This document shows, piece by piece, positions 1 to 64,000 of a stretch of 64,000 nucleotides of DNA. Where the stretch lies: the NCBI GenBank assembly GCA_038496445.1, contig JALMLS010000579.1:248001-312000 (forward strand), in the 5' to 3' direction. The translations under genes were made by a program, and so were the position numbers. The notes under the pieces are model-generated. The model was not told the DNA's origin. It searched no databases and saw only the letters and a program-made list of their open reading frames with translations. Position 1 is the stretch's first letter. Each line of letters opens with the position of its first letter. This DNA comes from Trichosphaerium sp. ATCC 40318 (Eukaryota; Protista; Tubulinea).

Positions 1-1986
1 CGAAAGTTTGTTTACAACTCACAAAGTTTATTGAAAACTGTATTATTTTTATCTACCCTTAGAGTTTATACATACTCGTAATTTTGGCATATCTGGCCTT
101 TTTTTTATAATAGCATACCATGGAGCAACCACCGAGTAAAAACAATAAGACTATCAAGAACCCAGCTTAAAAGAAAAAAAATTTAGCTTGTATTCTTTTT
201 TGAGACACTTGTGACTTTCTACGCACTCGCGATTTGCCATGAAACTACGTCACGATGTATGGATTCAGGTGTCAATGGAGGGGCAGGTTTTTTCGTCGGC
301 CCATTCCAACAATCTTCAATAACGTTGTTGCCATAATCATCAATTTTATCTAGTAACAAATGAGATATTTTAAGAAGTTTTTTGAGGATTACCTGCTGTA
401 AAGAGTGTTGTATTGCAAACCAGTTTTGAGATGTACATAACTGCTAAATCGGCTTTACGTCCTAAGTTGTCAGAATCTAAAGAAACCAAAGTTAAAACAG
501 CTTCAAAAAGAAAATGAAAACTTTACATGATAAGCCGTCGCATAATCTAGCGTTTGCTCCATTTCCCAAGTATATAACTGAAGTATCTTGTGAGAAGAAA
601 GAATCATACAGTTTCTATAGCATACCTCCACCACTGCCCATTGCACTATTCTTTACAAAAGAAGTATGCTCTACAGTCTACAACGCAAATGAGATGTAAA
701 GGCTTCACTGAGGCTTTTAGCATGGTTTCTAAACTTACCGCTGTTACGTTATATAAGCATAAAGCTCCTCCCTGATCAGCTCTACGATTGGGTAAGACTT
801 GAGAATTATAGAACCAAACTACTTACAGATTCCTTTCGAAATGAGAATTTGTTATTTTTAAGGTTCCATACGCTTCCATTGCATTGAAGTAAATTGCAGC
901 GCCACGATTAGTACTACCATCCTATGTATCGAAATATTAGATGTTTGCAAATGGCACAATATGGACAGTGCACGTGATTTAAATTAAGATAATCGTAAAA
1001 AACTAAGAAAGCAAGGAAATACCTTTGTATTGAAGTTGGTGTTGCCAATGAACGTGCAGTTGTCTATGTTAGCTTCCATTCCAATTGTATGTCCAGTTTG
1101 AATTGATACACCACTTCCATCGAGATATCTACCCATTCCCTTATTGTAAGAGAAGACACTACCAGTTATGTTGACTCTACCACCGTTCCACACATTTATT
1201 GGGTTTCCTAAAGACCTAAATACATAAACTCAGTGAACAGTGATGTTTCTTACTTTGTGAATATGCAATTATGAACGCTGAGATTAACTTTGAAAGCATA
1301 AACACTGAGAACACCAGTCTGGTAAGGACGACACTTGTCAAATATAAGTCCAGATAGTGTTATTTGTGAGTTGTCTAACACATTTAGTTAAAAATGTTGG
1401 GCTTTATTTTGAGGTTGTACGCGATGATCTGAATCCACCAATATTGTATGCGCAAGATATATTAGCCTGCACATTTGTAAATAAGTTTTCGAAAAAACAA
1501 CAAAACTGTGCGTGCTTTTGGTTCCAAATTCACGTTTTCGGGTGTACCGCCAATAATACGAAAATCTTTTGCGATAGAGTAATAAGGGCCGTTTGGACAC
1601 CCGCCACAGGTTCCAGACATTTCCACACCATAATTTTTAGCTCCTATTGGAGTGTTTACATAGTGTTGGTAAAAACGCGATTTATACCTGAATAAACTCC
1701 ATCCAAAGCGTATATGGTCGTTACGTTAATTGGTTCGGTTGGATTTACTTTATGGCAAGTGGCAACACATGTAGCATCAAGTAATGACCCGCAAGGCCTT
1801 TAACAATAACAGTTGGCACAAAAAACCCATAGTAGTAAATTAATGGTCGCACGTTTCTTTGGAGCCACAATCTGGTGCTGTAGCGCTACTGGATGGCGAC
1901 AGGTATATTATTTCTAGTGCTGTGATATTTACAATGCCTAATGACAACAGTAATAGTACAATAACTGTTAATGAGTTGCTTCTCAT
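1..1986 (-). CDS. Secreted or surface protein with parallel beta-helix (FxxN/GGA, polymorphic-membrane-protein-like) repeats; multi-exon, runs off the window start
   Basis: ATG at 1986 gives MRSNSLTVIVLLLLSLGIVNITA (signal peptide), then YLSPSSSATAPDCGS..PCGSL..A. Later exons read NCTFIGN, GAAIYF, SHFE.N.ADQGGA and SFVKNSAMGSGGG. Confidence 0.65.
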
Positions 1987-2198
1987 TTGTTATTTTTCTA
2001 AAAACTTGCGAATTCACAAAAACACTGTAGCATGTGATTACTGAACGGCACAACTTGAGAAAACTATGTGTTATCTCATGCTTGTTTACACTTTAAACAG
2101 ATGCGACCAATCTCATTTGTGTGGGAAATACGTGAAACGTTTAATCGTGTCTTAACTGCCGTTAAGTCTTGTTTTCTAAAGTAGTCGTTCAAACTTTA

Positions 2199-3994
2199 AT
2201 GGAAGAGGATTTATTTGACTTTTATTTGATTGGAGACAACGAAGACGCTACGCGTACGATTTTTTTGTAACGTTCCCAAAATCTTACGACAGAAAGTTGT
2301 AAACTGTGATGAAGAAGGCCATAGACTATCTCTCTTATCATCTACTGTATCTGTACGTATTCTTATACTTTTTGAAGCGAAATTACAATTACACTTCACC
2401 AAAACGATCCAAAACGATTTGAACCAAGCACCAGTTGCGTGGAAACTAATTTTTTGAAAAAAACAGCCAAATGATCACAAGTTCTTATGGAGCCAAGAAC
2501 CAAGCCTTTCTTTGGATGTAGAGCTTGAACGCGGCGTACCTAAAACGCAGGTAACCTTAGAATAACCAACCATGTCAGTCTAATCGAGAATAGCTCGAAC
2601 TAGATGAAGAATTAGCTGAACAGCTCTTTGAACTGGAAAAAAAGGCTCATTGGGCACGTATTGATAAAGACGAGGCTATAGCGCTTCGCGTACAAGGTGC
2701 AAGAGTTGTCTATTACGCAACACAAATGAGGATATTCTGTCACAAAAAAGTTGTTTATTGGTTTTTTGTAGCCCAGGAGAAGGAAGCCTTTTTACGGAAA
2801 CATAAACAATACCTTGCAGATAAAGAACTTGCTATGAAATACCAAGTCAAATTTGGATTGAGTAGTGCAGCATTTGAATGCCCAGTGTGCCTTGTACGAA
2901 CGAGTGTTTAAGGCAAAACAATTGTACAAAGTGTCTATCACATATCAAAGCTCTTGCATTTTGTGTTCGTTTCTAATAAGGTGATAGGATGATATTGAGG
3001 CTGGAAAGGGTATAAGGTTATCTTGTTCACATAGTATTTGCTTAGAATGCTTTACATTCTATGTGTCGCAGGTACGAAGATTAGGTTAACAACTCAAATG
3101 AGAAAAAAATAAGATAAATTGTTGTACACTAACGTTGTATAGGCAATAAGTAATACAGACACTCTAGAATGTCCTCAAGGGTGTGGAAGTATTGTAACAA
3201 GTAGAGAAATAAAAATCGTTCTTGATGACACCAAGGCAGAGAGATACGCCGAAATTGAACAACTTAAGTTGAAACAATCGATTGCTGGTAAGCAAGCGTC
3301 TGAAAAGAAGCTTCAAAGACCTTATCAACAACCTGTATAGGTTTATGGCATTGTCGGACACCTGATTGTAATAATGCGGTAGAAATGGGTAAGGAGGTGG
3401 TTCAGAAACCAACTAAAGACTGATTTGGTTTTTTTTTGTTAGTCAAGAGACTTTTTGGTAGAACTATAAGAAAATACGTTTGCCCTGGTTGTAAAAAAGC
3501 GTATTGTATAAACTGCAATTCTGATTGGCATGAAAACATATCTTGTCGTAAATATCAAAAATGGGTTAAGTACGTACATGACAAAAACCAGCTGTAAAGA
3601 AAAACAAAATTGTATTCCTTTTTTTTTCTTTTTTTTTCCTTTTTCCTTTTGATGTCGTCAACCAGAGTACTAATTTTTGCTTGAAATAGAATGAATAAAC
3701 AGGGAGATGATGCATTGACAAAATTAATTAAAAAAGGACAAGTTGCACTTTGTAAGTGCGGAGCAGCCATTCAGGTAAACAAAAAAAACAACTTCAACAA
3801 AATTTTTTTCTAACTCAAAACAGAAAAATGGAGGCTGCAATTTGATGACATGTTCAACTTGTTCTAATAAGTTTTGTTGGGAGTGTAAAAAGTTTTTAAA
3901 GGTAAGTGGTTAACATGTTAATAGATAACTTCTTTCCTTTCTAATCCCACGATTTTAGCCTGGTGAAAAGTGTAAACATACATCGTATCACTAA
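2199..3994 (+). CDS. RBR-type (RING-IBR-RING) E3 ubiquitin ligase, multi-exon; start uncertain
   Basis: Exons give RING1 (FECPVCL..LSCSHSICLEC..LECPQGC), IBR (WHCRTPDC..CPGCKKAYCINCNSDWHENISC) and RING2 ([30 protein letters not shown]). Stop TAA at 3992-3994. Confidence 0.85.
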
Positions 3995-4581
3995 TTGTAA
4001 TAAATAATAAATAAATAAAAGAAAAATAGTAACATTAGCAAAAAAACAAGCCTACATAACATTAAAAGATAGCCATTGACTTGGTAGCCTCTTCTGAACC
4101 ATTAACAGTCACATACAATAACACTTTTAAGAATTTCAAGCTGGTGGCAGTACAACGATAATGAGCTCTGTGAGCCAGCCTGTTTCACATCAACGAGTTG
4201 AGATTTATTTGATTATACAAAAACTAATCAGAGTGTACTCCACATGAGATTGGATTAGTAGTTGTTTTAGGGTACTGTGAGAAAAGCATGGACAGATTGC
4301 AAGAAGCTATTAGTCCAAGGACATGTACAATTACAAAATGTCACAATCAAAAGCACTTGGAAATATTAACAGCTTAAACACATAACAATTCACTCTTTAA
4401 CACAAACCTGTCTTGCCCTGAAGCATTGTGTAACACGTGCCACAATTATTGCTACTAATGACCTAAACCACTCTAGTGTGAAACACTATCATAATCAATA
4501 GTACACAGAACTACCATGTGCCTAGTATGTAAAATAATACTTTATTTAAAACCTATTTTATGTCCGGAATACCCCATCCTT

Positions 4582-5970
4582 CTACCCATAGCTATATCTA
4601 ATACCCATTGACTTGACAACCTCTTCTGAAATATTATCACAGTCATGTACAGTAATACTTTTCAGGGCTTTCAAGTGCTTCAAGCAGTCACCAGTAATCA
4701 TGCCACAGTCATCTAACACAAGTTGTTCCAAGTTGACTAATGTATTCAAACCTGAGTTTGTAAAATCACAATAATCAAGGTGAAGATGTTTGACATTAGT
4801 CAACGATTTGATTCCGTCATCTGTAAATGATTGCTGGTTATTTATAATGCCTACTGTGTGTACATCACAAAGGCACTCAAGAAATTCATTTGTACATGTC
4901 GTTCTTGCAATGCCACCATTACCAAATTTAATCTCATGGACACCTTTGAGTGCCTTTATTCCTTCAACCCCTATATTATTGCAATCATGAAGATGAATGG
5001 TGTGAAGACCAGCAAGAGCTTTGAATCCCTCACCTGTCACGTTTAAACCATGAAGATGAATGGTGTGAACACCAGCAAGAGCTTTGATGCCCTTATCTGT
5101 CACTTTTGAACCAGAAAGACGAATTGTATGAACAACACCAAGACCTTCAATACCTTTGTCAGTAACATTAGTATATAGAAGACTTATTGAATGAACACCA
5201 GCAAGAGCTTCAACTCCTTCGTCTAATACTTTTGTATCATTCAAATGAATCGTATGAACACCAGCGAGTGCGATCACACCATCATCTGTTACACTTGTAT
5301 TACCAAGGTTTATAGTATGAACACCAGCAAGTGCTTTAATACCTTCATTTGTTATTGACGAACAGTTTTGAAGTGAGATTTCATGAACACCAGCAAGATA
5401 CTTAATACCTTCATCTGTAACTATAGTATTACTAAGGTCTATGGTATGGACACCAGCAAGAGCCTTAACACCTTCATCTGTCACTGTCGTATCACCAAGA
5501 AGAATAGTATGAACACCAGCAAGTGCAATCACTGCTTTATCCGTAATACGTGAAGCTCTTCCGAGATTTATAGAATGAACACCAGCAAGACATACAATAG
5601 CTTCATCATCAATAAGAGTTTGATAAAGGTTAATCGTATGAACTCCTGCAAGCCATTTAACACCTTCACCTGATACCTTAGTTCTACGAAGGTCAATTGT
5701 GTGAACTCCTTTAAATTTCTCCAGAAGACTGTCACAAGGAAACTCGTTACGGAAATTATTAAATAACCAGATTTTTGAGTGCTTAATGATACCCTTGTGT
5801 TTTATAACTTCAAGTGCTTGCTCGTTTGTTGCTATACTGACTCTGTAGTATCCGATAATGTCATGTATGATAGTAGAAATGAGATGACACGTTTGACAAG
5901 CTGCAAATCGTGCTTTCGTTGTAAACAAGAGAATACTCGCTATAATTTCTATTGGTAGATTCAATAACAA
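4582..5970 (-). CDS. F-box plus 22-aa leucine-rich repeat protein; long uninterrupted ORF
   Basis: N-terminal LLNLPIEIIASIL F-box-like motif and many repeats of consensus LAGVHTIxLxxTxVTDEGIKA. There is no in-frame ATG before the stop at 5995-5997, so a short upstream exon is likely. Confidence 0.85.
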   Translation of the reverse strand: MLLNLPIEIIASILLFTTKARFAACQTCHLISTIIHDIIGYYRVSIATNEQALEVIKHKGIIKHSKIWLFNNFRNEFPCDSLLEKFKGVHTIDLRRTKVSGEGVKWLAGVHTINLYQTLIDDEAIVCLAGVHSINLGRASRITDKAVIALAGVHTILLGDTTVTDEGVKALAGVHTIDLSNTIVTDEGIKYLAGVHEISLQNCSSITNEGIKALAGVHTINLGNTSVTDDGVIALAGVHTIHLNDTKVLDEGVEALAGVHSISLLYTNVTDKGIEGLGVVHTIRLSGSKVTDKGIKALAGVHTIHLHGLNVTGEGFKALAGLHTIHLHDCNNIGVEGIKALKGVHEIKFGNGGIARTTCTNEFLECLCDVHTVGIINNQQSFTDDGIKSLTNVKHLHLDYCDFTNSGLNTLVNLEQLVLDDCGMITGDCLKHLKALKSITVHDCDNISEEVVKSMGIRYSYG

Positions 5971-6135
5971 TGTTTTAGCGCTACCACTATTGTTTTAGTT
6001 AAAATACATTTATTACGTCGTTTTACCGTTTATCGCGGACGTTTGTGAACTCCGGTGCTAGTTTATTCGGTTTGTTATTTCCTCCGTACAGTCCATGGCT
6101 GCGCCTGCTTTCCGGAAAAGGACCGGAGAAGACCG

Positions 6136-9100
6136 CTAATAGCTTTGACTGCTAAATGAAACGTTCATGTGGGCTCTTCTGTGAATTCTAGCCCTCTCAA
6201 CTCGACAATTCTGCTATACAGGTTCTGTCGCCTCATTTAGATTTGACATAAAAAGTGAAGTTTCAAATTCTAAAGTGTCAATATACACCTACGAACAACA
6301 GCTTTGGTTCAAGTTGCGTCACATCACTTAGTGAAAATACAGTTATTCTTCATTGTTTCTTGTTTTTTTTACACCTCATTCAGTTTACTGTACAAACAGA
6401 GTGAGCTAAGCTCAAATAATTACTTTTTTGGAAAGAATGGACACAAAGTTTTCGTATATGTCATATGCTAATATGACCACAAAACCTATCTGTTCATATC
6501 TTTTACCCTTTCTTTCATGCAAAACAATCTCGTGCACGTGAATATTGTTCAAGGAAGCATTGACCATACTCCTTAAGCAAGTTAGGATCTAAAAAATGGA
6601 TTAGCGCTGTAGACAAACATAATAAAAAAATTCAAAAAAAAAATACCAAGGAACAGTAGAGAAAGCTCAATAACGCCAAGCCACATTGTCTTTTCATCCT
6701 GATTTTCGGCAATAAATAGTAAGTCAGGTTTATTCAATTTAAATCCTAGCGCATCAACCTTTGGCATCACATCGACTAGGAGTACATTATATCAAAAACA
6801 TAAAAAAACAATTGGAGAAAACCAAAAAAAAAAACAAAACATTTCATAAACGTACTGCTTGTAGCGAACCCTAGAACAACTTCACCCTTTGGAAGGGCAT
6901 CTATATAATTATTCGTTTTAAAATACAACAGTCTACTTGCAGCAGCGTCTAATACGTAATAATTACGCTTCCTACACATAAACTTATTTCAAGAATAAAA
7001 AAACTTTCGCCAAAGAAAAAAGGCAATGAACACATACCACCGGAAGGAGGAAGCAACTTTACTACTTAAATAACCCAAATTTGCATAATCAGGTGATATA
7101 TCTTCTATATGTCTCTTTATAGACATCATATAACGATGCATTATTCCTTTACGGAATTGTTCTAAAACAAACATAAACATTAAATGCAATTCGGTAAATT
7201 TCTACTAAAAAGCACTTACCTCTACCCAACATAACTCTAAACGCATTAAAACGACGAGCACCAGCTTCTTCCTCATTTTCAGGCTCTTTTTTCGACGAAT
7301 CGAGTACATGGCGAGCACTAGAGGTTACATCAGCAAAAAGAAATGCAGAAACAATTGCTTTTAAACCCGTACAGATTTACTAAAGCGCGAAGTTCTGATA
7401 GAGACGGTACTGTAGCACCATGTTTGACACCTACAGTGTCATTCAACGACCTCTATTATTTTTTTAGTACACTAGTTCAATAAGGCGTTTCTACGTACAG
7501 CTACAGGAGTGTAATCTGTGCCGACTGGCATTGTATAATTTGAAGGAAAGACACCAGTTCTTCCATCAAGTTCACCTGTCCACCAATCCTATGGGTGTAG
7601 TTAGAATAAACGCAAATCGTATTTATAGCCGTTTATAGCGTATTACGTACACCATCTCTTTTGATGACTGTGATGAGGTCACCTTCTTTGAAGTTTAAGT
7701 CATCTGCATCAGGACTTGCATAATCGAAATTGGCACGAACGAGAACATTCTCTGTTTCTGCTTCTTGATCTCCTGGTTGGAATATAGATACAACACTAAC
7801 ACGATCTTCATCTCCGTCTACATATGGACGGGTATAGGAAACAGGAAATGAACCTAAAGGTCATGAATAGGACTATTACCACCAAACGCATATAAAATGA
7901 TTCACTAACCTGACTTTCCATTCAACTCATTGCGGCCTGTCCACCAGTCCTAGTCATTTTTTAATACAACAAATATATGTCAAATATATCCTTACGCCAT
8001 CTTTGGATATGACTGTAATAACGTCACCTTCCATAAAACTCAAATCATCCTTGTCTTCAGAAATAAAGTCAAAATTACCTCTAAGAAAAAAAAACAATTA
8101 GTCATCAAACAAATACACCAGGCATTAATTAATACTTACACTACTTTCTCTTTTTCTTTTGGAGATGCTGGGGTACTAATAACAACTTGTGGGGATTTAG
8201 ACGATCCACTACTCTCTGAAACAAACAGTAAGTAATACAACATTGAAATGAAATGAAAAGAAAAAACGAAATTCATAGGCGTTAACATACCTACAGACGA
8301 ATTTTCAGCGTTGTCCTATTTGGCAAGGAGTGTTAGAAATAAAACTGAGTAGTAGCGGATAAAGGACTATTTAAAAAAACGCACTCTGAATGATCCTGCA
8401 GGTGAATTTCCTTCACTTCTTACACCAGTACCAAGTTGAAGTCTTTGTAATGGTCCTCTATGCACTGGCTCTTGCTTTGCTGGTCCGCGGTCGGTTTGTG
8501 ATCCGAGCTTACGATGTTTAGCCATGCCTGAAGGTTTGTTTGTAGCTGGCCACCTGTTGAATTTCTTTCAAGATGTTAGAAAACACTTCACAATAAAAGA
8601 AATAGTACTTGGTTTAATGTTGCTGAAACAGGTCTTCCAGAGCGTCTACCTGATGCAAAACCATTCTTCGGGCTACTACTACGTAATTCACCTCGAGGAG
8701 CAGGTCGTTGAGGTCTCAGCATTTTCTTAATTTACACGTTAAAAAAAAGAAACTTCAACCAAAAAAAAACATACTCTATACTGTGGAAGTGTCTCCTGAG
8801 AGCGAGATAAACGTGCCACCTAAATAAAATATTAAGAATATATTACGATAATTTCCCGGATATAGTACCCCACTAGTATGTAAAGAAGACCGTTTCTAGA
8901 AACCAAAAAATGAGTACAATGAAAAAAACACAAAAAGTTATTAACATACGCGAGTGCGTGTTATATCAGGGCTCTTCTGTCTTCCTTTAAACCTTGGTTG
9001 TGGTGGTGCTCTCTTTGGAGAAGGCGAGGTAGACTTTAAAAAGAGGTTAGACCATAATTGTAAAATACACAAACAAATATAATCGCACCCTGTCAAGTTT

Positions 9101-9900
9101 TTCGGGTGCTAGTTTTGGTCGATTTACGCGTGGTGGAGGCCTCTTTGGACGCTGTGGTGTTGAAGGCGAGCTACTTGGTGCTGGATTATCACCAGCAACA
9201 ACACGAGGTACACCACTGTTAAGTCCCATGCTATTCTTTCGTTTATTTAGTTCTACTAGCCGCTCTTGCATCTCAGCGATTTTAGCGCCTACTCCAGTAC
9301 CACCACTGGCTATATAGTATAATTAGACAACTGCACGCAGTGTTTTGTTCATTCGTTTTGTTTGTGACACGAAAATGCGAATTGGGACGTTTTGGATTGT
9401 TTGTTGTGCATACCAGTAATAGTGGCGCTTGCTTTTGCGTCAGTAGATTTGCGTAATGATGGTTGGTCGCGCAATAGGCGCTCCTTTTTTCTTCTACACA
9501 ATTTTTAGAATACACCCTGTTAATATTGTTTATAACTACCTTATTGCTTCTAAACGCGCGCGCATTCGCACAATACGCTGCTGTTTTACGCCCATTGAAC
9601 TTTCTATATCAGCGAGTGTACCTTCCTGTCCAGTGCGCGAAGCACTAGTAGTTGTTAACAACACCATTGATGAATGAGCGCGTTCAAAACGCAAGTTTGC
9701 CCAATTTGCGAACAATTACGCAACCGTACCCTGAGTTCGATTCCACATTGTTCTGCGCGTACAATCAGACTTGATATAATAGTTTAGATTAGACGAACCT
9801 GCATAATCCCAAATGGCTATTTAGTCCATCCACAAGTATGCCTGACAAAAGAGTACGTTGTAGCGGGAGTTACTATTTCTGAAGCTAACTTTGACAAAGG
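6136..9900 (-). CDS. Adaptor protein: proline-rich region, two SH3 domains and a PH domain; multi-exon, 5' end approximate
   Basis: SH3 motifs NFDFISEDKDDLSFMEGDVITV..DWWTG..SGSFPVSY and ANFDYASPDADDLNFKEGDLITV..DWWTGELDGRTGVFPSNY. PH-like KRNYYVLD..LLYFK..PKGEVVL..LFIAENQDEKTMWL. Confidence 0.75.
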
Positions 9901-10043
9901 TGTGGCACTTGAGTTATTCTTGTTGTACGTTTGCCAAACGATTGATTGTTGCTACCGCTGACGTCAGAAAAGTATCTTAAAGACTTTTTGTTGACTTTAA
10001 CATGTAAAATTTTACTACTCTCTTTGTTCATAAACTGCACCTT

Positions 10044-13000
10044 ATGAGTAGCAATAAGGTCGAAGGTACTACAATATTTTAAGCATAAACGTTGTTGTAC
10101 TGATTTCGGTCAGAGACGATAAAGGAGCAGCTCGCAGACTATGCAGGCAATGACGAGTTGTTGTTCTTCGATAACGGCGAAGTATCATTTTCACGACCAT
10201 CAAAAAAGCCAAAATATGCCAAGAGGGTACTCGTTGTGACGAAATACCGCTTTATGGTGTTCAAAAAGGGTTTTATGAGCAGAGGTTATGGTGTACGACA
10301 TTTTTCCATCAACGCATGTTGTGACGTTAGTAGGTTGAGAAAGATTGCCATATATACCTATTAGACGAAATAGGCGAGTTGAACGAACGACACACTGTAA
10401 GTCTTGCGCAATCGGTGTCTTCTAAACCATCTAGATAACGTTGCGCTTTCGCTCAACGTTTGCACCAACACGTATTGTAAATAGTGAAACAGACTCGCCC
10501 GCACAAGCCAAATATACGTACCTCACGCTCAGGTACGCATTTTAAACCTACCCAATAACCCCCTGTATTTACGATGATTAATTTTTTAATGCGCTCATTT
10601 TTCTTTCCTACGCGGCTATGCGCTAGAAAAATCACCACAACGCACTTTTCCCAACCTTTAGAGAATTTAGGTATTTTTTATGTTAACGGCATTTGATTAG
10701 AACAGACAGAGCAAGCCTACTCGTCAGAAAGCTGCGAAATTCATTCAGACAGGTACATACACGCCAAAAAAAAAAACATGAGCGGATAAACTCGTACTTT
10801 CTGTCCAACTTTCTCCTGGTTTTTTTTTTCATCGTTGGACACTGATTTATTCCTATTTTCTGTAGATCTCATGTGGTTACACAGAAGATGACATGTACAA
10901 ACTTACCATTCCAGAAGGAGAGTACGTACTAACCTTTATGCAATAATACACCGGATAAATTAATAACCAATGCTTATAGATGCGAACAATTAGATACCCA
11001 CTATGGTAAATGCACTACAATCTTTTTTTTTTCGATTTTTTGGTATTTCTTCAAAAACTCACTTCATCTGCAGTCGAAGGTACTGGCAAGGGTATAGCTG
11101 ACGCCTACATGGCACATTGCAACATGTTACAAGTACCAGTTCGTAAAGATTTCATCACAATCTCAGAACAGGCAGCAACAGGTAAAAAAGCACAGCTGTT
11201 TTCCATTTTTTTATTATTGTGTTGGGTTTTTGGCGCTTAACACTCTTGTTTATAGATTCTACGTGTCTCGACCTCTCTACTATCCCTGGAATATCTTCAA
11301 CAAAATCCATCATTTCCTTAAATCTTCAATCAGTTGGCGGTGCTCTATCACACAATACACACTTCAAAGAACTATTACTACGAAATGCAGATCAAAAAGA
11401 AGCTATGAGCTGTGTTTCTACTCTAGTAAGATCAAATAGAACAATGACAAAGATTCAAATATGCAATAATCACTCAGATGCACCTGTTTCTTTTGGTGAT
11501 AACTTGACATTAAACGAAGACGATCAGCTTTCTATTTTAGATTTAGCTGGTAATAAATTCCATACTGCAGCTTCTGTGAGCTTCTCCAGGGCTTTAGCAT
11601 CGCTCTCACATGGTTTAACAGTTCTCGATATGAGCAACTGTGGCCTTACAGGCAAATGTACGTCATATTTTATTTGTCAATTTCTTATCGAAAGACAGCA
11701 ATCCTTGTTCTATTATCTGCATTTATGTCAAATTTTGGAATGTCCCTCACTATACAAGAACTGAATTTGAGTGGAAATAAATTCGATACTGCTGCCAGTG
11801 AGGTACGTGAAATATCTTTAATAGCTTTAAAAGTAGTGTCGACTAAGTGTATTGTTACTAGAAAGCCATTGAATGGTTTAATGTTATGAAGACTTATTCC
11901 GGTTTAAAAAGAGTAGCTCTTGCTGACACTGGCATTCCAATAGCTGAAACACTACCAACACTAGCGTACGTACCTTATAGCCATGTACACATACTAACAC
12001 GATATTAGACGGATCAAGGACCTTGAATATGTCGACTTGTCTGGTAATAGCTTCTCTAGTGTCTTAGAAACAGCATTATACGACTTTGCAGAAGCCTGCA
12101 CTTCTCTGACAACAATTAAACTCCGCAAATGTTCTCTTGCTTGGGAGAAGATCGAGAGAGTACGTGATTACCCTTTTTAACAAGTTATCTCTAAGCTGGA
12201 AATGTCAAAAGTACTAATTTTAGTTTTTTTATTAGATGCTCACTGGTATTTTGAAAAATGGGTCAAGAGATTTGAATTTAGATATTAGTGACAACTCTTT
12301 GGGACCAAGAGGTGGTTCTCATTTATCTCAAATACTAAAGACTCTACCTAACCTTAAATCACTTAATATTGCTGATAACAGTATACGTTACAAGAGCGCA
12401 ATACAAATTGTAGAGGCTCTTCCATCATCGTGTACTTGGCTTAATATGGATAGAAACTTTAATACTTCATCTGATAATGGAAAGTTTGCTAAACGGCTGG
12501 CGAAGTTCCTTGGAGAAAATACAACACTTCAGTATTTAAGTATAACAGTAAGTAGATCTACTTTCTCGGCTGTTATGCAGTTTCGTTTGTATTAACGGTT
12601 CAAAAAGGGAGAAAAGGGTAAACACTTGAAGGAGCATTTGTCTCCTATTTTCGCCGGGTTAGCTCAGAATAGTGGTCTAACAGCCTTGGATGCATCAAAG
12701 AATAGCTGTGGTGATGGTCCTCTATCTTACCTCGCGGAAGCATTAAGAACAAACACTACATTAAAGTGGTTTGAGTATGTCTCCATCTTTGCAACAAATA
12801 TTTTTTATTTGTACTTACCATTTATTTTTTTTAGCTTGGACAGAAGTAAGGCATCTGTAGAAGGTTGGCGTGCGATAAAGTATAGTCTATCTTTCAATAC
12901 AACATTGGACGGATACGCTTTCCCAGCAAATGACCATGAGAAACTCTACGCTGGTTCATTACCTTATAGTAAGTTCAAACCGAAATATTTTATTTTCAAA

Positions 13001-13896
13001 AGGGTCATCAATAATAACAAAACATAGTCATGGTACACCTTGATATCGAAAGACAGCTTGGAAAGAATGGTAATACACCAACTCGTGAGATACCAGGTGG
13101 AAATCCTTTCGAGTTCTCAAAGGACTGGGTAGCGCCAGGAGCAGCCCCAGCACTTGTGCCTGTACCACAGCACCTTAAAACAATGGAGATCCCTAGTTTT
13201 GAGAAACAACTTGTTGACACAGGCGTTGCAAATGATGTTGCAAAGGACCTTGGAAAAAGTAGACGTAGTACAGAGAGTGCACCACCTCCACTTGATACAA
13301 TTAGTACACCTCCACCGCCACCTATACAAGAAACACCTCCACCATCACCAGCACCAGCACCAGGATCTCGTTCATCTCGTTCATCTCGCTCAGACTCGTC
13401 AAGGAAAAAGGACAAGGTACAACTGTTACTTTTTTATTTTCTTAGTTTTTTACTAACTGGTACTATCACTCAAGGGCTTGAAAAAGAGTAGAGCACGATC
13501 TGGCACTAAAACAAAAATGAAGAAGAGCCGAAAATCAAAGAAAGAATCCCCACCTAGCTCTGCAGCTCCTCTACCTCTTAAAACAGGTACATTATCACCT
13601 TAAAAAGTAACTATGGGCTGACATGTATCTTTCTAGAAAAAGCACCACCGATTGCTACGACGCCAATACCACCTCCGCCAGATATGGCACCTCCTCCTCC
13701 AGCCAATATCCCTCCACCACCTATGTCAGCGCCTCCTGCGCCTAAAGCACCTTCTGCTCCTGCAGCTCCTCCTAACTCATCTAAGCCGCCACCACCTACA
13801 GCGGGGCGTGCTGGTCTTTTGGGAGCTATTCAAGGCTTCAAAAAGGGTAAACTTGCAAAAGCGCAAGTGAACGACCGTTCAGCACCGAAAGTGTAG
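10044..13896 (+). CDS. CARMIL: CARMIL/Acan125-like protein: PH-like N-terminus, LRRs, proline-rich region, C-terminal WH2
   Basis: KRVLVVTKYRFMVF N-terminal motif, many RNI-type LRR exons (LDLAGN, LNLSGN, LDISDN), polyproline tracts, and a terminal verprolin-type WH2 GRAGLLGAIQGFKKGKLAKAQVNDRSAPKV*. Confidence 0.8.
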
Positions 13897-14288
13897 CTGT
13901 ATTAACATTGGTAGTACTGTAAATAAAAGCACAAAAAAATGACGTAGCTTATTCAAAGTGTCAAACTTTAAAACAGGACAAGTTTTCTTTAAAATCGTCT
14001 TTTTTTGGACTGAAGAAATACTGCGTTGCAAATTTCAATATTTTTCAACTGTCTTTTCTAAAATAACTTGGGCGAAAAGCATCCTATGTACGTATCATCG
14101 GTTTATTTCTTCTATTATTATGTCGTAAGCGGTAGGGTGGTTTTATTCTGTTTGCTCGTTGTGTACTGCATTTTTAAAACACTGAAAACGCAACCACTGC
14201 ACTTACTATACTTGCACATTGATGCAAAACTAATAAACCGCGATTACTCCATGTCAGTTTTCATCCTCTAACTTCCGTGTAGACAATC

Positions 14289-14912
14289 ATGTGCGATATC
14301 GATAGAGCAGGTATTAACGGCGTCAGAAAACAACTCTTCGTTGAGGTATGAAGACAAAAAACTGCTAAATAGCTTAAAACCGCTTTTAGGGTAAATTGGG
14401 CCCTTGCTGGATGATTCTAGGCTACAACGGAAAACGTATTCAAGTTGTCGCTCAAGGCAACACAGGCGTTGAAGATTTGGTATCAAGACTCGGAGACGAC
14501 CAAGTCCAATACGTACTAGTACGTTTGCCGGACAAGAATGAGGTAAGGGAACCTAGAAACAAAATTGTTTCAAAAGCCGGCTATTCACTCTGAAATAGGT
14601 TATTGGCGCTGACGGTGAGGCTGTAAAGACTGGAAAGGATATTTTCATCCAATGGACAGGTCCAAAAGTCAAAGTCATGGAACGCGGTAAAAAAAGGACT
14701 CACGCTGGAGAAGTAGAGGTACGCACGCGTAATTAAAACAAAAAACAAGAATAACAACCTTTTTTGGAACAACAAATTTCTAACTGAACGTTTTTTAGAC
14801 CTTTATGAAGCCTGTCCATGCTTCACTCACTGCTGTAAGCAAGGACAACTTCAATGCTCCTACAATCTTGCAAAAAAGTCACCCAAAATCAGGTTCCCAC
14901 GTCTTGGACTAG
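14289..14912 (+). CDS. Coactosin-like ADF-homology actin-binding protein, 4 exons
   Basis: WMILGYNGKRIQVVAQGNTGVEDLVSRLGDDQVQYVLVRL..KDIFIQWTGPKVKVMERGKKRTH..KSGSHVLD*. Confidence 0.85.
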
Positions 14913-15015
14913 AGAGCCAATATTACACCTTGTACAAGCGAAATAAATCGTATCATCCAAAACAAAATCGGCAAAGTGTTTGCCATCAATTGGCTGAAGG
15001 GTATTCTTTGAAAGT

Positions 15016-18000
15016 ATGAACGAATTTAAAAATGGTACTCTTAGTATCCTTGTGTATTGCCTATCATTCTTTTTTTGTGCAAGCGCTGTGCAATTGTGTT
15101 ATTTTACGACCATATTTGACTATTCTGCTACAGCAGTTTGTGTTTCTGTTAACTAAGGCCTCTCGACACGATGTTTCTTTTCACTCCACAACGGTATTGT
15201 TTATTAGTTTATAGCGCTCATGCGCTAGTAGGCGTGAAGAAGATGTACAAACTGTGTTACCAGCTTCAACTTCAATGTACAGGCTCGCTTTGCGTACCAC
15301 GAAAAACGAACAGGTAATGTACATGGTTGTAGACTGGGACGCGCTTCATTACACCGCGTCAGAGCTAGCAAAAAAGATGCCTGAACAGTTCGTTCCGTTT
15401 CGCACGTTAGGCGACGGAAACTGCTTATTACACTCAGCTTCGCGTTCTTTGTGGGGTTCTGAGTCGTATCACGAGATACTGAGAAAACACCTAAAGTCTG
15501 AACTGCAAAACAATCGTGAGTATTATTGGCCCATCACAAAGGTAGAAACAAGCGAAGGAGAGGAAGAAAAAAACGACTTTGATGATACTCTGAAACAGGC
15601 CGAGAAAGGAGGCTCTCACCTGAGCTTTGTGCATTGTCTAGCACTTGCGAATATACTAAAGAGGCCAATAATCATTTATGCTGGAGACGAAGACACCGAA
15701 CGTTATGGAGAGGTTCGTCGTTAAATCATAAAATAACAACCCTCACAGCAGCGTAGGGTCAAGATGGTGTGTCTGCGTTATTTTTGCCAACACGTATTGG
15801 CGCAAGCGGTGTACACAAGTACGTAGTGTCCATTCAAAGCATTACGATGAGATTTAAGTCCAAAACGTCACACGATTTAATTTACTGAACGCTTTTTTTG
15901 ATTGTCTGTTTTTAAACCGTACACGCGATTAAACCCTCTACAGAGTACGACCAATAGCAATATCGTGGTCTTCAAAGATAAAAAACCATTTTGTTCCAAT
16001 CGTACCAGTTGTGGGCGTGGAATTCAAGTGGCATCTTCCAAAATTAGCTTTTGAAGACACTTTACAGGAGGTAACTCAAACAAGATCCTTTCAAACAAAG
16101 GGAACAATTTACAAAAAAACACAAAAAAAAGTTACATCATTCTTTCCTCAATTCTCACCGTTCATTACTATTTTGAGTGTCCTTCGACAAAACTTATTTA
16201 CAAAATATTTGTCAATAGGGAGAAAAAGTGGAAGATTACATACACTATGAGTCACAAGAAGATGAAGCAAAAAATTGTACGGTCATATTTCTTCCATTTT
16301 TTTTGTAAGCATTTTTGAATTGTTTCGTGTTTGTTTCAAATAAAACTGACTTATGAGGCAGGGAAGGAGCTTGAGGATTTCCAAACGAAAATAGAAGCAG
16401 ATAAGCTACAAAAGGAATATGAATTGGCACTACAAGCTCACTACGAGAGAAAGAAGAAGGAGGCAAATAAACAAAAATTAGTATTTATTCCAGGGACAAA
16501 TATGGTTATGGTTGCTGAAGATCGTGATGATATTGAAGAGGTAGATCAATATGGTAGGCCTAAGCTATATGACTTGGTATTATCTATACGTTTTGGTGGA
16601 AAGAAAAGGCACATTGGTTGGAATAAAGAAGGTACAAAAACAAGCGAGAGAATAATGGGTTTTTTATCCGCTTGTTTGGTGACCTTGGTGTTTCTTATTT
16701 TCGTTTTAGACGACCCATATGATTGCGCAAGACGTTTTTGTAAGAAACATAGGCTTGAGGATCAGATCCCTAAGATCCACAAGTTTCTATTCAATTGTCT
16801 CACAGCAAAAGCGTAAGCAATGTTCATTTTTTTTCCGCTCTAATTTGAAATAGTGAGGAAGGTTGGAGACCATCAGGAAACAAGCAACCTCTCCCAGACG
16901 AAAACGTCGGAAAAGAATTACCACCAGCCCCAACGCTCCCTTGCAAGCACATTCCGTTTGCAGGTAACCTTACTAACAACAGTTTTTTTCATATTTTCAT
17001 TGAATTCCGTCGCGGACTTATTTTTTTTTCAAAGGCCCTATGTTGTCATACCATAAAGGAAAAATCCCACAAATCAGAAACAAGCTTGTTCAATTCAATA
17101 CTCGCCTATTAAGCAATGATGTATGCAAAAAAAATATCTTTTAAGGTTTCAGTATTAACCTCTTTTGTGCTTAGCCAACGAAGTCTTTTGGTTTACAACC
17201 TGATGATATGGCTATCCTGGATAGCGTACTCACAATATTGGGTAAAGAAAATAGTAAAGAAGGTGTTTTTACGCCAGAACAACTCAATATTTTTTTGAAA
17301 CTGCTTAAATGGCCAATCTCTGAAGTATGGCCTGGTACGTCGTTTTTTAGTCACCCTCGAGTTGCGCGGTTACCTAAACGATTTTTTAGTTGTGGATATT
17401 GTCCGTTTACTAATTCTTAATCCCTCTGCACGAAAATACTACCTGGTATGTCATAAATTTAGATGCATTTACTTTTTTTTTTTGGATTAATGTTAATCTC
17501 TTTTGTAGTCTACACCAATGCCTGAGACTATATTTGATTGTATGTTCGCATTAGGAAGTAACTCAAAAGCTTCTGGAGCATGTAGGATGTTGACATTAAA
17601 GTTCATAACGAACATGTTTGAGGAGTACGTTTTCTTTTGTAGCGATTTTAATATGACAAAAAAGACAATCACCTAACAACTTTTTTGTAAAATAGTCAAT
17701 TAACACTTGGTTTGATCGCCAACCACAACAATAAGATAATGGACATAATTACAAAGATGGCAGAACCAGGTGATAAAATGGTTAAAAAGATACTACCTGA
17801 TCTATTATTGAAGTACGTGCTAGCAACGCGTTAATGGAAAACTTATGTTTTTTTGTTTTTTTCTTTAAAGGTTTACTGATGTTTTTGTGTAGTTTCGCCT
17901 TCTCTTTTAAAGACCACTATCACCCGCATCTTAAAGTGAAACTACTTAGCCTTCTTATAAAGGTACCTCAAAATAAACAAGTCTGTAAGGCTTCTACTTA

Positions 18001-18303
18001 CCCTATACAGCTCCTTAATGATACAACTCTGCCTGAAAGCACAAAATTACGACCACTCACAGCGTTTGGTACGATTTTGTGGAGGGATAGAGCGATGCGC
18101 TTTGAAGCTATAAAGCGTTGCAGTGTGGACCGATTATTGCAACGTACGTGCTATTTAGCGGCTTTTGTTGGTTTTAATCAAAATACCGCCAAAATTCGAA
18201 AAATACACTTGCTTACGGTATTTTAGCGTTTGTACTATCAAAGAATCGATTAATAGCAGAAACAGCTAGAGAAATTTTTGCAGTATTAAACGACAAGTCG
18301 TAA
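15016..18303 (+). CDS. OTU deubiquitinase (VCPIP1-like) fused to PFU and PUL domains; multi-exon, start approximate
   Basis: OTU: TLGDGNCLLHSASRSLWG, LANILKRPIIIY, RPIAISWSSKIKNHFVPIV. PFU-like: YDLVLSIRFG..IGWNKE-DDPYDCARRFCKKHRL. PUL-like: IRNKLVQFN, LLKWPISEVWP-VDIVRLLILNP, MLTLKFITNMF. Confidence 0.75.
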
Positions 18304-19097
18304 GAGCGTCCCTTGTAGTCATACGAATCTTATAAACTTTGTACAGTATCAATTGATTTGAAAGAGCGATGTTAGTTGACTTTTTTTCGATTTTTGTGAC
18401 TTGGGCTTAGAGAAAGTGGAGTTGTTGTTTAATATGGTTAATACGTTTAGTGGTTGTTATTAAAGCTCTTGTGATCGGTTGTTATCCTTATTGCTGGTAA
18501 TCCCACCATTTTTTTTTTAATGAAAGGTATTTTGTAATTGGGTTTTCTACCGAATTCTCACCTTGCTGGAGTATCCTCAGAACGTATTATTTTTTCGCCT
18601 TTTACTAAAAAATACCGTGAGTGATGCTCATCTGGCTCGTGTTCATATATTTTTGTGCCGCGATGCGGATAAACATCAACCCCTTAAACTAAAGAAAAAC
18701 AAAATCCTCGGCTTCACAAAATAAATGCATAACTGGCTACTTGTTGTTCGGTACAACCGACACCAAATAAAACTAGGCTACTTTGGTGGAACAGCATAAT
18801 AATGGCCAATTTAGTTGCTGTTGAGTTTGGAGCACATCAACTAGTACAGTATTCAAAGGAATAGCCATCATCCAATCATCTTCGATTTCAGCAATTAGCA
18901 CGTGTTAAGCCGGGTTGCTAAGCTAGCTTGAGGTAAAAATAACAAATTCAGTATGAAAGAGCGTTTGCGAAAGGTTTTATCGAAACCTTTCCGACGTAAA
19001 ACAAACACGCAGGTTATAGAGCACCAAAGTTGGTACAACACGTTTAAGCGAAATACACAATTGAAGTTGTTCTAAACCGTACTCTAGTACTCTATTA

Positions 19098-19727
19098 ATG
19101 CTTCCATTGGAGTTACAACACATGCTAATGAGTATTGACGCGAATGTAGAACGGTTATGGCCATTATTGTGCTACGACACTGCAATAACGTCTAGGTTCG
19201 ACGATTGCCTTGAAAAACACGGTGTATTCATAAAAAGAGACTATCTAATGCGTATAGCCCAAAAAGCTGATTTCAAAAATGGTATTCTTCAAGGTCCTTG
19301 TACTGAGTACTACGCTGATGGATCAATATATAAAACACTTACATATAAAGATGGTATTCTACAGGGAGAGTGTAAGATATTCTACCCGGGGGGTACGCTC
19401 CAGCAACTCGAGTTTTATAAAAACGGAGAACTCGATGGAGAGTTCAAGAAATGGCATGGTAATGGTAGACAACATCGTCTAGCATTCAATGTTAATGGTA
19501 AGGTAGATGGTAAGACTAAAGATTGGTATAGTAATGGGCAAGTATGTCAGGAGCAGAGCTTTAAAAATGGACTATTATTTGGTCAGAGTGTTGCTTTTTT
19601 TAATGATGGACAAGTTATGAGAAGAAGTCATTGGAGGAATGGGTTACTTCACGGTGAGACTACTGATTGGAAGAATGGTGCTATTGTTTCGTCGAGTATT
19701 TACAAAGATGGGCAAAGGTTATATTAG
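19098..19727 (+). CDS. MORN-variant repeat protein (YwqK-like), intronless
   Basis: Repeats such as YKDGILQGECKIFYPGG, YKNGELDGEFKKWHGNG and FKNGLLFGQSVAFFNDG. The N-terminus MLPLELQHML is weakly F-box-like. Confidence 0.85.
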   Translation: MLPLELQHMLMSIDANVERLWPLLCYDTAITSRFDDCLEKHGVFIKRDYLMRIAQKADFKNGILQGPCTEYYADGSIYKTLTYKDGILQGECKIFYPGGTLQQLEFYKNGELDGEFKKWHGNGRQHRLAFNVNGKVDGKTKDWYSNGQVCQEQSFKNGLLFGQSVAFFNDGQVMRRSHWRNGLLHGETTDWKNGAIVSSSIYKDGQRLY

Positions 19728-19968
19728 CTTGGATGGCTTGGTTTGGTTGTTGATTTTTTGTTGACCTTGGACATTGGCTTTACTCATTCCTAATGAACAG
19801 TGAGCAATATTTGTTTTACTGATTGAAGTAGCGTAGATGATTTTTGTCGTTGCATTAGTCAACTAATGCCATATATGTCAGTGAGGTTGTATCTGCAAAG
19901 ATCAAATATATTGCGTAATTAATATCAGTCAATAAAATGCACGTGATATTTCAAACAAATCGTTTTCT

Positions 19969-21578
19969 TTATTGATTCATACTTTCCTTCAACAACGTAA
20001 TAGCACGTTTACATATACTTATTCCAAACATTGCTACATGTGCCTCTTCTCTTTTAATACCAAGCAAACTCGCCATATACTCGTAAGCTTCATTCTTATT
20101 CATTTTCTTACTTCTCCAAAGAACATCAAAAACAGAATGTAGGTGAAGTCTGTAAATCTTACATTCAACTGAACAAGGTATTCCAAGAGGCTCTCCTTTC
20201 TCATGAACACAACTCTCATTTTTGAATTGTCTTTTGTTCTGATGTGCTTCATGCGTATTTCCGCAGTCAGGGCATATGTATACTAACCTTGCAACACGTA
20301 TAATGTAGTACGATATTCTTTTCCCACAATGACATGTCGATGGCTTGACATGATCTCTTTTCGTTCTAATAAGCTGCATTCTCTTACCACAAACGCAAGA
20401 AACATTCCATGTTTTCTCATCAATCTTTGTTGGTTTGATAGCTAAGCCATCATTCTCAGACTGAAAGGTTTCAGGGAAGTCACAGTAAGGCAGAGAATGG
20501 TATCTTTCATCGCATGGTTGGATTGCTTTTTTTTGATCTAAATCCTCACCAAAGTTCTTCTCTTTGTAGAGATTAGCCAAGTATTCTATCTCGTCAGCGT
20601 TTGCACCAAGATTCCTTACAGCGTTTATAACTCGATCAAGTATTCCAGCATCATGAATAGGTTTAATGAAAGCAGGTGTAGCACCGAGATAGTTTCTGTA
20701 TTTCAAAATATGAATGAATCTATAGTTTGGGTTTTTGCACTTGACTCGGTAACCACCAGCAAGACGGACTACATAGCCCTCAAAAGTAGGGTCTTCAAAG
20801 TTCCTTCTATCGACAGAATCATATACTGTAGGTCTTAAGACATGTAGCTTTGAAGCAACGTTGTCGAGATCAGCTGAAATCATTTCTTTCAAAGTTTTTC
20901 TTGAGTATGCTGCAAGAAGGTATAAACAACTTTTTTGGTATTGCCGTACTATTGTATTATCTAATGAACACATTTCAAAAGCATACGTGGTATCTTTATC
21001 CAAAAAAGAAAAGATTTCTACTTTTTCTTCATCTTTTTGAGAAAATTCTAAGATTTCGTAAAAGAGTTCTTTGTACGTGAGTCTACCGGAAGGTACTGTA
21101 TCATTAGCAAAGTTGTGACGACAAGAAACATGCCATGAGCCTTTATAGTTGAATAAAAGCATAAGAGTCCCGTCTTCTTTAGATTCAACTGAGACTGTTC
21201 TTTTTTTCTTCACATCGGCTAAAACACAATAAAAAGGCATGCTACAGTATGGCGGAGATGTACAGAGTCGCAAAACGACTCTAAAATATGATAATAGTGC
21301 AAAGAGGACGCACCATTGAAGAAACGAGTGAAAGCTTTGGCTACAACATTCCACGAGTTTTTTTCAAGTATTAGTGCTCTACAATCGTTTGTTATCTCGT
21401 TTCGCTTTGTGTGAGTTTGATGGTAGTTTAAAATGACAAGCGGTAGTGTTTCATGATGATGAACTACTAGTTTCCACTTTTTAGCTACTTTTTCCAGTCC
21501 TTCTCTTGATAGGGCTTCTTGTATTGCTAATGTAGCCCTGCTGTTCGTTTTATGTATACTGTGACTCTCTGCCATCAT
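19969..21578 (-). CDS. T4 Rnl1-type RNA ligase fused to a C-terminal DUF3268-like zinc-finger domain; probably one intron (21313-21219)
   Basis: ILNY..DCRALILEKNSWNVVAKAFTRFFN, motif I KEDGTL, AFEMCSLDNTIV, EGYVVR, RVKCKNPNY. C-terminus CPDCG..H..PLG..HSVFDVLW..EAYEYMASLLG..AHVAMF. Removing GTGCGT..TTTTAG (95 nt) joins the two ORFs in frame (504 aa). Confidence 0.8.
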
Positions 21579-21999
21579 ATATAGGCGTGTACCGCTTGTT
21601 TAGCAGGTTTGATACTATTATTTTAGAACGCACTTTTCTAAAATAATTCTCGGATTTTGACAGTTAAATACTCAATCACTTATGTAGCTTGAGCTGTCAA
21701 AGGTGATTTATCTTCACCTAGTAGCGAGTGCTACTGTCGCTTGTTATAGCCCACTACGCCAAAAGCTTACTAACACACTCACTTTCGGAGTGGTGCGATG
21801 CCGAAAAACAGAAAGTGTCGATGAATTGCAAGACTTGTACTTGTGTCTACTATTCAAGACGCCGAAATGGAGACTGTCAATTATTTTGCTTTAATGTACG
21901 TTGGTGTAGATATTTGTACACATGTGTTTTTCCATTGATGTAATACAAATACAATTGCAGAAACTTAACTCTTGGAATTTGTATCAGTAGAAATGGTTT

Positions 22000-23925
22000 T
22001 TATTGTGGAATCTCGGTTACACTTTCAAGTTTGTCGACAAATTTGATGTTCATAGTTTCGAGTTCTTCCAAGATTGGGTTGTATAACTCAGGAATAATTG
22101 GTCTTTGTAGCCCAGTGAGGTTCACTTTTCCTTCAAGAACAAGGCGGACAGTAATAGCTACAGGCAAAGAAACCTAATAAACAGGTTAACTAAACCAAAC
22201 AGAGGCTGTAATCGTACTGTTCTGCTCATTGAGGAATCTCCATTCTTGATACCGTAGTCAACCAACATGGATGTAATAGTCTAGTAGTTTATCAATAAGA
22301 TTGTAAGTAATGTAGCACCTACATGGCGTTCGTTCTTTTCAGGGAAATCGGCAGTTATTTCGTGCTTCATAAGTAACATGTCGCGCTCACCTTGAAAATG
22401 ATGTTAAAACCCACGTGTTTGTAAGAAACAAGTACCTTCTTCAAATTTCATTTTTTCAATCATAATATGACAAAGAGCGTCCAGTACGGTATCAGTACCA
22501 GCAGGTATCTATCCATTAAAAGTAAGAATTTTACAAAGCAATATAAATCAGTTTCGCACTTGTTGTTCCTCATACAAACCTAACCATGTCATTGCATGCA
22601 ATATGTATTTTTCAGTCTCCTAGAATAAATAAACAAAAAAACAGTTCGAAGCTAGCCATGTTAACTTACCGTATCTTTTGGGGTTATTGTGGTACCAGAT
22701 AACAGCTTCAAAGTAAGCTTACTATACGTAGTATTGGATAAATCAGTCTTGTCCAATGACAGGTATCCTATTTTGATTGTAAGCACATGATTAATAGTTG
22801 AGCACAAGAATTCGTGAAAGTCTATATGAAATACGTACCAATGTCAGCTAACCTCTTTACAACAGCGCACCAACCTGGTTTGGAACATGAGTTGTAAAAA
22901 ATCTTCAGTATATATGGTACCTTTGTATCTGTAACTACCTCGGATCATAGTCTTGCAGTGCTTAAGGCCATAAATATCAACGTATTGTGTGCTATCACGG
23001 TTTGGGTAAACTTCAAACTCGCCCATATCACCAACAGATTCAACAGTGTAGCTATCAAACAACTCTCCAGCTTTGATTGTACACTTCTTACCATCTCTAT
23101 TGCAAAGAAATTAGCAACGTCTTGATACATCTTGTGTTTGAATTCGTACTTAAAGAAAGTAGCAGCGTTTCGGCTTGCAAGGAGAACACCACGAGGAGCC
23201 CATGAAAATTTGAATCCGAATGGGTTGTTGTTATCTTCCGGAGCTGGCAGACCTCCACAAAAGCTTTTGAATCCAATGATCCTTCCACCTTCCTTAGCTA
23301 CAGAGCTGAAAATGCGCATAGCACTAAGGAACAACAGTGAGATTGCAATAAATAAACTAATATGCACGAATACGGCATTAAAGTGAATGAACGAACCTCA
23401 TATGATCTGTGCCAGGATCTACACCACATTCGTTTATGAGAATGATACCAGCATCCTTGGCTTCTTGCTCAAGTTCTTTCATGGCATCTGATACGTACGA
23501 AGTAGTGAAAAAGTTGATTCTAGCAGAAATACATTAGATTTTTGATATCACAATGACGAACAGCTGGTGATCTTAGTTTTAAATATAGCGTACTTGAACT
23601 TAATTGCTAACTTGGCTACTGCCACGTGGTGAATGTACGGTAACATGGAGACGATTGCAGAAAATTTTGTCTTAAAGAGGAGTTAGTGACAAAAAAGCGA
23701 ATGAAAAAGTTGTACTTCCGAAAGGAGTTTAGAGAGCTTCTCAAAGCCGTCTTTCTCTACATCTACTTGAATTGCTTTACTGTTCTTGATCCCGGCAACA
23801 AGTTTTTGAGCTTTCTCCAACCCTCTAGATCCAACATAGACGTTGTAATCGTGGTCTGACAAGTATTGTACACCTGGCTTTGTGACATAACCAGCACCAA
23901 GTATCAGAATGTTTTCCTTTGACAT
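22000..23925 (-). CDS. LYS9: Saccharopine dehydrogenase (NADP+, L-glutamate forming), multi-exon
   Basis: ILILGAGYV Rossmann motif, FFTTSYVSDAM, NECGVDPGTDH, FKSFCGGLPAPEDNNNPFGFKFSWAPRGVL, FEVYPNRDS, GDSSMSRTV-SLPVAI. Confidence 0.93.
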
Positions 23926-24804
23926 TATTGCTGTTGTTGTATCGCTTGTGTTATTCTTGTCAAAATGAATGAATTTGAAATTGAATTGTGACACGAATTC
24001 GTGATGTATCAAAATTATTTGGAAAGTGGTTCGATTTAGTGTATGATACGAATTCGTTCGGTTTTTTATCAATTTTATTTGGAGCTCCCAAAAAAGGTAA
24101 CGATTCTCCTCATTTGACTACGGCTGAAGGTGTGTCAACAAGTATTCGATGTTAAAACACTCTCACAAAAGTGTCTTGAACGTGACGAGGTAGTTAGAGT
24201 CTTTCGACTCAAGCACCTTGGATTTTTTCTTCGGCAGATTAGTCACTTCAACAATGCGTTTCTTCTGATTGTCAGAAATATCAACGCAGGCGGAAAAAAT
24301 CCATCGCAGAAATCAAATTATGGGTGCTGTTTCGTACCCTACACAGCATGTTGACACTTGAACCTTATCCTAGCTTAATCAGCAGAAAGCGTGAAGTGTT
24401 CTCAAAACATAGCGATTCGTTCTCGAAGACCAAGTGCCTGGTAGCTAACACACACGAAATAACACTACAACCCCAAAATTTGGCGTAAAATTACGTACGT
24501 CCAAGCCTACGCCAATCATGCCAGAGAAATCTGCCAGCAAGAAATAAATCTGGGAAGAAAGGTTTAATTTGGTTTTTTTGGAGAAGATAATTTCTAAATT
24601 CAATCGTCATGAATCGTTTGTTTCGTGTAATCGCGAGGCGTAAAGTGTTTTTCTGAATTGTTTATTTTTAGCCATTGGAGAGTGTGAAGAACGTGTTTCG
24701 GCGGGTTGCTATTCAGGTAATGCTGAGCCTATTCAATTGTGAATAAGTCACTAAATTACTACAATAAACTAAACAAAGCTCGTCTTGTAACCAACACCAA
24801 AAAC

Positions 24805-25980
24805 ATGGCATCTAAATTCTCGGTACTTGATCTTAACCTAGTTTCCACGTGTACAAATAAGCTTATTAAACGAATAGATTATAATATCGGTCTTACTATG
24901 CTCTTTAATTGTATCATACGCGTCTGATCCTTTTGTTGGAGAGATAAAAATCTTCGCTGGTAATTTTGCCCCGAGAGGTTGGGCATTCTGTAACGGTCAG
25001 CTACTACGTAAGTTATTGAACAATGATTGAGAAACATATTCTGAAAATTTTGTTTAAGCAATGGCTGGAAACGACGCTTTGGTGAGTTTAATTGGAACTA
25101 CATACGGCGGTGATGGTAGAACTACTTTTGGGTGAGTATTTAAACCAAATTGATAATCAAAGTACACGTGAATACTCAAGCCTAAGTCATGCTTCGATGT
25201 TTTTAAGCCGTTTTCCTTTACAGCTTGGAAAAAGTGCTTATTCATACTAGGCTACCAGATCTTCGCGGAAGAGCCCCTGTACATTTTGGCCAAGGTCCAG
25301 GTACATATGGTTGTACAGTCAAATAATAACTAATGCTTACCAGGTTTACAAAGCGTGAGACTAGGACAACAGTTTGGAGCAGAAACTACAACTCTAGCAA
25401 CGGCGAACATGCCTTCTCATGCACACTCAGTATCATTAATGGACCAAACAGTCGATTTCACTACATCTACGACAACCATTGAAGGTCAACCTGCAATATC
25501 AGGAAGCGCTTCAATCACTGGTGATCCGAATGTCGACCTGAATTTAGATGTCACAGCTGATGTCACACTCTCAAGAGGGCTACCAGGAGAAGCACCACCT
25601 TGTACATCTGGTAGTCTATTTAACTTGTTGCGTGTTGTAGACACTTGTCAATCGTTGGATGCACGTTGTCCAATAAAAGTGGAGCAGAATAGAGTGATAG
25701 GAAGTACATCGGGTAATGTGAACCTTTCTCTTGGAGTGGATACATCAGGGTTGACAGTTGACAAAGGTACGTTTCGGCCCAAACAGCAAAGTTTGAACTT
25801 GTACGGCTCTTATTGTTTCTTTAAGGTACTTTAAGCGCAACAACAACTGTTGAAGCAACTGTTGATGTTACTGGAGACACAACATCTGCAGGAGGAGGTC
25901 AGTCTTTTTCGAACCATCAACCTTCTCTTGGTGTAAACTACATTATTGCTCTTCAAGGTATATTTCCATCACAAAGCTAG
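24805..25980 (+). CDS. Secreted phage tail-collar domain / microcystin-dependent-protein-like (tail-fibre-like) protein, 6 exons, 282 aa
   Basis: Exons 24805-24822, 24878-25007, 25059-25131, 25251-25300, 25344-25766 and 25826-25980 (849 nt, in frame, all GT-AG) translate to a signal peptide plus SDPFVGEIKIFAGNFAPRGWAFCNGQLL..LVSLIGTTYGGDGRTTFGLPDLRGRAPVHFGQGPGL..GAETTTL..NMPSHAH..GGGQSFSNHQPSLGVNYIIALQGIFPS. Confidence 0.92.
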
Positions 25981-26372
25981 TACTACAATAGAAACTAAAC
26001 AATAAAACTCCCTTTCCTGTTCTAATGGCTGAAGATGATTCACAAACACGTGAGTTTGCTTGATTATTGCGTGTAGCGCAAGTAAATATCTCATACAACA
26101 CCAATTTAGTTATTGTTATTTATGTACTATCAGTCCTCAGTTGGACACAAAACGTTATTTCTCAACCAGCTGATGAATGTTTAGATCATTTTAGTGTATA
26201 AATTAAAGAGCTTTTTTGACACTTGGGAGTTATATCCGAATTTTAACAGCATTTTCTTGCTCTTAAAAATGTTTATTTTCTGGATTTATTTTCTTCAAAC
26301 TTGAATGACACTGGTAGTATGTACAAAAAACACTCAAGTAATAAATCACAGTAGTATTAATTTATCTTGACT

Positions 26373-27746
26373 TCATTGCATATTATGTGTTACATAGTCA
26401 GCATCGAGTTGTTGTAAGCTTGGAAGTAATGATATAATCTTTGATCTATACTCAGAATCTGATGCAACAGGGTTATTTGCCAAGTATAAGACTTCAAGAT
26501 TTTCGTTACTCTGTAGTTTCTTTACCTCTTCAAATGACTCTAACTGGTTTCTGTTTATCTATGTAACAACGTATCAGAATATTATTGATGCATCAACAAA
26601 GCAAGAAAAAAATAGGAAAAAAAAAAGCGCATACCCATAAGTCTTGTAGTTGTTTAAGTCCGTCCAAGTGTTGGAGTGTTGTTATGAAGTTATTAGACAA
26701 ATCAATGAGGTTCAAGTTTGTAAGGGACGTAATACATGAATCAATACATTTAATACCATTGTTACTGAGATAGAGTTCACGTAAATTGACTAACATGCCA
26801 ATATTCTCAATCACTGTTATTCTGTTGGTCTGCAAAAAATTATTTCAAGTTGTAAATTTTGTCTCTATCATTGTGTACTTACCTGAACATCTAATTTTTG
26901 TAGTCTACTCAAGTGAGAAAGATTCTGAAGTGTTGTTATCTTGTTGCGACCTAACCAGAGATTTTCTAAGCTCTCAAGACCTTCCAGGTTTTCGATTGTC
27001 TAAGAAGAAATTATGATCAATTTTTTTCTTTAGCGATCGGTAAATCGCGTACTCGGATTCTGTTAGAGCCAAGCTCAAGGGTTCTTAGATCTGTAAGATG
27101 TGTTAATGCAGCTGTTGGTATTCCATTTATCTTATTTTGACACAAGAAAAGTTCTTGTAGTTTCACTAGCTCTTCCAATCCTAAAATCATTAAAAACAAA
27201 TTTCATAAACACAAAAATAAACGTGCTTCAGGCACGTGTCGAAATAATCTTATACCTTCTATCTCGCGCACTTCATTAAAAGATAAATCCAAGCTCCTAC
27301 GTCATATTGAGTGCGAGAAAGCGTGCAGAAAGGCGAGATTTTTACTTTTGGCCAAAAAAAAATAAGCGCCGAAAGTTTTTCTTCGCGTACGTCAGTTGTG
27401 TATTGTTTTTCAGGTGTTCGATTGCTTTTATTTTATTACCGTATAGATCCAAGGTTACCAAAGAGCTCACAGCGCTCAAAGGTGACAGGTATATAAGTTT
27501 ATTATCACGCATAGATAATGACTGTATAGACGTGTAAATATAGTTTAACGAGTGTTTAACGTACTGAGAGCGCCTTTGCGTGACCTAAGGCGGGAATTTC
27601 TGTTAGGCGGGTATTTGTCAAGTCCAACTCTTCAGTATCTTCTGGAATAGGCTCATTCTTAGCTACACCGCCAGAAAACCCTGTTCTGTCTACAATCTAT
27701 TTCTTATAAGTACAAAACGTACGTTATTGTACCGCACCTTCGCCAT
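26373..27746 (-). CDS. SDS22: Protein phosphatase 1 regulatory subunit Sds22/PPP1R7 (LRR), multi-exon
   Basis: LDLSFNEVREIEG, LFLCQNKI, LELGSNRIR, LWLGRNKI, LYLSNNGI, and an LRR cap LYLANNPV..YRSKIISLLPSLQQLDA. Confidence 0.85.
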
Positions 27747-27969
27747 TATACCACAGAGTTCGCAAATATAAACGCCGCAACTCGTTTAACACTTTTACGT
27801 TGTAATTCACAAAAAAGTCATGAAAAAGCGTCAAGGAAGGTCTTATCACTGTCACGTGTCTCATGCCTTTAAATTAACCAAGCTGAGGGTAAGTTATTAC
27901 AGTAAAGCTACAATCAACTCCCAGAATGTAAAAAACAAGACTGCGTATGTATGAGTCTTGTTGTTTATT

Positions 27970-29420
27970 TTAATTTTTTACGTCTGGGAAAACGCCATCC
28001 GCCCAAGTTGGTGTTACGAATCGATGATCAACATTAAGATCATCAATTAGCTTTGTATCTTCTTCACTTAATTTTATGCTAAACACTTGAATATTTGATT
28101 CTATACGCTCAGGTGTTACAGACTTTGGTAGTGCAACTGCTTTTTTATCTATAAGCCAACGTAAGATGATGTTAGCTGGTTTAGTTTTCCGGCGTTGAGC
28201 GATACCAACAATCTAAAAAAACCCATCAATACATGTGTGCCGACTGTCATCAATGTGACAAAAAAGAACAACAAAAATCAAAGCAGCGTACTGTTGGGTT
28301 AAGTAGTAGTTTTGGTAGTGCGTCAGAGTCAAGACCGCTTCCGAAAGGTGAATATGCGGACACCACAATATTCTTATCAGAACATACTTTATTTAGAGCA
28401 CTTTGTTGAAGGTATGGATGCATCTATAAGTAAGGAATTATTTTTTGGAATCCACTAAAAAAAACCATTTACGTTAAAAATTTGATTTGTACCTCCACTT
28501 GGTTTACAGCAGGTGTTACACTACAATCAGCGAGTTGGTTTAAATGATGTTCATTGAAGTTACTGACTCCGATATTACGTGTCAACCCAGCTTCTTTTAC
28601 AGCTTGCATAGCCTCCCAAGTGTCCTCTATTATTGTTTGTATTAATAAATCAGAAACAATCCTCGAAGTCGTACTTAGTGGGATTTCTTCTGTTTCTATA
28701 CCGTCAACACCAGGAACGAAACTAACAGGCCAATGAATCAAGTATAAATCTACAACATGTTAACCAGATCACGTGATGGCAGAACAGAGATGAAATTGTC
28801 ATTTCAAAAAAAAAAAGCTTTCTGTAAGCGATATGTGCTTATAAGTGAGTGCAACGTAACCGTACCAAGGTAATCTACGCCAAGGCGTTTAAGAGAGTCC
28901 TCTAAATAGGGTATCAGAAAAGTTGGTTAACTAAAGTTGTTAATGTAACCTAATGCCGATTTGACTAGCTCTGGTCTGTGTTTATTGTTCCATAGTTTGG
29001 AAGTAAGGAATATTTGATCGCGTGGTACATCTTTAAACGGCGTGTTAGTTGAATAAGCGCCAAATTTGAGCGTACTGTATCTGTTTATCGCTTTTTTCAT
29101 GCCTGCGCCTACACTATCTTCGTTGCGATATATAGCGGCTGTATCTAAGTTTTGACATTACAGTGATGTGCTAGAGTAGTTTTATATACCTATGTGCCTG
29201 TAACCGTTGAAAATAGAGCATTGTACAGCTGCTTCAACTTGTTTGCCTTCACCTTTCCAAGTACTACGTGAATTAGCGTCATACTACTTACCAGTGCTGT
29301 ACCGTACCCCAGGCCAACTAATGGCATCTCATCGCCAGTATTTAGTTTTATCTCCTGGCTAAACGAGCGTACACTAACTTTTCTAGTGACTTTAGAGCGT
29401 AGAGCTATTCTTCCCAACAT
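27970..29420 (-). CDS. Aldo/keto reductase with probable mitochondrial presequence, multi-exon
   Basis: Arg-rich N-terminus, KLNTGDEMPLVGLG, DTAAIYRNE, FLTSKLW, LYLIHWP, IGVSNF, PAVNQVE, AYSPFG, LPKSVTPERI. Confidence 0.92.
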
Positions 29421-29549
29421 TACGAAGCGTTTTTAGTTCTCACTTATAGACCTGTTCACAAAACGAATTCGTTAAGTTTCCGGTTAAATTTTTTTTTATT
29501 TGTTTTCAAAAAACATCTCTTTTTACAGCTGCTTAAACTCTTAAGGATT

Positions 29550-32358
29550 TTAATTAGTCTTCTTCTTATATATTCTCTTAACCCTAAATTTTCTAAAAGC
29601 AACCTTTCTAGCTTGTTTATGGCACGCTTCAACCCAATCTTTTGTAACAATTTCTAGTTTTTTATTCTCTGCTAAAGCTTCAGAGAAATCTTCGTTCCAC
29701 TCCAAATCTGTAACTGTTGCAGTTGTATCAGCTGACATATGTTGTTCCACCTCTCTATTTAAGCGAGTTAGATCTTGTGGATTGAATAACAGCAGTAAAA
29801 AACCAGGAAACAAACATTTTGTTGTTAGACTTAAACGTACCCGCCATAAGCCATGACATATCTCTTTATTGCTTTAGTTGCTGCCTTGTCAAACGTTCCA
29901 TATATCATTATCTTTACACCACTTAAAAAGTCTGGTAGGTCAATATCCATAGAATCTACTATACTATCAAGCATTGCTGCAGGTATTTCATCAGTTCCTT
30001 CGCTATCTTCGTCATCACCATCCTTATCAACATCCATTTGCGATTGTTGTATCATGTCTTTTATATCATTAGGATCAAGAACATCTGTGCCTTCTGAACC
30101 GTCGCTACTATCATTATCACTAAGCTCTAATTTCACTGTTCCTTGTGTAGATTGAGGTACTAATTGCATCTCTTCAGTGCCCTAAAAAAAACCAATCAAT
30201 CGAGAGAACGAACTCTACAGAATAAGGCAATATCCATTAAAAGAACTGCTCAATATAGTGTTATGTGAGAGCGGAGTGATTGTTCAGTTATTTGTTTGAA
30301 TACTTTTATAGATAAAGTACTTACGGAAGATGAGTCACTTGCTTCATCGTCGTTTTTAATCTGTTTTTTTGGTGCTACTTTTGGTTGTTTCTTCAGCTTC
30401 TTAGGTTGTTTTTTTGATTTTATAGCTAATTTAAGATCTTTCAAATGTTGTTGTACAGTATCTTCATCTAACTCATCAGTATCAGCATCATCTACAACAA
30501 CTTTTACACGTTTCTTAGGCTGTACAGAGTCACTCTCACTAAGATCCTATAGGAAAGAGTAAATATGACATGTTCGTTTGCCTTGTAAAAATGTCAAATC
30601 ATAGACACGTGCAATTGATTCATCCAAATATTTCCGTTTCTTTGATTCTTTAAAATCATCATATGTAGCATGAGGGTCATCTTCTTCCATTGGATCTATA
30701 ACTTTACAAAGAAAAAATTAAGCAAAACCAACTAACCAAAGGAACTCAAAATGAGCGTACTGCCATCAGCGACTACAAACCCATCACCGTAATCATAATC
30801 ATCTGGACCATCATCTCCATCAGAGTCAATGATTCCCATCTCTTTTTTTTCTACATTGAAAAAATGTAAGCTATCTCAGCACGTGCTAAGCAAACGTTTT
30901 CTGTTGCACCTTTTTTTGTAAGTTTTTTGTTAGGTTTTGATTGCGTTGGCTTGGCAGCCAAGAGGAAGTTATCAACAGAAGCTTCACTGCTATTTTCTAT
31001 ACACGCCAGTAGCCAATTTTTATGAACCACCAACTTTCCAGCAGCTGTTATGAGTCAGAGGTTAATTTTTGGTAAGTTTTTGCTTGCCTTTTGCTTTATA
31101 TACTTTTGGTGCTTTATGAAACGCAGCAACAACATGCGTAACACCATCATTAAAATCGCCAGAATAGTCAGCACCAAGTGATAGGAGACCATTACGAAGA
31201 TCAACACGTTCTTGACCCTTCACACCACTCAAAGTAATAGTCATACCAGTCTAACGTCAAAGTGTTAAAACAACAATTAAAAAAAGATGGAAAAAACCAA
31301 CAAGCCACAAGACATACCAAAGGCTTACTATTCTTCTTTGGCTTCTTTTTTATAGGTGATGTCTTCTTAGGTTTTGGTTTAGATATCTTTTTCTTCTTGG
31401 GTGTAGTTGTTATAGGTGCAGGTGGAGGATCTACATATTTGCTTGAAGTCTTTGGTTTTGCATTTGGAGATAATTGTGTGAATATTGACTTAGATGGAGA
31501 TTTCTTCTTTTCAGGTGTCTTTGCTTGTTGCATAAACTTTTGATATTCAGCTGGGTTACTATCACAAAGAAATAAATAAACAACAAACAAAATCAAAAAA
31601 AACCAAAAAAGTCACGTGCGCTTCATCAGTATCTGAGGAGTCGTCCATATCAGCTTGAGTTGGAATTTTTATTTCTAGAGGCTCTGTATTTGCCATCTAA
31701 TGCGTACATTAGGTTTATTAAAATTTAAGATGAAAAATAAACGAGCAATTAGTAATTCGTTGACTACTGACTAGTTGATTTTGACTTTTTTTTGTTCATT
31801 TATTTAACGTACTTTTGTTTCTTTTTTTGTTCCGTTAATTTCTACGTGACATAGACCGTGAGGTCGTTTAGGATTAGCGAATTGTTTGCAATATAACCTA
31901 TTTTGAATAAGCGTTATTTTTTTCAGCGTTTAAAATGTTGTTTGTACTTTATTTTTGTCCACGGCTTCATTGCTACGCGTTTGGTGAATTGTTTTGCAGT
32001 TAAAACTGTTTCAGTCCTCAAGTTGGTTCCCTGTTTCCAATCTTTCCATGTCATTAAAGGTTTTATACCAGACAGAACCTGTTTTAGTGAAGTTGAGTTT
32101 TGTTTCCTCTAAAAAAAAAAAACAATTTAAACGTACTTGCCAATCTGTCTTGTCTGTACGCACAGAAATCTCACAAAACGCACTACCGTTATTTATTATT
32201 CTCACTTGGTTGATCTGAACACTATTCTTAAATTGAAGCTCTATTGAGGCGTCAATCTCGTTTTTCGATGTTTGCCAGTAGTTTGATGTGGAAGATGAGC
32301 TAACTTGCGAAGCTTTGTGGTTGCTGTCTTCTGATGTAACGCTTGACACTTTAAACAT
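29550..32358 (-). CDS. XRCC1: XRCC1-like DNA repair scaffold (XRCC1 N-terminal domain plus two BRCT domains), multi-exon
   Basis: VTSEDSNHKA..IELQF..INNGSAFCEISV N-domain. BRCT1 ITLSGVKGQERVDLRNGLLSLGADY..VTHVVAAF..VVHKNWLLAC. BRCT2 LPDFLSG..RYVMAYGG..IVTKDWVEACH. Confidence 0.8.
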
Positions 32359-32672
32359 ATTGTATAATACGTTCAGGCGCCACAGTAGTGCTATTGATGT
32401 GCAAGCAGGTTGATCTAAATTCCACGCCAGTCAAATCTGTGTAATTTTGTTCCAATAGCATCAAAGGTGTTCTTAGAGGTACTTGCGATCAAAGGGTACA
32501 AATCAAGATACAGTTGAGGCCTTGGAGTGTCAAAATGACATGTGAAGCTTTGCATATGGCTAATAGCTACTTCCTTTTAGTGCCATTAAAAGTGCAAATG
32601 TGCCACAAAACGTTCAGTTTAAAAACAGTTTAAGTTTGAGTTTTAAGTGATTGTATTTCGCAATGCCACGAC

Positions 32673-34169
32673 ATGAAAGCGCCTGATATACGTATTTCTA
32701 GTAGTGGTGAACACCATGAGAGGCGTAGGCGCCATAGAAGTAGGAGAAAACATAAATCATCTGGGCATTCCAAACGGCACAGCCATAGACACCACAAACA
32801 TAGTAGTCACAAAAGCAAGCGTCACAGACGTCTTTCGTACAAACCAGATAATACAGATTATTTTTCACAATTACCGCCCGGTGAGTCATGCTGTTGAGCA
32901 AATTTCGCGTCGTGGCTATCTTTTAACTCAATTCCAGAAATATGTTTACAAATCTTCTGTAACTTGTCCTTTCGCGATGTCAGCGCCATAGGCAAGTAAG
33001 TGTACACATTCTACACTAGGATGTTGTATCAAAATAACGAATTTCTCAAAGCGTTGCAAAGTACTTTTCTGGTCTTTCAACTGACTCTACGATATGGCAG
33101 AAACTGTGTCAGCAGCAAGGCTTTCGCTCATACAGAAAACGTGTACGAAACAACATTCCCATCTTTGACATTCCACCTTTGTTCTAAACTGATTCTTTTT
33201 GTTCTCAGAGAATAAGAAACTACAGACAATTGTTTATAAAAAATTGGAAACGCAAGCATGATCCATTTCAAAAGCTCAGGGTCACTGGTCCGGTAAGTTA
33301 TTTAAAACAGTTTCGAAGAAAAATGAAGAGATTCACTTGTGACATTTCACATTGTGTTCAGCTTGTGTTGAAACTATTTGAAGGTTCATGGAGTTCGTAT
33401 TTCACATGGGCGCATATTAAACGAGACAGTCCTATCACATCAAGTACCTCACCATAGTCTGCGACCTATTTTTATCAAGGTAAAAACTGTTATTGTTTTT
33501 ATTTATAGTTCAGTATGTCTTTGACAAGGACACTAAGTCTTCCTCTAGAATATTTGTTGGGAAGTGTATTGTACTGTGTATATTGCAGCAGTACCCGATG
33601 CAGCGGAGGGTGACCACTCAAGAGTACTATCAAACTTTGTTATAGGTTGTTAATAAGTTTAGAGTGCGCTTCCTTTAGAAGTGAATGCGATGAAAGTTTT
33701 GTTGAGGCGTGGTTACTACTGGCAGCAGCGCCCTGGATCAAGGTATACATTTTTTGTTCAACCCACTTGACATAGTTTAGTTATCATACTGGGCTTAAAA
33801 ATAAAGGATGGACATTACCAGATAATGTATGAAGCGGAGTTATTAAATGTTTATTTTTACTTACAAAAAATTTTAAAGGTGTCTGCAAGGAAGAGTGACA
33901 TTACTTTTTCAGGTGATCCCAATTACTCTTTTTTGGTAATGGCCAGAGTATCCAAAATGGGTTCAAAAAATAGTACCAACAATATGCACTATGACTTAGG
34001 TACTAAAGAGCAGTATTTACAATAGTTTTCGGTTTAAATTCATACTTTCTGTTTATTTTTAGAAGCGTTTAAGTCAGATATGGCCTATCTCATTCGTCTT
34101 CTTCGACGGTCAGATGAATATAAAACAATTAGAATCAGGAATTGAGGTCATAAACAACATGTACATTAA
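32673..34169 (+). CDS. F-box protein with His/Arg/Ser-rich basic N-terminus, multi-exon
   Basis: DYFSQLPP-EICLQIFCNLSFRDVSAIG..DSTIWQKLC F-box across splice junctions. Downstream exons were not assignable to a family. Confidence 0.65.
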
Positions 34170-34270
34170 AGTCAGTGTAAATAAACAAATCAAAGATTTT
34201 GAAAAAAAAATGGTATGTTTTCCCTGACCAGATCTGATTAGTAAGCCGTTGCTACAACAATAGAATATTG

Positions 34271-37200
34271 TTATGTCTTGGTAATGAGTTATTTTTGATA
34301 GTCAGTACTTGTTAAAATCGACATAGAGTCAGTTGCAACTAATCTATTGATTTATTTTTGTTCAAGCAACTATTTAACAATTATACTGAAACTAACTCCT
34401 CTTCATTACTATTAGAGTCTGTGGTACTATCCACATCACCTCCTTGTGATCCTTGATCTGCACTAATACGTTTTATGTACGACTTCATCTTAGCAAGTTC
34501 TTTCTGTAAAACCCAAGAGTAAGTGCAAAGAACAATTAAAAAAAAAAAGCAGCATACTTGGTCTCTATCTCGTTGTTTTTTCAATGAAGCATTTCGTTTT
34601 TCTACTGTCCTTAATTTTTCTAATAGAGCCTCACGATCACTGCTTGGCGCTTTGGATGGAGAGTCAAGATCTTAAGATAGTTAGAGATACATCCAAAAGT
34701 AAGTGCTTACCTGTAGTCTGTGTAGATTTTTTGTTAAGGTTATAGTTTTGTGAACTACCACCACTGTTGCTGCCAGTTTTAGAAGATCCACTACCGTTTC
34801 CAGAAAAGTATATTAATTTGACCTTGTGCTGTACTAATCGAGCAATAGAAACTCCTGGAGCAAGTTAGTTTAAAACCCTCGCTGAAAAACGAAAAAAACT
34901 TGTTCTGCGAATTTCTGCTGAGATCCCAAAAAAAACTGAGAAATATCGTTTATGTTGCCAATTGTACCAGCTTCAAGAAGCGCAGCAACGCATATTAATC
35001 CCCAAAAGAGGTATCTATCAATATCCTGTGATTTTATCATCATAGTTATCACTAAAACAACTAGAAGGATATGCCACACCATTGTGTTGTAAATCTATAA
35101 AACAGTGAGTCCTGATGTTTTAAGTTGTTTGATCGTACTGAAAATCCAATAACGCTGGACTCATTGTATATAGCATAAGGGATATTACGTAGTCTAAATG
35201 CAAGATATCCGCCATATCCAAGTAATGCAACAAGCTGAAACAACAGTAAACTTATGTTTGTGATTTTCAGATTTTTTTTAAAAAAATCGTACGTAGACCA
35301 TGTTCATTGCAGCGAATACAATCCAAGCTGTATTTGGTCTACAAGTATAATAGTTATTTGAGTTGTAGTACACTGTTTTAATTTCCTATCGCAAATACTG
35401 AGTGAGTTAAGTTAATATATGTTACAATTAAGTACCAAATTTTTCTCGATTTTTCCAATGCTTGTCATGAGGATAAGAAAAACAAGTTCTGTCGCCAAGA
35501 TCAGCATGAGAACAAACCCAACCATCTTATCGCTAATTCTCACGATAACAACAGCTTTGTTTGCATACAATTGCCATACACGCCAACTTTTTGCAAACAA
35601 ACTCCTAAAACAAAGAAATCAGTATTTTTCATTTCACGTGAAAATCACGTGTACCCAAACAACAAAGAGAACCCTAATCCGTAGAGCCATACTGCAAGAT
35701 TACATGACCAAGCTCCTATTATACCAGGTGCCATAAATATCACTGAAGCGTACACAAGAATACTTCCAAGCAAGATACCTTTTTTTGAAGTAAAGTAAGA
35801 AAACAATTTATGTACTATTCATGAAGTCTGAGTACGTACCAATCATGAAAGTTGGAGAAGAAGCTTTAATTAACTTGTGGCTACGCATTATCACAACTGC
35901 AAAAATAAGGAATACGGATATAATGGCAGCGAAAATCAAGATCCCAGTGAAAACCCACTCAATTGTTGCATCTCCTGAGGAGAACAAGTTAGTTTTTGGA
36001 TGACTTAATTGCGTGATAAATACGTACCAAATTCTTGTGTAACTTGTCTGTCGTTCCACATTGGCATTGGATAAACAAAGTCAGATAAATTAAATCCTAA
36101 GCTAGGCCCAACAAGATGAACAGTTTTGTTAACAAACTGAACAGGCGTTGATTCAATTAGTTGTGTATGATCAGGGTTGAACGCAGTCTACAAAACAAAT
36201 CAGTATACTACAAACTGCAAATCCGTTAACGCACTCTTCCATAAAACGATTCTAGCGTAGATAACTCTATGTTTCTAGCAATCACATCCGGATCCATACT
36301 AATAGATTTCTGACAAAAAAATATGAGTTTGAGCGATAAAATGGCTTGTTACTTTACCTCAATAGCACGTTGTAGGACAATGCCATTACTCGCTGACATG
36401 GCTGACCACCAACTAGGCTCATATCCGAATTGACTTTCGAATAAATTTGCAAAGTTGCCTGCTGATCCAACCCAATCCCCTGTTGCTTTAACGAAGCGTC
36501 TATCCCACTAAACATCAGTGTTATAAAAAAAATACCCAAGTTTACAAACGTACAATGACAGATGAAATAAGGTATTCTAGTACATTATCTGTATCGTCTT
36601 TGATAAGATTAGGCCACCTTCCAGCGTACATGACAGGTGTGATGACAGCTTTGGCGTGATAATTTTTTTCTTTCATTGTTTTTAACATAAACGGCAAAGG
36701 TTCAACAAATAGTCCGTTATTACAAACCTAAGAAATCCTCAATAAACAAAAAAAACGTTGGATCCTTTTTAATAATTTATGAATATCGTACAGCAAAAGC
36801 ATCAGCGCCAAAAGACATTGCTTCCTGGAGAAAATGACTAGTTAGAAATTATTAAATGATAAAAGTACACGTGCATCAAGTGCTGCTGTGTAGTTTTGTA
36901 GCACGTCGGGTCTTTCATATAAGAGCGATTGGTCCTCTCCGCTTATTTGTTGTATTGTTGATGTGTATAAGACTTTCATTCCTGCTTCGGTTGCCTTTCA
37001 ATCAAAGAGTTAAACAGCGATAAAAATACCGGAGATGTAATATTACGTACCAGTGCGCTTAAACTACCACAGAGAAGCCTAGAGAAAAAAAACTCCGTTT
37101 GTACCATCACTATTGTCTTCACGCGATTAATTTGTAGTAAAGGAACGAAAGATGCGGCCATTCTAATGACGTATTAATTACGGAAAAGGGCATCCCAAAA

Positions 37201-38097
37201 TACTTCAAAATCCAGAGGGGAAAAAAAAAGTCTAACCTTTCGGTTGGTGTTTGTGTACTGAACATATAATTCGAGCTCTGATATAATCCAGTTGTAGCAT
37301 GGTACGCCATCTAAACAATTCAATAACGCATTAGCACGCGAGGTAACTAATTGTTTTTCATTATCACAAGGCTTACCGTAATAATTTTGTTAGGGTCTAT
37401 TAATGCTCCTTTAACGGGAGCAAAGAGGTCTGAGCGAATAAGACCAAATAAAAATTTCACGCCTAAACAGACGTTATTAGTTTACTGTATTTTATACATA
37501 AAAGCGCTAATTGTGCATCAATCAATGGTTAAAATAAAAACAAACACCCAAACTAGAAGCTCTTTTTTTTTCAATTTTTTTTTTTCAATCACGTGACAAA
37601 CGTGACCAATGAAAAAATAAAGTGGTTTTTCTTAGAGTCGAAGCAAAGGAAAGAATAGCGTGAAGTAATTTTTTGAAGAAGTTAAAACTCACTTGTATTC
37701 GTTAGAAGTTCTCTGTGAGCTGCCATAACAGACTCAGAGTTTTCAGTAGCGTTAACAACACGTAATTCAACACCATATGTCTTGTTTCCTTGTTTTATTC
37801 CACCTAAAAAAAACAAGTTAGCAATCGTTGATTGGGATACTGTTTCGATTGGTAACTCCGACAGAAAAGTTGTAAAGTGGTGTTACCCTTTCACTCTAGA
37901 GTGATTTTTTTTTGTTTCTTTGGTGTACCGTTTGCGTTAGTATGGTTCACCCAGAAGAGTATACCATCAAGAAGTTCTTTAGGCGTATTATTTTCATTCT
38001 GTTCAGGGTAGACAGAAACGTGACCAAACGTAATGTACTCGTCAAAGGCGTATACTGAGGATACCAGTATTACGAATACAACTAAGAAATGCTGCAT
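34271..38097 (-). CDS. Class C (GABA-B-like) GPCR with periplasmic-binding-protein-type ectodomain, multi-exon
   Basis: Signal peptide; DGILFWVNHTN.NG..GVELRVVN ligand-binding domain; 7tm_3 hallmarks IKASSPTFM, FAKSWRVWQLY and RLRNIPYAIYNESSVIGFS; C-terminal coiled coil. Confidence 0.85.
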
Positions 38098-38400
38098 AGG
38101 TGCCTTCTACTTCGTTTGAATGAAGTAACGCGGCCTTATAATTTTCCCAATGCCTTAAGCCAAAAAAAAAGGACACTCTTCCAACAAACGGATTGCCTTT
38201 GTTCTCCGAAGGCAAAGACTACTCATATACTCAGTAAACACTACACTGGCTGTAGTGAACTCCGACGACCTATTGAAGCAGTTCCAGAAAATCACATGTA
38301 CAAATCCAACAGCGCTAACCAAAATGTACGATAAGAATGATACAGTCAGAACGGGTAGCCATTGTTTAGCAGACCGGATAATTCACACATTGATTCTATT

Positions 38401-38714
38401 ATTCTTCCGTTATGATTGAATATTCGAATATAATTAACATTCGTTTGTATTCATATTCATTCATTATTCATACACGTTGAACTGCGACAGTAAACAGTCA
38501 AATTGTGCAATTTGATGCTGATTTTATTGGATTTGTGATGTTGCCTGGAAGTAAAAAAAAAGAGCATTCCTGTAAAGTGGCAACATAGGAGCTAAGCCAA
38601 AAGCTTCCCAAAATCCTGAGTCACCAACACTTGGTGAATGTTCATGAATAAATATTAAAGAATATGCAATGCTGGACAATGAATATGAATAGTGATTGTA
38701 TTCAAACGGAAGAA
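38401..38714. repeat. Degenerate inverted-repeat element (possible MITE remnant) between divergent genes
   Basis: TTCTTCCGTT (38402) pairs with AACGGAAGAA (38705), and TATTCATATTCATT (about 38448) pairs with AATGAATATGAATA (about 38678). Confidence 0.4.
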
Positions 38715-38894
38715 CATATTAACAACCATCACCAATCAAAAGAAAGGTTCGGAAAATGCGGTTCGCTAATGTTTGGGAGCGTGTTAAACTATTCATTGCT
38801 CGTTAGCGACTTGGATTTGTTTGAAAAATTCGGGCTTCAATAAAAGTCATGGAGGCTGTTAAAATTAAATTAAAATGAAGTAATAGCAAGCGAG

Positions 38895-41800
38895 ATGGAA
38901 GACAAGTTCGTATTACCGCCACCTAAATTCCACTTGGACGCTTTTACACTTTATGAAACAAAACACGTAATAAATTACGCTCAACGCCATTTATTGACAA
39001 TGTATCAAGCGATTTTACCTAGTTGGGGCGACTGAATGTAAAACCGAGTACAGAATCTTAAAAATCGATAGATCAGTGTTGGTACGCGTTATATAGTACA
39101 AAGATACACTCGAAAAGCTGTTAAAACGAATTTGTTAATAGGAGCTAAGTATTGAAGAAGTCAGTGGTCATTATTCACGTACAGACATACGCGGGATCAT
39201 TGAGACATTGGATAAAGGAAATAAAGCAACTGGCGGTTTAAGAAAAATAGGACGCGTGTATGGTATTATCGGTGAGTAATTAACGCGTCAGCGCGTATTT
39301 TAAAACCAAAAAAAATTGCTTGGAATGTTTTTAACGCTTTTTTTTGAACGTTCTTATAATCCGTCTTTAGGCTTTGTGAGGTTCACCTATGGGTACTACA
39401 TGATACTAATAACAGGTAAGAATGAATTTAAGGCATTCATAAAGAGAATTTTTGGTTTTGTCTAAAGATGATTTTAGGTCGGAAACAAGTTGCTGAGATT
39501 GGTCGCCATATTATCTATACTGTTACTGATTTATGCGATATTTACATACCTGCGCATCATCACAAGGATAAGCAGTTGCTTGGAACAACAAATGAAGACA
39601 AGTATGTATAAAAACAAGCTGGTGGCTGAAGATTATTTACTGGATTTGTTTAGGTACAGAGCATTGTTCTCTGTTCTGGACTTCACAAAAGAGTTTTATT
39701 TTTCTTATACTTATGATTTAGTACGTCAATTAAACAAGTAATACATAAATTCTATGTATCACGTGACAACACTTTTTTACTATTAATACCCTTTGTTTTG
39801 TGTTGTTTTATTTTGTATACAAGATTTAATCTTATTCGAGTCTAGACAAACACGCTCCAAACTAATATGACACCGATTGACCCAAATGCAAGACAAAGTA
39901 GAGATATGTTTGTATGGAATACATCTTTAACAAAAGGTAAAGAAAAATTTATTGTGGCGCAGCAAGCCCTTCACTACAGTCCAATAACTTCATTTTTTTT
40001 ACATTCTAGATTTCCGAAAACATATTAAAACTTCAGAACTATGGGCACCTAGCCTTATATATGGGTATTTGGGACAGTTTAGTATCCTTTAGAGATTGTT
40101 GCACAGTTCCTATACTCCAGTTTCACTTGACAACAATAGAAATAGAATACCAGGGAAGAACTTTAAGAATGACTTTAATAGCAAGAAGATCAAGTAAATT
40201 TGCTGGAACTAGATACTTGAAGAGAGGTGTCAATAATCAAGGTATTGTACAGCAGTTACGAAATGGTGTTTATTGACTACATTTTTAACTTGTAGGCTGT
40301 GTTGCAAATGATTGTGAGACCGAACAAATCATCAGTGATGTAAATTTGGGCAACCGTGGATTCTCATCATTTATCCAACATCGCGGATCTATACCAGTTT
40401 TTTGGGGTCAACCTGATACAGGCACGTGATTTCATATTGTTTATTTAAAAAGATAGGTACCTTGTGTTAATGTGATTAGGTATTAATAATCCAAAGAGAA
40501 ATATAGAGATAGTACGCGTTGATCCTTTTTATGGTACAATTTTTTTTTTATGTTTCTTAATCACAATACTAATGTTGTTTACAGCTGCAACTATTCTTCA
40601 TTTTTCGAACTTGTATGAGCGTTATGGTTCACCGATTATTGTATTAAGTCTTATAAAGGTACCGTGATATAGATTATATGTATATAAACCTTACAAGCAT
40701 AGAAAATTTCATCAGAAAAGACACCACGTGAATCAACTCTTGGAAACGAATTTGATGGAGCAATCAATTTCTTGCAAAGCACGCTTCCTGATGGGGCTTT
40801 AGAGTACCATGCATGGGATTTTAAGAAAGCTGCTAAGAGGTACCATCATTAACAAAATAAATTGTAAGGTGTACTTAATACCGCTTTTAGAGACCGACGA
40901 AATCTTCAAGCAGAAATGAACGAAATAGCTCAAAAAGCTATTGTAAAAACAGGATTTTTTCATAGCGGTAAACGTCAATACGTAACTGTAAGGAGGGCTC
41001 TATGTAGTAATTAATGTTATATTAATTATAAATCTAGGTAGTAAGACAATCAACTTCAAATGAACCACCAAGCGTAGGCAACTATGCAGATGATAATTAT
41101 GGTACGAAAAAAACATGGTTGTTGAAAATTATTGACTTGATCTTTTGATTTAAGGTTGTGTTCAAAAGGGTATACTTAGAGCAAATTGTATAGATTCGTT
41201 AGATCGTACTAATGCTGCATCATTTTGTATGGGTCAATGCGCTCTTGGTCATCAAGTAAGCCAAAAAAAATACTTTGCCGATTGTTAATAGAATTGTAGT
41301 TATATGCAATGGGCATCACTTCATCTCCTTTTTTGGATTTTGAAAGTAACATAACGTTCAATTTGATGCAACTTTATGAACTGTCAGGCCATGCGCTAGC
41401 GCTTCAAGTACGTCTAAAGCATTTCACAGCTATAACACAATGATCTTTCTAAGTTGTTTTTAGTATGGTGGTTCTGGTCTTGCACATACAATGAAAACGT
41501 TTGCAAATAAGAGTATTGCTGGCACTGGTAAAGATTTATTTGTTGCTGTTAGAAGGTTTGTATCAAATGTACTCAAAGACGAGGAGAAACAACAAAGCTT
41601 TAACCTTGTATTGGGTATGTATAAACCTCATCCTTTACGACAACATATTTGGGATATGGAGTCAGACCACTTTCTACATTTTCGAAAACCTCCTCCAATG
41701 TTGGTCTGGTACGTCATCATTGTTACCTTTTTCATGGTTCTAAAGGGTCCTTAGTAATACACCGTGGTATGAAAATGCTATGAAAGAGTTTAAAAGGCGT

Positions 41801-43156
41801 ACAGAGCCCAAGGAAGAAGTAAGACAAGAGTTGGCAAAACAGCATGAAGAACAAAAAACAGAAGTTTTGAATAACTACTACAACATACACCAATTGACTT
41901 CTTTTGATCAATTACTCGACAACGGTACGTGTAAATATCCAGTATACTATGTACTTGAAAATAAGATATTCTTGTGTAAGATATCTAAGAAAAGTTGTTC
42001 TTTAGAAGTCCATGTGTCAGTTGTTCACAAAGAAGATGAAATAAAATTATCTCGAAATATTCTTAAAGAAAAAGACGAAGCTCAACAAGAAATTGATGAA
42101 GAAGAAGAAGCACAACATATAATGTACGTTGATGATAGGATATCAATTCTTTGACATGGCCACTTTTTTTTGCAAAAGCATGTCACGTGGCAATGATAAA
42201 CAACAAAAAAATATCTGACCTTTTCTTTAAGTAACAAGAATATTCGTAAATGGATGGGCTACTTTGCCAAGCCTAGTGTTAAGAAGTTAGTTGTCAGAAC
42301 ACCTTCTCAAAATGTTATCAAGAAACGTGCCACACGTGCTCTTGATTCTCTTGCTATTATATACGGCACAAAGATTGCAATCAATAACCACGAGAAAGCA
42401 TATTTTAAACAGTACGAAAATTGTTGATTTTTTTTTCAATGTTTTTTTTGATTTTGTGCTCTCAACAGTCATTAGCTTTATTGGCAAAAATATTGCTAGC
42501 GATAGCTATTGTTGTGTTTATTGTATAGAGAATCTTGTTTTATCATATTAACTGATAACAACTCTTCAAGTTTATCTAACTGTATTAGTTATTCTAACTT
42601 GAACAAACTGATAAATCTTCGAAAAACAGAAGGAAGAGTAGTTCGTAGAGAAAAATATAAAAAGTTCGTAGATAATACAAGCCCTTTAAATCCTACAATG
42701 CTTATGACAAATGAATCTCAAACAAAACTAAGAGCATCATACGCACTTAACTGTGAATTAAAGTACGTCAAGTTATCTTTTTATGAAAAAAAGCGATAAT
42801 CTTGGAAGTTTGATTCGGTTTTCTCCGTACCCATCCGATTTTATTACTTTCTTTTCTAACCAATATATCACCAGTGTATTTGAAGCCATTTTATGTTGTT
42901 AACCGTTATTTTGTTGCTGGCTATGTAAAACAGTGTCACGATTAATTTCCTATTTTTTTCCTGCTTTTTTTAATTAAGTGTTTTTTGCTCATTGTTTGTT
43001 TTTAGCGCTTGTCAGGACGATGCACAACTACTAGTACTCGATAAATTATCTGGTGCTAATTTAGATGTATATAATGCGTCTGTGGGTATTCCAGATATGC
43101 TATTACAGCCACCACAGAGGCCAATTGGTTTACTTCATGAGCCTGTAAAAACATAA
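38895..43156 (+). CDS. FIG4: FIG4-like SAC-domain polyphosphoinositide phosphatase, many exons
   Basis: [94 protein letters not shown]. Confidence 0.92.
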
Positions 43157-43476
43157 CTTACAAAATTCTCTTGTACTTAAAATACAATCCTACACTATCT
43201 TATAAAGCTACATCCCTTATGTAATATCTGCGATTACATGACAGAGAAGTTCGCAAAGAACTTGTTCAAGGTGCATGTGCACTACAGAAAACTCGCTGAT
43301 TTTATAGTTGTATATGATCTCTAAAATTATTACTACACTATGTACGAGTTGCAATACGGACTTATTTCGCCTACAAAACAACTCTAGAACGATATGAGCG
43401 TCCAAAACGAGAGGTACTTCCCAAAACCCGTTTTGGAATTGTTGTTCTAAATAAGTACAAACACATCTTCGTAGCA

Positions 43477-44676
43477 ATGTCTACAGTGCTTAACGTTGTA
43501 GTATATAGCATTGCGTTGATTATTGCTTCATTTTACGTAGAATCAGCTGTAGTTAAAGACTATATAATTGTCGTCGCAGGTATAGATTGGCATACGTCTA
43601 AAACAACTTGTGAAGGAGCAGGACTACAACTTGCTGAATTTGAGACTGAAACCGAATGGAATCAAGGGATTTCAGTAATAGGCAACGCTAGTCTACTCAA
43701 TAGATACTGGGTAGGCTTTAATAGAACAATCGACCCTCCTCAGAATTGCTTTGAGGTCGTAGATGAGATAGATTGCACTTGCAAGCAATGTTTGGCTGGA
43801 AACGCTACATTTTGCGATGTTTGCCGTTCTTACGTTGGGCTATTCAGATGGGTTGGTTCAAACAGATCTTTATCTGAAACAGACTTATACACTGAAACAA
43901 ACCTTATTCCATATCTTGAAACATATTGGCGTTCAGATGGACCTTCTATTAGTAGAGAAAATTGCGGTGAAATGCAGTATGATAACGGAAAGTGGATATT
44001 AAATGACCAAGCATGTGGTGACTCAGGAATAGCGTTTTGTCAGAATGTTACTATTGTAACACCTCCACCTACTTCAATGTCACCTGTGACAACGACAGGA
44101 CCACCTACAACGATAGAACCTGTGACAACGACAGAACCACCGACAACGATAGAACCACCTGTTGAGTCACCGACAATGGAGACTCCGGCAAGTACAAACA
44201 AAACTACTATTCTTATCAATGGAAAACCCATTATTTTCGTTGATGGCATACCTACTGTTACTACCTTGAATGATACATCAGATACTATCACTATAACATT
44301 CCAAGATGAAATTATACCTTTAAATATAACAAACTGTCCTGCTTCTAGTACAATAGTTATTGACGTCAAAGACGAAGAAACTCTCCAAAATAGCCTTGAA
44401 AATGGACGAAATTTCACGTTATTTTATCTTCCGGAGAATTGTGAGGAGCAATTCCAAGTGACTTTAAAGACACCAAGTAGAGAATGTACTGTGGATTCTG
44501 ACTTTATCAGTGGAAGAATTGTTGTACTACTTGATTTTGATAGTTGTGGTCAAGCTAATGAATCAAGTAGTACAATTAACGTAGTTTACTATGCTGTTCC
44601 TGTAGGTGTAGTAGTACTCGCTATTCTTGTAGCTGTTGCTTGTATTATTGTTATAAAAATAAAAAAAGCTTCATAA
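43477..44676 (+). CDS. Type I membrane protein with C-type lectin-like domain and Thr/Pro-rich stalk, intronless
   Basis: Signal peptide; WHTSKTTCEGAGLQLAEF..YWVGF..FRWVG..ENCGEM..WILNDQACG..AFCQ; TTEPP stalk; C-terminal transmembrane helix followed by KIKKAS. Confidence 0.8.
   Translation: MSTVLNVVVYSIALIIASFYVESAVVKDYIIVVAGIDWHTSKTTCEGAGLQLAEFETETEWNQGISVIGNASLLNRYWVGFNRTIDPPQNCFEVVDEIDCTCKQCLAGNATFCDVCRSYVGLFRWVGSNRSLSETDLYTETNLIPYLETYWRSDGPSISRENCGEMQYDNGKWILNDQACGDSGIAFCQNVTIVTPPPTSMSPVTTTGPPTTIEPVTTTEPPTTIEPPVESPTMETPASTNKTTILINGKPIIFVDGIPTVTTLNDTSDTITITFQDEIIPLNITNCPASSTIVIDVKDEETLQNSLENGRNFTLFYLPENCEEQFQVTLKTPSRECTVDSDFISGRIVVLLDFDSCGQANESSSTINVVYYAVPVGVVVLAILVAVACIIVIKIKKAS
44083..44156 (+). 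repeat. 36-bp tandem duplication encoding PVTTT(G/E)PPTTIE
   Basis: cctgtgacaacgacag(g/a)accacc(t/g)acaacgatagaa occurs at 44083 and 44119. Confidence 0.85.
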
Positions 44677-44985
44677 ATTAGCACAGGTCACGTTCTTTTG
44701 TACGCCACAAGGTGAAATATTCATGTTCTAATGCAAACACTGTTGCGTGTTATAGAAAAAAGTATACTTTCTTCTTCGAATTTTATCCTACATCGTTCAC
44801 TACCTTGATCTTTCTTAAGTACAATGAAGTCTTACACCTATGTCCAAAAGGCGGTCAACCAAGACCACGTCCTTACATAAACCACTGAAACAAAACCAGT
44901 TCAACATTTGCTGACAAACGGATGTCTGTGCACGGAATTGAGATTTACTTTGAGCTAAATGTTGTTGTACAATTTGTTTTATTAT

Positions 44986-47900
44986 TTATTTTACAATATC
45001 TACTGAATTTATACCCAATAGAACGGAAACTTTGTTACGTTGATTAGAATCAAGCTGTCTTAAGTTTTTTAAAGTACGAGGAGGTCTTTCAATAGCAGAA
45101 ACAGATAAACTTCTTGGAATTTTACGAATATCACCTAAACTGTTTGAAAATCGTTTCTTTGACCCTGCAGTCTTATGATAAGACTCTATTCTCTTTCTCT
45201 TCGGTTTACTATCTGTATTATAAACACCTAATATACGAGATACTTTAGCACGTTGTGAGAATTCAATAGAAGATAATTCAGAGCAAGTTGCTCTTTTTCT
45301 GTCATTTGTTTGGTTCTGTTGTTGCTGTTTTTGTTGTATTGTCTCTATACCTAGTAACCATCCTATTTTAGATCTTTGTGGTTCTTCTAGTAGTGATAGT
45401 TCTGAGCTAACAAGATCATGTTTTTGATGTTTTCTTGCTGGTTTTGAAAGTAGTCTTGGAGATTTTCTTTTTTTAAGTTTTGGTGATTTTTTCCTCTTTG
45501 TGTTTGTACGTTGAAGTTTTGGTGCTGATGAAGTCAAAGGAACTCTAGGTTCAAGTACTCTTGATATTTTATAAGCTTCATTACTGCCCATAGCCCTAAA
45601 AAATTGGTCAAAATAGTGATGGTGAAAAAACATTGCAATGGTCAACACTGTTCGTTCAGTCGATTTCACATTTTACTCAATACTGAAGCCTATAAACAAC
45701 ATGTAGGTAGAAGTACATGATATGAACTTCCGCGTATTGAACGTTTTGTGAAGGTCGTGTCATAGAAGTGTTGTATTTTTTTGTAGCTGACTAGAAAGAC
45801 AAATGTTGCTTTGGACGTACTTCGATTCACGTATTAAGTCCTCAATGGGAAGGACTCTCTGTAAGTTGTAAGGAGTCTTCTGATGTTCCATGAACTTCTT
45901 TAATGTATCGGCTAAACGCTCATACTTGATAAAGCATATATTTTTATACTTCAAACTAGAAGCACGTTTAGGTACACCCTCATAAATCATAACGAGATCT
46001 GTAAGAATAATGCCTACAGAAAAAAATAAGAAATTAATTCAAATTGTTTCTTTGAGGTTATTGGTACCAACAAATGGCATGAGAGGTGGCTTTGCTTCAC
46101 TTAGAATGCCTCTATAATTATGGAAATTACCATCTCTACAAAGGTACTCTGAAATCGTCTGAAACGCTTGAAACTTTGTGTTGCTGACTTTCTATTTCAA
46201 ATGAAAATTAGTATTCACAGAAACAAAAGAGTTGCATACATTCCACGTTCGCTTTAGTCTAGCTACTGCTCCACAAGACAATCCAGCTAAAATATCCATT
46301 ACACCAGCATAATTTTGCAATAACCACAAAGCCTATTTCAGAGAAGTGAGTATGTGAGGTTAATCGGTAAAAAACAAGAAAAGGAGTCACACCTTTAGTA
46401 CTTCTATTATTTTCTCTATAATCTTAACCCGTTTCTTTATGCTTTCTTCACACATTATTGCGCTGATAACAATATTTGTTATGCGTGTATCAAAGCGAAT
46501 CATAGCGAGAAGATTTGGACTATTTATCTCTTTTTCTTCTTTGGTCCAAGCACAGCAAAGTACCTCCCTTAGTTCTACAGCCTTTTACACCCCATTAGAA
46601 CGATCATAACGTATTAATACATACCCTAAATAAAGTATGTTGCATCAATGTAATCTGCCTTGCGATTTCAATGGGAGGAACATCAAGTAGAGCACTACAA
46701 TGGATTAGAAAATGAGCAAAAGAAATGGTATTGTAAAATTACGTTTCTTTTTTCTTTAGTCCTGCAAATGGGTTCGGCGTAGGAACAGTAGAAGATATAG
46801 GTTGCTGTAATATATTAAATCCTTTATCCACATACTGCTCTAGTATATTTGCAGCATTGTTTCCTTCAATACATTTAACTGAAGATACAAAACCTTGTAG
46901 AGCTTGAAAAGCACTTTCATCCTCCTATTTATTTAAACGTTAAGAACAAGACAGTTTAACATACTGTGCACTACTGCTTACTAACCTGAAAGTAAAAAAA
47001 TAGTTGTGAAGAGACCCAAGTTTTAAAGAAACTTGTTATAGCTTGTCTAGACTTAACACTCGTTCCTTATTAAAAACAATCAACAAAAAGTTATTTAAAA
47101 GGGTTTAGATATGTTGTAAAAATAGTACCTTTGGCTTTATACTGTGAGTTCAGTTTGGATATTACAAAAGTGCTTGTAGTAAAGTCTCTTAGTGTCAATA
47201 AAAATGTCATGACAAACTCTAAATTCAGTGTTACAATGAGATTAAAGAAATAGCTTAATACTGCAAAAAAAAAAACTCACCTTCATCAGTAGGATTAACT
47301 ATCCGAAGAATTAACTCATCAATAGTTGGATCATTATCTATTTCTTCAGGAATAGAACCTAATCTGATTGGTTGTGGTCGAGAACCCATTGGAAAACGCA
47401 AAGAACTAATACACAACATTAGGTAAAACAATCCAAAGTTTCTTTGCTTAAGACCTAAAAATGCTTCGGACTTTCACGTGCCTTTTGTTCTTTTCGCGCA
47501 AATCGTTGAAGTCTGTAAATACATCACCACCGTAGTTGAGTAGTGCATTGTATACGCCAGGTATACAACTAAGAGGTTCATGAACAACAAGTTTATCAGC
47601 TACCCTACTAACAGCCAGTTTATCACCAGAAGGACGAACCAAAAAAGTGCCCTAAGTATCCACAGTTAGCGCTTCACTTCTAGTGCTATAGAAGTACATC
47701 TCTTTGGTTTATAAGCATGTCTTCTGCTTTTTCTACTGTTATAGAGCCATAAAAATAGCTAGTAAAGAAAGCACTTTAGCACATAAACCCACACAAAAAA
47801 AATAATAAGTGTACTCTCGATTTGTAACATCAGTTGTGAACGGATTTTTAAGATAATCACTATTGCACTCTATAATTTCTTCTATGCTGCTATATGTTTT

Positions 47901-49290
47901 CTCCCTATTTATTCATTAAACACTCCCAAAGGAACTTTGTCAAAAAAACATCATTAAAAACGTACTGTGCCCCTTCAACGTAGAAACCACTTGCACTTAA
48001 AAAAATAACAACTTCAGAAAGATGACTTAAACTCCCTTTCCTAAAACAACGTATCAAAAAAAAAGTAGTTCGAGTGACAATGTAATTAATGCTTACGGGC
48101 TGACATAGTCTATAACAAAACTACATGGAACAGTATCACTGAATCTTACTAAAAACGTTCCAGGGAGTTCTGAAAGACACAAATTAGTAATCCTCCGATA
48201 AACCGTTTCAAAATAACTTGTAGAAAGCGTACGTAAACTCATAAGGCTGGTTACAGCGTCATAAGAATCCAAACTGAAGTGAAACCAAGAATGAAGCAAA
48301 AACGTTTGAACCTAGATAAAAACGTCAGAACAAGCGAAAAACAACAATTTCTACCCACCTTATAAACACAAACATCCATTGATCCAAAACAAGCAATAAA
48401 TCTCTCGAAATCATCGAAACGGGCACAATTTTGTTCGTTTGACCTTGAACGGTGTCAACAAAGCAAGTTGAAATATCTTTAAGCTGTCAAAGGCGCGTAC
48501 ACGATAATCTTTCGAATAAACGACATGACGGAATCAGATGGGTTCTGGGACGCCAAAAATAGTGAGAAAACGCGAAAAAACGCATCAGCGTTCTGTATTT
48601 TAATCAAACCGAAATTGATTTGCCAAAAACTAGGTTGATGGAGTCAGAGCCAGCAATTAATACTTGGAAGAACGTACGTTGTTACAGGATCGAGTACAAC
48701 AGTTATCGGGCTCTCTTTTGAGTTTTTTTCACCAAATACCGTTAGTTCAGGAAAGTTGTTTTTTCTGTGCCCACGGTCACTCTTAGAACCTGTTGTAGTA
48801 TTAGAGTTTTTACTTTAGCACCATACAAAGTAACCCACCTCCAAATACCATCTTTGGCTTTGCCAAGGCTATAGCGCTCAGGCTTCGCGTTAACTTATCA
48901 CCCAAATGTGGAATACGCGAATACGGTTCAACACGCATTCGTTTATTAGCGTCAGTCTACTCAACGTTACTCATGCGACCAAAGGTACAACAACTTGTCA
49001 ACGTACTAGGCCGAGTAATTTAAAACTGCCAACTTGCGTGAAGGCATAATCTTCGCACAGGAAATGCGTAGAGGCATGCTTGTTCTACATTTCTTAGCGT
49101 TTAACACAATAAACGCCTTTCTCGGTGATCCAGGCAACAGCGTACCTTGGCATATTGTCTAGACCGCATTCGCGTTGTTGATGAACTCTAGAAGACAATT
49201 AATAATTACAAATTCGTGTAGTATGACAGTGTTACTCACAACTTGATCCATAGAGAGCGTAGTTGATTCAATTTCATTTCCAGGCTCCAT
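44986..49290 (-). CDS. Ras guanine-nucleotide exchange factor (REM plus CDC25) with two N-terminal SH2 domains, many exons
   Basis: SH2-1 SWFHFSL..PGTFLVRFSDT; SH2-2 YFYGSITVEKAEDML..GTFLVRPS; REM FVMTFLLTLRDF; CDC25 PIEIARQITL..AWTK..SPNL..LQNYAGVMDILAGL..RLKRTW..NYRGIL..PPLMPFVG.ILTDLVMIYEG. Confidence 0.85.
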
Positions 49291-49734
49291 TACCAACCGT
49301 CTGTAGTTATTACGTTTTACAGACCCAAAAGCTACCTTTATATAGCCCCAAACTTGATTAGATGTATCATAGCTCCACTGCAGTACAATTTGACTAATTT
49401 AGAAAGAGCAAATTTATTAGTTGTACTTTTGGTCTCTAAACTCAGCGAAATAACCGACATAATTAGCACACTACCAAGACCAAAACTCTGCAGTAATTAC
49501 ACCAAAGCGTTTCCAAAAAAGACGTTCTTAAGTTTTCAGACACTAACAATTCCAGAAGTACTCACAACACAAGATACCGCTTATTCAAGACATATCTAAT
49601 ATAACAAAACCGCGAGCTAAGAATTTTTGAAACTTTTTGAATTTTTTGGACTTCTACATACGTAAAACTAAACTAAAACTACGGTACACGCCGTAGAAAT
49701 CATGAAGTTTGTCATTAAAGGTTGTTTTATCCGT

Positions 49735-52700
49735 TTAATTGAACCTCGATAAGAATAAATCCGCACCATTTGGCGTCTCTGCTTGTGCGGGTGGTTGAGT
49801 ATGTATTGGTTGTTGAGGAGGTATACCATTAGGCGCATAAGGATACATCGGCATAGATACAAAGTTTGCACCTGGTATAGCCGGTAGAACACCTGGTTGC
49901 GGCATACTGTATACTGGAGGCATAGCAACAACACCAAAAGGCATTTGTTGTACACCCATTGGTGTGAAAACGCCGACAGGTTGTGAGAAACTAGGCTGAA
50001 ACGGAGGTGTATGTCGATGTTGGTTGTGTGTTTGTGTCTTATTATTCTCTTGTTGTTTTGTGTAGTCATTGGTTTGTGCACTATTAACAGTTAACGTCAA
50101 TATCAAGAAGGCATGAAGGAAGAAAAAATCCAAAACAATAAAGAAAAACAGTTTGGGTACACGCACGATTTACTGATGTCTTTTTTGGGCATATATTTAA
50201 CTACTGATGAATTAATAAGTCTTAATTGTACTGATAACATATAAACAAAATAATATTACGTACCCTTAGGCTTGTTCGGTCTCTTATTAAACTGCTAGAA
50301 GAATCAAACAATATTAGTTCAAAAAAAAACACAAGGAAAAGTTGAGTATATTTGTGGGTCTCGTACGTTCTCCTTTGGCATATAAGAACTTCCTACATAA
50401 CCACCTGGTATACTACCACCATTCTCTTGAGGAGAACCTACATGATTTCTACCATTCTCGGCTACCTTATACGGCCTTTCTTGCTTTTGAACCCAAGCTT
50501 GTTGTGGCTTTGAATTTCTCTTTGTTGATATAGTTGTATGGTTCTTTAACGAAGCACTACCAATAGGTGTGTACGCTCTAGCATTAACATTATACTCTTT
50601 GAGAGGCTGAGTATTAGAATTATTCCTTGAAGGAGGCTTAGATGAAGTCATATCGAAGCCAGCATCAAATTCCATCTCATCTTCAATTTTTTTCTGTCTT
50701 TCTCTTTTTTCACGTTGTTCACGTTCCCTTTTCTCTCTTTGTTCTTTTATTTTCCTCTTACGTGCTTGTTCCTTTGCATTCTTTTCTTGTTGATACAGTT
50801 CACGCTCTTTACGAAGTTTTTCGCGTTTGGCCATAATCTTACGATTATTCTCTTCCTACAGCAGTTTAGTATTTAGAAGTAATTCTGACTCAAAAAAAAT
50901 TGTTCTCTTTTTTTTGATCTTTTTCTGTAGCCCACAGCTGGAGCTTTTGTATTTAAAAGGAAGCTAACCATAATTGCGATTCTATAGGTTCTATTCCGAG
51001 CAAAAACAATGGCCAAACTGAAGAGTATGGCTTATATTTTGGTAAAAAAAAGAATCAAGGGAAAGCACGATTTCATTAGTTTTAAGCTTGTGTTCTTAGA
51101 TATTTGGCGTATTTAAATGTGTGTAGTTGAATTAGGAATGTATGTATACGTACCTTATCTAAAATAGAATTCAAAGCTTTATTGCATTCCGCAATAACTT
51201 GGTCGAAATTATTAAGTTTTCTACCTGTAACACTTGCTGATCTTTGAAGTAACTAGCGGATTGTTATTGTCTTTAAAGTAGAAGTAGAAAAAGAGTTGAA
51301 TTGACGAGTTAAAATTAATAAGGGGGTAATGCATACAGCCATCATGTCATCTTTAGCGCTATTATCTATAGCTCTTTTCATCTTTGATAATAAATCATGT
51401 TGTGCCAAGAAATTATCCAGGTCTCTTTCAGCTTGTAGTGTAGGTACATTTAATCGCCTTGCTGTAGTAATAGCGCTTCTATATTATATGTTTTAAAATG
51501 AAAAGAACCATACAATCATGTTATAGTAACAAAACGAGAGTACAAAGAAAGACCACTAGTTTTAAAAAAAGTCAAATGAAAAACAAAAAAAAAAACCACC
51601 GAAATTTCCACTCCGTTGCCCTACTGTACCTTAAAGCTTCTATGTTTCTTGTAGCAATAGCCTTATTCAACCCATCTGTAGCAGAAGAAATCTGTACCAA
51701 TTTCTTAAGCCTATCACTGAGCTGTTTGATTTCTTTTTGTAATTTCTTTTCAAAGTTTTTTGCTCTTTCTAACCAAGCCTTAATCTTAGATTCATCATCA
51801 CTTAACAATAAATCCTTTGTGCTTTTTCTTAACTTTGATATCTCTTGTACATTCTTACTCTCTTCATTCATCTCACGTAAAAGATACTTTGCTTGCTTGA
51901 TAAGACTATTTTCAAGTTTAATACCTTTACCACGTGCATTATTCATGACGCGTGCTATAGTCTTTTTATCACGGTTTTTTATAGCTTGCTTCAATTGACC
52001 AACCATATTTTTTTTCAACCCTTCATTTCTCTTATTCTTTCTGTTCGGTTTTTTTTTGTTGTTGTTTTTTGTATTTTTTTTTTGTTTGTTGTTTTTGCTT
52101 TTATTGTTGTTTTTGGTGCTTGTCAGTTCATCATCAAAGTCAATATTACCATTCGATGATTCTTTGTTTGTTTGATTTGATTGTGATTCATATTCATCAC
52201 GTACAACTTTGGGTCTCGCTTTATAGTACCCTGGAGCAACTAGAGATTGTGAACACAAAAAATTGGAAAGCAGAAAAAATAAAGAAAAAATGTCAAAGTG
52301 TCACATTTGACACATTGCAATGATACTAATCTTAAATTTAAGCGTACCTCCACCTGCAGGACCAGGTACTACAAAATTTGTAGCTGTAGAGGGCGGACCC
52401 TGACCATAGAAATTAACAGCGAATACTCTAAACAAAGTTAGAAAGGCGAACCTGATCCAATAAAACAAATTAATTAAATTGTGCTTCGCCCTCAGAGTTT
52501 CTGGGACGCTTCGAAGAACAGAAAATCCATATTTCTTCTATCATCACATACCTGAATAGATAATGCGCATTGGGGACCACTGTGAGTTCTGTATAGCAAT
52601 CTACACCTGAAAAAAGCGCAGACCACGTGCTACTCTTGTGATTTGCCATTTTATACTCCAATGTAAAGTAACCAAGGGGTTTTGAAACTGTATAAGTCCA

Positions 52701-53699
52701 CTGTATTGATGCTCTACAGCCCACACTAAAAAAATAATTAAAAAGGTGAGAAAAGGTACAAAACAAAAAGGGTCAATTTTCTATTTGTCCACTAATTTTT
52801 TTCCTGGAGACTGTCATCTTATTTACCTCCGAAACTTAATAGTTGGTTTTGTTGGTTGCCCAGGAGATACTGTAGGGCAATTTGCGGAAGGTGATTCATA
52901 TCCATACCGATCTAAAAGAAAAAAGTAAGCACTCTATTTTTATTAACCATCTCCGAATTTTATGGCTGTTTTTACGTACTAGGCTTGGTATTATATCTCC
53001 TCTTACGCTTCCTAAATGGCTTCGGCTTTACGCTACTAGTACCCCTGAATTGATGCCAAACATTGTCATCAGGATCCAGAAAGGCATCAGCACCTAAAAA
53101 ACAAAAAAAGAGCAAGTTAGTCCAACAACAAACCAAAAAAAAATCGTTAACTAAACGGTTGTGGCCCTACCTTGCTCCGTGAAAATTTTAAAAAACATGT
53201 ACGAGAAGAAATCTTTTGGACTTGGATGGTAAAAGACGTAATCCTAGACGATACGTTAAATGGAAAATTGTGATAAAATTTTTTTGATTTTGCTTCTGTT
53301 AATGGATAGCGCTGTTTGTACCTCATCTGATTCATCTGCTGTAGAATCTGTGTCATATGTACGACTGTCATATTGCTCTTTTCTCTCTTGGTCGCTTAGA
53401 ACGCTGTACGCTTCGGCTAAAAGCTAGGCGGGAGTTTTAAAACATTGAAGGGACGTTCAACGCACCTGAAATTTCTCTGTGGCTCTAGGATCACCCGCGT
53501 TTCTGTCAGGGTGTAATTGCTGTAAGTGGATCAGTTTTGAAGTGTTGAGAATGGCCCAATCCGATAGTGCACTTTATATTGTGCTCTAATGGGGTAATAA
53601 AAGTTTGATGGGTAGTACCTTGGACAATTTCTTGTATGCCTGGCGAATTTCGTGTGGTGTCGCGTCCAATTGAACTCCAAGCTGATCGTAGTAATCCAT
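49735..53699 (-). CDS. DnaJ (J-domain) protein with a fibronectin type III domain, coiled coils and a low-complexity tail; single-gene model tentative
   Basis: MDYYDQLGV..EIRQAYKKLSK-QLHPDRN..FQ-LLAEAYSVLSD. FN3 PGQPTKP..IQW..FTLEYK..YLFR-VFAVNFYGQGPPS. Then K/E-rich coiled-coil exons and a P/Q-rich end. Confidence 0.65.
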
Positions 53700-53885
53700 T
53701 ATCGCTTTATAAGATAAATTTACAAGCAAATAGACAGGGTAGCGATTGATACACTTGTTTTAATTTCAAAGTCCGTATAAGGTGTGCTACGGCGATGTAA
53801 AGGGAATTTATTTGTTTGGATTTAACCACGGCGTTTACTTATTCTTGACATTTCGTTTTTCGCAGGACACTAAGCAGCAGCAACA

Positions 53886-54484
53886 ATGGCATCACTCCTC
53901 GAGCTTCCTTTTGCATTTTTACGCTTACCTAAGGTTGATTTGCGTATACCTACAATCCCAAGGCCTTCGGCTATGGTTGTATTTTCTATTCTATTCGCAT
54001 CATACTTCCTTGTTACCGCTGGAGTAATCTACGATGTAATTATTGAGCCTCCATCGAGAGGTTCGACAAGAGATGAAGTTACAGGCGCTGTAAAGATGGT
54101 TGCGTTTATGAAATACAGGTAAGGCGTTGTTTTGTAGAGAGTTTGAAATGATTTAAAAAAAAATGCTTCGTCACTAACGTTACACTAGAATCAATGGTCA
54201 ATTTATTATTGAAGGTCTATCCGCCGGTATGTTGTTCGCTATGGGCGGTCTTGGTGTAATTATTCTTGATAAATCAGCTGGAGCCTTCTCTAACGAGAAA
54301 TTGAGGTATGTAGTCGCCGGCTTCAGTATTTATTGCACTTGAAAGTTGAAAGTTTTTTTGTTCTATTTTTTTTGACAAACTACTCAGGTATTTGTTGGTT
54401 CTCGCTGGCGCACTCCTTGTTGTACTCGCGTATAACCTCGCAATTTTGTTTTTGCGCATTAAGATCCCTGGCTACCAAATGTAA
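53886..54484 (+). CDS. OSTC: Oligosaccharyltransferase complex subunit OSTC/DC2, 3 exons
   Basis: SYFLVTAGVIYDVIIEPPS.GS..AFMKYR-INGQFIIEGLSAG..FLRIKIPGY. Confidence 0.93.
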
Positions 54485-54765
54485 TACGCTACAAACACTG
54501 AAAACAACAAACAACTGCTCACAAAGATCAAAAAGAGCTACAACAGCGTTTATAAAATAAAAAGTAAAATTATACAATTTACGCATAATCATTATACTCT
54601 AGTGATGAATTGTAAGCTGACACTCACGGCAAGGCAATAACACAGCAACACGTCACGGATTGACCTCAAGAGACTGTCAGTTGGTTGACTTAGTTGGGAC
54701 CAATCTCGTTTGGCGGGTTTTTTTATTGCTCAATTCAGTTGACATAGTTTTCGAAGAAGCCTGAC

Positions 54766-57387
54766 ATGGAGTTATGTAACGACGTTAAAACAGCGCCTAA
54801 ACGCAAACGCGATATAAATAATGATGCAGGATTGAATCAGTACAATAACATAACGTGTAGTACTACTTTCGTGCTGATTAGCTGTTTTTTAGTAAAGCAA
54901 AGCGTAGAAAAGTGGTTTCGTCTTTGACATCCTTTTACGTATTTCTTTCGTTACCACCAAAGGCCCACGCTAAGGTACGAACAATAAACGGCGCTCGTAT
55001 TTACATTTTACACAAGATGTACATTGCCACTTGTGATTGGCTTGAAGGACTCGTAAACGAAGACTACACAATTAAAGAGCAACCTTTCGAGGTATCCAGC
55101 GATGATCTAATCTGTCTCACCGAAAGTACGTTTAATCATAAGCTAAGAAATATTTAATCCACCACAGTGCAACGTCGAGGCATAGAAGCTTTAATAAAGG
55201 ACCTAAACGACCCAAATAAAATTGATTCAAATTGGAAACAACTTACAATCCTTGACAAAATCTTGACGTTACACCCAACAGAAGACTGGAGTAAAGGCAA
55301 TCAGAGCTTTCTACAACTAAGAAGTGATGCATGGTGGATAACTACATCATCCAGATGGTTCTCTAAGGGTGCTTGTCAAATAACACATAGTTATGCTCAA
55401 GTTGCTACAAGTGCTACAATGCTTGAAGCATTCTATCGGTTTGTATGGTGCCGACATACCCGAAAAGTCTATCAAGAGTACGAAAAACGCTTTTTATTTT
55501 TTTACCAGAAAACAAGTTACCTGGTTTTAATCTGCTTATTAATTAACGTTTACGGTTAGATTGGTTCGTATTGTGGGTTCTCCTGAAGCTGTACCTATGA
55601 TGCCTTGCACCAGACGTCATAAATTTGTACAAGATGTACAGGGAGAAGATACAGTTCTAGAGAGTGAAGATTTAGGAGAAGGATATGAAACACCAGATGA
55701 AGGAGATGTTTCTGACTCAGGTTTGTTACCTCCCATTTGATTTAACCAATTGCTGGGACTTACGATCATTAATATAGACATTGAAGCAGAAAGCTTTGAT
55801 GAAGAAATGGATGATGCTATGGATTTTACTTTGCAATCTGAGGAAACGCTCATTGAAAGTCAAGGTACCTTTACCTCTTTGTGTCACGTTGTCTAACGAT
55901 AATTATAGAAAGTGAAGGTCTTCCAGCTGTACCTACTGTTGTCCCTCTTTTCTTTCACCACCCATGTGTTACACGCGCCTTGGATAAAATAGAGTCACCT
56001 GTACTTGAAGGCGATGGTACGTTTTACTTTGTTTGGAACACGTTTTCCAAACTGATGTTCATTTATTGTTTTAATGACATTTACTAGGAACCTGGAATAT
56101 AAAAGAGCTTTCTACAGTATTACTTGATCTAATACGACAACACAATAACAATAGCCGAGAAGGAACAAGGCTCTCATTAAAACAAATAAGAGATTTCGTG
56201 CTTTGGATGTATAATAACAAGTTTGTTCCATGGTTACGAGATATGGGTGTTAAAGGTACCATGAGATTTCTTTTAAATGTGTGGGATTAAACGTGATTTT
56301 TAACTTTGTGTAGTGAGTGGAGAGAATAATTTCACGTGGAAGTGGCAGAAGGATTTTCCTGAGGAGTTTATAGATAGGTGAGCATTGTTTTTCTTTACCG
56401 CGTTTCGCGCCTTTGTCACAATGCAATGGAAAGTTTGATCTTAGACTTGTTGCATTAGTAATACTCAAAAGGGTTCGAACGTCCTTCATACTAAAACGTA
56501 AAATCATGTGTTACTCTCTAACCTTTGTTTTCCATTTTTTCTGACTGTTGGTAGAATTTACATTAATACTTTTCGAAATCTTACCCGTGATGGCGTTGTA
56601 TCTCAGAGTGCAACCTTTCTTGATGTATTTTCTTCGATATCAGTATTGAGCTCAGCTAGAACGAGTAGTGCACTCTCTTTTGTTACAAATAACATTGAGC
56701 AAACATTACGTGATAATGGTGAGTACCAACATGTTACAAACTTATGTTTTGATAAAACAAAAACAACAACTTTTTTTTGATCACGTGACAATCAAATTGT
56801 TGTTTTCTTTATTCTTACTTTTGGCTATAGGTAAATTTGATGATAATGTGAGCAATCTGATGTTGCATTTGGATAAATTACTTGAAGAGCGAAAAAAACT
56901 TCTTGCTACTCTTGATCCACAAGACGATGAAGATGTTGATGAAGAAACTTTAAAAATGTTTGGAAAACCTACTAACGCGTGCGTCTTTGTGTTAGGGCAA
57001 AAAACCAAGAGATAGAATATTGTCAAGTACAGTATAATTCTTCGGAGATTTATGTTTTTCATTTAGGGGAACTTTCCAAGGTGACTTAAATAGACAACTG
57101 AGAGTGGCTAACGCAAAGCGTTTATCAGAAGTTGACACTTTAATAGCAAAATTAAAAGGTATGTCAAGGAAACAGAGCATTGAAAAACCAAACATGCAAC
57201 TCAACTTTTTTTAGAGGAACTTGAAAATCGAACAAAACAGTTTGAGTCACTTCCGTTGAAGTATCCAAAAACAAATCAAGAAAGGGCATCTAGTAATAAT
57301 CCTGATATATCCGAACAAGTGGATAATGTATGTTCTTCAATGGGTGATGCTAAAATACAAGGAGGTGTTACTCACTTTGGTGGGTAG
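54766..57387 (+). CDS. Hypothetical multi-exon protein with an acidic central region and a C-terminal coiled coil
   Basis: Chain of coding-like exons with GT-AG introns from MELCNDVKTAPKRKR to GVTHFGG*. No family recognised. Confidence 0.55.
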
Positions 57388-57508
57388 CCAATTGTAATTT
57401 TGTGTTTACCTTGTACAATGAAATAAAAAGATTAAGTCTTTATATTTGCTGGCTTGTGCCAGAAGCTTTTTATTTAAGCCTAAGTGAGTATTTTCCCATT
57501 GGCACGAC

Positions 57509-57883
57509 TTAGCGTTGATCCATTGCTTCTTCCCAATCTCTGGATATTTGTGTTATTTGTTGTTGAAGTTTATTAAGTTGCATTTGTAACGCAACTACTT
57601 CATTGGTTAGGACACTAAATTGTTTCTTTCCTTTGTCGAAAATATCCGAGTTTATTTTCCTTTGCTTTGATAAGTCGTCTTCCAGCATATTATTTCTCAT
57701 CTTAGAATCTTCAAAGTAACCGTTTATTTTCTTTAAAGATTCACTGCAGTCTACTATAACTCCTGTACACTCCTCACATTCACGCAGATAGAACACTAAC
57801 AAAAAGGGTAAGAAATCAACAAAAGTCACGTGTAATGTGAAGTATGATACATTGTTCATGCTTGCATGTACTATTGTTGCCAT
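57509..57883 (-). CDS. Hypothetical coiled-coil protein (possibly with one short in-frame intron)
   Basis: 124-aa ORF with a heptad-like C-terminal half (LTNEVVALQMQLNKLQQQITQI). Confidence 0.45.
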   Translation of the reverse strand: MATIVHASMNNVSYFTLHVTFVDFLPFLLVFYLRECEECTGVIVDCSESLKKINGYFEDSKMRNNMLEDDLSKQRKINSDIFDKGKKQFSVLTNEVVALQMQLNKLQQQITQISRDWEEAMDQR

Positions 57884-57887
57884 TGTT

Positions 57888-58356
57888 GTTTAAGCACACA
57901 TCCTTAACACATTAAGACTAGATTGATTGTTGCTTTCGTAGTTTAAGCACACATCCTTAACACATTAAGACTAGATTGATTGTTGCTATTGCGATCTAAG
58001 TTCACCTACTTAACACAGTTACCAGATTGATTCCAAAAGCGTTTACAACTAAAAATTAGATTGTTTAAAACCCTAGCCAACAACCAATGTTGTATTTGCC
58101 ACCATTAGAGTCATTACGTTTTAAGTACACATCCTTAATCACATTTCAAAGGTGATTGAAAAGTTGTACTTTGATACGGGCTATTTTGTTTTAAGTACAC
58201 ATGCTTAACCATATTGAGATTGATACTGATTATTGATTGGTAAAACTACAACTACAAACACCCGCTCAAGGTCCAATTCTTTACAAGTTGAAGTATAAAC
58301 CCATATTCAAATGCGTCACTATTAGGGTTATTATGTGTATAAGTAGTGGTACTTAA
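57888..58356. repeat. Array of TTAAG-N8-CTTAA palindromic units, including a perfect 47-bp direct repeat with 53-bp period
   Basis: Units at 57890, 57943, 57996, 58121 and 58191, plus an inverted one at 58339. 57888-57934 is identical to 57941-57987. Confidence 0.85.
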
Positions 58357-58900
58357 CTAATTGTAGTTATTGTTCAAGGACATTAACAATACTAAGTATT
58401 CTTAAGCCCTTTTGTTCCTTGAACGTAACAACGTTTCCGCAATCCTACGATAGCACCCACCCAAACCCACAACCATATCGAAGTCTTACAAAAACAGGAA
58501 AATAACAAACAAAAATCAATACAAAATTATCAAAAACAAAATTGGAAATATGACGAGTCAAACATGGAGTAGAAATTTTGTATCTCACAAGCTACAACAA
58601 CAAAACTTTTACTCTGTAAGTGTTCCTATCAGATATGTAAATCTGTATGGGACCGCAAAGGAATAAATAGGCGGACCGTATTACCCTACAATAGTATTGT
58701 TATTGTAACGCAGAACAATAACTATTTATGTTACAAGTTAAAAAAAGTGCACAACAAGTCTTAATAAGTGTGTGGCACTCTAGTATCACTCACTGTACCA
58801 TTTCCTCAGTTAACGTGGTCAAGATTTTGAGTAGGCGTAGTTGGAAAAAACAATGAAAAAAAACGCCATGTCAAAACTCAAAGTTTTGTTGTTGTTTAGA

Positions 58901-59646
58901 CTACATCGTACCCAAACAGAAAATTGCTGCTATGGCCGCTATACCAAAAAGCACGTTATACGGTATTCGGAAGACTTTGCCTATTTTAAAATGAGATCGA
59001 TCAGTTGGTCCTTCTGATATCAGCTTCATGATCTCTTCATTGGTAGTGTCTAGAGAAGAATTATTCTTGCCCAACCGTAGCAGGTGTTTCGCGTGCCGAA
59101 TGTCCACATGATGCGACGTTCTGGTATGATTTGTCGTACAAAATGTTGTGCGCAAAGGCCTTCTTTACTGTATTTGTGTAAATCTTTGCGGTCAATCAGT
59201 AAAAACACTAAAATGAACAGTGTAAGCAAGTAAGAAAAAAGAGTCATTTGTACCAGAATCAACGTTCAAGTTTTTGAGCTCTTTTAGAAAGGCGCTGTGA
59301 GACCCATCGTTTGCAGGGTTATCTGTACCAATGCGACCACTACCAATGTGATGTACATACAATATCATGTGGTTGTCACTTACATCGCATCCTTTAAGTA
59401 TAGAACTGCGGTATCTATACTAACATGATATTACGAACTTGTTCTGAAAGGAACTGATCACGTGATTTTTGAAAAGACGACTCGTTATCCACTCTAACGT
59501 ACAGAATTACTAGGGTTACTAATACCAGGGCCTGGTATTGGTACGAAGACATAATGGAACTGTTGAAGCTCTTCGTGGTTAAAAAAATCTGTGGCATCCT
59601 GTAAACGGTTCTCCAAAACGAACACAGCAACCTTTTCTTTGTCCAT
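58901..59646 (-). CDS. Hypothetical small protein with a C-terminal hydrophobic anchor, multi-exon
   Basis: ATG at 59646 (MDKEKVAVFVLENRLQD..), a GTACGT donor after the first exon, and a last exon ending YNVLFGIAAIAAIFCLGTM*. Confidence 0.45.
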
Positions 59647-59752
59647 TTGTTTTAACACAGAATAAAATGTCGTGAGGAGTCATAATAAAAAAACCGTTGA
59701 ATCACAAACTAGATCATACACATTCAATCTATCACCTCCATAAACACCGACA

Positions 59753-61215
59753 ATGACATCGTATGTTGACACCAGGAAAAACTTCCACGAAAAAAAGTTG
59801 AAGAAAAAACGACTTACAACTGTATGTAGGACCAAGCAAACGAATAGAAGCATTCTCGAGAAGGCTCAAGACAGCCTCAAAGCATTGACAGAACGCGGGG
59901 CGACTGTAACAAGGTTATCAGATGCTATACTTTACACCGTTTTGGGCTTCAGATTGTAACATTGCAATTTGTGGGGATAAGGGCACTGGCAAGACTTGTT
60001 TTTTTAATGCTTGGCTCGCCATAGATTCAGACCTACAAAGCACTACCAGTTTCGATACTGAGAGCGCACCTGTACTAACAGGAACCACCGCACGAATAGG
60101 ATCGCCCTTAAAAAATAATATGTATCTTAAAGTTTGGTGCGAATACAGAAAGTTTGTCCACGTGTAGCTTCTAATTCCTGTAGGGCAACGCCGGGTATTC
60201 CAAGTCATGACAATATCTTGGAACATGTGGAAATGCTCAAAGAATCTATAAGGGAAGGAAGTAGAAGATGTACAGCCCTCGATAAGATTAATAGGAACAC
60301 AATCAAAGCATGTACGTCATGGTTTTAAAAAGTTAAAACTAACTTTTTTGAGTATAGTAATCAGTGAATTACCAAACAAAGGAATTCAGGATTACATACT
60401 TAAAAGAGGAAAGGAAGAGAGGGGTAACGTCCACCTAGCATTATTGGTAGCAAAGTACAAAGGTTGTGGAGCAATTGAGTCACTTCGGCGTTATACGAGA
60501 GCTTTGCAAAAAACAGGTTCGTTGAATTACAATTCAGCGCATGAGGCTACAATCACTTACACTGAACGCAAGGGATCCCTTTCATGATAATTGTCACTCA
60601 CATCGATGATTATCCGGAAGTTAAGGATCCTTATGCGGATTCTATTACAGATGTAGACCTAAGTGATATCCACTGGGAAGAACTAGAAGCAAGTACGTAA
60701 TTTGGGCTGTTTTTGTAGTTTCATAATTTATAGCTTTTGGTGTTGGTAATATTGTATATGTTGCAAACTACAAACATAGAGAAGTCCTAGACAGAAAGAG
60801 TACCAAATACAAGCTGTACGTGCACTTTGGAGAATGTTTTTTGGATAACCTCTATTTTAGAATGATTAATGCAATTGCCAGAAGTTTGGAAACAATTCAA
60901 GCTCATGGCTCTTTACAAGGTATTAGAAGTCAAATTAAAGTAAAATAATTGAACCACGGTTAGTGCGAAGGGTTGCGGATGATAGAGTGTTTTCTCGAAA
61001 AGTGAAGGTACACATTAATTCTCGTTTTTGTACTCACGATATTGAAGGCAGCACTAAAGAATTTAACAAACGATGCGTATGAGGTCTGTCAAAGAACAAG
61101 AATGGACCTTGGGCAAATAGTTGTTATAATAATACTAGTCTGCTTGATCTTCGTAGGTTATCGAGTGATTGTTAATAGGGTTGTAGTAAGAAACTCTATC
61201 AAAGTTGATTTGTAG
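59753..61215 (+). CDS. Divergent P-loop GTPase-like protein with a C-terminal transmembrane anchor, multi-exon
   Basis: NIAICGDKGTGKTCFFN (G1), TGTT (G2-like), TPGI (degenerate G3), IIVTHIDD (G4-like). C-terminus IVVIIILVCLIFVGY. Confidence 0.6.
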
Positions 61216-61478
61216 TTAATAAACAACCCATTTAGTAGTTAAATAATTCAGGATAAAATTAGTGTTATTTGTTGTCGTGGGTTCATTTTTCCTATTATAT
61301 TCTTGGTATTCAAGTATGAAACGTTAGACTGACGTTGTTCAAAATCCGCCATTAGCGAACTAACGGTATTCTAAACAATACAACTATTTGAATTGCGTAT
61401 TCAGAAAATCTATTTATTTTGCTACATTTGTTAATGTTGAATACTACAATGTATGCTCTTTCTCTCAAGTTGTTAAAT

Positions 61479-62741
61479 TTATAGAGCCACACAGGTTTCA
61501 ACTAGTGCTTTAGCTCCTTCTTTTGTTACTTGAGTATTCCTAACTCCAACGTATTTCGCCCCCTTCAGTGCTTTAATGCCTTCATCTGTAACTAAAGTAT
61601 CTGCAAGGTTAACGGTATGAGCACCTGCAAGCCATTTAATGCCTTCATCTGTAACAAAAGTGCCACTAAGGTTAATAGTGTGAACCCCAGCAAGTGCCTT
61701 AATGCCTTCATCCGTCACTAAAGTGCCACTCAGGCTAATACTATTAACTCCAGCAAGCGCCTTAATGCCTTCATCTGTTACTGAAGTATTATCAAGGTAA
61801 ATTGTATGAACGCCTCTAAGCGCTTTAATGCCTTCATCCGTTACTGAAGTACCATCAAGATTTATAATATGAACGCCTCTAAGATCTTTAATGCCTTTAT
61901 CCGTCACTGAAGTGCCACTCAGGCTAATTGTATGAACTCCAGCAAGCGCCTTAATGCTTTCATCTGTTACTGAAGTCTTATCAAGGTAAATGGTATGAAC
62001 ACCTGCAAGTGATTTAATGCCTTCATCTGTTACTGGAGTGTGAGAAATGTCAATAATGTGAACCCCAGCAAGTAATTTAATGGATTCATCCGCTACTGAA
62101 GTAGCCCGAAGGTTAATTTTATAAACACCTTTGAGCGCTTTGACACCTTCATCTGTAACAGAAGTGCCTCCAAGGTTTATAGTATGAACCCCAGCAAGTG
62201 CTTTAACACCTTCATTTGTTACCGATGTGCCTACAAGATTTATAGAGTGAACACCCTTGAGCTGCTTAGTGCCTTCACTTGTAACTGAAGTGTGACAAAG
62301 GTCTATAGTATGCACTCCAGCAAGGGCTGTTACGCCTTCATCAGTTACATCACAAAAAGCAAGACAAATTTTACTAACCCCTGAAAGCGCTTTAATACCT
62401 GTATCTGTTACTGGAGTGCCTTTAAAGTAAATACTTTGAACACCTGCAAACTTTTTGATGATATTGTCGTCAAAACAACTACCATCAAGCACGATTCTAG
62501 TGTGTCTGAGAATACCCTGATGTTTTAGAACTGATTCTGCTTGAATTACTGTTTTAATGGTGATACCTTTGTAGCCAATAACATCATGGACGATGGATGC
62601 GAACAAATGGCACGTTTGACAAGCTGCAAATCGCGATTTGGTTGTTTGGCGTAGTATATGCGCTAATATCTCTGTAGGCAGTCGTAGTAAACTCAAACTG
62701 GCGATGTCGTTGATTTTAACACGCTTTGAGGAGGAAAGCAT
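61479..62741 (-). CDS. F-box plus 22-aa leucine-rich repeat protein, intronless; paralog of 4582-5970
   Basis: LLRLPTEILAHIL..RFAACQTCHL, followed by about 14 repeats of LAGVHTINLSGTSVTDEGIKA visible as 66-bp DNA repeats. Confidence 0.9.
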   Translation of the reverse strand: MLSSSKRVKINDIASLSLLRLPTEILAHILRQTTKSRFAACQTCHLFASIVHDVIGYKGITIKTVIQAESVLKHQGILRHTRIVLDGSCFDDNIIKKFAGVQSIYFKGTPVTDTGIKALSGVSKICLAFCDVTDEGVTALAGVHTIDLCHTSVTSEGTKQLKGVHSINLVGTSVTNEGVKALAGVHTINLGGTSVTDEGVKALKGVYKINLRATSVADESIKLLAGVHIIDISHTPVTDEGIKSLAGVHTIYLDKTSVTDESIKALAGVHTISLSGTSVTDKGIKDLRGVHIINLDGTSVTDEGIKALRGVHTIYLDNTSVTDEGIKALAGVNSISLSGTLVTDEGIKALAGVHTINLSGTFVTDEGIKWLAGAHTVNLADTLVTDEGIKALKGAKYVGVRNTQVTKEGAKALVETCVAL

Positions 62742-63002
62742 AATATCGTCTCGTAAAAGTTGTAGTTATTATTTTTGCGCCTTTTACTGGCACGTTTTAT
62801 CCCGTTTTAAACAATGGCTTGAATGATTGTGGTTAAGTCAATGTTTTTAGATCACGTGCAGACTCAGCACTCGTACCTCGGCTGTGACAGTGTACGACCT
62901 GATACAGGACGGCTTTTTAGTGATGATAAAAGCTGAATTTTTCAGTTGTTGGAATGTTCTCGCTGCCTGTTCTCTTTAGCTGTGGCAGAAGCCACTGTGG
63001 TT

Positions 63003-64000
63003 TTATTCTTTAATATTCAATAAATTACAAACTTGGTCATTTAGGTCTTTACATTGTTCTTGTAGGTTGGTACATAGCTTTGTTAAAGATGCAAGTTGGT
63101 CTTCAAGTGTCTTTACCTTTGTTTTTTCTTGAAGGTTCTCAGTTGTCAGTGTCTTTACTTTGTCTTCTAAAGTGTCTATACGTGCCTTCATATCACCTAT
63201 TTCTTTTGCATCACCATATTCGTAATCTCCAAGATAAGGAGATTGAGGCATGGAACCTGACATTGAAGTAGAAGTTGATATAGTAATATTGTTTTGAGAG
63301 ATTAAAGAACTATCTTGCTTAGGTGCCGTGGTCGAGTTATCACAACTGTCCTTTTCGCGTTTTTGTTTTCCATCGCCTTATTAATTATTAGACTTGTGCA
63401 CCCCTGAGGCATCTTACCACCTGGAGTTGTTTCTTTCTTTTTTTCGTGTTTTTTGTTATGTGACCTGGTATCTCTACTTTGATTAAACACCTTTATCTGA
63501 TGTAGGGCATTATCATTTGCTAATTGATTTCTACTTATATCAAGATGTTTAAGGCTTTTAGATTCTTTAAACACTTTTGCCAACGCAATAGACCCTGTAA
63601 TTGCTAGTCAGAAGTACCGTAAAATGCAGTAAAAAAAGGAAAAAAAGAAGAAAAAATACATGCCTTCATCATCTACCAGGTGGGTTAGTCTCAAATGACG
63701 TAGAGTATTGTTTTTATATAATTCTTCAGCAATTAGAAGAGCAAGAGGTTCTGAAGCAACGTTTATAATATCCAGTTTTTGTAGGTTGTTGTTTTCTCCC
63801 AATCTTTGTCCGAGAAGATGTGCATAAGGCGACAATACTGGAGTGTTTGCAACTCTAAGATAAAACCATGAAAGTTCTACATTCTGTATAATAGTCGCTA
63901 TTGCTTTCATAACTAGATAAATAGAGTTAGAAACAATAAATTGTGTCAATAATTGTTTTTTGTACTAATGATGGAGCAAGAGTTTTAAACATTTTTAAGT
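63003..64000 (-). CDS. RNI-like LRR protein with a C-terminal coiled coil; 3' part only
   Basis: NNNLQKLDI, NNTLRHLRL and SKSLKHLDISRNQL repeats, then MKARIDTLEDKVKTL..LNDQVCNLL*. Confidence 0.7.

Follow-up and report, generated by a model that had tools for sequence, protein, structure and literature searches.

The closest described relatives of the gene analysed here are the MdpB-type ("microcystin-dependent protein") Collar-domain proteins of bacteria, especially a Flavobacteriia subfamily that carries a signal peptide (e.g., P0082 and P0034 of Flavobacterium amnicola) and is collinear over its full length with the protist protein. MdpB-type proteins are ~170–195 amino acids long, and their loci hold two or three adjacent copies, usually as tandem triplets, the products of which possibly assemble as heterotrimers. 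Likeness also extends to phage fibres of the T4 gp12/gp37 type, in which an H-x-H motif forms a metal site on the trimer axis; T4 gp12 binds lipopolysaccharide (LPS). Collar-domain proteins are further encoded by virophages and Organic Lake phycodnaviruses (PMC3671162; PMC12724248), and those of virophages are reported to be LPS-binding trimers (PMC12724248). The virophage tripartite tail proteins (DSLV2) and OLV18/OLV19 are short, are associated with eukaryotic hosts, and are the products of intronless viral structural genes that lie as conserved triplets beside capsid genes (PMC12724248; PMC3671162). In the literature searched, no paper describing a Collar-domain gene in a eukaryote was found.

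In the 64-kb stretch of protist DNA that was analysed (hereafter the window), positions 24805–25980 of the plus strand hold six exons that are joined in frame by five GT–AG introns, giving an 849-nt coding sequence for a protein of 282 amino acids (scripted splice). The gene model of the original prediction is thus borne out exon by exon and intron by intron; every motif quoted in its support is present, and the gene is nearly invisible to an open reading frame (ORF) track, as claimed, the longest plain ORF being one of 159 residues that covers exon 5 only. A 5′ untranslated leader (24766–24804, defined by the start of the X4 transcript contig) precedes the initiator ATG at 24805, which is the first ATG downstream of an in-frame stop at 24724–24726. 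Exon 1 (24805–24822) contains the start codon and the first six codons of the predicted signal peptide, which is split at codon 6 by intron 1 (24823–24877; 55 nt, phase 0). Exon 2 (24878–25007) encodes the remainder of the signal peptide (to 24922), the mature N terminus and the beginning of the Collar domain; exon 3 (25059–25131) encodes the middle of that domain, and exon 4 (25251–25300), which the family profile supports in addition to the splice model and transcripts, encodes its end with the motif L-P-D-L-R-G-R. Intron 2 (25008–25058; 51 nt, phase 1) and intron 3 (25132–25250; 119 nt, phase 2) lie inside the Pfam Collar domain at codons 50 and 74, and intron 4 (25301–25343; 43 nt, phase 1) lies at codon 91, eight residues past the domain and in the same conserved block, in agreement with the claim that three introns interrupt the conserved N-terminal region. 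Exon 5 (25344–25766) encodes a conserved linker with the H-x-H motif, followed by most of a lineage-specific insert. Intron 5 (25767–25825; 59 nt, phase 1) falls within that insert at codon 232, and exon 6 (25826–25980) supplies the end of the insert, the C-terminal strand Q-P-x-L-x-x-N-Y-I-I-A-L-x-G-I-F-P-S and a TAG stop. The 3′ untranslated region (25981–26022) includes AATAAA at 26001–26006, shortly before the transcript contigs end at 26017–26022.

Assembled transcripts from public RNA runs match this structure, all five junctions being exact with no mismatches, as the RNA check proposed with the original prediction called for. A 925-nt contig from X4 spans 24766–26017 with five of five introns removed and, at intron 1, provides the junction within the signal peptide; an 881-nt contig from X1 crosses four junctions, and contigs from X3 and X2 cross three and one, respectively, with the junction of intron 2 seen in X1, X3 and X4. 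Transcripts from "organism B", a near-identical strain or species, differ from the gene at five coding positions, three of them synonymous and two conservative replacements (A141T and A253V), a pattern that is weakly consistent with purifying selection. The same "organism B" runs (X2 and X3) also yielded abundant contigs of 1.08–1.14 kb (word depth 38 and 219) that match the locus at 25094–25131 and ~25934–25958 only, skipping the 802 nt between. These contigs represent homologues without the insert, and their loose ends lead into consensus family motifs with AT-rich codons; either eukaryotic paralogues or co-cultured bacteria could be their source.

The surroundings of the gene are those of an ordinary eukaryotic locus. 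Its neighbours are a gene with a saccharopine-dehydrogenase domain and a spliced leucine-rich repeat (LRR) gene, and the transcript of the LRR gene, which adjoins on the minus strand, is also spliced (26829/26883, CT..AC). Since the neighbour is spliced as well as the gene itself, the locus is ordinary eukaryotic chromatin rather than a bacterial contaminant. The window has a GC content of 37%, uniform composition and short introns, and no phage structural or viral genes were found in the surroundings of the gene. The original prediction of a true intron-bearing eukaryotic gene therefore stands on spliced transcripts and ordinary eukaryotic neighbours: the gene is a genuine nuclear, intron-bearing, transcribed gene of a microbial eukaryote whose DNA is rich in AT and in introns.

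By its sequence, the predicted protein is clearly a member of the MdpB-type Collar-domain family. Identity with the Pfam Collar domain (PF07484), as originally proposed, was confirmed by exons 2 and 3, each of which exceeds the Pfam cut-off of 24 alone, the scores of 36 and 31.1 bits being those of single exons (exon 2 on profile positions 1–23 and exon 3 on 27–47). Against a profile of 30 homologues the spliced protein scored 230.8 bits (hmmsearch) in two segments split only by the insert, with profile positions 8–139 aligned to residues 7–138 and positions 151–193 to residues 236–281. All 21 invariant columns of the family alignment (A1) are kept, as are 25 of its 31 near-invariant columns. 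Over residues 22–120 the protein is ~70% identical to uninterrupted bacterial proteins of ~172 amino acids, and this match crosses four splice junctions, which argues that the gene model does not arise by chance; 72 of 100 residues of the mature N-terminal domain are identical in flavobacterial proteins, and identity with bacterial proteins over residues 250–282 is 55–64%. The family itself is very large. When the exon 2 frame was compared with one genome per bacterial species, at least 340 relatives in many phyla were confirmed, and a single flavobacterial member retrieved 8000 scored relatives. In PHROGs, exons 2, 5 and 6 match families of tail proteins or tail fibres, exons 5 and 6 occupying successive positions of phrog_8763, and in the ESM Atlas exon 5 leads to phage Gp10_C/Collar clusters only (scores of 0.86–0.89). 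NCBIfam returned no match.

Common to the MdpB-type proteins of that Flavobacteriia subfamily and the protist protein are a signal peptide (a predicted one in the protist), the P-F-x-G-E-I start of the mature chain, the Collar domain, the H-x-H motif and the C-terminal strand. In contrast to its bacterial counterparts, the protist gene is nuclear, is interrupted by five introns, carries a poly(A) signal and is single, no second copy having been detected in the window by tblastn; its product is longer by the insert. Tandem triplets of collar genes, each gene with a Bacteroidota-type signal peptide, were observed at L083:1148–3015, L040:577–3156 and L067:1383–3151, the first of these on a contig that is filed as viral and is bacterial in appearance. 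Many metagenomic proteins of ~475 amino acids consist of three collar modules fused in one chain.

Residues 1–21 have the appearance, by inspection, of a cleavable signal peptide: the n-region has a single lysine, the hydrophobic core extends over 14 residues without a charge, and S-Y-A precedes the predicted cut, placing small residues at positions −3 and −1. The C terminus is not hydrophobic, and the protein is without a membrane anchor, GPI signal or retention signal. A protein with these predicted features is probably released or delivered into the lumen of the endomembrane system. The original prediction held that bacterial homologues begin where the mature protist protein begins, and this is correct for most of them, which start with M-S-E-P-F; it fails for the large Flavobacteriia subfamily, in which a Sec signal peptide stands at that place. 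The further claim that the gene had been redirected to the secretory pathway was not sustained, as the nearest bacterial relatives already have a Sec signal peptide of 20–23 residues before P-F/I-x-G-E-I. Members of this subfamily give the best full-length matches, are nearest in the trees and align with residues 3–121 of the protist protein free of gaps. Secretion may thus be inherited and need not be a eukaryotic innovation, and the signal peptide may have come along with the transferred gene. Only 4–5 of 19 residues are identical between the protist and Flavobacteriia signal peptides, however, so homology of the signal peptide itself is not established by the comparison. Signal-like extensions at three further loci (L002, L048 and L062) were rejected as read-through of upstream non-coding sequence.

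The feature that sets the protist protein apart is the insert at residues 139–235 (25487–25836, interrupted by intron 5), where ~97 amino acids replace the ~11 residues found at the same place in bacterial relatives (profile break 139/151). Three cysteines and a single N-x-S site occur in it, and its more hydrophobic core has an alternating hydrophobic pattern on either side. A phmmer search with exon 5 of 1.84 billion representative proteins from public genomes and metagenomes found no relative of the insert; this search bears on insert-carrying proteins, as insert-less eukaryotic copies would be hidden among thousands of bacterial matches. The best match of exon 5 reached at most 53 bits and was confined to its conserved first 30 residues. 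Neither the metagenome contigs nor the viral contigs scanned contained a relative of the insert, and the stop-free ORF around exon 5, used as a query, matched no protein among those of 91–290 amino acids. Several candidate relatives were examined and rejected: L082 was a chance match on a contig of 68% GC, and P0010, P0021 and P0022 were TPR, DUF748 and Ig-repeat proteins, which scored through the addition of weak repeat matches. A suspected internal duplication in the insert was not significant, 30 of 300 shuffled sequences scoring equally high. In all that was searched, the insert is unique to this lineage.

Comparison of the family profile with the PDB suggests how the protein might be built. 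The profile matched the long tail fibre 8KEC (3e-8) and the T4 gp12 structures 1OCY, 1PDI and 5IV5 (~2e-7), a likeness that covers ~70–90 residues only, with E values of 1e-7 to 1e-8. What the profile shares with T4 gp12/gp37-type fibres is the Collar domain and H-x-H, and a C-terminal G-x-Q-x-x-x-x-Q-P-x-L strand is also present in 8KEC; the family's H-x-H, which is invariant in alignment A1 and is H116-A-H118 in the protist protein (25418–25426), aligns with the H-x-H of 8KEC. Unlike those fibres, the protist protein has no long N-terminal shaft and no virion or baseplate context, and it has one H-x-H only. AlphaFold2 monomer models were too poor for a fold search (pLDDT 50 for the closest bacterial relative, P0082, with a 30-row alignment and 35 for exon 5). 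By analogy with the phage fibres, the following mechanism can be proposed. A 21-residue cleavable signal peptide would direct the chain into the endoplasmic reticulum, where three chains would intertwine, the N-terminal collar packing with the C-terminal strand at one end of the trimer and the H116/H118 pairs holding a metal ion on the threefold axis. Each chain would run to the distal tip and back, placing the insert exactly at the turn, so that the cysteine-containing insert could form an enlarged, lineage-specific binding head. Because related fibres bind LPS, glycan binding directed towards bacteria is the favoured guess for its activity; the ligand might be a polysaccharide of the cell surface, for instance the LPS or capsule of bacteria, and the function might be capture or recognition of bacteria. 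Taken as a whole, the explanation that a transcribed MdpB-type gene of bacterial origin encodes a secreted trimeric fibre with the insert as its binding head and a glycan as its ligand is considered likely.

The strongest competing account concerns function. The secreted protein may serve the cell's own surface or matrix, as a coat fibre, a scale or a cell–cell adhesion molecule, or may be part of a phage-tail-like apparatus, rather than act as a free bacteria-binding lectin. Such a role would suit an insert that is new and unrelated to known receptor-binding heads, but the protein has no anchor, repeat or matrix domain and no partner gene lies in the 64-kb window, and we regard this account as unlikely, albeit a serious contender. 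The particular form in which the collar protein would be the target-binding fibre of a domesticated extracellular device, similar to a tailocin or contractile injection system, is judged very improbable; if true, a eukaryote would be building or using a phage-tail-like extracellular toolkit.

If instead the secreted fibre binds bacterial surface sugars, as favoured here, a predator would be re-using the recognition hardware of its prey or of the phages of its prey, and the protein would offer a compact natural scaffold for the study of tip swapping on collar fibres. A new head domain appears to have been built precisely at the target-binding site of such fibres. Moreover, a Sec signal peptide from a bacterium may be able to pass straight into use in the eukaryotic secretory pathway.

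With respect to origin, all relatives detected are bacterial or phage-like, and horizontal transfer from a bacterium to a eukaryote is the most economical and most likely reading of this distribution, the direction being suggested by the huge spread of the family in bacteria and phages as against a single eukaryotic lineage. In a maximum-likelihood tree of 78 rows, a branch with support of 97/84 sets apart the gene together with a single metagenomic protein and Flavobacteriaceae proteins that carry signal peptides. The addition of 29 flavobacterial representatives (107 rows) left the gene on that side of the branch (77/89) but not within the main flavobacterial clade. An AU test did not reject placement elsewhere (p 0.255). 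Our best guess is a donor among the Bacteroidota, possibly a Flavobacteriia-like one, in which direction the trees lean.

Several features point to a long residence in the host. Nucleotide identity with bacterial genes is at most 72%, and the GC content at third codon positions (GC3) is 27.6%, as compared to 24–33% in host genes. Relative synonymous codon usage (RSCU) correlated with that of host genes at r 0.72 and with that of AT-rich flavobacterial homologues at r 0.68; since these values are nearly equal, codon use alone cannot date the transfer. Host-like codon use, five spliceosomal introns and an AATAAA before the transcript end uphold the earlier description of a domesticated gene, and the transfer would have been old enough for five introns and a poly(A) signal to be gained and for codon usage to become that of the host. 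Searches of the flanks for mobile elements or terminal repeats found short repeats at chance level only. The same process is known from other bacterium-to-protist transfers, in which a gene of a bacterial family has likewise taken on host-like codons, introns and expression, along with a secretion signal. In this sense, the gene adds a new variant to a family already known, in a host that is unusual for it, and domestication of bacterial genes by protists is itself common. As protists often acquire genes by transfer, the case is of interest but no great surprise; what it adds is a phage or bacterial fibre module that persists in a eukaryote like any normal gene and has each of its introns confirmed by transcript data.

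Entry by way of a eukaryotic virus that carried a collar gene, be it a giant virus, a virophage or a polinton-like element, would give a different route to the same locus. Virophages integrate into protist genomes, and the Collar-domain genes of virophages and Organic Lake phycodnaviruses described above (PMC3671162; PMC12724248) make such a carrier conceivable, as does a 275-kb IMG/VR contig that encodes a collar protein 67% identical over 57 residues. This viral protein (L084:1995–2228) is a 76-residue mini collar that joins a collar start to a C-terminal G-A-Y-P-S-R strand and has neither H-x-H nor a tip. Viral matches are nonetheless fewer and weaker than bacterial ones, comprising six loci that are mostly 53–61% identical, and the best of them, L083, has the look of a triplet from Bacteroidota whose signal peptides are bacterial. 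The viral scans gave no close sequence relative among the virophage collar proteins, and the insert likewise has no relative in the viral contigs scanned; neither terminal repeats nor viral genes surround the protist gene, and its five introns speak against a recent insertion. Viral entry is on balance distinctly improbable.

Vertical descent of an old eukaryotic gene, with bacteria and phages not its source, would gain from the insert-less homologues in the two "organism B" runs, should these be eukaryotic paralogues. It is scarcely credible in view of the vast size of the family, of its scattered phylogenetic distribution across bacteria and phages, and of the 72% identity with flavobacterial proteins over 100 residues, which is far above what an ancient split would be expected to leave. 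In addition, neither the exon 5 matches nor the best 120 of the 8000 relatives retrieved with the nearest bacterial protein included a spliced eukaryotic source from MMETSP. Bacterial contamination or an assembly artefact, to which the high identity with bacterial proteins might have pointed, is refuted by the removal of five spliceosomal introns in transcripts of several runs, with spliced flanking genes on the same contig, uniform composition of the window and a eukaryotic poly(A) signal further reducing its probability to practically nil.

Other parts of the window contain genes of separate interest. On the minus strand, 19969–21354 is an intronless ORF of 461 amino acids in which an Rnl1-type RNA ligase domain (41.5 bits) is followed by a DUF3268 zinc-finger domain (58.9 bits). 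Two intronless paralogues of 462 and 420 amino acids (4582–5970 and 61479–62741, both on the minus strand) combine an F-box-like N terminus with many leucine-rich repeats of the form A-G-V-H-T-I-x-L, and their best relatives are marine-protist transcripts from MMETSP, with 46% identity. On the plus strand, a 399-residue ORF at 43477–44676 has a signal-like N terminus, a weak, sub-threshold match to C-type lectins, a mucin-like stretch rich in threonine and proline, and a C-terminal membrane span.
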